A DNA stretch of 64,000 bases from Microthyrium microscopicum (lineage: Eukaryota). Positions 1-64,000 of this stretch are shown piece by piece (within the stretch, counting starts at the first letter, position 1; the number at the start of each line of letters is the position of its first letter). The translations under genes and the position numbers were made by a program. The notes under the pieces were generated by a model, which made no database searches, had not been told where the DNA came from, and saw only the letters and a list, made by a program, of their open reading frames with translations. The DNA is taken from assembly GCA_010405405.1 (NCBI GenBank), contig MU004233.1:1067122-1131121 (forward strand), given 5' to 3'.

Positions 1-15
1 CAGACAAGCCACCCC

Positions 16-538
16 TCAAATCTCAGCAGCAACCTCCTCCTTCACCACCACCGGTGTGCCCTCCTTGATTTCGCGCTCTGGTGAGTCCATGTTGACCTCC
101 ACCTCTTCAGCCTCAGGCTTCTTGACCTTTGGCTTTTTAGCACGAGGAGCTTTTGCCTTTTTGGCAGGGGGAGAAGCAGGCAAGTCAGCATCATCACCAG
201 ACGCCTCGTCGGCGGTTTTGGTGGGAGCCTTGCGCTTGGAAGCAACAGCCTTGTTCTTGGGCTTGGGAGACTCGACGTCGCTTGTGGCTTTGGCGCCTGG
301 AAGTGGCTTTCCATCCGGGCCGATTGGGAGAGCGTATTGTTTGCGCAATTTGGCGAACATCTGGTTGGTGGCGTGGAATGATCGGCCTGGATGGTCGTCG
401 GCATTGATGCCGGTCACGTTGCCATGGCGAGTTGCGTGGCGGACGAGAAAGGCGATCTGGTTGAGTTAGTGAGGATTTGATGATAATTGACGGGTTGCGT
501 ACCTTTTCCTCGTCGGACCAGGCTCCTACAGCTGGCAT
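16..538 (-). CDS. Small hypothetical protein (about 158 aa) with an N-terminal helical W-x-x-EEK-x-x-FL segment and a Lys/Ala/Pro-rich basic tail; possibly nuclear
   Basis: Exon 538-503 (MPAVGAWSDEEK), GTACGC..CTAAC..CAG intron 502-457, exon 456-16 continuing IAFLVRHATRH...AAEI-stop in frame. Confidence 0.7.
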
Positions 539-818
539 GATGACTTATGGTGGGGTTGTAGTGGATTGATGAGTGATGCTTTTGCAAGGTTTGTGTGAAT
601 AAGTTTTGTGACGATGTGATGTCAAGGGAGATGTTCGATGAGAAGGATGGGGAAGAATTGTTGATGTGCAGAGGAAGAAGTGTTGCAGATGGAAGCGGGG
701 CGGGAGACTTTATAGCACTCAATATTCGAGGATATCGTCACTCGTCGTTCCATCGGGTTCTCTCATATCTAGCGTGCAACTTCAAATGACCAGCGATTTC
801 TTCATTGAGCAAGTGGGT

Positions 819-1589
819 TCATTCAAGTTTGTCCAGATGTTCTAGCCGGGTAAGAACTACTTGCTTGCTCGTCTCTTCAATTTCCCCAGCTAGAAAGACC
901 TCGTCCAGAATAGCATAGACCTGATGGCTGTCAGTATTACTCACTATTGTGTATTATGAGGGAACATATAGCTTGCTCCAATCAAGTTTCGTGCCTGCCA
1001 CTGAATTGTCCAGCGCCACGATTGTGAAGCAGGGTGAGATAAATCTCATTTTCTTTGGCATGGATTGCAATGACAGATGTCATTTCAAGCACGACGGGCA
1101 CAGAACAGTCATACCTTGTAGAAATTGAACACCAAGTCCAGTTCACACACATTGCCGAAAAAAGCATCCAGAACCTCGACGAAAAAATGAATGGCCTCCA
1201 GGTACGCCAGTTCATTGTCGTTGGTATCCACACAAGCACAGAAGAAAAGTCCAGCATATCTCCGGTAGACAATTTTAGACGTGTTTCGAAATTCCACAAA
1301 GTTGGACTGGTGCTTTTGATCTCGGGGAGCAATCAATCTATGAACCTGAAATCGTCAGACATGGTAAAATTTTCCTCTTTGTGAACCTTACTTCGCCCTT
1401 GAGCTTGACCTTATCTTCATCCTACGGTTGTTAGTTGGCCTTACATAGAATAAATCGATGTCACTTACGCCATACGGCGCATACCACTTCGCGAGCCGAG
1501 TCTTTCCCCTGGTGATGGTTAGATCTATCTTGCGGCAACGACGGGCCAACTCACTGCCGATTTTGGATCAACACAAACGAGAGAACCAT
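819..1589 (-). CDS. APS2: AP-2 adaptor complex sigma (small) subunit, 145 aa, 5 exons
   Basis: Exons 1589-1555, 1508-1469, 1421-1392, 1345-1115, 920-819 splice to [21 protein letters not shown]...[12 protein letters not shown]...[31 protein letters not shown], the typical sigma-2 adaptin sequence. Confidence 0.95.
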
Positions 1590-1848
1590 GATGAAACTGG
1601 AAAGAAAGTTTCTTTCATATAGTTTCCGATGCGAGTGTTCAAAAGCGAGGCCGATACTAGACGACACAGAGGTGGTAGTTGAGCTCAACGCGTGGCATGC
1701 CGGGTGGGCCGTGCGTCGGGGCCGGTTTTGGAGTTGTAGCTTTCTACATGTATGTTTCTCAACTCCCTCTCGTTTTATCGATGTTCATGGTTTGCCTGCG
1801 ATGCCTCTTTTAAAGCTGTGGTCTGTCTAGTGGACAATACAGGACACA

Positions 1849-2625
1849 TGATGTTGAAGGCTCTTGAGAATGTGTCGCTGACGCTAAATCTACAGCCTGG
1901 AGTTACGTTACACCACTTGAATCCCATCAGGCTGAAAGCTGGCCATTTGAGGCAATGCGTGCTCGCATTTCTGGGTGCCCAGCATGTGAGAGCAAGGGAA
2001 AAGTCCCGAGAGGATGTTAACGCTGCATTCAATATGGCTTTGTCCTTTCTCAACTTTGCCATGCTCGCTTGTGGTGAAGCTGCAGTAGGCTGCATGAGGA
2101 CAACGGGTTGGAAGGTAATCCTGCTGCATGCTGACCAGTGGGTAAAAGATTGCGAAGACGAATAGCGTAATTCAAACCTATAGCGGAGGCTTCGCGTCTC
2201 GTATCCCTGGCATTAAAAGGACCGGAAATGTGGAAGGCTGGGGCATGTAGGCTCAGATCATGAGAAATGCTGCCACAAATGGAGTACACTGGGCGCTGGT
2301 TGAGCTTCAGCGTCGTCGTATCGGGAACGCTACAGTCTGGCGCGATCACCAGCTAGCTCACAATTTCATTGCCAAGGGAAAAGGCATTGTGTTTTCTTGC
2401 GCAGGAGCACGTCTTCAAAAGCAATTGGCTGCGGGCATAACATCAGCAGATGTTCAGGTAGGGGACTCGATAGCTCTGATATCAAGCGTTTCTTGGCCAA
2501 TGATACTCCGAGAGAAAAATGATGCCTATGAGATGAATGGGCCTGCAGCGATTCCTAACATTGACAATGGAGGTGTTTGGAAGAATGTGAAACCTGAAGA
2601 GCTGAGAGAGATTGTACTGATATGA
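1849..2625 (+). pseudogene. Probable relic of a HET-6-like heterokaryon incompatibility gene (C-terminal part)
   Basis: ORF 2260-2625 ends VQVGDSIALISSVSWPMILREKNDAYEMNGPAAIPNIDNGGVW...LREIVLI, resembling the GD-x-I...P-x-ILR...Y-x-x-x-G...I-x-L-I tail of HET-domain proteins. The upstream ORF is in another frame, stops lie between them, and no branch site supports a bridging intron. Confidence 0.45.
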
Positions 2626-3167
2626 CTAGGACAAAGTGGCGAAAAGAAAGGGCGGTCGAGCGCGTGTTTTACTTCGCACTCTTTTCTACTGTTGAATAAT
2701 ACTGTTCTGGGGTGCAGACGAACAGCGCAGAGAGTACTCGGAGAACCCTCGTACTCATCACAACGACAAAACATTTGTGAAGAATAGTGTACATCATTAT
2801 ACATTAGCGAATGATAGGCAACATACATAACCATGGGGAATCTTGAACTAAAGAACATGATGATGAACAAAGAGGGAATATAGTACAAGCTTCCAGGAAC
2901 CCCAATGTCCGGACCTAGGATTCAATGTCATGGCTAAGGACCACATCTTTATATAATCACGCTAATCAGGCTTTTCCCTCACCATAAAACCCAGACAGAA
3001 ACACGTGGTTCAACATACTTTTTGCAACCTGTGAAGTTCTTGAAGACAACTGGGAGTTGTCCATAGTGGTAGGTAAGGTGCCATTAATTGATAGTCGGCC
3101 GGGGAACTGATTCAGTTCAGCGGTAATCCGCTGGCGATACAACAGCTGGCGAAGGATTCGAATCGTA

Positions 3168-5116
3168 CTATGTTTCGACACCAACGTTGAACTGTTGCAA
3201 TTGCTGGAGCACAGCGTTTACATCGTCATTGGCCGGTGACATACGACACATGACAGGAAGGATGGCCTTGAATTTCGCAACCTAAAAATCGAAATCAGCA
3301 AAAGAGATATAATCTTGGGTATGAACGCCTACAAAGCTGATCCATTGGGGCTCCAAATGATTAGATGTGACCGTATTCAAGAAAGCAGCCGCATTCTGGG
3401 CCAAGTCGGCCATCTCTGTAGCGCATTCGTTTGGATTCATCTGTCCTACCAGATTCGCTTGGCAGGAAAGGATACCTAGATGTATCGCGGTTTTCTGCAT
3501 CTCCGTTTGTATATTTTGTTTGCCAGCCTGGTCAGTAATAAGGACGTTGGGTGGCATATCGAGATCGAAGTTGCCATGGCTGGCTTGTAGATCGTTTTGC
3601 GTGGTCTTAAGCTTCAAAAGCCGATCTTGTATTGCCGCGTTCCGATCTGTTTCAGCCGACAGAAGATATGGCTCGATGATACTATCACGATAGACATGGA
3701 CAAGAGTTTTACAATTATCCAGAAGTTGTCCAAGTTGGTCATCTTGTTCGCCGTCAATTGCAATGTTTACGGGAAGTTGTTGCTCTGTTGGTGCATAGAC
3801 CTTCATAATGTAAGGGCTAAGATCTTGGTTGGTACAAGAGAGTGATCTGCTCATAGATTAGCATGCAGTACTAGAACGATGGAAGGCAGGGTGTCTTACT
3901 GAGTTTCCACAAAGAGAGACATATGGAGTCGCTTCGCCATTTGATCGCCCATAACGTCTGTCTCTTCCTCTTCATTCTTCTCAATCAGAAATCCTCCCAT
4001 CTCAAGAATAGCCAATGACTCTCCAGTATACAAGCGAAACTGGCTATGAACACTAATGCGCCAGCCAATGACACCAAGAAGGAAGCTAGTCAATGCGTCG
4101 TATATGTTGTGGGCTGCATAGACGCTGCTGAATTCAGTCCCACGAATGTCGGTGGCAACTTTGACACACTTGTGAACAAAGTCTGAGATCTGTTGATTCG
4201 ACTGAGCAGGCAATTGAAGGAGCTCTAAAGCGGCGCGCTCGTGTGATAGGGCTGCCATGCCGACCATCGCAGCTAAGAGCGCGAGGAATTTTTGATCGTG
4301 ACGGTCTAGTCGGTCGTTGAAATGTCCCATAAAGACGTTTTCGTGCGGAAATGGATAAAGTGGATAGACGTATGCAAAGTAGAGTTTGACGAAGTTTTCC
4401 ACCACATTGAATGGCGCAATAAGTTCAGCAGTAAATTCGTTGAAGCTGGCGCTGTCATTACTAATGGCGCCAACTGAGGTTGATCCAATATCAGTTTGCG
4501 GGTTCATAGCTTGACTCCGTCGATGCTCTTCAGCCACTCTATTGGGAGGGCCGCGTCGTTTGGCCATGCGTACAAAAGTGCATGGGATGTCAACATCGGC
4601 ACAATTTGAACAAGGTCGACCTTGATCGCACTACCAGCAAAATTAGTTCAGCTATTTCTTGACTAATGAGAGGATTAAAATACGCACCTTAACTTTTCGC
4701 TTGCTACAAGCATCGCAAGCACGATGTTGGCGCCTCTGCTTGCCGCCGCCATGACGATCCATTCTCGTTGCTGCTAGACTTGAGGCAGCAATACTTGCAG
4801 CGTTAGTGATTGAAGTTGGCCCAACAGTTCCAGCGTTTAGGGAATCAAGAGCATCGCCGAAATTCATCGCTGATGGATGCGGCGGAGCCGGAGCAATGGT
4901 TTGGTGACCAGGCATTGATGAGACCATGATTAAGTGATCAGGAGGTACAGAGCCGATTGGAAGTTGTCGCAGAGCAGGCTCAAGAGCGTCGTATAAATCA
5001 GAATGCGAAGTTACGTTCTGCATGCTTGCTTGCGCGAGTTGGAGCACGCTAGGAGAAGTTGGTTCTGCCGATGCTTTGTAGTCTTCAGCAGACTCGGATG
5101 GGGTTGAAGGGCTCAT
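3168..5116 (-). CDS. Zn(II)2Cys6 transcription factor with a fungal TF middle-homology region (about 595 aa, 4 exons)
   Basis: Exons 5116-4688, 4630-3900, 3846-3333, 3281-3168; RACDACSKRKVK|CDQGRPCSNCADVDIPCTF gives six Cys, followed by RRGPPNR and LYFAYVYPLYPFPHE. Confidence 0.85.
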
Positions 5117-5718
5117 TGTATATACAAGAACAGTCTTTGAGGGAGAAAAAGGTTAAAAGAATGGAATGGTCCAGTTTTGGTGGGAAGGCGAGGTGTAAAA
5201 GGCAGACAAGTATGCAGTGATTACCCAAGCACTCGAGGTGTGATATGAAGCATGAGATGTAGTGGGTCACAGCAACCACACCATGTGAGATTCCAAAACC
5301 AGTCAGTGGTCCCTAATTTGAGCTTATTGAATTGATAGAATGAGGTTTCAGGGTGCAAAATGATGTCTTAGGAAATGGAGAGTTGATGGAGATGGTGATG
5401 TAGGAGAAGACGCGACGGCGTTGTTGATGTGCACTTTCTTAATTTTCACGTGCCAAGCCATGGTTACTTAGTAGGCAGGAGCTCACAGATCAGTCACTTT
5501 GAGGACGCCGTATGGGCATTAAAGGAGGCTTTGTATTTGGCTATATACAATGTGAATCTACTCCGCGATGTTTATGGCTTCGTTTGTAAGGGGTAGGATA
5601 AACTTCGGCCTTCACCAATTTCGTTGGTTTTGGGAGGCATGAATTGAGAATTTGCTTGGGGAAGTCACTAGTACAAAAGCGGCTAGCGTAACTTCATCCT
5701 GCATCTTTCGCCCTTTGT

Positions 5719-5731
5719 CCAATCAGATAAG
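5719..5731 (+). promoter_or_regulatory. Overlapping CCAAT box and ATCAGATAA GATA element upstream of ISU1 (candidate iron-responsive site)
   Basis: CCAATCAGATAAG lies about 190 bp before the ISU1 ATG; ATCAGATAA matches the ATCWGATAA consensus of SreA-type GATA repressors. Confidence 0.4.
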
Positions 5732-5915
5732 ATCATCTGGTCGGCAAAGAATTACTTCAATCGTCACCATCCGGCCTTTCATGCATTACTCTCCTTCCAC
5801 TTTCCCATTATCAACACTCCAGCCTTCAAACAATCAAATCGCTACCTAGGACATATCAATCGATCAATCTCAACCACTGATACCACTCAAAACTCGCACT
5901 TCCCTCTCACTCATC

Positions 5916-6664
5916 ATGCAACGAACGGTGGCAAGAGCATCCGTCATGGCGGGGACGACCATGATAAGAGCCGTACGACCACACATTCAATCCACAACAA
6001 GGAGAATACCCTCAACAATCTCCTCAAACATCCAGCGCCGCTCCTACCACGAAAAAGATAAGCTCCTCCCCTCTCCCCTCACAGCCGCCCTCTCACGGGA
6101 TCTCCGCGGGCCCAATACCGCAATATGCCCTCAATGTATGAGCTCAGAACACTCCGCTGACATGCCTAGCACTCATCGACCACTACGAGCGCCCCCGCAA
6201 TGTAGGCAGCATGGCCAAGAACGACACCGACGTCGGCACCGGCCTCGTCGGCGCACCAGCCTGCGGTGACGTGATGAAGCTGCAGATCCGCGTCGACCCT
6301 GACACACAGCGCATCTCGGACGTAAAGTTCAAGACCTTTGGATGTGGCAGCGCAATTGCAAGCTCGAGCTATTTGACGGAGTTGGTACAGGGCATGACGC
6401 TTGAGGAGGCGGCACGCATTCGCAATACGGAGATTGCAAAGGAGTTGTGTTTGCCACCCGTAAAATGTGAGTATTGATGCCCTGAAATGGATATCGAGAA
6501 TGGGGTACTGATTAGTTGTTTTAGTGCATTGCTCGATGTTGGCAGAGGATGCGATCAAGTCGGCGATTTCAAACTACTATGTGACGAATCCTACGCATAA
6601 GCCAACCAGTTTGGCGGGTACGGCGGCACCGATGCCGAAAATTGAGAATGTTGCTACTGCCTAA
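5916..6664 (+). CDS. ISU1: Mitochondrial Fe-S cluster scaffold protein Isu1/IscU, 3 exons
   Basis: Arg/Ser/Thr-rich presequence; exons 5916-6057, 6173-6466, 6525-6664 give YHEKVIDHYERPRNVG...GAPACGDVMKLQI...FKTFGCGSAIASSS...LPPVKLHCSMLAEDAIK. Intron 1 is AT-AC, intron 2 is GT-AG. Confidence 0.95.
6058..6172 (+). other. Predicted non-canonical AT-AC intron of ISU1 (115 nt)
   Basis: Donor AAAG|ATAAGC, branch GCTGAC at 6156-6161, acceptor TAGCAC|TCATC; removing it yields G+TC = Val and restores YHEKVIDHY. Confidence 0.75.
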
Positions 6665-7236
6665 AGTCAACGCACAGATAAATTGATTACTGGAACCGGG
6701 TTTGCTATGGGCGCTGAATCTTATGGCCTTTTGCTCGTGGGCTTGTACCGAATACGGACCATCGCTTGACATAACTTGCAGAAGCCTGTCAAGATAGCCA
6801 TACTGATTTCGAGGATGGGAGTTTGAGACGGATCACAAAATTCTGGCGTAAAGCTCCGCATACTCTCCCCTATGTGCAATAAACAAAAAATAAATAAAAT
6901 GCTCTCAAATTGAGTATGGTCATGAAGAGATATGTGACTATGACAGCGACATAGGTGAAAAATTTGTACAATGAAAGGGCAGCCTGAGCAGTTCAGTAGA
7001 TGAATGAATTCAACTATGCCTTATCGAATGGTGAACAGAATCATGCTGAGCGATTCTAGTCTCTAGATCATGGCCTGATTGTCCGCCACACTCACATCTG
7101 TGGCAAATAAATTTGATATATTCGGAGAAGAGGGAACTTCTTAACAAACGTTTGACATGATTCCTTCATTATACTTCATGCTATGCTAACGCTCCAGAGC
7201 TTTTCATTCATCCCATCATGACGCCGCCACAGACAC

Positions 7237-10200
7237 CTAAGGATCAACGATATACTTCATCTTGACACCCATACTCGCCAACTCCGTATCCAGATATCTC
7301 AGGACACCCGGCACCGCTACCAATCGACAGTCTGTTCCACCCACATACTTCGTGCCCCGTCCGTCTTCCCACACCTCATCCCTTGACTCTCGCCCCGTTG
7401 CAACCCTCGCACACCTACGACACCGAACATCATTCTTACTGCCACTGCGATCCAATCCCCACTTGCGAATTACCGGCGTGGCACCTAAGAATGAGCCACA
7501 CTCCCTACAAATCCAACTTTGCATGTAATCCGAGCAATTCAGCAACCGGTCCTGCAGTAAAAACGCAGCACCGTGTGCAAGTAGAGAATCACGCTCCATC
7601 TCACCAACACGAATACCACCACCTTTCTTACGCCCCTTGATAGGCTGCAATGTATGCCGATGTACAGGACCAGTGGTACGAACTTGGTATTTATCGTTGA
7701 CCATGTGGCGCAGGCGCTGGTAATATACACAGCCAATATATATATCAGCCATGAGCTCTTGACCCGTTATACCAGAGTACATGGGCTCATTGCCGTAGTA
7801 GTTATACCCCGCTTGCTGAAGCTGATGTCCGAAAAAGTCAACAGCCGTATGGTTTTCGTCAAAAGTCCAGGGCGTGCTGTCTTGCGCAAGACCGTGCAGG
7901 GCGCCGGATTTGCCAGCGAGGGATTCGACGAACATGCCGATTGTCATACGGGAGGGGAAAGCATGTGGGTTGATGATGGTGTCGGGCTGCATGCCGGACT
8001 CTGTGAAAGGCATGTCGACGGTTTGCCACTTTTGCGAACATACACCTTTCTGTCCGTGGCGCGAGGAGAATTTGTCACCGATGATGGGGGGTCGTGGGAT
8101 GCGAAATTTGACGCTGACGGCTTGGAGGGGCTTGTTGCCTTCTTCGGCGCCTAGGAGGCGGACTTCTTCGACGTAAGCGGTTTCGTCGTCCTTGTAGCGC
8201 TCGAATTTCATGTCGCCATCAGTGTTGATGTAGTTGCCGGTGCGTGGATCTTCAACAACGGCGTGGTGGCAAGCGATGGGCGTGCCTTTGGTGAGGCGGG
8301 CGCCGATGCGCGGGAGCCCGTCAAAGTCAATGGTAGAGAGAACTTCTGCTTTGACGACGGTGGTGGAGGGAAAGCCAAAGAGGCGGCTGACGCGGGTGGT
8401 GAAGCGAGCGCCACGGGAGGTTTCGGCGATGGAATAGATGTGAGTTTTGTAGATGGTGCCGTAACCGAAGCCACGTTCGTCGGAGGATTTATTGATAATC
8501 ATGGCGTCGTCCATATCATAGCCAGTGTATGAAATGACGGCAACGATGGAGTTGGTGCCATTGGGAAAGTTGTCAAGGCCATAAGTATTGTAAAGAGGTG
8601 GTCGCACAACAGGTGTCTGAGCACTTTGAATACGGTAGGTTTTGTTGTCTGTTCGGTATTTGATGGCAGTTCCATAATTTCCCATGGTCTGTTTACCCAT
8701 CTGACATTGGTACATGTTTCGAGGCGACTGATTTTGATCTGAAAAGGGTGTTTGATTGGCGATGATGGAGAGGATGTTAGTAGGAGAGAATTCGACATGA
8801 GTATGATCTCCAGATCTAATCTCATGAGGCCGAACAGCAATTGACATGTAGACTTGTTCCAAGGGGCCAACATAGTCCAATTTGTCCAAAGGTAAGTACT
8901 TGACTTCTCGGTACATCCGCGCTGCTCCAGAAAACATGTAAATCCCTGGATACTGACCACCGTTGGAATTCGGAATGTATCCAATTTCCAGCTCCACGGG
9001 TATGTTGTGACTTTTTTCGACCTTCCAGTAGCGTAAAGTATCGTGTATTCTCTTTGCTTCCTGCGGTGAGCAATAACCGAGGATTCGTCCGTCAAGCTGA
9101 ACAGGCACACTTTCCTTCAATGTTGGTAAAGAAATCGGTATCACACCTAGCTGAGCAATAAGACCAGCAACTTTTGAGGCGTCCACGGGCTTGGTCGCGA
9201 TTCGGCATTTATGCGCAAGATGGTTGAGAAGTCCACAAGGAGAGCCGTCAGGTGTATGAACAGGACACAGAAAGCCCCAACTTTCTGGTAGAAGTTTTCG
9301 GACGGTTGTAGTTTTCATTTGAGCGAAGAAACTACCTCTATGAACCATTCGAAAATGGCTGATGAAGCGGTAGAAATTGATCTTCTCAGCCATAACTGTG
9401 TATCCTGAAACTTGCTGCAAGTCAAGACCACTAGGACTGATCAGATTTCCTGTTGACATAAAGTATTCCATTTTTTGTCCAACATCATATCTTGTTTTGC
9501 CAATAATGTTTGTAATGAATTCTTGTTCGAAATTAGGATCGTTGAATCGTTTAGAGTAGGTGCTCGTCCGTAACCAAGTTTGGGTTTCTATACGTATGGT
9601 GTTGATGTACTCCTCCAGGTTTTCCTTCAGAAGCATGCCATACAGGAAGCCAGGAAGTAGAATTTCATGCATGGAGGCAGCATCTGGATTGTCTGGGGCA
9701 CATTCGCCCTCAACCATTGCGTAGAGCTTTCGAGCCATGAACATCATCATCTTGAACTTGTCCATATTTTGAGATTGCGTGACTCCCACACAACCTAGAT
9801 GTGGTAGGACGATTTTGCGAAGGAATTCTGTGCCAACTTCTTCGTCCGTGAAGTCGTCGTGAAGCATAAGAGCTACTCGAAATTTGTTTCCTAGGTATGC
9901 TCGGGTTTTCGACATTCCATGGATGTTCCACTTCTTGTATGTGCGAAGTAGCAGTTCTGCACGATCCATAGCCCATTGTTTCTCCTTCAGTCCTTTTGAG
10001 CCTGCTGGTCCAACGATAGCTTCGAAGATTTCTCGATCGTTTGTCTCCACCAGTGCCTTTGCGATGAGTACGAAAGGTACTAAGTATTCGAGTTTTCGGA
10101 AAGAGAATCGAAAGATGATGTTGCCGTCGTTGAGGTATTGGAGCACGTTGGTCTGAGAAGTTTCATCAGGCCGAACTGATCTAATTTGAACACCGTATTT

Positions 10201-10878
10201 GGTGTAAGTTGGACCACGTTTTGAAAATGAAGGTCGAACAATAGCCATGGGAAAGTTTCTCTTCGTGTTGATAAGCATTCGAATGAGCTTTTCATTTCCA
10301 TTGATGATGAAATAACCACCCAACTCATCAGATTCTTCCTTGACGTTGACCAAATCAATCGGACCCATTTTCTCTAGATAGCATTTCTTGGTCCGCAACA
10401 TGATGGGAATTTGACCCATTTCGCGCGAAACTTCCCGCCAGTCTGCATTGTTGACCTTGTATTGGAGTTTGCACGACAGACGGCCTTTATAGCTTGCATG
10501 TCTCTCTCGACATTCTCGGGGAAGGACTTCTCGTTTCTTGGGATCCGTTATGACTTTGTTGGCAGTGGATATGCTGGGTTTTGCGATAGTGACGCCTCGG
10601 ATTTTAATGCTGAGCTTATTTCTTCTCACTGGTGGTTCGTTTGGATCTGGTATAGGTCGGCCATCCAGCCAGGATTTTGTACCTATTTCGTCAAGACCAC
10701 GTTGGAGAAGTCCGTCTGGTTCGAAGTAGACGTTGAACGAGTCTACGTGAGGAGCGATGGCATCGAGGAGAGCGGGATATTGAGTTTGGGCTGGTGGATT
10801 TCGGAAAAGATTGTGGCGGCGAACAGTGTCATACTCGACGGACCAAGGCTCTGGCTTGGAACTTGCTGCGGGTGCCAT
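7237..10878 (-). CDS. RPA135: DNA-directed RNA polymerase I second-largest subunit (1213 aa, single exon)
   Basis: GDKFSSRHGQKG, NPHAFPSRMTIG and GGIRVGEMERD motifs; Pol I-type PVHTPDGSPCGL, RKLLPESWGF and NQSPRNMYQCQM; C-terminal CRECG...CRRC zinc finger. Confidence 0.97.
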   Translation of the reverse strand: MAPAASSKPEPWSVEYDTVRRHNLFRNPPAQTQYPALLDAIAPHVDSFNVYFEPDGLLQRGLDEIGTKSWLDGRPIPDPNEPPVRRNKLSIKIRGVTIAKPSISTANKVITDPKKREVLPRECRERHASYKGRLSCKLQYKVNNADWREVSREMGQIPIMLRTKKCYLEKMGPIDLVNVKEESDELGGYFIINGNEKLIRMLINTKRNFPMAIVRPSFSKRGPTYTKYGVQIRSVRPDETSQTNVLQYLNDGNIIFRFSFRKLEYLVPFVLIAKALVETNDREIFEAIVGPAGSKGLKEKQWAMDRAELLLRTYKKWNIHGMSKTRAYLGNKFRVALMLHDDFTDEEVGTEFLRKIVLPHLGCVGVTQSQNMDKFKMMMFMARKLYAMVEGECAPDNPDAASMHEILLPGFLYGMLLKENLEEYINTIRIETQTWLRTSTYSKRFNDPNFEQEFITNIIGKTRYDVGQKMEYFMSTGNLISPSGLDLQQVSGYTVMAEKINFYRFISHFRMVHRGSFFAQMKTTTVRKLLPESWGFLCPVHTPDGSPCGLLNHLAHKCRIATKPVDASKVAGLIAQLGVIPISLPTLKESVPVQLDGRILGYCSPQEAKRIHDTLRYWKVEKSHNIPVELEIGYIPNSNGGQYPGIYMFSGAARMYREVKYLPLDKLDYVGPLEQVYMSIAVRPHEIRSGDHTHVEFSPTNILSIIANQTPFSDQNQSPRNMYQCQMGKQTMGNYGTAIKYRTDNKTYRIQSAQTPVVRPPLYNTYGLDNFPNGTNSIVAVISYTGYDMDDAMIINKSSDERGFGYGTIYKTHIYSIAETSRGARFTTRVSRLFGFPSTTVVKAEVLSTIDFDGLPRIGARLTKGTPIACHHAVVEDPRTGNYINTDGDMKFERYKDDETAYVEEVRLLGAEEGNKPLQAVSVKFRIPRPPIIGDKFSSRHGQKGVCSQKWQTVDMPFTESGMQPDTIINPHAFPSRMTIGMFVESLAGKSGALHGLAQDSTPWTFDENHTAVDFFGHQLQQAGYNYYGNEPMYSGITGQELMADIYIGCVYYQRLRHMVNDKYQVRTTGPVHRHTLQPIKGRKKGGGIRVGEMERDSLLAHGAAFLLQDRLLNCSDYMQSWICRECGSFLGATPVIRKWGLDRSGSKNDVRCRRCARVATGRESRDEVWEDGRGTKYVGGTDCRLVAVPGVLRYLDTELASMGVKMKYIVDP

Positions 10879-11604
10879 ATCGCTTCCAAGTTTTTTGAGG
10901 TTCGATATATGCCGTAGACAATAATATGGGGAGGAGAAAAAGTTCGAGTTGGACTTGGAGCTTGAACAAAAAAAGTGTTATCGATAACGCTAGCCATCTT
11001 TTATGCCGGGGTCAATTAGTAGCACACGAGCCAATGAGAATTCAGGAATTAATGCATTATGCAGCCTTGGCGGGGCACCCGTTTTGAGGCTCAACGCCAC
11101 ATGCATTTCTAGGCTTGGTTTCTCTCGTCACTTATATGTGCACAAGATAAAAATATCAAATGCATATGCGAGTATACGGCTGAAAGCGATTGCCACCAAT
11201 AGTGTACCATAACTGCAGCAAAATGAGAATGTGACAATGCAACGGATTACGACGTGTCGATGTAATGGAGGCGCGCTAGCTTCATCTAAAATGGAGGCAG
11301 TGCAAAACCACATCTTCAAGATCCGAGATGCCGCTTACTCCATCATACATAATACTTCTTCCGCCCCATTTCTCCCTATTACATTCAATCAGCTCCTAAT
11401 TCACGCCGTCCTCTCAGTTGACGAAAGTAATAGCTCAACTCTCGTCTCCTGAGACTCGCTACTTCTGAGACACCATCAGTCGCATACCTCAGCCTGAGCA
11501 CTCCGCAAACCAAACATCGCCACCGCGCAAAAGACATATCTCCACCAGAGTTTCCTATCACCAAAACCTCGCACCAACAAGTCCAATCTCCTCACATCTA
11601 CAAA

Positions 11605-12045
11605 ATGGCCTCCCAAACGCTCACAAAAAACGTACGTCCTCTCCAACCCCTCAGTCCCCCTCGAGTCGAAACTAACGCAGCACAGGACCCTCCACCCTAC
11701 CCCTCAGAGCCTAATAGAGCATACAACAACGGTTCCGCAGACGCCTACTACCAACAACAACCACAATACGGCGCCCCAGCCTACCCACCGCAACAACACT
11801 ACAACTCTCAATATCCGCAACAACAACCATACCCGCAACAAGGAGGCTACTATCCTCCCCAGCAGAACGGCGGCTATTATGGTCCACCGCAAGGTCAGCA
11901 GGGCATGTACTACCAGCAACAGCAACCACCGCCAGGCGGATACTATCAAGGGCAGCGCGGACGAGGTCGAGAAACGGCGATGACGGGAATATGCGCGGGA
12001 TTGTGTGCGAGTTTGTGTCTGTTGGATCTATGTCTGTTTTGCTAG
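11605..12045 (+). CDS. CYSTM-type (cysteine-rich tail-anchored) Pro/Gln/Tyr/Gly-rich small protein
   Basis: PQY/G-rich body and C-terminal GICAGLCASLCLLDLCLFC; likely in-frame 54-nt intron 11632-11685 (GTACGT..CTAAC..CAG). Confidence 0.8.
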   Translation: MASQTLTKNVRPLQPLSPPRVETNAAQDPPPYPSEPNRAYNNGSADAYYQQQPQYGAPAYPPQQHYNSQYPQQQPYPQQGGYYPPQQNGGYYGPPQGQQGMYYQQQQPPPGGYYQGQRGRGRETAMTGICAGLCASLCLLDLCLFC

Positions 12046-12545
12046 GCGATTGCGGACACAGTGACATTGGGCGTGAATGCGATGAGACCTGTGTAGTACA
12101 CTATTCTGGGGTTGAGTGCGTTTTTGGTGATGATTTGGGCTTGCTGGATGGCTCGTCGCTCTGGGAAAGCCGTTCTGGTGTCGACTAAGTTTGCGCCAAT
12201 GGCTTTGTAGGGTGTGAAGGCTGGAAATACCAACTTTTGTTGGGACAGGTTAGAGGATGAAAGGACTGATACTGCATACGGTTGGGGCGGGCAGATATTG
12301 TCCCATATTACGACGCTGGACGGGAGTTCTTTATGCTTACTTATCCAGAGGAGTCCTTATTCTTACTATATCTTAGGGGTCTTACAGCTTCGTCTGATGA
12401 AATGCATTGATTATGTATCTATAAATTTTGTAATGCTATGCCGTTGCGGCTCGTGACTAGACTGGAAGCTACCAGTTCTATACCAATGTATGTACTAGTA
12501 TGCACAAGATCTACTGCTCTTCTTCCGTGCTACCGTAAAAATGAA

Positions 12546-14710
12546 TTACATCTTTACGCGTTCCTTGGAAATGAACCCTAATGGCCCCTTTCCCTTGGGA
12601 AACGGGGTATCTATTCCAGGTACTCCAGGTGAAGCTGGCGGAGGTGCACCAGGAGCCGCTGGTGGAGCTGGAACTGCTGGTGGACCTGGAACTGCTGATG
12701 GACCTGGAACAGCTGGTGGTGATGCAGGCGCACCAGTTGCCTGCATAGCAAGCTGTTGTAGCTTTGGGAAATCTGGTGTACCGAAACCCGTCACAGGATC
12801 CTAGAAATCATCGTCAGTACAACACTCAAGCATATAAGGAGATAACCACATACCCATCCCTTCGCCGCCTGGAATCCTGCTCCATCACAGCCCTTCGAGC
12901 CACCACTCAGGATATCGTTGAATCCCTGGTATCCGACTTGATACAACCACGGATTCATGAAGCCGAGCTGCTTCTTGCCATTCGAGATCAAATAATCATT
13001 CAATAACGCAATAATGCCCGCCACCGCCGGCGTACTCGCACTCGTCCCGTCCAGAATAATATTCCGTCCATTCCACACTACGCTATAACTCTGCGCCTGC
13101 GCAGCAATATCCGGATAAGCGCGCCCACTCGTATTATACATTCCCTGATACGTAGCGCCCAAACTCTTGACATACGCATCGACCACAGCGCTCTGGTAGG
13201 ACGGGCGCGCAAAGTAGTTGCTGAATCCTCCACCGGAGGCAAAGTTGTTCTTTGGATCAAAGGCGGCGACTTCAGGGCCTACGTTCTTGGTGCCGCCGAC
13301 GACGGTCACGTAGGGACAGGAGGCGGGGAAGGCAGGGAGGAACATGTTGCTGTTTTTGCCATCGTTGGACTGGCAGGCGCCGTCGTTACCGACACCGTTG
13401 TCACCGCTCGCAAAGAGAATGGTTACGCCGCGGGCACCGAGTTGGGCGAAGCCTTGGCAGACGCGCTCGGCATAGTCGGCGGGGACGGTTTGTTCGTTGT
13501 CGCCGTAGCTGTTGGAGACTACGCCGGGAAGGTCCTTTTCGGTGGAGAGCATGTATTGGACCCATTCGAGGTAGGGCTCGTTGGAGTTGGTGCGGGTGAA
13601 GGCGTCGGGCTTGAAGGGGGGTGAACCGCCGGTGTTGTAGGCTTTTACGCGCATGGGGTAGACCATTGAGACGAGGGTTTGGCCGTCGAGATTGCCTTCT
13701 GCGTTCTGCTGCTTGGCGAGCTGGGCCATGGTCAGATTGGACTGGGTGTTTGTGCCACCGTTGATGAGCGTGAAGTTGATAGAGGCGCCAGCGGCTTCAG
13801 GACGGTATTGCGTGAGAAACGCTTTTAGGTCGCCGAGCATGGCAGTCTCATTGAGGTAGTTCGCAAAAGCTACATAGTTCTTGTCAGTGGCCTTGGGGAC
13901 GTAGTTGTTGGTCTTGTAGAGTTGGCGAAGACAGGCGGGCGTGATGGATTCTGGATCGCAGACTTTGTCCAGTGGCTGGTCGGCGAGACGGTCGTTCATT
14001 TGAAGGGAGTCGGCCGTGGATTTGAGGCTGACCTTGGGCATATCGGAGAGAGCTTGACCGTCTTCCAATACAGGCTTGAATGTTACCCGCTGTGGAGTCG
14101 CTTGCAGAAAGGAATTGGTTGGCTGAATAGAGGCAACGTGCTGGTGAAGCTCGGTTGGTAGAGAGTATTGTGGTGTGCGGATTACTTCTGTGCCATCTTC
14201 GTGTCTGAAGACTGAGTATTTTGTCTTCAGTAGTTTTTCGGCGTCGCATACTGAGATTGAAACTTTAACCCAGTCTTTTGCCGGTGTGTACTTCAACTTC
14301 TCGCTTGTATATCCATGCGACGCCAACCACTCGTGGAGAGAGTCTAGCGCGTGACCATGCGGCCGTGAGAGCTGAGTGACTTCATCTTGCGTGAGATGTT
14401 GGCCATACCGAGCATGGGATGGATCGGACACTACCAGAAGTTGTCAGTATGAGACACTTGGAAGTCCTCAATACGCGCTCATACCTTCATATAGATGTCT
14501 TTCTAACTCTCCCCATCCAGCCATCTTCATTCCAATGTTGAGGTTGAGTATCGCATCTGAGGGAGCCGGTCCAACCCTCGTCCATTTCCGCGGCGGATTG
14601 TGTAACTCCTTGACTGAATATTCATACTTTCTTGGCTGAACAGGTGTCGATTGCGCAATGCTAGACAATATCGCAACACCCGACACCAAGATACTCGAAA
14701 AATAAACCAT
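12546..14710 (-). CDS. Secreted sedolisin/tripeptidyl-peptidase (family S53), about 685 aa, 3 exons
   Basis: Signal peptide and prodomain (VSDPSHARYGQHLT), catalytic EGNLD, SGDNG, DGTSAS, and Ca-site GW|DPVTGFGTP; exons 14710-14485, 14430-12854, 12800-12546. Confidence 0.93.
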
Positions 14711-15871
14711 CTTAGCGATAATTAAAGGGCTCGATGAAGCCGAAGAAAGCTGAAGAATGTGCTCCTAGACCGGTTGTGTCCCTGGTGAAGTGGTTGTCGC
14801 GATGCTCAAAGCCTGAGGGATGGGAGTTATAATTGGTAAGCTGGAAGCTGCGAACAGCCCGATATGTAAAAAGAAAGAGCATACGGTTAAAGATCAGTGC
14901 TTTCCTAGATCGTCACTATCGATATACACCACACCTAGTTGCGAGGAACTTCGAGGGTTATCGGGCCATCTAAGCCATATCAAGCCAAGGGCCTGGCAGG
15001 GTATATTCTCAATGAACCCTTGCTGAAGGATTGAGCGAATGAGGCTCTTGATTGGAATAAAATATCAAGTTTATAGGGACGAGGGTTCCATAGAAGGGTT
15101 AAAACTTCCATGGTTTGGCAGCCTCTTGCGCAGTCTGGGCAGCAAACCGATGGCAATGCTTAGGCGCCTCCGCGACATACCAAGGCAATTCCCAAACGTG
15201 GTGACAAAACAAACATTTGAGATGTGCCGAATGACCCCTGCTGGCCCTTGGACTTGGAAACGCCCCAGAGCCAAGAGAGCGGCGCATTACGGCATTAATT
15301 TGAGCTTAATTGCTGCCATGGGCCGGAGTTATATTGGGCGGCGATGTTAAGGGTTTGGTCGGATTTGAAAGAACTGGAATCCAAATTCAGAGCCCTCGAA
15401 GATGTTCTTATTGCCAATTTGGATATATCTGTCGAACTCGATTGAAAGCACTGCTGCAAAATGGAGGTAGAACTCTCAAGATTTTAAAACAGGTTGGAAG
15501 CTGAAGTCGAAACATTTGGTGAACAAACCCCTGCATCGTGCAACACAGCATCAGGCTGAACCTCAGCCTTGCTGGCTTGGCATTCATGCAATTGACGGCA
15601 GTGAAGAAGTCTAGATCATGATTAGTGAGACGAACAAAACTATATAATGGTAAACAAGGTAGAAATGAAAAGCAATGTTGACCGTTATCATCTCTGAAGA
15701 ATATTCCGCGTCGTGTATGGTACTCAACAAAATTGATGGGACCACGCCAGCCAGTGTTCCAGATGGAAAAGATGGTAAAATTTACCTTTACTAATTTTTG
15801 AAGCATAATTTGGGAGCGTATAATAGTAGGACAAAACGACTTCCAAATATGTGGACTCTGAGAAGAGCTGT

Positions 15872-17348
15872 TTATCCAACGTTCTTATTCATGGGCTTCT
15901 TTTCATCAATATTCTTCTTCACCCAGGGTGGATACCCATCATCATCGAATTCAGCCCATTGAAAGTACGAGCACCCATCTTGGCCAGGGACGTAGTGAGC
16001 ATGACAGGTCCAAGTATACTTGCCTCGATTTTCCTTTCTCTTTCGCACAGATCTCAAAACGCATGGCACGTTGCACTTGCACCGCGGAGTATACTTTGGG
16101 TGTAGAAAGTCTTTGTAGCAGCGATAAGTGATGTTGAGTCGCTTGTTTCCCGCGATTGGATGAGGATTGATGACTTGAGCTGGTGCTATGCTGTGGTTCC
16201 ATTCTTCTTGCATTTCAGCATGCATAATAAGCAGGGAGTTGTGAGGTAGATGAATGGCTATTTGGCCTTCAGTATCTGCTCTGTCGGTTGTGGCTTTTGA
16301 AGCAGAAGTTGTCTCCTCATCTCGAGCGACGACTCTTCTCACTCGAAATTCTCGAGCAACACCAAGAGATAGGCTACCAATAATGGCTCGCGGGCCTAGA
16401 TATGTCAATTGATCGGCGTGGTATCCAACACTGCTGGGTGTTAACAAATGCATCCAGCGCTATGGCAGTTGAGCGTACCTCTCTTGAGGTCCATCATAAC
16501 AGTTGACAAATGAACAATTCGGAAGCCACTCATCTGGAGACTGGTATTTGAGCTTTTCTCCATTCGGATAGAATTCTTTGATGCGACGCTGAACCTCTCG
16601 ATTTACCGTCTCTTTGACTTTGGCTGACACCTTCAACATCTCTGGCAGACTTTTGCGAACATCCTGACGAAGGTTAAATAAATCAAGAAAGCTGAATCGG
16701 TGCCTGATACCTCTATCTTCGAGCCATCATAGACATACTCAGTCTTTTGCTTCTCAGCCTCATCCCAAGAATCAACATAGAATCTATTCCAGATTAGAAG
16801 ATCTCTCTCCAAATCTCCTGCCAAACTCACCGCATTGTATGAGGGCTCTCCACCACCCTATCAAACAGCTTAAAAGTCGACTTCTCATAAGTACACGACT
16901 CTGGAAGCAACTCCCTCAACAGCGCCTCAGCCTCCTGAGCCGGCAAAAAATTGTGAATGATGGTACATGGCGTATGCTCCTCAATATCCTCTGGTGTATA
17001 CAAATGCAAAGTCTTTCCCCTCCTAGTCAAAGGCACTTTTCGACGACCAGACTCGTTTCCTGAGGTTATACTAAAATCCGAGAGCGACGACTGATTTCCC
17101 AGCGCTGATGACTTGATGCGTTTTCTAGGGTCTGCCAGGCGTCCATTTTGTTTCAGCAAATCTGAAGCATACTCAACAGAGCCTTCGGCCGCTAGAAGCG
17201 CTTCCAACAGATCGCTCGCTTCGGCCGCGGGGTGCAGAGATGAGAGGACGGCAAGTTTGAAGTCTGTAGAGTCTTCCGGCTGTTCCACAGCCGATGGAGT
17301 AGGTTCTACCTCCACGCGTCTTCTCTTTCGTAATATGAATGAGTCCAT
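15872..17348 (-). CDS. AlkB-family 2OG-Fe(II) dioxygenase with N-terminal CUE-like domain and C-terminal GRF zinc finger (about 444 aa, 4 exons)
   Basis: Exons 17348-16831, 16783-16711, 16663-16479, 16430-15872; SVGYHAD...WNHSI...RLNITYR Fe/2OG motifs; PRCKC...NRGKYTWTC...GCSYFQW. Confidence 0.88.
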
Positions 17349-17987
17349 AAAAAGTTCATATGCTGGTAGGAAGATATGGAGGTGATGAAGAAGTTGGTAG
17401 AAGACGCGATGGGTTGTCGCGAGAAGGTCACCATATCACGTGCAGATCATTTCCAACATTGAATCAATGGCCGATTAGAATCTTATCATATGCATTTTGA
17501 ATTACATTCGAAGTAGATGCATAGATAAATCTTTCGATTTTGAAATCGGTTCAATAAGGCGGTGAGCCAAATAATATCTTGAAAAAGGTCACGTACTCGA
17601 ATCGGAATTGAACGCGGAGCCTCACAGCTCGGTTCCGACAACCAAAAGAGGAAACTGACGATAGTTCAAGTTAACAAAAAATACACTCCTAGCTCAAGAG
17701 CTAGAAGTGTAATAAAAGCCTCTTTTCGGCTTTTTCCCTATGATACCTGAATCAGTCATCCACAAACGTGTGGTGATTCATCAGGTAATTGACCCAGTTG
17801 ATGACAAAGAGGCATTATTTTTTAACCTCAATATTGAGACCACTGGGCCTCCTGTTTGTTAGTAACGAACAAATGTTCCGCAGTTTTGGTATATATAGTG
17901 CACTCCCCAACGTGATTGTGTGAAAATAAATCAACCTGGTTTTATACTTGAGCATATTTTCCTTTCACGAAGCACTTAAAATAAAAA

Positions 17988-18012
17988 AAAGTCATAAAGT
18001 CATAAAGTCATA
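17988..18012. repeat. Short tandem repeat (AAAGTCAT)x3
   Basis: AAAGTCATAAAGTCATAAAGTCATA downstream of the second Zn2Cys6 gene. Confidence 0.7.
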
Positions 18013-18110
18013 ATATTTTGCAACAATACTAGCTACAAATCTTTGCTTAGTTACAGGGAGCGTCGTCGTAACAACCCCAACGCCAAACCTCATCCCATGG
18101 CGAGCTAGCA

Positions 18111-20594
18111 CTAGTTTTGCGGAGGATACTGATATGGGTCGAATTGTATATTGGACAAGGGATCATATTGTAAAATGGCATTCGGGTCATACAGCCATGA
18201 AGGATCTGTGGCCATGGCGTTGAGATCGAAATGATAGTTGTCAAAGCCTACGATCTGCTCAATTCCTCCAATATCAATGTTCGCAATGCTGGGATTTGCG
18301 AAATCAAAGGATGGGTTGAAGGCAGGGTCTTGCACCATTGTAGGCACAGTGTACTGCTCAGGCAATACCGGTGGGAGAAGCTCGGTCTGGAAATGTTTCT
18401 CAAAGTCTGAGATGGGCCCATTCTCCTCAATAGTAGTGGGTTGTGCCCAGGCAGCAGGTTGGGCGGCTTCGGCGAGATCATTGGTGCTTGCCACGGTGTA
18501 CTCACTTCCAGCGCTTGCATCGCCACTATTGGTACGTGTGCTAGTACGACCAGAGGTTGGTACCGAATCATCACTGCTTGCGTGAATGGTTGGAGGGGTG
18601 TCATCTGAAGGGGGAGAAGTCTTCGTAGGTGGAGAAGTTTTCACAGCTGGGGAGACAGTATCTTCCTTTCGTCTTCGCTTGGACACCATGTTGTCTGAAT
18701 AGACCTTTTCTCCAGGTTTGAGTTTAAGTCGGCTAACCAATCTCTGGAGAAACTTGTAAGCATTGTTTCCGGACTGGGTAGTTTCGCCAATGGTATGGAA
18801 TTTGTCTAGCAGATCTTCCAGTGCAGAAAGCATGTCTTGACGACGCGGTAGAGAGAAATCCTTGTCATGGAATATTGCAGAGCAGAACAGCAGAGCAACG
18901 TCAAAGAACAAGAACGAGACCAAATGAAATTTGGTGCTAATTGGATGCTCGAAGTTGTAGAGTTTTTTGGTTGCCTCGTGCAAATTCAAAGCACAATTGA
19001 TTCCTTTGGCACGGAACTCTTGCTCTATAGAATCTGCGTCCCTGGGAAGGTCTCTGGTGAGGAATGTTTTGAACGAATCCATCTTCAGCATCCAGGCACA
19101 CGCATGCAATTGCAGCCTCTGGAGGATAAGATAAGGGAATTCTTTGTCCCATTTCAGTTCTGGGTTAGCCATGCTGTATGCCGGGGGAAGTGAATCCATC
19201 CATTTCTGAATGTCGAACTGTAGGATATGGACTCTTTCTATGGGCGGCGTGTCTCCAAAGTTTCTGAATCTTGCTGATAGTGTCTGAATCAGAGCAGCTT
19301 GAAGTGCCATATGCGTGAATGGTGAGGGTAGTCCAGGACGGTTTGGCTTCTGCTCAAGCTTCAGGGTTGGAAGCTCTAGATTACACGTGGAGTGATCAAT
19401 GATAAGAGGACGATTGAGCCAGGCCGACATTTGCCAATCCCAAATGTAAAGAGTGCACCAAAGTCGTTTTCTCATTTCAGACTCGAATTCATCAAGATTT
19501 TGGGCATCGACGCCGTTGTGTATGCCTTACAATGATATTAGCCTTGAGTGTTGAAGCGGATACGACTTACCAAGTTCTTGAGCGGCTCTCACTCCTTCAC
19601 CAACGGCATGCCATGTCTCTAGCGGTTCGCCCTCGGCTTTGTACCAGGATGCCTTGAGCATGAGCTGCTGTACTCTCTGAAGAGTGCAAGTTGAGGGCGT
19701 TAACTGGGCGCTCAGCTTGTCCGCAGCGTCAAAGTACCTTTTACCGATGTTCTCATAGTTTTGAGCAAACTCGTACTCAATCTTCTCTCGAAGAGTGTCA
19801 CTCAGATGCTGAGTGGAAACAGCACAAAGTCGAAGCAAGAGGCAGGTAAAGTCTGGTGACAAAGCTTGATGCGTCTGTCTACCATCCCACCAAGTACTAT
19901 AAGCCTTGGTAAAGGTCGGTGGATAGATCCAATAGTAACGATAATTGGCAGAATAGAGATAATTTTGGACGAGAAGATCTAGACCGGTTAGCTTGTACAA
20001 GGAGAGCCGGAGTCTACTCCGTACCAGTGATTGTCCTTGTTGGAATATTCTTTAGCTGGTCCTCGATTTCATCTGCTTGTATGAAAGTATTTGGCTTGGA
20101 TACCCCATCTTCCTGCAAGACGTTAGTGCTCAACCTCTTTGAAGACACTGACAACCTACGCCGTTGACTACTGACTCCATTTCGAACAACTTGTTGTCAG
20201 ACATGTAGCCCCATGAGACCAGGCCAGTCTTCTCTTCCACCAAAGTATCAGAACTCTGGCCTGAATACTCTGATTCTTCGGCATTAGATCTTTTACGACT
20301 AACAGCAGCGCTGGAGGTAACAAATCAGCCTAATAATGAAGTTTGTTATGATTGTTCTACACACCGGATGCCTTCATCCGTCAAGTCCGAGACATTTTTT
20401 CTCTCCCCAAATTGGCAGAGGTGGGGGACTTTACGTCCAAGGCACTGCTGACAGGGCCATTCTCGACTGCACTGATAGTCGAGGTGGTTAGCATCATATT
20501 AATATGAAGAGAAAGGAAATACCTTTTGTTTCCTGCGTTGGCACTCCTTACATGAAGGCGCCTGTGTGGCAAGCTTTGTCTTTGCTTGCACCAT
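18111..20594 (-). CDS. Zn(II)2Cys6 transcription factor with a fungal-specific TF domain, multi-exon
   Basis: Exon 1 20594-20523 MVQAKTKLATQAPSCKECQRRKQK joins CSREWPCQQCLGRKVPHLCQFG; later exons give AVRAAQELG and EMRKRLWCTLYIWDWQMSAWLNRP. Confidence 0.88.
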
Positions 20595-20851
20595 CGTCAA
20601 ATACGATGAGACTCCTTATCACACGACTAGAACCGCGAGGAGGATATCTGCAAGTTCAGACATGGAGTGGGAAAGAAGGCAGGTATAGATTTTTGTATTT
20701 AAAGGGAGTATTTGATGGCGTGAGCAATGCTGGAGCGGCACTGCGGCAGGTGGCCTTTGTGCTGATTAGTCTTGTCCTAAACTCCCAATCACAGCAACTC
20801 CTCTAAGAATAGGGCCGTCTCTTTGCAGGAGGGGTCCACAGGGTCCTGCTG

Positions 20852-23610
20852 CAGGATCAGTTTCCACTCCCCCCTCCCAGAGGCCCCCCCTATCCAGAGG
20901 CCCCCCCAGCCACGCCAAAGGGCTTCAAGCCCAAGCTTTTAGTAGCAACGCCACCAAAAGCCTAGAATTAAAGCCTTCCAAGTCGGCATACTAATAGATC
21001 TATATTTACGCTTTATAGACGCAAGATTTAGCATCTAAAACGCATTTAGAACGCGTTAGTGAAGTAAAGATAAAGAAGACTTATAGATTCCATAGTTTTA
21101 TAAGTAATCACACTACTAGATTAGTTTTAAAGAGCCAAAGGCAATATAAATAAGATATTAAGATTCCTATTAGTCTTATTAGTTCACTAAAGCATCAATT
21201 TTGCCTTAAATTCTTTAAAAATACTACCCTAAGATAGCCAAAATATTAACACACTTAGTATTAAATTAGGTATTTAAATCAAAAGATAAAATACATACCG
21301 CTATAAAGAAGTTTACTATTTTGAAGCGCTTCTAATTAGGTACGATCAATACTAATAAGAAGAAGTATAAAATACGCTATAATTAAGCAAAAGGACGCCT
21401 TAAAGAGTACCCTTAGCGTACTAAATCTATCTTATAGGTAAATAGTAATAGCACTATAACCTAACAAATTAGTATACTTAATCCTAATAATATTTATACC
21501 TATAGAGAGCTTCCTCTACTACTATAATTAATTAGCTTGTAGGTAAAAACCATCATCGCCATACTTACTAAAGTAGAGAGTACTATCTTATTTCAAACGC
21601 TAGTTACTAATATATAAAATATACTTCAACGCGCAATAGAGTATAAACTAAGCGCTTAACAAATCTATAAGACTAAAAGGAAGCTATTTAAGAGGTTAAC
21701 TAACAACTTCTTAGATTCTTACCTTTAGTTTCCTTCTTATATTTAACGCTTAAAGAAGGCCAATCCCAACATGTTTATAAAGGTTAATTTAGTAAAGAAA
21801 GAGTAGTATAGACACGTATTTATCTACCCGCGCGTTAGTTAAACTTTATAAGAATATATACTTAAAATTATCTATTTAGACGCGTGCTATTATAAAGAAG
21901 ACTATAACTTACGTCTTATAATAGCTATAGGTATTAACGATAATAAGGAATTATTAATTTATACATAGGTAGTATTTAAAAGTAAATTAAACGAGTCTTA
22001 GAAGTAGTTCTATAGGTGCTTAGATAAAGCGATGCTAGGGATTAAGATTAGTAAAGAAGAAGGTAAAAAATATTTCTATTTACCTAAGGATCTTCCTATT
22101 AGCCTATTAGCTAGAATATCAAATATTCTAGCCCTTAGCAGCCTTAGCATATCCTATTAAACGTATTAAATATTATAACATTACAATCCTATAGCACTTT
22201 CTATACTTTTACATCTTTTTACTTTATCTAATTTACCCTATTTTTAGTACCTTATTCTACAATTCTTTTAGATTACGATAAAGGCCTTCAAAATACTATC
22301 CCTAAGATATTCAAAAATGCTAATTCTAAGTAGTGTGCATACTACCTATCCAAAAATCTTGCCAAAGTAGTTAGAATAACTAGAAGTAAACACTTTTTAA
22401 TATATATAAGCTATACCTCCTAAAATTAGTTCAACTTCTTCTTACAATAAGATTATTAGACCTACAGGCGTAAATTCTAGTTAATAATTAAATCCTATTC
22501 TCCTAAATAATAGGTACTTAAAGATTTTAAAAGTCTACAATATAGTATAATAACTTTAAACTATGTTAAATCTACTAATGCTACTATACTTCTTACGAAA
22601 GAGAATTACCCTCTTTTTATACTTAACGCTATTTAGAACTACATTATATAAAAGCGTATAAATTAAACCTATGCCGTTACCCTCTCCCTTAAGCGTTTAT
22701 TAACCTGCTATGTAATTTTATACTAGGCCCTTACATTACGTATATAAGACCTATTTTAAGAACATCTTAAGTTAAATAAGAAGTAATTCCTATCGTATAT
22801 AGTTAATTCCTAGGGTAATAGTAATAGCAACGTCTCTAAAGCTTTAGCTATTATTAGAATACGTAGAGAAGATTAGAATAACTTAAAGGATTATTGTATA
22901 GATCTTTATACTTATTCCTATAGCTATTTATGCTAGCAGAATAAGTTATTTCCCTACCTATACGTTGTAGTTGTTATTTAATATTTACGTAGAGATCCTA
23001 TAAAGTTTATAAATAGAATCTACTTCCTACGGACTATTAAGAAGTACTATCTCAACTTTAAAGAAAGTAAAGAAGATATAATTAATTGTACTATAAGTCC
23101 TATCTTAGTTCTTAACCTTAAATTTAACCCTAATCCCTCTCTTCTATCCCCTAAAATACTCAAAATTAAGACTTAGGGACTAAAATAAAAGAAGAGGAAG
23201 CTCGTTAGTAGTATTTATACTATACTTAAAAACGTTAACCAAAAGTATAGTTCCTATAGTAAGAAAGGACATAATTCTTAAGTCTATAAGATCTAGTAAT
23301 CACGCATATTTTAGTAAGTAAAGTTAGGTATCTTTAAGCTTTATTTAACACCCTTTTTAATAGAAATTAATATATTTTCAATACCAAATCTAAGGTCATA
23401 ATATAATCCTAAAGGATCCACATCCCTTCCTCTAGAGGCCCTCTAAATCGGCATCCAATTCAATACTAACTAATAACGCTATTACTAAAGCCAGCTTTTG
23501 TGTAGCGTCTCTACACAAAAGATAGCTTTAGCCATGGCGCATCAGGATCCCTAAAGGGGGGTCTCTAGATAGGGGGGGCCTCTGGGAGGGGGGAGTGGAA
23601 ACTTCTCCTG
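20852..23610 (+). mobile_element. RIP-inactivated Mutator-like (MULE) DNA transposon, 2759 bp
   Basis: TIRs CAGGAtcAGTTTCCACTCCCCCCTCCCAGAGGCCCCCCCTATC at both ends; 10-bp TSD GGTCCTGCTG at 20842-20851 and 23611-23620; degenerate transposase motifs IxLDAC (about 21870) and DxDKGL (about 22271); TpA-rich interior without ORFs. Confidence 0.9.
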
Positions 23611-24127
23611 GGTCCTGCTGTGTTACGGACTGAGCCGCCAGTAGGGGAAAAAGCAACTAAGTACACATGTACAAGGGTAAAAACGTAGCTGATTAGCAAA
23701 GAATCGACCGTTACTTACAGGAGGCAAAGAGGCTAGATGCCCATGCCTCGACTTGGGTTGACCAACCATGAAAAGTGCCAGACCAGAAAAAGGCCTCTTC
23801 AACGTCGATCGCCGATTTCGATTCCATCCAAAATCCGAGCAACTGGTCACTTTGATGCTCTCTCCCACTGACTGTTTCTTCGAAGAAACATGGCATGTTC
23901 TGGAAATCAAGTGGGTTCAAGCTGAACGTATGCTCCAATCTTTGCTCATATTTGAGTTCACCCAGGCCAAGTTTGGTGGAGCGATGGCGACTTTTGGATA
24001 GACAACCGTCGTAAGTTTGAAGGACTCAGGATTCAGTCGACTGAGACTTATTGCATAAATAATAATGAATGTGGCATTCCAACGTGCTTCAGATAGGTCA
24101 GTTCACACAGCTTGCCAAGGCCTACAT

Positions 24128-26360
24128 TCAATCGCTTTCATCCTCATCCTCGTCATCCTCGTCCTCACTGCTATCCCGCAATAGGTAGTCGACCAATTGT
24201 CTTGTCTTCTCCCTTAGCCTTGTCACCTCTTTACTTGCCACGCTTCGTTCATCGTTCCACCACTGCTCAATCCCTTCCGCCTCAACTACATCCAGGTTGA
24301 CCAATTCATGCGTCACCCGCAGGAGGATTGCATCTCCATCCAGTCGCTTCGAGAGATCACTTTGTAGCAGGAGCAGTAAATCGACTTGGTCTACTTTGCT
24401 GGCTTTCTCTTTGTCGAATATATTGCGGTTTAGCAATGCCTGATGCGGTTTGATAGTGCTTGTAACCGCAGATGCTATAGATGTGCCATCGCTGACTAGA
24501 GATGAGATGTGTCGCATGAAAGAGGCGACAATGGCCCGTCGCATGGCATGCTCTGATGCTTGTGTCACCATGCGTAGCGAGGTCAATTCAAGTTGCATGT
24601 TGTCGCTAGCATCACCCTTGGCGAGAGAGTCGGTAAGCTGAGCAACGGCTTCGTTGTGGAAAGCGATTTCAGATTTGCGCTCAGAAGCAGAGGTGTCGTC
24701 GTCTGAGGCGAGGGAAATAATGGAACCGGCGGTAGAGTTCCGGCGGCCTTGGCTGGGATCAATGTCGGATGTGTCTGAGAATGAATCGTCGGGGTCTGAA
24801 AATGATTCCGTAGAGAATGTCAGGTGAGAAAGATTGTATACGAGGCCATGCGGGAGGGACGCATCTTCTTCGTCTTCATCATCTGGATCCGGGGAGTATT
24901 CTGTGCCTTTCCCGCCCACCCCAACGACCTTTGTATCCGTGGTAACTGGTTCAAAGTCACCAGAGTCGTCTCTTTTCCGCTTGATACACGTGAGGCGGCT
25001 CGAGCTCTTAACGGTAGTGTTGTCGGCCACTTGGACACCTGTTGCAATTAGGGCGCCGGGCTCAATTATACACTTCTTGCCAATTGTACAACCTTTAGCT
25101 ACAATAGCCTGCTTTATGTGTGAGCCATCTCTGATGACCGTGTCATCCCATATGTAAGCATTTTCTATGGTTACATTGTTGCCTATAATGCAACGTCTTC
25201 CGACCACGCTGCCTATGATGACCGTGCCTTCACCGGCACTAGTATCATTACCTATCATGGTTTTTGGACCTATTTGGCACGACCTTGCGAGTCGTACATC
25301 CAGTTCTTTATATCGAAAGCCTTTAGTCATTTGGTAGTTGTAACCAAAGCATAGGTTGTTGTCCGGTGTCCAAGGATATACCCATCGTTCAATGATCGCC
25401 TTTGATATTGTATCGTACTCCCGGAGATTACGTGCGCGAGCGGCATAGTAATCAGTAGTAACATGCGTGAAGATCTTTTTGCCGTTGAGTTCATAATCTT
25501 TGAGCACGGAGTATAGGAAATTTTGTCGAGCTGTCTGGAAATCAAAATTGTCCGTCCAAAGCGCAAGGACATCAGGAGTATAAATGTCAACTTCGCAGTC
25601 AATGAGATCTGCGCGTATATCCATATCCTGGTGATCATGAAGCAGATCAGGGTCAAGGCTGACAAAGTGTTCTTTTTTATCAGGAGACATGTCCTCGTAA
25701 TGCACACATCTATCATTTTTCGGGTCGATGACAAAAACCGGGGCTTTTTCGCGTCGGCTATCGGAGCCTGTCCCCGACTCTCGCAGTACCATGGTCATTA
25801 TTGCATCTTTGTCTGCCTCCCTTCGTTTTTTGTGCGCCGAGAGTGCCTCTTCCAGAGGAAGGTTTGATATTAGATCTCCATAGACCACCACAAAGTCGTT
25901 TTTTAGTACACCATACTGATCCAGATCGCGCATTACCCCACCAACGGACTCGGACTGCGATCGAATGCATTCGATGCGGGAGAAGTGGGAATTGTCATTA
26001 TTCCAGCCGGCCGTCTCCAGATGGGATTCGACTTCCTCATGGAAGTGGCTTGTGACGATGTAGACATGTTCTACGCCTGCGCTGGCCAGGAAATGAAGGG
26101 TATAATCGATGAGGGGTATATTCGCCAGGTTTAGTAGGCACTGTGAACTGTTAGCAGAGGTGCGCGCACAAGATGTGGGCTGTCGCGATCGTGAGGCAGC
26201 CTTGAGTCACACTTGAACTTACTCTCGGTGTTTGCATAGTCAAGGGCATGAACCGATTCTCGTGACAGTCAGTCAATATGACAGCCTGTAGAGGATCATC
26301 ATGTTCGTCCTCGGGTTTTTGAGAGTGTGCAGGCATCGATTTCTTAGATTTAGGTGCCAT
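24128..26360 (-). CDS. GCD6: Translation initiation factor eIF2B epsilon subunit (about 716 aa, 2 exons)
   Basis: Exon 26360-26223 (LQAVILTD...RFMPLT..TPR) and exon 26140-24128 (CLLNLANIPLIDY...); nucleotidyl-transferase-like domain, hexapeptide beta-helix repeats, acidic linker and W2/HEAT domain. Confidence 0.95.
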
Positions 26361-27479
26361 GGTTGGATAGGCGATTGTGTTGGCAAAGTTGTGGTGAGTA
26401 AAAGTCAAGCTCGGTCGGACTTAAAGATGACAGGGGAGGAATTTATGCTAGTCACTACGCGCTAGTGCGGAGCAGCGTACCAACAGCTTTAGTGGAATAT
26501 TCTGATTGGCTGGTGCTTCTATATTTCAGCCTGATTGCATGACGGACAACCACAGTGCATTCGACGAGCTGAAAAATGGTCTTTTCCTTCAACCAATATG
26601 TCCTCTAATGAAGAGTTGCAGTCGGTAGGTATTCATCATACCTGAATGCAGCGCGTTATTGGCGTTTCCCGCCCATCATGTTAATCATAATATGACACGC
26701 TTTTCAAATCAGTAGTGTGATTTGTGTTTTGTACCATTTCTATTCAGTTTATTAAGCAATGTATATGCTTAAGATATAACCTGAGATCAGTAGGGACTTA
26801 CTTACCCAGGCAGGTACCTAATGTGACATATCGGTAATATTAGCAAAAGGCTGCTCTAAGATTCTGCACTTCGGCCCTGGAGGTTCAAGCCTTGACAGTA
26901 TACCATCTACTTCAAGTGTTGACTTTATTTGTTGCGATCATAACCTTACCAGACTAGAAAGCGACATGAGCTCAGCTTCATTCCAACTTTATCTTCTGAC
27001 GTATCATCAGAAATCTGATCTGTCCTCATTGCTTATCTCCACTAAGTCGTCTTGTTCCACTGGTGCCAGTGTATATTGATCAAGTCCTATCTATAGCTAA
27101 GCTTACTGACGTACACGAGCTAGGACTCAATGGTGCTAAAGCATGGTTGCCTCAACACGACGGTGTGGCTTTCCCCAGCAACTGTCAGGGTTTCAGATTG
27201 ACTATTTCGTAGCACATCCCCCGTTCCTCCAATCAGATCTAAAGACGGAGTACTCCAAAGTATTTTTTTAAATCGTAGCCGGTACTGATCATATAACATA
27301 TATCTTGATTCTGATTTTTGATCTTGTTAGAATGATGTCACGGTTTGTAGTGTTATTGTAGCTTGAAGTAACATGGCATTGAGACTTTAGCATAAATAAG
27401 CCATCATTTCATCGCTTAGTTGACATTTTGATAGATATTTCAACTTCACTTACATCTCCTACAATCTCAAACTTTGAAA

Positions 27480-27925
27480 ATGAAATCTCAACTTATGCTC
27501 GCATGCCTCACGGCAATGATATCAATGGTCTCAGCCAGCCCAACCTATGCTTCGGACATTCAACGCCGTCAAACACCTGCGGCACCCGCTAGAGACGTGT
27601 GCACAGGCGCGACAAGCAATGCCCTTTGTTGCGCTACGGATGTCCTAAATCTTGCAGATCTGGACTGCAAAGCTCGTAGGATCCCCTCCTATACCTTTGC
27701 ATATATGTAAAAGAGACTAATATTTGCTCCGATAGCCCCTACTAGGCCAACTTCAGAGGCCAACTTTAGGACTTTATGTACCGCGCAAGGCCAGCAGCAC
27801 AAGTGCTGTGCCCTTCCCATTGTAAGCTCAATCTTAACTGTCTTCTTGAACGTCTTTTAACATTATTCCAGCTGGGACAAGCACTGTTTTGCAGTGATCC
27901 CGTTAAAGATGCTTTCACTGCTTGA
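27480..27925 (+). CDS. Class II hydrophobin (111 aa, 3 exons)
   Basis: Exons 27480-27675, 27736-27821, 27872-27925; signal peptide and 8 Cys spaced C-x8-CC-x11-C-x16-C-x8-CC-x10-C. Confidence 0.92.
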
Positions 27926-28671
27926 TTTTCGAAAGGCGGAACCTCGAAACTTTATATAGATCTTGTTCTTCATGCAAATTATCTTCGCGTAGAGTATCAC
28001 AGTTAGACTTGACACGCAAAATATATACAACGTCCATTTGAAGGCGTGTAAATTCATTGATACAACAGACTTGATCCCTGAGCATGTCGGAATCCTCTTG
28101 ACCTAATTATCGTTCACTGAAGCACTCTTAGCTAGTATTTGAATTTTATCCTCTTACTTATTTTCTTCAGAAACTTGAGGGAAGTCTAACCGCTTTCAAC
28201 ACTACAACAAAGTTGTATTCTTCACTTTGTAGCTTCATCGTAGTCTTTTATAACTCTATACATGCTATTCATCGACACGAATTACTTACACGGCATCTAG
28301 CCGTTACGTGGACCTAACAGCAGTGTAGACAGCTTCTAGTGCCTGCAAACTCGTTCTCACATCAAAAATTAATTATCGGTTTGACAGAACAAGAGGCGTG
28401 CTCTGATCGACCAAATGCTTTACCGACCAACATGCTTCGGTGGCCAGGCCAGTGCTTCATCTAATGAAAAGGTGATCAAAGCCTTGACGCTTCCTCGACT
28501 GCAAGAGAAAAGTTCTACATGTTCTACCTACAAGAAGGGATATCCATCACTATGAATGACATGTTCTATTCATTGAGCATTTCTATTGGCTACTATCACT
28601 GGCACATTGACAAGGCAGTAGACCAGCAATTTGATCGCCTTTTATAGCCATTGTAAAAAGTAAAATGACAT

Positions 28672-29904
28672 TCAGGATGCTGTCACACAAAGTGGAATCT
28701 GCCCAGAAGATAACTTCCGAACGGTAGATGTGAATGGAAACATGACCATGAATTCCTCAAACGAGACAGAACCATTGTGGTCTTCATCACAAACTCTCAT
28801 CATTTCCTCGATTTCCGCATTAGTAACCAAGTCATCCATACTTCGAATACACTTCTTCAACTCCTCTAAAGATATTTCACCAGAGCCGTCGGCGTCAAAC
28901 ATATTGAACCTTCGACGGGCCCTTGCTTCTGCACTCATATCCATTTTGGTACGGAAGAGAGCTGAAAACTGCTCAAACGTAATTGAGGTACAGTCTTGCT
29001 CTCCAGAAATCCTATTCATAGCCCTTTGAACTTGCTCCGGGGTATATGTTCGACCAGTTGACGCCAATACAGTTGCTAATTCGTTTCGATCAAAAGATCC
29101 ATTTCCATCCTTATCGAAAGCTCGAAAAGTCTCGTGACATTCCGCAATCTCATTTTCGGAAAGCCAACTGGGTACCTGAACGGGTGATTGAGAGTCCGTT
29201 TCTTCTGACAAGGCTTCAATCCTTTCCAGGGCGTCAAAAGCTCGCTGGGTCGCCAGCCAAAGCTTCTTCGGATCGTGGCCAAATTTGACGCACCCGTCTT
29301 CGGCAATCAATGGCAAGTCGAATCGAATCTTAGGATTCTCCATCAACATGCGCCCTACTTCGCAGGTTTCTCGTCCGTAGTAATGATCTCTGTGAGGAAA
29401 TGTTCCACATAGCTTGATGATTCTGAGATGCTCCTCGAAAATGGTTCGGAAAACGTGCAGCTCTGAGGGAAGAAGAGGCTCTAGTGAGTTGTAGAACGTA
29501 ACTCCCCATTGTTGATATTCTACGTTCTCTTGATGCGTCATGATCAAGCAAGGAACGAATATACATTCTTCTGGTTTGAGCACTTCTAACCATTGATGTT
29601 CATCAACAATCTTTCGCGCCATGCGATCCCCGGCAAAGGATTGTATCGTATGGCGATAAATATTCCGGGGAAATTGGTCGACTAAGATCATTAAAGCCAG
29701 ACATCCTCTCGGTGTTGCTTTCCAGGAATCGTAGCCGCCGCTCAATGCTTTTGCGACATGGTCCCCGAATCGCGTTTTAATCTCGATATCGGTCTCGTTG
29801 CTCTTTCCGAACCACAATCCCAGACATTTCATAACATCCAGGGTCCCGACCGGATTGCGGAGGAACATAAACTGGATCAGCTCTTCCTGAAGTATTTCTG
29901 ACAT
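28672..29904 (-). CDS. DUF924-family domain fused to a calmodulin-like EF-hand domain (410 aa, intronless)
   Basis: LALMILVDQFPRNIYR and HLRIIKLCGTFPHRDHYYGR are DUF924 signatures; EF loops DKDGNGSFDRNE, DADGSGEISLEE, DEDHNGSVSFEE plus one degenerate loop; first ATG at 29904. Confidence 0.85.
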   Translation of the reverse strand: MSEILQEELIQFMFLRNPVGTLDVMKCLGLWFGKSNETDIEIKTRFGDHVAKALSGGYDSWKATPRGCLALMILVDQFPRNIYRHTIQSFAGDRMARKIVDEHQWLEVLKPEECIFVPCLIMTHQENVEYQQWGVTFYNSLEPLLPSELHVFRTIFEEHLRIIKLCGTFPHRDHYYGRETCEVGRMLMENPKIRFDLPLIAEDGCVKFGHDPKKLWLATQRAFDALERIEALSEETDSQSPVQVPSWLSENEIAECHETFRAFDKDGNGSFDRNELATVLASTGRTYTPEQVQRAMNRISGEQDCTSITFEQFSALFRTKMDMSAEARARRRFNMFDADGSGEISLEELKKCIRSMDDLVTNAEIEEMMRVCDEDHNGSVSFEEFMVMFPFTSTVRKLSSGQIPLCVTAS

Positions 29905-32324
29905 GTTTGCTGTTCTGAGAGGATTGGATTTTTTTGGGGGTTTCAATTATTTGGTCGTACTTCAGATTTTGTTTTCTTCGTCGGGTACAGCACCCTTATT
30001 CTGAACTATCATCTGCATAACCAAATATGAGTGCTGATATGCTTGCATCGAACGCTCATGTTCAGTACCAATCAAAGTGAGCCGCCAGGTCTAGACCAAT
30101 GCAGGTCGCATACAATTCGCCAAGTCTTACTGCATTTGTGCTAAACCAACTCATTTTCAGCTCTCGCCAACTGATTTGGCGCTCAATCCAGACATTCGGA
30201 AGCAAAGCAAAGGCCGTTTTGAACAAATTTGGTGAAGCCAGCTGGTGGGGTGCACGAAGCTACGAGTGAGGTTGCATATATTCTGCGTATTGGACTGCCA
30301 CGTTTTTGAGCCCTACGAATCCAGGATCTTCCTCACGTCCAGTCGCCCATAATTGCTACTGTTCAGGTTTTATCTGCTTAGCTCCTCAAAACACTCTTGG
30401 ACTAATTTGACTTGCTTGTACCTCCGTTCCCGCCTTCCTGCAATGCGATTATTGCAAAGAGAGGGAAATGATTTGAGCTAGCACTGATTGGAATAGCTGA
30501 TAAGCACTTCAGCCTTGCGTTCAGCCTTACCGACACCACTTCACTTCATCCTTGTCAGATATCGAGATTGACTCCACTTCCAACTCTGGCGTTAAGATGA
30601 CCAGACCTTATGGGTGCTGGTGCTGTTGGTGACAATTTTCATAGTAGCTTGTCTGAAATACTTACAGACGACTCTACTCACTACTAGGTACACTTGGAAA
30701 CTCGTTGTACATTTTACACACTAAGTAGTAACTGCAACTCTCAAATACTTTAAGAAGCACGAAGTAGACAGATCAATCGATAAATATATAAGTTAAGCCA
30801 GTCGCTCTGAGTGAAGCCGCAAAGCTTCTTGCATCAATTCCCTGAAGCAATTGCAAGAGTCTTCCTAAGGTTGATTTAGCCAAAATCCAGTAATCTCAAG
30901 CGCTTTCAAAGAATGTACCAACACGTAGGTTGACAGTTATAGCGTTTGTTCTAAAAGAATCTTAGCTCCTATACACCTACGGCTCCAAACCCATAAAGTA
31001 CTTGATAGTCATGATCCAGATCAGTGTCTTAGCAGCAATACGAGCGGTTTCTCTCTGTAGCTTCAAAATGATTCGAGCATTTCAAAAAGCATCACTTGGA
31101 CCTGCGTTAACCTTTTCGTGGGTGTACAAAATCCTCGGGTGAGTTTAATAAAGTTAGATGTTGGCTGCGGAAGGAACACGTACTGAACATAATCACAAGG
31201 CATAAAACTTGCGGTCCTGATTCTCTACACCCGAATTGATAATTCGTCACTAATCAATTTTGAAGGTGAGGCTTCTAGGTCTGACCGTGTACTCTTAAAT
31301 CTGCTGGTCCAATATCATTTGAACATAGTCTAACACGTGCATAATTCTAGCTAGGGTATCCTACTGCTCAGTATATGATGCCCTCTTGGCTTTTCAAGCT
31401 TAAAATTTTTATTTTTCCCTTGTTCCTGGTGATCAACCTTGGCTTCTTCATATGGAAGCGGAGAAATTCTTTGGGGGCTAAATTTACCTTACTTGATTTT
31501 AGGTATTGCTGACTTTGGTAACTCGATATATTAATTATGGGCAATTAGCCAGCATGTCTTCTTCCATAAGATTTGAATGATCTACGAGCGATCAGTATGA
31601 CATACGATCAAATGTTCAAAAGGCCCTTCTCTATGGAGTCTTCTTGCCACTAAGCTTTCAATTGATTCCAAGAGTTTTGCTTGGCTAAGTTAGGATAATG
31701 CTCACATGCTAGAAAATAAATGAGCATATCATTGCTCTATTCTTCATCTCTAACATGAAAGACAAACGAATACTTTCTTGGCCAGCACATTCTGAAAGGA
31801 AACTACCTGACCTAGTACTACTACGGACATGGGATGAAGTTGGAAATTGCTAATTCAGTCTCGAGCGCTTTACAATGTTGACAAGTGCTAAGCCTCAATT
31901 TATCATGGATGAGGGTTCTCTTAAATTAATAGGGATTACGTTCTTACACAATACTAACTGGATTCGGAGGTTTCAAAGTGTTTGCTTACCTACCGAGCTC
32001 TATCATTTTGTAAAATAATCCAATTGATCGTAGCTTGTGCAGCAATTCAATGGTTCGACCTGGTGCAGTTGAAGGCAAAAATAGACGGGAAATTGCTACC
32101 AATAATCATTCTGACCTCAGACCGTGAATCTGGTCAACCTAGAGTAAACCAGATGGCCTAGCGCAGGAACGAGAATATTGTTTATAGTGCTTGTAGAATT
32201 TTTGTATAAAGTGAACCGTTTACCTCACACATTTCTATCTTCAGATCATTCAATTCATTCATTCCGTCTTCTTCAGACACATCTTCCAGTACTTTAAAAT
32301 ACCTTACAACAATCCTTCGCAATC

Positions 32325-33017
32325 ATGCAATTCACCAAGGCAATCCTGATTGCTATCCTCTCCTTCAATGGAGCTTTAGCGGCTGAAGCCACAGCTAGCA
32401 ATAGTGTTGCAGCGCCCGTTGATGGCCCACGAGGAAACGATTTCAGAGGTGGACGTGATGAACACCGCAACGGACGCGATGAGTTCCGTGGAGGACGAGA
32501 CAATTTCAGAGGAGATCGCGGTAAGCTCAACCCTTTCGCCGATGTTTTAGTTTGATCGCTAACACGTGCTTTCACAGATCACCATGACCGCGATAACTTC
32601 AGAGGCGATCGTGGTTTGTGAACCTTTCAGAACTCGGACTTACATAGAAACTAACAGTCGACTAGACCACCGCGACAACCGCGAACACCGCGACTCGCGT
32701 GATCACAGAGGATATGTCAAGCGCGCTGTTGAAGCCGACGGCCCTCGAGGAAACCAAGGACCTCACTTAGGACCTGGTCCAGTTGTCGTACCCGGTGGAC
32801 CTCTAGATCATAACCGTGGTGGAAGAGATGGCGGAAGAGACAACAGAGACCATGGCCGCGATGGCCGAGATGGTGGAAGAGACAACAGAGACCACCGTGA
32901 TGAGCACAGAGATGAGCATAGAGGCGATCGCGGCCGTGATGGGCGTGATGGACGTCGGTAAGTCTATCCAGAAAATCATACCTTTCCATTTTCGCTAACT
33001 TAAATAGTGGAAACTAG
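32325..33017 (+). CDS. Small secreted Arg/Gly/Asp/His-rich repeat protein with an internal Kex2 site (177 aa, 4 exons)
   Basis: Signal peptide MQFTKAILIAILSFNGALA; exons 32325-32520, 32578-32613, 32666-32957, 33008-33017, each intron GT..CTAAC..AG; TATAAA about 120 bp upstream. Confidence 0.85.
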
Positions 33018-33844
33018 ATCGACACTCTCCGTCGAGCTTGATAAATTTTCTTCTTTCTAACTCTGTATCTCTCTGTACATATATTTTACCAATAAAATCA
33101 GTCCTTGATTATTCTACTTTGTATGAATTCGAGATTATCGTGATTGTCCTGGTACGATAAATGTTTTGTACACTCTCGGATGAACATAATATCAGTCTCT
33201 GACGATTGATGAAGCTTATAGAATGCTACGAACGATAGGTAATAGTTGGAGGTGAACAATGCTTGACAATTAGAGATGAGTCTCAATTGTGCGTCATGCG
33301 TTCTTCATTTTTATCAACTAGTACAACTAGTTTTATTTTTAAGTTAAGCACTCGCCCTTCACCTTCGAGTATTCGGTATGGCTTGACTTTCTTATTGTCT
33401 ACTCTAAGCTACTCTCGTTGCAGAAAAAAAGTTTCTTTCTAAGTTGTCGGTCAGATGTGCTGCGCCACTGTCAGGGGCATTCAGCCTCGTCTCAAACAAT
33501 TAGGAAGTGGCGCTATAAAGCCGACTCCTCGAGGAGTTAAAGGGACTTGTAAAATCTGTCCGACCCAGAGTGTCGTTCTAGAGAACTGAGATCTCTCAAA
33601 TCCCTGACAAAGACAGTTCATTAAGTTGCGATGAGTCTGGTGTTGCTGGTTGTTCAGGAGGCCCAACGATGGAGTTGAGAGCATTTGGAAACTCTAGGAA
33701 CAAGAGGAGAGTAATAAGGTGAGCGACAAAATCAAAGGCCTTATGATTAAACACTTATAAAGGAGCATCCTATCCCACATTCTAACAAAGATTATAGACT
33801 TTCATATTCCATGCTTAATATTCGTGTGAGCAAGATGTGGCATA

Positions 33845-33914
33845 CCCATCGGTTAAGAACACGCTCACCCTAGGTAATTAGAGACAGCTCAGCACTAAGG
33901 ACAGCTTAACGCTA
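33845..33914 (+). repeat. Left TIR of the pogo-like element
   Basis: Reverse-complement match to 52502-52571; first 26 bp identical, remaining differences are transitions. Confidence 0.92.
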
Positions 33915-36161
33915 AATTACTACTAGTAATATAATTATCTTATTACTATTCTATTAGATTTTATTATTAGCACCTAAAATTAATATAAGATATAATTTAA
34001 GATAAGCTTTAAATTTTATATTAATTTTAGCATTATAACTCTTTAAATAACTATTAAATAATATCTTAAAGTTAGTAACTTTAGGACTTAATTAGCTAAA
34101 AATATATAGAATTCTGACTATTTTTTATAGCTACTTAGTAACTATATATAGTATACTTTTTAAATTTTAACTAAAGTATATTTAGACCTAAAAGACTCTA
34201 TATCTTAGTTTTTAAATAATATTATTAACCTTTAAATTAGTAGTTATAATAAGTTAAATTCCCTAAGCTTAGGCCTTGTTAGTAGCTTCTTATTAGCTTT
34301 ACTACTTCGTAATAATTTTACTACTTTAACTATTTACTACTACTATAACTAAAAATTCTATTTCTATTATTATGCCTCTAAAATTAATTCTAAAGAAGCA
34401 GAAATATAAGCAGTACGCTACTAAAGAATATTTATTTAAAGATATTATTAAATTTTAGTATAAATATCCTAAGACAATATAGACTTAACTTATAAAGAAA
34501 TTTACCCCTTTATAGCTTAATTAAATATAGCGCTACTATTTTAAGATATTAAAATTACGTTTATAGCGTACTAAAACTAACTAAAAGCTTTCTAAAAAAG
34601 AAGAAAACGCGCTTATTTAATACTTTAATTTAATAGCTAAAATTTATATTCCTATTTACCTTAAGTTAATCTAAAAGGCTACTAATAAGTTATTATAATA
34701 AGATATTAAAGATTTAGATATAATTTTTTTTAAAAAACGACCTTAGATTAGATCTAAATAAGCTTATTGTTAGCTAAAGCGTAATAAATTTACTCTATAA
34801 TTTTAACCTACTATTAAAGCTATAAGGAAGTAAGCTATAAATAAGAATAATATTAAGCACTTTTATTAGAATTATAAAGATACTACTACTAAATATAATA
34901 TCTTAATTAAAGACTAATAGAATATAGATAAAATAGGTATATAGATTAACGTTAGAAGAGGTAAAGTAGTAGTTATGCCTAATAATTACGAGTTCTTTAG
35001 CTACTATTTTAACTATATTAAATCTCTTAGAGAGAGAGAATAAATAATATCTATAGAGGCGTATTTAGCTATAGGAAGAACTATAGATTCTTTACTAATT
35101 ATAAAGAGCAAAGTTATATAGCAAAAATAGTTTAATAGCCTTAAATTAGATAATATTACAATTAGTAAGTTATTAGACTTAAAAACGAGTATATTTACTA
35201 ACTAAATACCCTATAGTAGTCTTAGGATCTAGTTACGCTAATAATTACCTTAGATTTATCTAGATATAGTATTTTTAACGTCTTTTAAAGCAATATTAGC
35301 TAAAGAATTACCTACGCTAGAAGGCTTACTAGTAGCTCTTAATAATTAATAAATATAAAAGCTATTTTACCTTATAATTTATACTATACTACGAGCTAAA
35401 TAAGATTAAATTACTACTACTACTACTATATTTAACGCACTTCCTTTAACTATTAAATATTAGTATCTTTTAACCTTAGAAATATTAGTATTTAGAAGAA
35501 ATTAACGCCTATATTTATTAAGGAATTATTAATTTTAATTAATAATATCTTCTTAAAGCTATTAAGTATATTTAATCTAAAGCCTTTACTAAAAATAATA
35601 TTTAATTAGCCTAGAGACATATTAGTATAGTACTATTTAATCCTAAGTTAGTTCTTTATTAAATACCTATAGTAGATTCTTTAAAAGGGCTTCTACTATA
35701 CCTAAATTAGAATCCTACTATTAAATAATTTAGGAAGCATACTATAATACCTAAAGAAGTATTACCTAAGATCTAAAGCTCTCTATAATATCTAAAGCGT
35801 TTTAAATAATAAGTACATAAAATTAAGCGCTAGTAACAATCTTTAGTATTTTTAGTACTTTCTAAGATTCGTTAGTAAAGATAAAATAACCTAAAAACGT
35901 TTTTAAAGTGTATTTTAGTAAAGAATAACCTATAGATAATACTAATTAATTACTACTTTAATTCTTATCTTATAAGACTCTATAATAAGATAATAGGAAG
36001 TAAATCTTATAAATAGGTTTAAAAGGAAGAATTTATCTATTTTAGTAATATTAAAGGACGTAATATTACTAGTTTAGTAAATATACTTTTATACTAGCGT
36101 ACTATTAGGCTATACTTTAGTAATAAGTAGCTTTTTTACTAATTATACTTCTTTAATTATA

Positions 36162-36389
36162 TGTAAGGATCTAATAGGTATATAATTAAGTAAAGAGTAG
36201 ATAATATTTAATAATCTAGTATATAAAGAGAAAGAGAGAAGTAGAGTAGAATCTATACTAAGGAAAGAAGAGAGTAATACTTAGTAAATCCTTAGAGACG
36301 CTAGCCCTAATTAGGACTAGCGCTACTAAATCTTTATAAAGATCTAGCTTAATACTAAAGCTATTATACTTTAGTAAAGAATCCTTATA
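36162..36389 (-). repeat. 3' LTR of element A
   Basis: TGTAAGGATC...ATCCTTATA, a direct repeat of 51366-51593. Confidence 0.9.
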
Positions 36390-36447
36390 TTACTCCTCTC
36401 TCTAAAACTAGTACTTTAAGCTACGTTCTAACCTATATTGTCTTATT

Positions 36448-36495
36448 CTAGGCTAGGCTAGGCTAGTCTAGTCTAGTCTAGTCTAATCTAATCTA
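36448..36495 (-). repeat. Pentamer microsatellite (TAGAC/TAGCC)n in the 3' UTR of element A
   Basis: CTAGGCTAGGCTAGGCTAGTCTAGTCTAGTCTAGTCTAATCTAATCTA on the plus strand. Confidence 0.85.
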
Positions 36496-39400
36496 CTTTA
36501 TATCTAATAAAGTATTATCTATACCTTTTTATTATTCTATTATTTTCTAGCTTACTAAGGTAATTATCTAGATATTAATAAATCTAGATATTTTTAGAAT
36601 ACTCTAGTTTATAGCGCTAATAAGGTGCTAATAGTAGTATACTATAAATAAATAAATACTTTTATTCCTTTAACTAGTTATCTAGTAAACTATTGCTATT
36701 ATAGTTAGTAGAGTTAAATATATTAGATCTAATAATAGATAGTAACTACTTAGGGTTAGGGCTAGGCTTTATAGGATTATATTTATAGAAGTTATAAATT
36801 AGGTTTACTATATTCTTAAGGTCTTCCTATAGCTATTATAAAGGCGTATTATAACTTATTTATTTTATAAAGTATTCTAACTTCTTATAGGTACCTTTTT
36901 TATAGTAGCTATTAAGGATCTTATTAACTTACTATTCTTCTTCTTTTAGTACTTTACTTACTACTACTAGTAGAGGATTATACTAATATAGAAGCTCTAT
37001 ATTATTTATAATAGTATATAATAGCTAAATATAAAATATAAGGTATATCTTTATATACTTTAGTAGATTAAGTTTAAATATAATAGTATTAAGCTTTTTT
37101 AGAATATAGAAAGGCTTTATACTTTTACTATTAAGGGTTTTAGATATATATATTATATAGTAGTTTTAAATATCTAGATATACCTAGTCTTTAGGTTAAA
37201 GATCTAATACTATATATTAGTACTTATTAGCTTATTTAGCTTATTATACTTATACCTATATTAGCTATTCTATAAGATAATTATATATATCTTTATAGTT
37301 TTCCTATATTTTATTAGTATCTTTTTATTCTTATTAAGCTAAAAAGAAGAAGTATTAATATAGTACTAGTACTTAGCAAGCTAATTTAAGTCTAGATTTA
37401 AGAAGGAAGCTATATTAGATCTTAAAGAGAGTAAAGCCTATTATTATACTAATAGTAGAGTTAATAGTAAATTCTATAAATAATAGTAACTAAACCTAAT
37501 TATCCTAATCCTAGTTAATAAAAGTACAAAGATATTACTTAAGTACTAATATTAAGATCTTTATAATCTTATTAGTTTATAGGTACTATATAGTACTTAG
37601 CTATAGTACTATATTTACTTAATTATATAATTATTTCTAAAACGCTAAAGTAAACTATAACTCTTTATCTAATAGAATTATACTTAGTTATTTTATTAAC
37701 TTCTAAACTTAATTAATAAATATAAGAACTATTATCTTAATAGAAAAATTAGGTAGAGAAATAAAGTATTATTAGTAAGTATATTAATCTATAATAACTA
37801 TAATATAATAAAAAGTAATATCTAAATAAGTATATTAAGGTAGAGAAATAGTAAAGTTAATTAAGATATTTAACTATGCTTATTTTAATAGAGGAAAGGA
37901 CTAAAGAAGTCCTTACTTTTTTTAGCAAATTAGTTTAGTAAAGATATATTTATATCTTAAGACGTACTTCTTTATATCTTATAATATATATAGCTACTAG
38001 TAATCTTACTAAAGTTAGTAATAAGTAGTTACTAAGTCTTTATAGTTTATAACTTTATATTAATAGGTATATATTATAGCGTAATAATAAAGTTTACCTT
38101 TAAGTATTAGAATATATTAGTAATAAAGGACTAGGCCCTCTACTAAGATTATATAGTTACTAAGCTTAATATCTTATTATTCTAAGATACTAAAGAGGAG
38201 ATATAATAATTCTTCTTACTTAGTATAGCAAATAGTATTTAGTAATATATTATTTTTACTTACTTCTATTATTTTTATTAGAAACTAATTAATATTAAAA
38301 TCTAGGGATTTATTAAGCTTTAAAAAGTTGCTCTTAGGCACGTTCTTAGGCTAGTCCTTATTACTAAGGTTTACTATTATAGAGTTTTTTAATAACTCTC
38401 CTACTCTAGTAAGAAAATCTAACTTATTTATAATAATAGTAGTAATTTATATAAGAAATAATATAATAGGTTTAACTAGTAGGTATACTATCTTAATTAT
38501 ATATATAGTATTAAACTAGTAAAGAAAAAGTAGAGAATATACTTAGTATTAAATATATAGATTATTATTACTTTAAGGAAGATCTTAAGAATACTAAGTT
38601 AGTATATCTACTTTTCTATTAGCTAGTCTAGGATAATATATAATCTTAAAGTAGAACTATAATAAAAACTTTACCTAGCGTATTTAATAGTATAAAAGCT
38701 TCTTAGTAGTTATAAATATTTATAGATTTTAATAATTAGAGAATACCTTAATAAGATTATTAGTAGAGAATAACTTTAGTTTCTATTTCTTAAAAGTATA
38801 TATAATTATAAGAAGCTCTTTATTATAAATATTATAATTATACTTAGTTAAAGATATCTTCTTTAATAGGAACGCTATAGAATATAGATCTTTATTATTA
38901 TCCTTTTAAGATAATACCCTTACGTATATTTAGTCTAATATATTAGTTTTAAGCTAAGTCTCCTTAGTATAGTTAAAGTATTTTAAAATAGGCGCTATTA
39001 TAAACGTATTTTTTAGTTTATTAAACGCCTAGTTCTTAGAACCTCTAACATCCTATAGAAAAATAGTTACTACGTCTTTCTTTATTAAAGTTATAAAAGG
39101 TATAGTAATTTCTAAGTATCCTTATATAAAATAATAATAAAAGTTAGTAAAATTAAGGAAGGCCTAAATATCTTTTATATATAATAGTTATTCCTACTCT
39201 AGTACTAATTCTATCTTCGCTAAGTTTATTTTAATATCTTCTATAGTAATAATTAGCCCTAGATATTTTACTTCTATAGTAGTAAACTCTAATTTATAGA
39301 TATTAAGATATAAACTAGCTTTCTTTAGCTTATTAAGTACTAAATATATATAAGTTATATATTCTTTATATATCTTACTAAAAATAAGAATATTGTCTAT

Positions 39401-39640
39401 ATAGACTATAGTAAAGTTATTAAGATATTTTATTAGGATATAGTTAATATATACTTAAAAAGTACCTAGAGTACTTATTAATCTAAAGGGTATAATAATA
39501 AACTTATAGAGACTATATTATATAAAGAAAGCTATTTTATACTTATCTCTAAGTTTAATTTATATTTACTTATAGACTATAATAACATTAAATTTACTAT
39601 AGTATTATACTTAATATAGCTTTATTAAAGTATTAAGAAG

Positions 39641-39866
39641 TATAATAATTCCTCTTTATAGGCTTTATAGTAGTATTGTAAGAGAGATCTTGTTGTAAGA
39701 TTATGTACTAGACTTAAGAAGGTTAGCACGCCTAAGGATTTGCTAAGTAGACTTACTTTCCTTATAGATCTATAGCTCTTCTAGATCTTTTTCTCTCTTT
39801 TTCCTATTTATAGATTTTAGAATATAATCTAATTATTTACTTACTTAAGTTCTATAGCTTGTTATA
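39641..39866 (+). repeat. 5' LTR of element B
   Basis: Direct repeat of 47067-47292, differing mostly by C/T and G/A changes. Confidence 0.9.
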
Positions 39867-42800
39867 TAATTTATAAATCTTTTAAATATCTATATACTTA
39901 TACTATGCACCCTAGAATTTACTTCTAAAGAAGTACCTATATAGATTAATATTCTACGTATATAGTCTTAGACCCTATTAAAGATTCTTTATAGATTTAC
40001 TAAATCTATTAGCTTTACTAACCTTTTATCTAATTAGAGCATTAGGATTCTCTAATACTCTTTAATCTACTAATAATCTAAGTATTAATTGCTCTTTATC
40101 CTTAGTTTTATAGAATACTAAAGTTTATCTTTTATACTACTACTAAATATCTATAATTATACTTAATATACTTACTATTAAAATACGTTAAATAAATAAG
40201 CGTTCTCTCTTAGTATCCTTCTTTATTATTTATAACTATAGCTAATAAGGCTTCTACCTAATAGACCTAAGTTAATAGCTATATAGCTTACTTACTATCC
40301 CTAGTTACTTATACTTAGCCTTATAATTAGCGTTAATTCTTATCTCTTATACATTCATATTACCTATCTTTATTATATTACTTTTCTACTATATATACTA
40401 AATATTAAAGTAGACTTAATACTTAGGATATAGTATAACTAGATACTACCTAGAAAGTAGTAAATTTAGTAGAGAACGTCTTAGGACTATTAAAATTACT
40501 AGAACTAGACTTAAGAGCGTTATTAGAAGATAAAGATAAGTTAGAAGATAATTATTTATTAAAATAAGGCTATAAAAATAAAGAGACTAAAGCATTAAAA
40601 GACGCCTCTTAAAATACTAGTTAAATAACTTTACTAAACTAAATAAATATAAGAAATAATTAACTACTAGCTCCTTTTTAACTTAATAATAATATTAGAC
40701 TTTCTCTTAGAATATATAAATAGCTAATAAAACTACGCTAATAAGCTAAAGGCTCTAGAGTACTACTTATATTAATATTTTACTACTCTATAGTAGTAAA
40801 CTTTAATTAATTAGTTACTCTAATTATTAATAAGAACCCTCTAATCTTTTAAGCTACTTAAGTATAAAAGATACTTAGTAAAGAAGATAATAAGCTAAAG
40901 GATATAGAAATATACTTCTATTGTAAAGAAAAATAATTAGACTTCTATTACTACTTTTACTACTTAATTAAATTAAGTATAGACTTAGAACGTCTATTAA
41001 AAGAAAAGTTAACGCTAGATAACTTAGTTATATAGCTTTATGCCTTTTTATTAGCCTTCTAAATCATAGCTTATTTCTTTAAAATTAAGTAGAATATAAA
41101 TACTTATAATATAGACTTAATCTATACTTTCTAAGAAGAAGCTTTAGAAGCTTAAGGAGAAATATAAGACTTAGCTAAAACTAATAATAAATACGCAAAG
41201 TAGATTACTTACCTTAAAGCGTAAATCTAAGATAATGCTATTATTCTTAAGAAAGTAGTAACTACTTATTAAAAAGCATAAGAACTATAATATAATAATA
41301 ATCTACTTAAGAAAGTACTTACTACTTATATTAATAAGATTAGTAAATACTATAAAGCTCTATAGAAGAAGGTAAATAAAGCTACTATTCTTTAAGCCTA
41401 AGTTAATATCCTTTAAAAGAAACTTTTAGCTACTAAAGTAACTAATCCCTATCTTAATTATAATAAGTTAGTAAATAATAATTTATTTTACTAGACTTTT
41501 TTAGCTTAAGATATAGACTAACCTAACTTAAATATATCTTTAAGGGTACTAAACTTATATTAAATTACTTCCTTCTCTAACCTTAACTTAGTTAGTAATA
41601 CTTCTCTCTTTAAGATATAGGGTAATAAGCCTTTACTCTTCTTAAGAAAGAATAAGTAGAAATACTATACTTAGAAAGGTAAAGTATTAGATTACTTTAA
41701 TAATAATATATAAGTCTATTTTATAAAAGCTTCTAAGATTTAAGTTATTTAAGAAGTAATAAAAGATTAAGCGTTTAGTACTATTAATAAGTAGAGTAAC
41801 TATAAGTTAACTAACTTATATTTATTTATAGTAGAGATATAGTCTAATCTAGACTATAAATATAGTATTAAAGATAGCTATATTATTGTTAAGACTTAGC
41901 TTAAAAGTTAAGAAGCTATAATAAAGCCTACTAAGAAGCTTAAATAATTCCTAGCTTACTTCTTAGAAAACTTATAAAAAGCTAAGCTTAGTAATTAAGA
42001 TAAGATTATTAAAATGCGTTCTCTTCTACTCCTAAAGTTTATAAAGAGAATACTCTTTATAGAATTAAAAATATTTATAGACTTCCTTAAGAGCTTATAT
42101 ACTATAGCTTATTATATTAAATACGTTCTCTTTACTAATTTATAAAGCTATAATAATAATAATCGTCTAGTAGCTAAGAGTAGTAAATAGAAACTAAAGT
42201 TTAACTACTTTTTAGATATTTATAATACCTTAAAGGCTAATAACTATTATATAAAGTATAGAGAGAAAGGCTATAGCTATTAATATAACTTAGTACTATA
42301 TAAAGATAGAGATACTCTTTTAGATACTAAAATATAACTAAAGGTTACTATTATTATTATAGAGTTTGTTACTATCTATAATTAAATTATTACTTAATCT
42401 TCTTAGTCCCTAACTATAAAGGATAATTATAATAAGTATAATTATAGTAATAATATAGAAAACTAAAAGCTCCTTTATAAAGATATATAAAGGAGCTAAA
42501 TAAGTAAGAAGCGTATAATTAATAACGAAAGAAAGAAGAACTTAATCCTAAGCTAGTTCTCTCTAAAGAATAAATCTAATATAAGGTTAATAAGACTATC
42601 TAGTGCCTAGAAGGTAATCTTTAATAAGCATTATTTCTAAAGCCTATTATATTTAATAATACTAAACTAGCTATTATTAAGATATCTCTTATCTTTATAG
42701 TATATAATTTTTATCTCTAAGAAGTAGCTACTATACTTATAATAAGTAACTAATAGACTACTTCTAGTATTAAATTCTCTCTAAGATAAGGCTACTACTT

Positions 42801-45800
42801 AAAAATTAATATCCTTATAGATACTAGTAGTAGAGTAATAGAAATTATTTACCTTAACTTTATTAAATAATACGAGATCTTTACTATTAATCTCTTTGCT
42901 TCTTAAATTATATAATTAGCTAATAATAAGGCTATTACGAAAGTTAATAAAGCTACTATAGTTAATATTTATTTAGGAAGGTATATTAAATAAATCTGCT
43001 ACTTTATTATAAACGTTACTAGCTATAACCTTATCCTTAGTAACCCTTAAATTAACTTCTATAAGGTTATTCTTAAAGGAGGTAAGAAGTAAATCTACTT
43101 TAATTTAGACTATTACTTTATATACTACTTATTAGTAGGCTACCTAATCTTAGTAGATTATAAGGGCTACTTAGTTAATCTAATAGACTCTTACTTTAAA
43201 AATATTACTATAATTAGCGCTATTACTTTTATTAAGTTATTAGAATAAGGCTAATAATTTAGCAAAATCTAGCTTAATAACTTTAAAGATAGAAAGAAAA
43301 AGAAACTTCTAAATCTAGATCTTATATTAAAAGAAGACGTTACTATTAACTTAGGCAAAATCTTATTTAAGAATTTTAAAAAGTAGTAAGAGAAGTATAA
43401 TAAGTCTTCTTTCTTATAAGAAGAGATTCTTAAATACTTACTAAAGAAATATTACTATTATATAGACGTCTTTAACTTAAAATTAGATAATAAACTTATA
43501 CTATATTATAGCAAATAGGATTACTTTATTAATATTATCTCTAATACTATAATCCCTAAATACTACTATAATAGCCTAAGTTACTAGGAATTCCTTATTA
43601 TTAAATAATATATTAATTAGATACTTAGTTAAGATTAAGTTTAAGTTAGTAAGTTATATTACGTTATATTAATACTATATATATATAAGCTAGGAGAAGG
43701 AATTTAAGTTTATATTAATTATTATAAACTTAATAAGATTATATAAAAGAATTATAATATTCCTCTATAGCTACTAGAAATACTTACTTATATCTATTAT
43801 GTAAAATACTTCTTTAAATTTAACGTTATTATTATCTTTATATATATCTATATTAAACCTAGTAATAAATATAAAATTATATTCTTAACTTATTATAAAT
43901 TATATAAATTTAAAGTTATACTCTTTAGCTTTACTAAAGCTCTAGGGACCTTTTAAGCTTATCTTAACTATATTTTAATTAATTACCTAGATAACTTTAT
44001 TATAAGCTATATAGATAATCTATTAGTCTTTAGTAATATTAAAGCTAGCTATACTACTTATATTTACTTAGTCCTAAATGTAATAGATAAAGTAGGATTA
44101 TACTTAAATATTTAGAAGTATAAATTTAATACTTAATAAGTTAAATACCTTAGCCTAATTATTACTACTAAAGGTATTAAGATAAACTTAGAAAAGATTT
44201 AAAGCGTAGTTAACTAATAACGTTCTTCTTTTATAAAGAACGTTTAAGCTTTCCTTAGCTTTACTAACTTCTATTACTAATTTATTCTTAAATATTTAAA
44301 GACTATAGTATTATTAATAATACTTATAAAGAAGGATGCTATAATAATCTTTCCTTAGGACTTTAATAGGCTAGAGGAATATATATTTAAGAAGCTAAAG
44401 TAAGACTTTATATCTACTAAGATATTACGTTACTTTAATTATATAAAAGAAATATAACTAGAGATAGACGCCTTAAATTAGATTTATACTATAGTTCTTT
44501 CTTAAAAAGGTAATAATAGGAAGCTTTACTTAGTTATATATTTCTTAAAGAAGATAACCCTAGTAGAGTATAATTATAATATTTATAATAAAGAGCTTTT
44601 AGCTATTATCTACGTATTTAAAGAATAGGAACTAGAGCTATTTAGCTCTATTAACTTTATTTAAGTATTTTTTAATTACTATAATCTTTAGACGTTTATA
44701 ATAATAAAACGTCTTTCTTAATAATAAGCTAGATAGGCTAAGTTCCTCTCCTAATTTTACTTTAAGATAAAGTACTATCTAGGTATAGCTAATAAAAAGG
44801 TAGATACCTTTACTTATTAGTTATAAGATATTTTATAAAGTAATAATAACCCTTATATCTCTTAATAGGTTTAACCTTTACTATTCCTATACTAATTTAA
44901 TATAAAATACGTAGTAAAGCTAGCTATATTACTTATTAAACTTGCTTACTTCTTAATACTATACTTAGCTATTATTACTTAAGATAAGTTAGATATTTCT
45001 AATCTTATAGGTAAGCTACTTAATCCTATAGGAGAGTCTCTTAGTAATAATAAGACGCCTAAAGGTAAGCTACTTAATCTCTTAAGAGATAACTTATCCC
45101 TAGATTTTAATAGCGACTAGTTCTTATAGAATATTATAAATATAGCAAAGTATAACAAAATAATAATTACTATTCGCTATACTAAAACTAACTACTAGCT
45201 TTTCTTACCTTTTAGTACTTTAGAATAAGAGTAAATTAAGCTTAGAGACTATATAGTAGCTACTAATAAGATAATTCTTTATTATAACTAGATCTTTATT
45301 CCTTAAGGTAAGCTTTAGTATTATACTATATAAAGTACGTATAGTTATAAAGCTATAAACTATAGTGAAGTAGTAATAACTTACTACTACTTATAAGAAG
45401 ATTACTAGTAGCCTAAAATATTATAAGATATTAAGAGCTTTATTAAAGGCTATAAATATATATTTACTAAACCTATCTATTAAAAAAAGTAAGGCTTCTT
45501 ATATTAATTTTCTCTCCTTAAGCGCGTATAGTCTAATATTTTTATTAACTTTACTATTTTACTACCTTACTATTTATACTAAAGTATAATCTACTAGTAC
45601 GTTATAGTAGTTATTAATTACTATATATAGACTTAATGTTTTATCTTGCTACTAAACTTATTTATAGACTTAATAGTACTAGCCTTTATTAACTATATAT
45701 AGAAACTTATTAGTTAGCTATTAATAATTCTTTTAGACTATAGTAGCTAATTTACCTTTATATTCTAGAAGTACTTATATAAATATATAGGTATAATACT

Positions 45801-46945
45801 TTATCTTAGTATAATATTTTATCCTAAGACTAATAATATAATAGAAATCTTAGTTATAGTACTTAAGTAATTCTTATACGCGTTTATTAACTAAGATTAA
45901 AATAACTAGGTAGCTCTTCTACTCTTTACTAAATTTATAGTTAATTTTATTATAAATGCTACTATAGGAGTTATACCCTTTAAAGCTTAAAATAGATTTA
46001 ATCCTTAATTAGGCCTTAAGTCCTTATATTGCTTCCTAAAACCTATAAACGCTTCTATAGTTACTAATAAGGAAGCTATTAATATAGATATAATATAGAA
46101 GGGTTGTACTAAGATATATAATTATTTAATAGAGTAATTAATCTAGGTATAAGCTTAATAAGTAGAATATACTAACTACTATTACTATATAGCTCTAGAC
46201 TTGTTACTAGGTAACTAAGTTTGCTTAAATATATAGAACTACCCTACTTTACATTCTTTAAAGACTTTAGATAATAAGAATATAGGTCCCTTCTATATAA
46301 TTAAGAAGATTAATACTATTACTTATAAACTTAATCTCTACTTTTCTATAAAGATATATAATATTTTCTACGCCTAGGTTCTCTACTATATTATAGATAA
46401 CACTAAGCTACTTAAGTATACTAATCTATTACTAGTAGTTATTAGAGAAACTATAGATAATAATAAATAGTCTATTAATACTATTATTAATAGCTACTTT
46501 ACTAGTTAATATAAAAAGCTATAATATAAGATTAAGTATACTAGTTATAATAAAGCTAAATAGTATAATTAAATAGCTACTAAGAACGTACTAAAGCTTA
46601 TTACTAAGTTTTATACTTAATACCTTAGTAAGCTAAGCTTATATCTTACTTAGATACTACTAATATTAGAGCCTACTAGTAATAATATTAATTATAAATT
46701 TAATAGCGTTCTTACTAATTAGGAAGAGTAAATAATTATACTACTAATTTCTTTATATTAATAGAACTATTAACTACTAGACTACTAGGACTTAAGAACT
46801 AAAGTATTCTAAGAATATCTTAGGGTTTATTAATACTTCTTAATAGTTACCTTAGTAGGCTAGAGGTTAAGATACTCTAAATAACTAGTAAGGTTAGTAC
46901 TATACTATAAAAAGATTAAAATATTATTTATTACTAAAAGTTTAT

Positions 46946-47005
46946 TAGACTAGACTAAACTAGACTAGACTAGACTAGACTAGACTAAATTAAAATAGAA
47001 TAGAT
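46946..47005 (+). repeat. Pentamer microsatellite (TAGAC)n in the 3' UTR of element B
   Basis: TAGACTAGACTAAACTAGACTAGACTAGACTAGACTAGAC followed by degenerate units. Confidence 0.85.
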
Positions 47006-47066
47006 TAAGAAAGTAGATATAATTAGTAGTCTATAGCCTAAAGAGCTATACTAAAGAGGGAGGTTA

Positions 47067-47292
47067 TATAATAATTCTTCTTTATAGGCTTTATAGTAGT
47101 ATTATAAGAGAGATCTTATTATAAGATTACGTACTAGACCTAAGGAGATTAGCGTGCTTAAGAATTTACTAAGTAGACTTACTTCCCTTATAGATCTATA
47201 GCTCTTCTAGATCTTCTTCTCTCTCTCTCTCGTTTATAGATTCTAGAATACAATCTAATTATTTGCTTACTTAAGTTCTATAGCTCGTCACA
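47067..47292 (+). repeat. 3' LTR of element B
   Basis: Direct repeat of 39641-39866, preceded by the PPT and followed by TSD AGAAG. Confidence 0.9.
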
Positions 47293-50200
47293 AGAAGTAA
47301 TAGTAGTATATTCTTATTTCTATAAGAGATCTTATTAAGGCCTTAATAATTAATATAGACTTAAATATTACTACTAAGTTTATATATATATAGTATTAGT
47401 ATTATAAAATATAACTTTAATAGATATATAAAACTCTTTTCTAATAAACCTTCTAGATACTATTTAATAATAATATTCTACTTTAGGTTTATACTAATAC
47501 TATATCGTTTTAGTATTATAGTATCTAGAATTAAATTAATAGAATAATTAAATCCTAAGTAGTAGGGTAGTAATTTATCTACTTTTTATAGATTAAAGAC
47601 TTTAAGATAGTAATAGAATTTCTTTAGGATTATTTTATAGAGTTCTTTATAAGTAAGATAAAGTCGTTTATACTTCTTTTACTACTTCTTAAAGTTATAC
47701 TCTAAGATAGTAGATAAGTTAATTACTATATTATCTATAAAGAAGATTAGGTTTAATATCTCTAAGAGATTAAATAGTTTTAGTTCTTCTATTAAAGGGT
47801 TCTTTAGTAAAGGATTATTTAGTAGCTTCTTTTCTTTAGGCTTAGTAAAGTCTTTAGAATAAAGAACTTCTACTTTCTATCCTTATTACTTTACTAATAT
47901 TATTATAATATATATAAATATAGCTATTACTTTTTTATCCTCTAAAAGTTTTATAATAAAATTATATTAACCCTAAGTATTAACTTTAATAGGGCGCTAT
48001 ATTAGAATATAGTTATAAAGGTAATAATAAGAGTTAAATATAATAGTCTTTTTACCTCCTTTTAAGTAGACTTTATAAAGTTAGATCTAAGGATTACTAA
48101 GAATAAGATTATAAGTAGCTACTTCTATAACGAAATAATATATTTATTTAATATAACTCTTAATATATATAATAACTAGTATAGCTTTATTAATTTTAAT
48201 AATAGTCTTTCTATTTATAAGCTTTACTAAATATAGTTAGTTAAGTTATATTTTTAGTATATTATACTATTTAATAAAGTAGATATAAATAATTCTAAGT
48301 ATACTATTACTAATATTAATTAGTACGTTATACTTCTTAAAGGCATTAGCCTCTAGAATTAATATATTCCTAACTATTATCTATTATAGTTTTATAAAAG
48401 ATACGTAGTTAATATTATTTAATAGTAGCTATCCTAGATTAATTACTACTATAGATAGTTAAATAACGTAATATACTTCTAGTAGTAGGCTTAGATTTGC
48501 CTATTAGGTTTCTAGCTCTTAAATCCTATCTTAAATCTAGCCTAACTCTTACTTTTTTTACTAATTATATACTTCTTATAGGTTTAGCTCCTCCTTATAT
48601 TAGTAAGGTAGAGTATTTAGTTTAAATACTTATAAAAGTATATATTAAGTATCTTTATTTATAAAGTATTTGCTATAGCTATAAGTATAATAAAAACCTT
48701 TAGTTAAATCTTATTATTTATTAAATAAGCCTTCTATCTATAAGGAATATTCTTCTATTCTAAGGTATAATTCTTCTTACTATATTTAGGACACCTATTC
48801 TATACTTATAAAGCTAAAAAGATATTATTAGGATAATATAAACGTTTACTATTATTCTAATTATTATTATTATAGGCGCCTCTATTCTAGTTTTCTAAAT
48901 TATTACTTAAGTTATTATTATTAATATTGCTATTATTAGAGTTATTAGTATTAGAATTATTATTATTATTCTATTTTAGGAAGTTTAGGTCTTATTCTAC
49001 ATTATATAGATACGTATAAAGTTCTAGATAAGTCTTAATATCTTATTCTATTAAAAAGCGAATAAACTATTCTAAGAAAAATAAATATAGTTTAGTAACT
49101 TTATTATAATCTTTTAGGTCTACGTCTTTAGTCTTTTCTAAAAAGTAGCTTAAGAATTCTATTAGGTCTTCTATAGTTTTTATCTTAGTATCTACTAAAT
49201 AAAGCTATTACTTTATAATATTATATCTATTTATTACTTTATTATAAGTATTTAGGTCCTTCTATATATTATTAATAGTAAGGTAAGGGCTTATAGAGTT
49301 ATAGCTTAAGTAACGTAATATTAAAGACTATACTAGATTATTTAGGTTATTATAAATAAACTAAATCTTCTTCTTATTAGTTAGGTAAAACTAAGTATCT
49401 TCTTCTAGAATATTTAATACTTAATCCTTTTATTAATAGTATTTACTCTTATCCTTACTATTATACTATTTAACTATATAATAAGATTAACTAATATATA
49501 AAGTAATATTATTTAAGAGGTTAAACCCTACTTTTAAAAAAAGTAATATAAAATATATTTATATTAGGTTAGGTTAAGTAGCTATAAGTTAATATAGTAT
49601 ATTACTAAGTAATTTAGTATTTTTTTTATCTCTTAGGCGTATAAAAGCTAGTATATTATAAGGTTTTATAAAAGTTAGAAGATTTTATATTTACTATTCT
49701 ATAATATAAAGACGTTAAGTAAGGGATTTATTTTTAGTATTAAGGTTTATAATAATAGTATTCTAAAATTATATTTACTTATAATATTCTTAGAATTATT
49801 TTATATAATATACTAACTCTACTTTTATAGAAGTAGTATAATTTTTTATTACCTAAATATTATACTATAGTTAATAATAATTAGAAGTAAGTTTATAGTA
49901 ATTAATTATACTAATTTAAAGTTCTTTAACTTTTAAGAAGAGCTTATTTATTTCTATTTTATAGTTAACTATAAAGCCTTTTAGGTTATCTACTTTATTT
50001 ATAAAATCTTAAATCTCTTCTAAAGACTTAGCATTTTAGATATTACTCTTTTATAATTTATTATAGTAAAATTAGTAGCGTACTACTATAGCTTAGTTTA
50101 TAGCTAAGGTAGCGTAAATTTAATTAAATAAAAGTTAAGGATCTTTTTATATAACTTTCTACTTTAGCTCTTAAGTATTATAAATTAGATAATAATCTTT

Positions 50201-51365
50201 AAATATCTTAGTAGTAGAATTAAGTTCTTAATAATAAAATAGTAATAATAAGTTTAAGAAACCTTCTAGTATAGCTACTTTTAGATCTTTATAGGCTTAT
50301 ATTTAGAAAGGGCCTTAAAAGACTTAGAAGAACATAATACGTACTATATTATTAACTACTAGGTAGTTATTTTAGAAAGCTAGAAGAACCTCCTTATAAT
50401 TATTATTTTAGAGCTATATTTCCTATAACTAGACTAATATAATAAGATAGATTTCTTTAAATACCTTTTCTTTTTTTACTTCTTATATATTTTTATAAAA
50501 AGCTAAAGGTATTATTAAAGTAACTAGTTCTACTAAGGGCATAGTAAATACTATAATTTTAATTAGTTATAAAAGTTTACTACTAGGTATATACTAAATA
50601 GGTAATAGGATTAGCTTCTAGTTTATTTAACTATAAGTAAATAAATTAAAGAGTAAAAGGTTATTATCTTTATTAGAATTAGTATAAGATAATTAATACT
50701 TACTCTTTTCTTATTAAGAAGTCTAAATAATAGCTTATATAGAGTCTTATATATCTACTACTACTTTCTTTATAAATAAGCCTTTAGGATCTTAATCCTA
50801 ATAGTAGCTAATAACTAATATATAGCAATTCTAAGAAGGGCCTAAAACTATTTTATCTTAGTATTAAGGAAATATAAACTATGATTAAGAGCAAGTAGTT
50901 ACGTTAAGACTTAGAGACGCTAAGAGAGAAAATTCTTTAAGAGAGTCTATAGTTTCGTTAATAAATAGCTACGTAGAGATAATAATAAGTAATAATAATT
51001 AAATAATTTCTTAATTACTAGAAATAAATAGATTAATAAATTAAGAGTAATTAGAATATAGATTAATAGTATAGAGAGAGGTAAAAGAGTAAAGGTTCTA
51101 TATAGCTAAGTAGAAGAGTTCTAAGAGCTTAGACTACTATAAGATCTAAGTATTTACGTTAAATACCTTATTAAAGATAATTAATTAGTATTTTTAGAAG
51201 GTAGTAAAGATATACTACTTAATTATATTAAGAAGTCTATAAATAAGAATATATATAAGCTATTTCTTAAGTATAAGTTCTAAAATCTAAGAGCGCTAAT
51301 TCCTAAAAATAAATATATAAATAATTTTAAAGTTAATTTTTTAGTTTAATAGGTACGCTAGATTA

Positions 51366-51593
51366 TATAAGGATCTAATAGGTATATAATTAAGCAAAGG
51401 GTAGATAATATTTAATAATCTAGTATATAAAGAAAGAGAGAGAAATAAAGTAGAATCTACGCTAAGAGAAAAAGAGGATAATGCTTAGTAAATCCTTAGA
51501 GACGCTAGCCCTAATTAGGATTAGCGCTGCTAGATCTTTATAAAGATCTAGCTTAATACTAAAGCTATTATGCTTTAGTAAGGAATCCTTATA
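51366..51593 (-). repeat. 5' LTR of element A
   Basis: TATAAGGATC...ATCCTTATA, a direct repeat of 36162-36389. Confidence 0.9.
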
Positions 51594-52501
51594 TTATACT
51601 TATCTATAGTTCTTTTAATATTCTTTAATATAAATTCTATTTAAATAGGCTAATAAGGATTTTAATAATACGCTAGTATAGTATATTAAATAATAGAAAG
51701 CTATACTTAAAATTGCATCTTAATAGCTTATAGAGGACAATAAACCTAAAGTTATTAAAGTATCTTAACTATCTATTAAAGTAAAGATATCTTAGCCTAA
51801 AAAGAGGCGTACTAAAGTAAAGAAAGAGGTAATTCTTAAAGTCTTAGGGAAGGCTAAAAAGGATTATTATCTTATAAAGCGCTAGCGTAAAGAATAGCTC
51901 TATCTTAATAGATTTTTTAGTAAATTATAGCGAGATTACTTTAAAAGCTATCTAAATACTATAAATTCTTAATATTCTAAATATAATTACGAGTAAGATA
52001 CGCTTCTAGAGTTATCTAAATTTATACTTATTAATTTATAACTTTCTACTACTTCTATAATTCCTTTGCTAATAAATAGTTATAATCTTATAGAAGCTAA
52101 TTACTATAATAGAATTAGTTAAATAGATTTTAGTTTAAGTAATAAAGATAAAGAGGAAAATACTATAATAGAAGACTAAATCGTTAGAGTAGCCGCCTAA
52201 ACTATAAAGATCTATAAAGCTAAAGAGCGCGCAACTTAAATATAAGAATCGTAGTAAAATTTAAAATCTATTTAATAGAGATATTCCTATTTTAGTATTA
52301 AAATATAAAGATTTAATTATTTTATAGTATTTAACTTATAATTATTACTAAAAAAGATTACTCCTTAAAATATAATATTAATTACTAAAAATTAAACTAT
52401 AAGTAGATTAATACTATAAAAATACTTAGTAGAAGTTGCATTAAATAATATTATGTAGTTGTCAAATTATTAATTAATTAGTGAGCCTGTGGTAATAGAT
52501 C

Positions 52502-52571
52502 TAGCGTTGAGCTGTCCTTAGCGCTAAGCTGTCCCCGATCACCTGGGGTGAGCGTGTTCTTAACCGATGGG
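52502..52571 (-). repeat. Right TIR of the pogo-like element
   Basis: Reverse-complement match to 33845-33914, followed by TA. Confidence 0.92.
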
Positions 52572-52801
52572 TAGGAGCTAATATTAGTCTGGCTTGAATA
52601 GTGTCTTCATGCGCAATTTGTAAGGGTTTGACTCTAAATACTTGCTTCCTACCAAGGATATAACGCGACAAACTGTTGAGAAGCACTGCAGGCTATCAAT
52701 ACACGAATCTTCCAGTTATAGCCGTCAATCGCGCCGACCATCATTGTGAGAAACCGACTTTCAGCTTCTCCAGATACCCATCATTTATATGAGTATCTAG
52801 C

Positions 52802-53374
52802 TTAGATGTTTTTGATGAGACGCATATGCTTAATGTCCGCCTGCTCAGTCGCATCGCCAATTTTGAGATCTTTGATCGACTGCTGCTCTTGCAATTTCTC
52901 ATTTGGAGCCAAAAGCACTGCTTCCTCCGATTTGCGTCCTCCGTCCACTTTCCATCCGCCGACAGAGTCCTTAAGGCTGCTCCTGGCCTTGTCCAAGCTA
53001 TCTTCGGCATTTTTCCTATCTCCCTCACTCATAACATATCTTGCTAGCCCCAAGACAGGCGTATCGACGTTTATGTTGTCGAGCGCGAAATCATAGTGAG
53101 CCATCCACTGGAAATCAAAGTGTTTTTGCATGATTGGTACCATCTCCTGCCAGTCTGTCGAGCTGTGAAGCTCTTTGTAGTGTTGTTCTAGAGATTGCCA
53201 TTGGCCTAGCATGTAGATGTAATTTGGATCTTCGATTTGTTGCAGGTAGTGAAAATCATGGCCGGTGAATTTCTCAAGATTAGACTTGATTTGAGAGAGC
53301 TTCTCGCGCAGTTCAGGGTCGTCAAGTGAGGCTGTGGATTTGAGCTTGAGTAAGCCGATTTCGCTGATAGCCAT
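52802..53374 (-). CDS. Hypothetical protein, probably a dimeric alpha+beta barrel (ABM-like), 190 aa
   Basis: Intact single-exon ORF; LQQIEDPNYIYMLGQWQSLEQH resembles the E-D-P...W-x-S-x-x-x-H pattern of ABM-like domains. Confidence 0.7.
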   Translation of the reverse strand: MAISEIGLLKLKSTASLDDPELREKLSQIKSNLEKFTGHDFHYLQQIEDPNYIYMLGQWQSLEQHYKELHSSTDWQEMVPIMQKHFDFQWMAHYDFALDNINVDTPVLGLARYVMSEGDRKNAEDSLDKARSSLKDSVGGWKVDGGRKSEEAVLLAPNEKLQEQQSIKDLKIGDATEQADIKHMRLIKNI

Positions 53375-53725
53375 TTCGTAGTATTGTCAACCAGGGTAGT
53401 GGATTATGTAAGTGGATAATTGATTTGAATGGTAAGCACTTTATTTTGGTACGAGGAAAGAAGTGAAACTGCTTAGAGCTTAGCTGTGGCCTTGAGTTAG
53501 ATTTAACCTCGGAACTGATTTGATTCAGAGACCTTGAAGCTCGAGATCTTGATGTAGCCCACCGTGCCCACCAAACCGTCATAGACTTAAGCTGCTGCAT
53601 AGTACCGTATCAGAACAAAGCAGACTTGATCAACCAGAAGCTACACCAACCCCAGGACCTGATACGACGACCGATACTGTTAGCGCATCCCCACTCTAAA
53701 TCATTCAATTGGCTCCTCTGCAAGC

Positions 53726-54634
53726 ATGGCTAAATGGCCCGTCGAGCGCGTTACTCTGATTCCGGATCCACTAGAAGACATCGCAGCCTGCATACGCACA
53801 GGACTCGAAAAGAACTTCAAAGAGCTATCAGTAACAATCTCACAATGTCCAGATCTCCGAGCCCAACCCTTCAATCTAGCTGCCGCCGGATTATGCGGCA
53901 ACCCTCGAGTGGCCGATGTTGGTGGCCAGCCATATCTTACTCCTCTTCCTCGATTAGATAAAGTCTATTCTCTCCTAGATATCATTCGAGATATAGAACT
54001 ACCTAACGAGCAAGGGTTTATCCTAGGTGCCGGCGCAGGTCCATTCCGCTACCTAGGAACAAACTCTGAATTGATGCCAAATCTAAGCTACAAGGGCGAC
54101 GATATCAATAACCAGACTCATTATGCCAAAGTCCAGCCAGACGGCCAACAACTCTGCGAAAAACTTGAATCTCATGACTGTGGATTGATGGCAAACCTAT
54201 TCGGCAGCTCCGGTCTTCCCGGCCCCGTTATCAAAATCGTTGCAACAAATCGCACTGGAGAGCTAAACTTCATTACAGCAATCACTGAAGCGTTGAAGGT
54301 CAAATACAGCTCCAAGCTCGTCAGCATGGGCGGCGTGTTTGTGATCCGGAAAGGCAAAGCAAACCTCCACGTCATGCCAGACTTTAGCACAACGCCTCTG
54401 AATACTGGAGAGCAAGTTGAGAAATGGCTAAAGTTCTACGACGTTGATCCGCCGCTTGTATGTCTGAGTGTTTTTCACTCCTGCGATCCAGGCTTGGACT
54501 TGAGAATGGAGCACACACATTGCTTCTCAGATCATGGTGGTGGACACTATCATTGGGATGTTACTCCAGAGGAGGTTCAATACGAGGCATACTTCAACGT
54601 TGCGGAAGTGCTATACAGAATAGACCGACCATAG
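53726..54634 (+). CDS. DUF1907 / C11orf54 (PTD012)-like zinc protein, 302 aa
   Basis: CPDLRAQPFNLAAAGLCG, LGAGAGPF, HVMPDFS and the His triad EHTHCFS...GGHYH. Confidence 0.9.
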   Translation: MAKWPVERVTLIPDPLEDIAACIRTGLEKNFKELSVTISQCPDLRAQPFNLAAAGLCGNPRVADVGGQPYLTPLPRLDKVYSLLDIIRDIELPNEQGFILGAGAGPFRYLGTNSELMPNLSYKGDDINNQTHYAKVQPDGQQLCEKLESHDCGLMANLFGSSGLPGPVIKIVATNRTGELNFITAITEALKVKYSSKLVSMGGVFVIRKGKANLHVMPDFSTTPLNTGEQVEKWLKFYDVDPPLVCLSVFHSCDPGLDLRMEHTHCFSDHGGGHYHWDVTPEEVQYEAYFNVAEVLYRIDRP

Positions 54635-55233
54635 TTTTTACAAACAATGCAAATGCCCTGTTTTCAGAAAGCTTGAATTCAAATATTCATTAGAGAAGGC
54701 TTTGTTATTTCGGTATTTCATCGTTCATGACTGAAATCTACAAGATCTATATGTACATCAGCTTGAAGTGAACGACTTTTCCAACCAGTCAGACAGCTAG
54801 ACAATAGTTATTCTTATGCCGCTACTTGGGCAGTCTACCAGAAGGAAAATTTGGTCCTCAAAATGGCCAGCTCTTTGCAGCGCATAAGCCAGATATATAA
54901 TTTCCAGTAATATAATCCACGAAAATAAAAAGTAAGCTCGCAAGACACGAGTTGGGTATAAAACAAAAAAAGACTCGAAGCAAGCCGCCCAGCAAACACT
55001 TTTGGTCAAGTAAATAAGCTGAAGAGTCCGACATGCAAGGAAACCTTTGTGTGAAAAGATGAAATCGACAGAGGAAATGGTAGACAGCTCGATGTAGTGT
55101 CTGACGTGAGGGCTCTAGAGAGCAAAGCCGTGTCGAATGACGAAAGGCGAAAGGGTGAAAACAAGAGTCGTCATAGGATGTTTAGAATGAGCATGGAGCA
55201 ATGCAGTGGACGTGTCGTCATGTGCTAGAATCG

Positions 55234-58200
55234 CTAACGGTGAAAGTCGTGAAAGGGGTCGAATGCGCCAGAGGCAATAGAGCCACTACCGCCAAGTTCA
55301 AAGTCGTCGCCTAGAAACATACCACCACGCTTGCTGTCCTCGGTAGAATGCGTGTTGCCTCGGCGCCGGCCGCCCTTGCGGAGAGGAGGGCTGTAGGAGG
55401 TGAGGTTGTTTTGCTCATCGATGAAGGCTTCCATTCGGATGGTGCCAACAGCATCGAGGAAGTTACTTCTAACGGAAGTGGAAGCCTCAGAGACACGCGT
55501 GCTTGAGTAGTCCAAACTTGGCGATGGAATGGAAGATATTGGGAGAGACGGAGACGGAATATCTCTTGGAGAAATGGAGCGAAGGGTCGAAGATGGTAAG
55601 CGTCCAGGACCAGTCAAGCTTCGATTTCGGCTATGAGCGAAACGAGGAACAGTTGGTGGTTCGGCCGCTGCATCAGGGATCTTCGGCATCGGAGGGATTG
55701 GTGTTTGTCCAAAGGCAGCCTCAAACTCGATTTCTGGAATTGTCCCTGATTGTGGCTCTGACCTAGCAGACTTGATAGGTCTAGCTCGGTCTTTGGCGAT
55801 ACGAACAGAATCTCGGATACCTCCACGTTTCATTCCAGATCCGCGACTTCTTGGAGGTGCAACCTCCGGTTCTTGGGGTGGTACACTCGGCAAAGTAAGA
55901 CCGGGTGCCAAAAGAGGAGAATGTGCGAGGAAGGAGAGTGCTGTCAGCCACGTGTAATGGCGTTCGCGGGACATGGCTGTAAACTTTAGAGCTCGAGCTG
56001 GGGTAAGTATAAGAATAGAGCGATTGAATGGTTCTGCAATGCCATGATTCTTGGGAAGAGGGGTATCATCTCTGACATCCAAGACAGATTGGATAACGAC
56101 TGCTTTGTGATTAGGGGATACTTTCAGATTAAAAATAAGGGATAACATACGCTTGCGACCGCTCTTACCCATCAGGGCGGTGTTGTTGGCAGGCTGCTTG
56201 CTACTCCACATGATGGCGCGCTCATATGGTGATAGCCAGACCCAGCGTTTGTGTCGAACACCATTGCCAGTGACATTGACCGACCCATCAGTTCCAGGTC
56301 GACCGATTTGATCCTGTGGAGATTCTGGAACACCAAATGAAGTCCGTCTTCTGACGTATTTCCACATCCATTCACCGACCATAGTGGCGGCAATAGCGTC
56401 CACAACAGTACCTTGGGATGCACGAGAAAGCTCTGGTTTGCTAGTTGGAGACATGGCTCGAGTGCTAAGTCTCTTCTCTCCAGACTTTTGCGATGGATAG
56501 ACTTTGACAGGAACGGTGACATTATCCTGCGGCATGGGAGGATGATTCGAGCGCTGACGGACTGGGCTACGACGCCGACCTTCTAGAAGTGGCGGTGATC
56601 GACTTCTACTTCTGCTTTTCCCTCTCGAGTTTGAGCGATGAATGACGGTCGCCGATCGAACTTTTCGGAGACTATCCTTTCGTGTGATGGCGGGAGCGCC
56701 CCGTCGACGAGAGCTAAAGAGTCCAGCACGTGGTGTTGGGCTTTGCGATCCTTCGCTCCGACTGGGGAACAATTTTCGGGAACTACCACGATCAGGTACT
56801 GGGAACGGAGGACCATTAGACTTGTTGCTGAAATAGCTGCTGGATCCAACACTGGCGACACTTGGAGTTCGCGAGCGGTGAGCCGCAGCTCCACTTTGGA
56901 TCAAGGCGGATCGACGAAGCTTGGAAGAGTTGCTCTTTACGCTTGGTGTAACAGTAGCCTTTCCCTTCTCGCCAGAAACATTATTTTCAGCCGAGCTTCT
57001 GCCCGTACCGTTGGACGATTTTGAAGTGACATCTACTGGAAGAGAGTCATCCTGGTAATGCTCAAGCTCATCCTTCTCTTCCGGCACTGGAGACGGTCTT
57101 GTGCCTCCGAGAGTCCTCATGTGTTTCAACACCCGTCCAGACATGTTAGGAGTAGAGAAAGTTGAAACCTTCTGTTCGTTATCGGAGTGGTCATTCCGGC
57201 TATCCTCACGGTCGCTTCGATCATTATCACCATCAAAAGCAGGACCGAGAATGGAAGATCGAAGGAGCTGTCGTAAGCCATTCACACGGTCATTCGCTTG
57301 TGGGAGGTTGTCATTGCTGGATCGAGATCCCACTTGTTTCGTTGGTGTTGGAGAGTAAACCTCCGGTGGGGATGAAGGAATGTCATCATCTGGTGAAGGT
57401 GAACGAAGGACGGAGCGGTCGACCAGGTTAGAGCTCCGGGCGGATGTTCTTTGAGCAGCATATCCCATCTTGCTATCCGGGGTGGGTGGATTAGAAGAAA
57501 TGGCTGAAGGGTGAAGATGTGGAGGGAGTTTAGCCAGTCTAGTGTCTATCCGAATTTCCTCGGTCTGCACAGAAACCGAACACATTGAGACTAGATCTGC
57601 AGTAGTTTGTGAGAAGGCGTTCTTTGTTCCAGGTGGAAGCTTAGGCTCTCTGGGTGATGATGGTGCTGATAGAGGCGGAACAATGTTGATGGAAGGGATT
57701 GCGATGGGAGCCGGTCGATTGCCTGACAGTGGGAAAGCTGCTTTTGGCTCTTCAACAAAATCAGTTTGTGTTGAAGTAGTCTTGAGTTCAGGTGACAATC
57801 GGATTTGAACCACCGCAGTGGGAGAAGAAGGAGGCGAGACCCCTGGAGTAGCTGGTGGGCTAAGAGGCTCATCCAAAGTTTGTGACGAAGCAGAGACCAT
57901 TGATACGCGTTTACTAGGTGCTGGGCTGGGAGACATTTGCTGACCGCGATCAACATGGAGGGGAGGAGTTGATATATCCTGTCTCAGACCGTTTACAAGT
58001 TGGTGGTCAACTTTCGAGTCCTTGCGCTGCTCAGTTGTTGCTGGGGGAGTGGAAATGTCTTCAAATTCCATGGGTTCGTATTGTATTCCGGAATCACAAT
58101 AAGCCGACGTAGTTTGAACTTGCTTTGTCTGTACTTCCTTCACGTCTGGTGCGGGTATATCATATTGAACTCCTGCATCAACATATTTGACGGCAAGTTT

Positions 58201-59403
58201 GAAAGGCTCTGACAAGGCTCCGGCCGACGTCTTTTCGACAGTGTTCGGTTCGTCCAGCTCAATGGGCGTCATTAATGACCTTCTGTTCAGTGCAGAGCTG
58301 GGACGATTGAACTTGTCTTCGAAGAACCGAGAAGTTTTCGCAACAATGCCTTTCCTTTCCGGGGATTCATGATGAGGATTCTCGCTACCAGCTTCACTAC
58401 CAAGATCCTCGTCTTCCTCGTCTAATTGCAACTCGTCTGCCAGACTGATGCCGTTGATTTTAGAACCATCAACACCTGCAACGCTTTGCACAGAGAATCT
58501 ATATCTGTTATAGCTCAGACGACTGCTGTTACTCATTGTACGACGATGCGATGCATTGCGCATGGGTGACGCTTGACTGGCGGTGTCACTTTCGTCACCC
58601 AAGCCGCTATCCCGGGTATGGTCATCTTCTTCAGATATCGGATGTTCTTGAGCTTGGGAATGGGCTTGATGGACCGCTTCAAGTTCAATAAGAACCTGTT
58701 TTAGGCGCGTCTCTGTTATGTGGACCCGTCGCTCGTACGCCCGTCGTTCGGCTTCCCAGGCAGTTTGATCTTTCTCCCACGCTGCATGCGTGCGATTTGA
58801 TTCCTCATCTTGTCTTTTATTCTTCTCTTGAGATTCTTCCAGCTTTTGCTTGAGATCCGTGCACGTTCTCTTTACTTCATCTCTGTCGTTTGCCAATTCT
58901 TCCACAGCCCCAAGAGTGCTGTTTTCCAATTGTTGAAACTGTCTTTTCAGATTGCGTCGTTCTTTCTCTGCATGTGCGAACTTGTCTTCAATGTCATCCT
59001 TCTCATTTCTCGTGGCATGAAGACTTGTTTCCAAATCTTCAATGAACTTGTGTTTCGAGTCTAATTCGCGACGGAGGTTCAGGATTTCTGAGACTAGATT
59101 GGCATGTAATGTAGGCGTGAATCGGCGGGGATCTAGGGGCGATATGTCTTCATCGTTTGCTGTATCGTCATGGTGTGTAGTATTGGTCCCAGGAGATGAG
59201 GTTGGGAGTGGTGGTGGAGAGGACGTTTGGTCGTGAGTTGGGGACGAAGAGGCCCCTCGCGAAATATCGCGTTTGGCAGATGATCTCCTCGACATTGATG
59301 CTCGTGGAGTGTGGTACACGGAGCCACTCAGCGAAGGAGTAACTGTAGAAGAATTTGATCCTACAGCCTCCAGCTCGGAGAAGTAGTCACTTGTACCCAC
59401 CAT
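55234..59403 (-). CDS. Num1/ApsA/Mcp5-like cortical protein: N-terminal coiled coil, disordered middle, C-terminal PH domain
   Basis: Coiled coil after LDPRRFTPTLHANLVSEIL; MVGEWMWKYVRRR...RHKRWVWLSPYERAIMWSSKQP...ILILTPARALKFTA...WLTAL PH motif; probable in-frame 51-nt intron 56150-56100. Confidence 0.8.
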   Translation of the reverse strand: MVGTSDYFSELEAVGSNSSTVTPSLSGSVYHTPRASMSRRSSAKRDISRGASSSPTHDQTSSPPPLPTSSPGTNTTHHDDTANDEDISPLDPRRFTPTLHANLVSEILNLRRELDSKHKFIEDLETSLHATRNEKDDIEDKFAHAEKERRNLKRQFQQLENSTLGAVEELANDRDEVKRTCTDLKQKLEESQEKNKRQDEESNRTHAAWEKDQTAWEAERRAYERRVHITETRLKQVLIELEAVHQAHSQAQEHPISEEDDHTRDSGLGDESDTASQASPMRNASHRRTMSNSSRLSYNRYRFSVQSVAGVDGSKINGISLADELQLDEEDEDLGSEAGSENPHHESPERKGIVAKTSRFFEDKFNRPSSALNRRSLMTPIELDEPNTVEKTSAGALSEPFKLAVKYVDAGVQYDIPAPDVKEVQTKQVQTTSAYCDSGIQYEPMEFEDISTPPATTEQRKDSKVDHQLVNGLRQDISTPPLHVDRGQQMSPSPAPSKRVSMVSASSQTLDEPLSPPATPGVSPPSSPTAVVQIRLSPELKTTSTQTDFVEEPKAAFPLSGNRPAPIAIPSINIVPPLSAPSSPREPKLPPGTKNAFSQTTADLVSMCSVSVQTEEIRIDTRLAKLPPHLHPSAISSNPPTPDSKMGYAAQRTSARSSNLVDRSVLRSPSPDDDIPSSPPEVYSPTPTKQVGSRSSNDNLPQANDRVNGLRQLLRSSILGPAFDGDNDRSDREDSRNDHSDNEQKVSTFSTPNMSGRVLKHMRTLGGTRPSPVPEEKDELEHYQDDSLPVDVTSKSSNGTGRSSAENNVSGEKGKATVTPSVKSNSSKLRRSALIQSGAAAHRSRTPSVASVGSSSYFSNKSNGPPFPVPDRGSSRKLFPSRSEGSQSPTPRAGLFSSRRRGAPAITRKDSLRKVRSATVIHRSNSRGKSRSRSRSPPLLEGRRRSPVRQRSNHPPMPQDNVTVPVKVYPSQKSGEKRLSTRAMSPTSKPELSRASQGTVVDAIAATMVGEWMWKYVRRRTSFGVPESPQDQIGRPGTDGSVNVTGNGVRHKRWVWLSPYERAIMWSSKQPANNTALMGKSGRKRMLSLIFNLKVSPNHKAVVIQSVLDVRDDTPLPKNHGIAEPFNRSILILTPARALKFTAMSRERHYTWLTALSFLAHSPLLAPGLTLPSVPPQEPEVAPPRSRGSGMKRGGIRDSVRIAKDRARPIKSARSEPQSGTIPEIEFEAAFGQTPIPPMPKIPDAAAEPPTVPRFAHSRNRSLTGPGRLPSSTLRSISPRDIPSPSLPISSIPSPSLDYSSTRVSEASTSVRSNFLDAVGTIRMEAFIDEQNNLTSYSPPLRKGGRRRGNTHSTEDSKRGGMFLGDDFELGGSGSIASGAFDPFHDFHR

Positions 59404-60544
59404 ATCTCCAGTGAGATACTTCGGAATTTCCTGACCAAAAGGTCACGGTCACCAAAATCTAGCCAGAAACGGACAGATGCTCTATGATTCTGGATCCAAG
59501 GGACTTTGCATATGAGACATAACTTTGTAACAGTTGCCAATGGATTTCTCTACCCGCACAAGGTATCCTCGTAGGTTTCCAGGATGTCGCTGGTGAGAGG
59601 CTGTCAGAACAGTTCAACGACCAGGTTCAGAAGCCGGGGAGCTAGAATTGAGAAGGGTTCGGTACCTCGTTGGTACCCTTTTTGCGACAGTCGAGACCTA
59701 GATCCTGGAGAGAATCGATATATAATAGATAGTAGTTTTCTCTTTCAATCGATCTGAAGCGTTCGCAAGGCCAAATAGATGTCGCCGTACACTGTGCTCT
59801 GTCGCGATATTGAAGTATATTTGACAAGATAAAAGGAGGATTCGGCCACTATGTAGTATGTATCTGTACTCTGTGAGTTAGCAGTCTGTACCCATGTATG
59901 CTTGACGGTTCGTCAAGTGCGACTTGGGTATTGCAATTCTGCACCTTGATCACAACCAGACCTGTCAACTTGACTGATGATAACAGTCAGGTCCAAGGTC
60001 AGGATTGTATATGCAATTCAAGGAACCGTTGATTCTACTCGTAAAAGCTTACCTGAAAGGCCTCCTGACAATAGTGACCAGGAACTTGTCCAACGGCTCG
60101 ACGAACTATATGAAAAGCAAGAAACCTTGCAATTGTTTGATCCAGGGATGAAGAAGACGGCGCCTAGTGACCCTTAATTGATGACTTGAACAGCAGAAAT
60201 AACAACAGGCCAAAGAAACGAAGAAGTCGACGGATAGATTGAACAATGCAAGATGCAGAAAGGTTGACGACGCGGAGAAAAACAGACGGCTTCCCCAGCA
60301 GACGCGGCAAGAGTTTGGCTTTGGGCTTTGGGGACCACAAACTTCGAGTCTAGCGCAGGTCTTTCAAGCAGCTCAAGGCTTTGATGGGACGGATCAGTAC
60401 AGAATTGGCAGAGAGGCTTGAAGTGACAGGCATCAGCAATTGAAGATGCAAGCCTTTTCCGGAGCAGCACAAGGAATCCCTGGTCAAAATGAGTGACAGG
60501 CGATAAATCCACTGTGAGGAAAGTCAAAGCGGACTCGGTGGGAT

Positions 60545-60588
60545 GCAAAGGACCTGCAAAGGACCTGCAAAGGAGTGAAGGACCTGCA
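60545..60588. repeat. Short tandem repeat of an 11-nt unit (AAAGGACCTGC)
   Basis: GCAAAGGACCTGCAAAGGACCTGCAAAGGAGTGAAGGACCTGCA. Confidence 0.65.
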
Positions 60589-63500
60589 GACAAGGGGTGA
60601 AAAGAAAAGAAATGATCAATTCAAAATTTGGCCAAAGCCAAAGCCGGCCTTGCTGAGCCGCAGGCCATGACTTTTATCAACATTATCAACTCTCTTCTAC
60701 GCTATCGTAGTCTTTAATCTTCGGAAAGTATAATGACTACTACTTTAGCGCTTTCGTTGCGTTTTGCGCTGCTCTTCCCGCAAGTGTCGTGAGCCTGTGA
60801 CATTGATCCCGTCTGTATCATGCTGAACAGCAGCAAAACGTTCGGACCGGTGCAGCCGTCAACTCTCAAGGCGGAGTGGTGTTCTGCGTTGCGTTGGTCC
60901 TCGCTCGTGGGATGTCCCAGCGTTCAGGGGAAGTGAGTGATTGGATTGGCTGGGGCTTTCATAGGCAAAACTCCCCGAGCTGGTCGCAACGACCGGCTGG
61001 CTCCCGCTGCAGAAGTGTGGATAGTCTCAGCGCCACCAAAAGCCTTTGTTTGACCTTTTGGCGCGCCTCATCATCCAGTTGGGTCTCTTGACACTGCTTT
61101 CTGCGAAGAACTTGATCACAGAGCTTTCCTATCGCGGTTGCGCAACACCAATGATGTTGAACAACTTCCAGATCCATTCAAGCAGAAGCGTACGTAGCAT
61201 CCACTTGTCTGGAAATAGGAAAATATCTGGATTGGTATTGGTTGATAATGTCGATATTATTGCCAATCGCATTCCATTTATCATGAGCCGTTCGCCGGAA
61301 GATTATTGATTTGAAAGACAAAATGAATCACCAGTGCTGAAGTGCACCACCAACTTCAAGCAATCTCCTCGTCATTTGTTACGTGGAGCCACAACGCCAG
61401 AGGAGGGTCTATCGCGCCAGATACTCGTTGTGGCGTGCAAATTGGCTAAATTCTGACTCTTGGCAAATTGTCCTTCTGCAAATTAGCTCAGCTTTGAGGA
61501 TCGTCAATTGAAGCGTTTGCTATCAGTTTGTAGATCATGTTCTAACTTCCTGTCTTTGTGCTGCTGTGAACACAAATGATATCAAGTGTAGAGTCAAGTT
61601 GCATTACATGATTTCGTACGAGCTAGGGAAACCGGCATTCTTCATGAAGCTGACGCCACGCGAATAATCATGGTCCCAGGTCGGCCAACAAGGCCATAAA
61701 GGCCCGACTCAAGCGTACCAAAGTTTGTAGAGCCTCTCTTGCATCATATCATGTGCGCTGCATAACGGCATAACATCCTATATCAAACGCAATGGAGAAG
61801 TACCAGTCGTCATTCAGATATTACCGCGAGAATGGAATCGCAGATGATCATCAACAGCGCTCTGCACTACTCATGCAAAAATTACTTTTCCCTATCCGAT
61901 ATCGTACCTTAGTCTCACGATAGCTGCCAGGAGTACACCAATCCACGAAGATCCTTTTGTGGGGTTTAATGCACGATATCTACTTTGTAGTAGCTTGTAC
62001 AACAACCACAATTGCCGACAAAACTGTGTCAGTTTCTCTGCCTTCTTGGGCTATCCATGGCTCATGAAAGCTATAAGTAGCGCCAGATAAGCCAGCATAG
62101 AACCATGTTCAAGATGCCTGCGATTAAGGAAGTTCCTTCGAATAATCTATGAACCCTTCTGTTCCAAGCATCAGGCATCACAACATAGATTCCTACTAGT
62201 ACTTACATGATCTGGAAGCAGGCGCTACTGTTTACGATTACATGAAGAGTCGTAATGGTTGTTCATCGCTATACTGTAAAAACTTGTCCCCATAACTTGG
62301 AGGAAAAACTTTCATAATTCGAAGTTCAATCAATTGATCTTGACATCTTGCATCGCGGAGCACGGGTTCAATCTTCCAAACAACAATCGCTTTTTCCCGT
62401 TTGAACCTTGCTGATTCGCTGAACCCAGCCTCGCGTGGTTCTTAATACCCTGTCATAACCCGTCGTAAAATGCTTCTTTTCTCCAGACATGTTAGGATCA
62501 ACTCCGTGCTAAAAGTTGACAGTGGGGTATGGAATTGGAAGCCAGGATCAACCTGCTTGCAGACGAGAACCCCTGAAAAGTGCTTCACTTTTCATGCACC
62601 CTTTCGATCGCGGTCCCACCACTCACGGCAAAGTGACGTTACCAGATATCTGGATATTACGGAAGCAGAATGCTGTGATATGACCGACACAGATTGTAAG
62701 ACCTGAAGAAATACACACCAGTGGCCCGATGATAGGTCTGTATGAAATTTCGGCGAATACTTCTTGAAACGAAACGATTGAAGATAGCGAACAGGATCAT
62801 GGATTGAAGCCGTCCCAAGACTTCGGCTCGGCCGAGGCGAGTTGGACTGGCCTGTTTAGACTCACTTTGATACACAAATGTCTTGTAACCGGCATCCAAG
62901 CGAATTCAGTCCTGATATGAGGTTGTATCGCTGTAGGATCCCACTCGCCGCACGCATTGAGGCTTGTCTGTCACATCATGTCATAATCTTCGCCAAATTG
63001 TACGGACATGGGACTTTGCTTTTCCATTGTAACAACAAGCATGGGCTCTGCAAGCCCTATACTCATTGTTCCTGATGAACGTGCTGAAAGGAGGTACCTA
63101 TCTACGGAATTACAGTATTAGAAAGCCCAAAAGAGCATGGGATATTTGAAAGCAAAGGTCCATGGACGTTGAGCCCTCGCAATGAGCACTCCACACTGGT
63201 CTCGCGTGCGGACCATGAATGTAATCTAGATATATTACCTGTCAAGCCTGTCAGTTGGGATTCTAAAGTTTCTAATACCAACAACGTGGTTTTTGATGGA
63301 TTTTCCTTGAATTGAGAAAATCCTACGGAAGTTTTTGCCGATATTGAAAATGATAGTATCTGATGTATCCAAGATATTGGTCAAATAATGATCATCAGGT
63401 ATTGTAAACCTTATCTAGTGCTAATTCTCTCTTCAACTTCCTTTCAACATGAAATGTTTCAATCTCTGTCTAATATGTGGTACCACCGTTACATCGATAC

Positions 63501-64000
63501 AGCACCGCGGCATATCTATATGAAAATGCTCGTTGATAATGCGAAATCGGTGCTTGAGGCTCACCCAGGCGTCAAGGAGAAGAATCATTTAAAGTATGTT
63601 TTCCAGCTTTGTGATGCATACTTTTACGTTCTGGGTCAAGAGATATTTCATTATTTCCATTGGGTATTCTACCAGATATAGCGTTGGTAAGTACTCTAGT
63701 TGCTGAGCATTAGTTTTTATGACAGATAATTCCATGCGATGCTCATCGCAGTATTTATTCTTCAAGTTTTGATGTAAATTTGATGTAGACTCAAGTCTTT
63801 AACCTTGGAAATAGCTCCGGGTACTAGTACTCGATATCTGAGGATTATGCGGATAGGTAGTCTCGCTCATTAAGGTCGGCATGTGGTATATCATAATGAA
63901 AGACAGAACTGTAGCTCAAATCGAACAGACGAACAAAATTTTAAAACTCTAGTTGCGTACGAAGAATATTCCTTTTGATAACAATTCAAGGCCTTCCTTG

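Follow-up and report, generated by a model that had tools for sequence, protein, structure and literature searches.

An AT-AC intron with U2-type signals in the ISU1 gene of Microthyrium microscopicum and in related fungal sequences

The gene at positions 5916 to 6664 of the window, which is the whole 64,000-nt stretch of Microthyrium microscopicum DNA that was analysed, is identified by sequence comparison as encoding the IscU/Isu1 iron-sulfur (Fe-S) cluster scaffold. Its first intron, at 6058-6172, has AT at its start and AC at its end; very probably it is a U2-type AT-AC intron that is spliced constitutively and has been conserved in Dothideomycetes. The evidence comes from a transcript-like contig, from the signals within the intron, from related nucleotide sequences and from public protein models.

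Gene structure and transcript evidence

The features of ISU1 and of its first intron are listed in Table 1. The joined exons comprise 576 nt, encoding 191 amino acids and a stop codon, and the spliced product scores 210.6 bits against the IscU family model TIGR01999 (curated cut-off 192.4) and 176.3 bits against PF01592 (NifU_N; cut-off 22). Yeast Isu1 (PDB 5t0v) matches the spliced product with an E value of 1.9e-60, in an alignment that is unbroken across YHEKVIDHY. The motifs GAPACGD, GCGSAIASS, LPPVK and LHCS, which we take to define IscU/Isu1, are all present in the spliced model together with the three ligand cysteines, two of which are encoded by exon 2, and all align to yeast Isu1. The best protein match, and the only identical public protein, is the 181-residue M. 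microscopicum protein P0009, which is an exact substring of the spliced model from residue 11, and the AT-AC junction is thus already used in its annotation. P0009 begins at the second ATG (5946); the proteins of close relatives begin MQRTVARA..., as from the ATG at 5916, and 5916 is therefore the likely start, with P0009 probably 10 residues short at its N-terminus.

Table 1 Features of the ISU1 gene and of its first intron in the window
Feature	Position	Strand	Description and evidence
5' untranslated region, minimum extent	5839..5915	+	X1 transcript contig begins at 5839; first in-frame ATG at 5916
Exon 1	5916..6057	+	Mitochondrial presequence to ...RRSYHEK plus G (base 1 of Val codon); translation and contig piece 5839-6057
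5' splice site AAG/ATAAGC	6055..6063	+	U2-type consensus apart from A at +1 and C at +6
Intron 1	6058..6172	+	115 nt, AT..AC, phase 1; joint 6057>6173; ATAAGC...GCTGACATGCCTAGCAC
Branch-site motif GCTGAC	6156..6161	+	Putative branch A 6160, 12 nt from last intron base; motif match
AG dinucleotide	6168..6169	+	3 nt upstream of real 3' end; bypassed in X1 contig (joins 6173, not 6170)
Exon 2	6173..6466	+	Starts TC ATC GAC CAC TAC; IDHYERPRNVG ... LPPVK; translation and contig piece 6173-6466
Intron 2	6467..6524	+	58 nt, canonical GTGAGT...ACTGAT...TAG; X1 contig joint 6466>6525
Exon 3	6525..6664	+	LHCSMLAEDAIKSAI... to stop TAA 6662-6664; contig piece 6525-6618, further contigs to 6890

Two public sequencing runs, designated X1 and X2, matched the locus; neither is recorded as RNA, and the assignment to RNA is a guess. 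When aligned to positions 5400-7200, run X1 yielded a contig of 607 nt with a mean word depth of 4157, which falls into the pieces 5839-6057, 6173-6466 and 6525-6618. The first joint (6057>6173) skips 115 nt with AT..AC ends, has 219 letters on its shorter side and shares no letters between its two sides (both = 0), so that the cut cannot slide and the intron termini are A6058-T6059 and A6171-C6172. The second joint (6466>6525) skips 58 nt with GT..AG ends. Cover by X1 extends over 5839-6890 only and is zero in the flanking bins (5400-5826 and 6925-7107); because its contig is without either intron and its cover is confined in this way, X1 behaves as cDNA. Among the assembled X1 contigs there was no second junction between exons 1 and 2, only the spliced form, and no contig lay inside intron 1 (depth 0 in the bin 6071-6131); contigs drop rare variants, and a minor unspliced fraction is possible. 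Run X2 (share 0.05) contributed a single 247-nt contig on 6755-7000, away from intron 1. The X1 contig and P0009 may not be independent, as the same data possibly lie behind both.

The preliminary description, made from the letters of the window, had proposed that an AT-AC intron splits ISU1 at exactly 6058-6172 and that reads should be sought across 6057/6173, and the X1 contig joins precisely there. It had also stated that no GT donor follows YHEK, which is correct: YHEK ends at 6056, exon 1 ends with G6057, and the sole GT between 6040 and 6175 is at 6136. Removal of 6058-6172 rebuilds the conserved start of the mature protein as foreseen, yielding YHEKVIDHYERPRNVG. The consequences that had been given for the other readings of the region also hold. 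An AT-AG cut at 6058-6169 results in YHEKALIDHY, and a 34-nt GT-AG cut at 6136-6169 stays in frame, adds 27 foreign residues and changes V to L; both were rejected on the X1 joint and on the worse protein. Retention of the intron leads to a stop codon at 6267-6269.

Splicing signals and intron type

The donor of intron 1 agrees with the usual fungal, U2-type donor at positions -3 to -1 and +2 to +5, and GCTGAC is the sole match to NCTRAY within the intron. The U2-type AT-AC class is thus matched in the AT..AC ends given by the transcript joint, in a donor that fits except at +1, and in a U2-type branch motif. The consensus sequences reported for U12-type introns are ATATCCTT for the donor and TCCTTAAC for the branch site (PMC5029451), and neither ATATCC nor TCCTTAAC was found in the 115 nt of intron 1.

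An intron of the U12 type, removed by the minor spliceosome, or a relic served by a cryptic minor spliceosome, would have the same AT..AC termini. In U12-type introns the branch motif typically stands 11-12 nt from the 3' end, within a range of 10-15 nt, and the 12 nt found here (11-12 nt when the relatives described below are included) also suits that reading. Spacing is the only signal that agrees, as the donor ATAAGC is not /ATATCCTT and the branch motif GCTGAC is not TCCTTAAC. In a survey that covered more than 3000 genomes of eukaryotes, minor introns were not convincingly found in Ascomycota or Basidiomycota, and most or all minor snRNAs were reported lost there (PMC10639083). There was no Rfam match within the 64-kb window, which says little, since snRNA genes are expected elsewhere in the genome. 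Removal by a minor spliceosome is highly improbable, and the motifs bring it close to being refuted. The U2-type donor and branch motifs, the lack of U12 motifs and the reported lack of minor introns in Ascomycota strongly argue, short of demonstration, that the major spliceosome is most likely what removes intron 1, and the earlier assignment of the signals to the U2 type rather than the U12 type, made on the donor and branch motifs, stands.

Related nucleotide sequences and public protein models

Metagenome contigs were scanned with the degenerate pattern DHY.RPRNVG, which returned at least 120 stretches, 80 of them with full flanks. The pattern excludes the NNPRNVG and NKPRNVG forms, and Eurotiomycetes and some Dothideomycetes are therefore outside the sample. 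Of the 120 listed stretches, 115 were matched by tblastn, and 31 were inspected, comprising 27 with at least 80 % exon 2 identity and four (L016, L078, L024 and L066) at 75-79 %; the remaining tblastn-matched stretches look bacterial or distant. One locus, L092, was left unclassified, as its sequence extends just 5 bases beyond the motif on the upstream side.

Among the matches listed, an intron is present at the same codon position in six loci representing five distinct sequences (L032, L100, L095, L071, which is identical to L020, and L107), all of them unspliced, genomic-type DNA. The window and these five contigs, six of six, have the form AAG/AT[A/G]AG[C/T] ... GCT[A/G]AC ... AC/T, the donors of the relatives being AAG/ATAAGT, ATAAGC or ATGAGT. 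A comparison of relatives for shared AT..AC termini had been proposed as a check, and the termini are present in all five. The six introns are 115-145 nt long, and the distance from the branch A to the 3' end is 12 nt in five and 11 nt in one. Forced alignment of the six introns gave an average identity of 44 %; the invariant columns are almost only those of the donor, the branch motif and the final AC, and the interiors are otherwise unalignable. An AG lies 3-4 nt upstream of the terminal AC in five of the six distinct sequences.

Wherever intron 2 could be read in the inspected contigs, its ends are GT..AG. In seven distinct loci its branch motif is 9-22 nt away from the 3' end, a number of loci too low to establish a special constraint on the 11-12 nt of intron 1; one of the seven, L046, offers two possible branch motifs, 11 and 6 nt from the end. 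For comparison, a survey of Trichoderma reports a branch-to-3' distance of 16.5 +/- 7.0 nt (PMC4324775).

The affinities of the carriers were taken from exon 2 identity to the fetched proteins, a measure that is unreliable at such high conservation. By this measure L107 is 100 % identical to a Paraphoma protein and L100 99 % identical to a Corynespora protein (Pleosporales), and L071 and L095 are Dothideomycete-like. The fifth carrier, L032, has its best match among the fetched proteins in one from a Leotiomycete (95.8 %), and the Dothideomycete boundary of the AT-AC intron is for this reason not firm. Genomic contigs without an intron at the site, again among the matches listed, include six that are Leotiomycete-like (L120, L090, L049, L046, L009 and L010), the Xylaria-like L114, and L118. 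Seven further loci have no intron at the site and instead have one after GTGL; these are basidiomycete-like by judgement. Contigs without the intron were counted as genomic because another intron is present unspliced in them.

Three homologue searches, from which the gene's own fragments were excluded, provided 287 proteins. A clean junction of the form YH.[K/R][V/I].DHY is found in 221 of them and a bacterial-type start in nine; 50 carry an insertion directly after YHEK, and seven have a foreign N-terminus running into ...L/[L/I]DHY. The insertion begins with D in every one of the 50. Since exon 1 ends with G, the codon for D (GAY) means that the next base is A and the one after it a pyrimidine, and a GT donor that was read through would have given the residue G. 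LDHY is kept in 44 of the 50, the preceding residue being L in 43 and S in one, and a false acceptor deletes LDHY in the other six. The codon of the L before LDHY consists of the last intron base and TN from the exon, so that this base must be C or T, as G would give V. Protein models thus reach as far as A at +1 and a pyrimidine at -1, short of the full dinucleotides. The 57 faulty models are what gene finders would be expected to produce when AT..AC cannot be used.

Of the 57 mis-modelled proteins 53 are named, and all 53 are from Dothideomycetes (lineages spot-checked). They include Pleosporales (Alternaria, Bipolaris, Curvularia, Exserohilum, Parastagonospora, Didymella, Ascochyta, Stagonosporopsis, Macroventuria and others), Botryosphaeriales (Phyllosticta, Saccharata and Botryosphaeria), Aureobasidium of the Dothideales, Glonium of the Gloniales, and Coniosporium. 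Wrong and clean models occur in one species in Parastagonospora nodorum (P0139 and P0158), Phyllosticta citriasiana (P0043 and P0049) and Paraphaeosphaeria minitans (P0177 and P0214), and a clean model consequently does not mean that the intron is absent. The third protein search, made with a correctly modelled Eurotiomycete query that ranks clean models first, added 74 new proteins, of which 72 have clean YHEKV and two clean YHERV; no Eurotiomycete or Leotiomycete protein among them is mis-modelled, a result that speaks neither for nor against the intron outside Dothideomycetes. The expectation that standard gene finders would mis-handle the junction is borne out by related public models, and the species' own P0009 is correct. 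At least 57 of the 287 examined public Isu1 models carry spurious insertions, LDHY deletions or false N-termini, and one rule corrects them.

These comparisons also bear on whether the junction could be an artefact, either of assembly errors at 6058 and 6172 that hide a GT..AG intron or of reverse transcription or contig assembly. The X1 contig does not span the intron bases, and a single transcript-like run is informative, which leaves some room for such an explanation. Against it, the five independent metagenome contigs among the matches listed agree with the window in both letters, A and C, which makes an assembly error at A6058 and C6172 very unlikely; D, not G, follows YHEK in all 50 insertion-type relatives; the joint has no shared letters, unlike template-switch artefacts; and it restores the conserved protein exactly. 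An artefact is regarded as effectively refuted, and is given almost no probability.

Mechanism, regulation and known systems

In the mechanism proposed for this constitutive U2-type AT-AC intron, U1 and U6 would tolerate the A at +1 and recognise the donor by its bases at -3 to -1 and +2 to +5, and U2 would pair with GCTGAC. At the second step the first-base A would partner C, not G, at the last position, through the non-Watson-Crick interaction of first and last nucleotides that was defined in yeast; in ordinary introns the corresponding pair is G with G. Pairing of the first and last intron bases has been confirmed structurally in post-catalytic spliceosomes. Because A1 would partner a last C and not a G, the AC 12 nt past the branch A would be used and the AG at 6168-6169 skipped, and the same pairing at the second step would require a spacing between branch and AC that is suitable and hardly varies.

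The AT..AC pair would have arisen once, at or before the radiation of the Dothideomycetes. ISU1 is essential in organisms where it has been studied, and AT..AC would persist because either single reversion, to GT..AC or to AT..AG, would cripple the splicing of an essential gene. As any single reversion would damage splicing, exit from AT..AC would be possible only by precise loss of the intron. Only the signals and the branch-to-3' spacing would be constrained, and the interior would drift freely. The argument is thus that AT..AC may be frozen by epistasis, with a two-mutation barrier to GT..AG, and a non-canonical intron would have been locked for a very long time into a gene of the essential type.

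The preliminary description had gone further and proposed that a weak non-canonical intron could act as a rate-limiting, possibly iron-responsive switch. Under such a reading the intron would be deliberately weak, its removal or retention would be tuned, for instance by iron, to set the dosage of Isu1, and regulation would keep the termini. Several observations are compatible with this. The termini, branch motif and branch-to-3' spacing are kept class-wide while the interior varies, the premature stop reached on retention would make unspliced RNA unproductive, and splicing could stay in frame at another AG, 3 nt before the 3' end. Engineered yeast AT-AC introns splice worse than the wild type, which counts in the same direction. 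However, the only form assembled from X1 is fully spliced, at a depth of 4157; conservation of both termini is expected without regulation if each single-step reversion is deleterious; and lineages that are Leotiomycete-like, Xylaria-like and basidiomycete-like manage without an intron at the site. A more conventional route to iron control would be a promoter CCAAT box overlapping ATCAGATAA at 5719-5730, which is a motif match only. The ATCAGATAA element presumably resembles the sites of fungal iron regulators, and it is the sole match to ATCWGATAA in the window, where 2.5 would be expected by chance. The proposed switch is thus unsupported and very unlikely, as X1 assembles the spliced form only and a two-mutation barrier is the simpler account of the conservation; on present evidence intron 1 is constitutive.

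A related idea, considered unlikely, is that AT..AC is used and not just frozen. Lacking an AG as its target, the major spliceosome would measure the 3' site at a fixed 11-12 nt from the branch, as the minor spliceosome does, and a slow second step with A and C would act as a post-transcriptional throttle on the dosage of the Fe-S scaffold. If this were so, the output of ISU1 mRNA in Dothideomycetes would be sensitive to the activity of second-step factors or to cell state, and the AG that is often present 3 nt upstream would be a decoy or an early-recognition element.

Intron 1 is rated as a member of the known U2-type AT-AC class, and what is new is its class-wide conservation and the systematic mis-annotation that accompanies it. 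In the literature searched, with subscription journals and survey supplements outside its scope, no paper pairing "AT-AC" with "Isu1" was found; the only match for "AT-AC" with "IscU" appears to be an unrelated human pseudoexon study. Junctions of the AT-AC type have been counted by RNA-seq in Fusarium graminearum (PMC3577648), 69 of 14305 junctions are reported as AT-AC in Trichoderma longibrachiatum (PMC4324775), and a cross-kingdom survey reports that fungi have AT-AC far less often than animals or plants do (PMC7072748). Intron 1 belongs to the same rare non-canonical class in Pezizomycotina as the introns of the filamentous-ascomycete surveys, which in their accessible text give counts and not ISU1.

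U12-type AT-AC introns have in common with intron 1 their terminal dinucleotides and a short branch-to-3' distance; they differ in the donor and branch motifs, and the host lineage is reported to be without minor introns and minor snRNAs (PMC10639083). U2-type ("type II") AT-AC introns are described in vertebrates, for example in SCN4A and SCN5A (Wu and Krainer; Sheth et al. 2006, PMC1557818), and the latter source gives 24 among about 610,000 introns of five species and mentions hypothesised cases in fungal xylanase genes. Like these, for which the donor consensus is /ATAAGT (PMC5029451), intron 1 combines AT..AC with an ordinary U2-type donor (ATAAGC in M. microscopicum, with ATAAGT also among the relatives), is very rare, and has been conserved for long, between human and pufferfish in the one case and across a fungal class in the other. 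Unlike them, it occurs in a fungal group reported to be without the minor spliceosome, with its U2 dependence read from the sequence; the intron and its counterparts in the relatives are short, at 115-145 nt, and keep a CTRAC branch motif of the fungal kind at a constant 11-12 nt from the 3' end. Because of the reported lack of a minor spliceosome in the lineage, the ISU1 intron offers a clean system for the choice of a non-AG 3' site by the major spliceosome.

The closest experimental parallels are from Saccharomyces cerevisiae, in which an actin intron was engineered to carry A at the first and C at the last position (Parker and Siliciano 1993, as cited in PMC5029451), and in which a natural minor AT-AC junction of RPL30 is reported as a by-product (1-2 %) whose donor does not resemble /ATAAGT (PMC5029451). 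As is proposed for ISU1, AT..AC can be spliced there by the major spliceosome of an ascomycete that has no U12 system, and first/last pairing explains the use of AC over a nearby AG. In yeast, however, one case is a double mutant made in the laboratory and the other a side product, whereas in ISU1, a gene of the essential type, no junction other than AT..AC is productive, the donor follows the consensus, and many genera have kept the state. Intron 1 of ISU1 would thus be a natural and deeply conserved counterpart of the yeast first/last-nucleotide suppression experiment.

Start codon of ISU1 and a base difference in the coding sequence

The public 181-aa protein P0009, named Microthyrium microscopicum, begins at the second ATG of ISU1, the gene for the Isu1/IscU Fe-S scaffold. 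The model is probably 10 residues too short at the N-terminus, since the start MQRTVARA..., common to relatives and metatranscriptome proteins, agrees with the first ATG, and the transcript contig of X1, a public run taken as RNA by guess only, has its 5' end before both ATGs. The same high-depth contig carries A where the window has C within the codon for the variable residue of ...NYYV[T/K]NP..., changing ACG (Thr) to AAG (Lys), and Lys is the residue of the relatives examined at this position. The mismatch may reflect strain variation, an error in the assembly, or editing.

Positions of features in and upstream of ISU1
Feature	Position in window	Location	Basis
CCAAT box overlapping ATCAGATAA	5719-5730	about 190 nt 5' of the ISU1 start codon	motif match
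5' end of X1 transcript contig	5839		
First ATG	5916		
Second ATG	5946		
C (window) vs A (X1 contig)	6585		

Homologous loci and proteins

Seven metagenome ISU1 loci (L041, L099, L108, L103, L002, L112 and L119) lack an intron at YHEK|V, the site of the AT..AC intron 1 in the window, and have one directly after ...VGTGL, in the middle of exon 2 of the window gene. Judged by us from sequence, all seven look basidiomycete-like.

The best-scoring longer match in the homologue search was P0003, a 312-aa protein listed under the firefly Lamprigera yunnana, in which one IscU-like stretch, ...HCSMLAEDAIRAA..., is followed by a second, ...YHPKVIDHYENPRNVG. The double IscU may have arisen by tandem duplication, or the gene model of the insect assembly may be a fused one.

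Structured RNA search and upstream motif

Across the whole window (1-64000), no Rfam family scored as high as its gathering threshold. The motif ATCWGATAA was counted across the same 64 kb and matched only once, at the upstream element of ISU1, against a chance expectation of 2.5. The combined CCAAT/ATCAGATAA motif resembles the sites bound by fungal iron regulators, namely a repressor of the GATA type, and HapX together with the CCAAT-binding complex.
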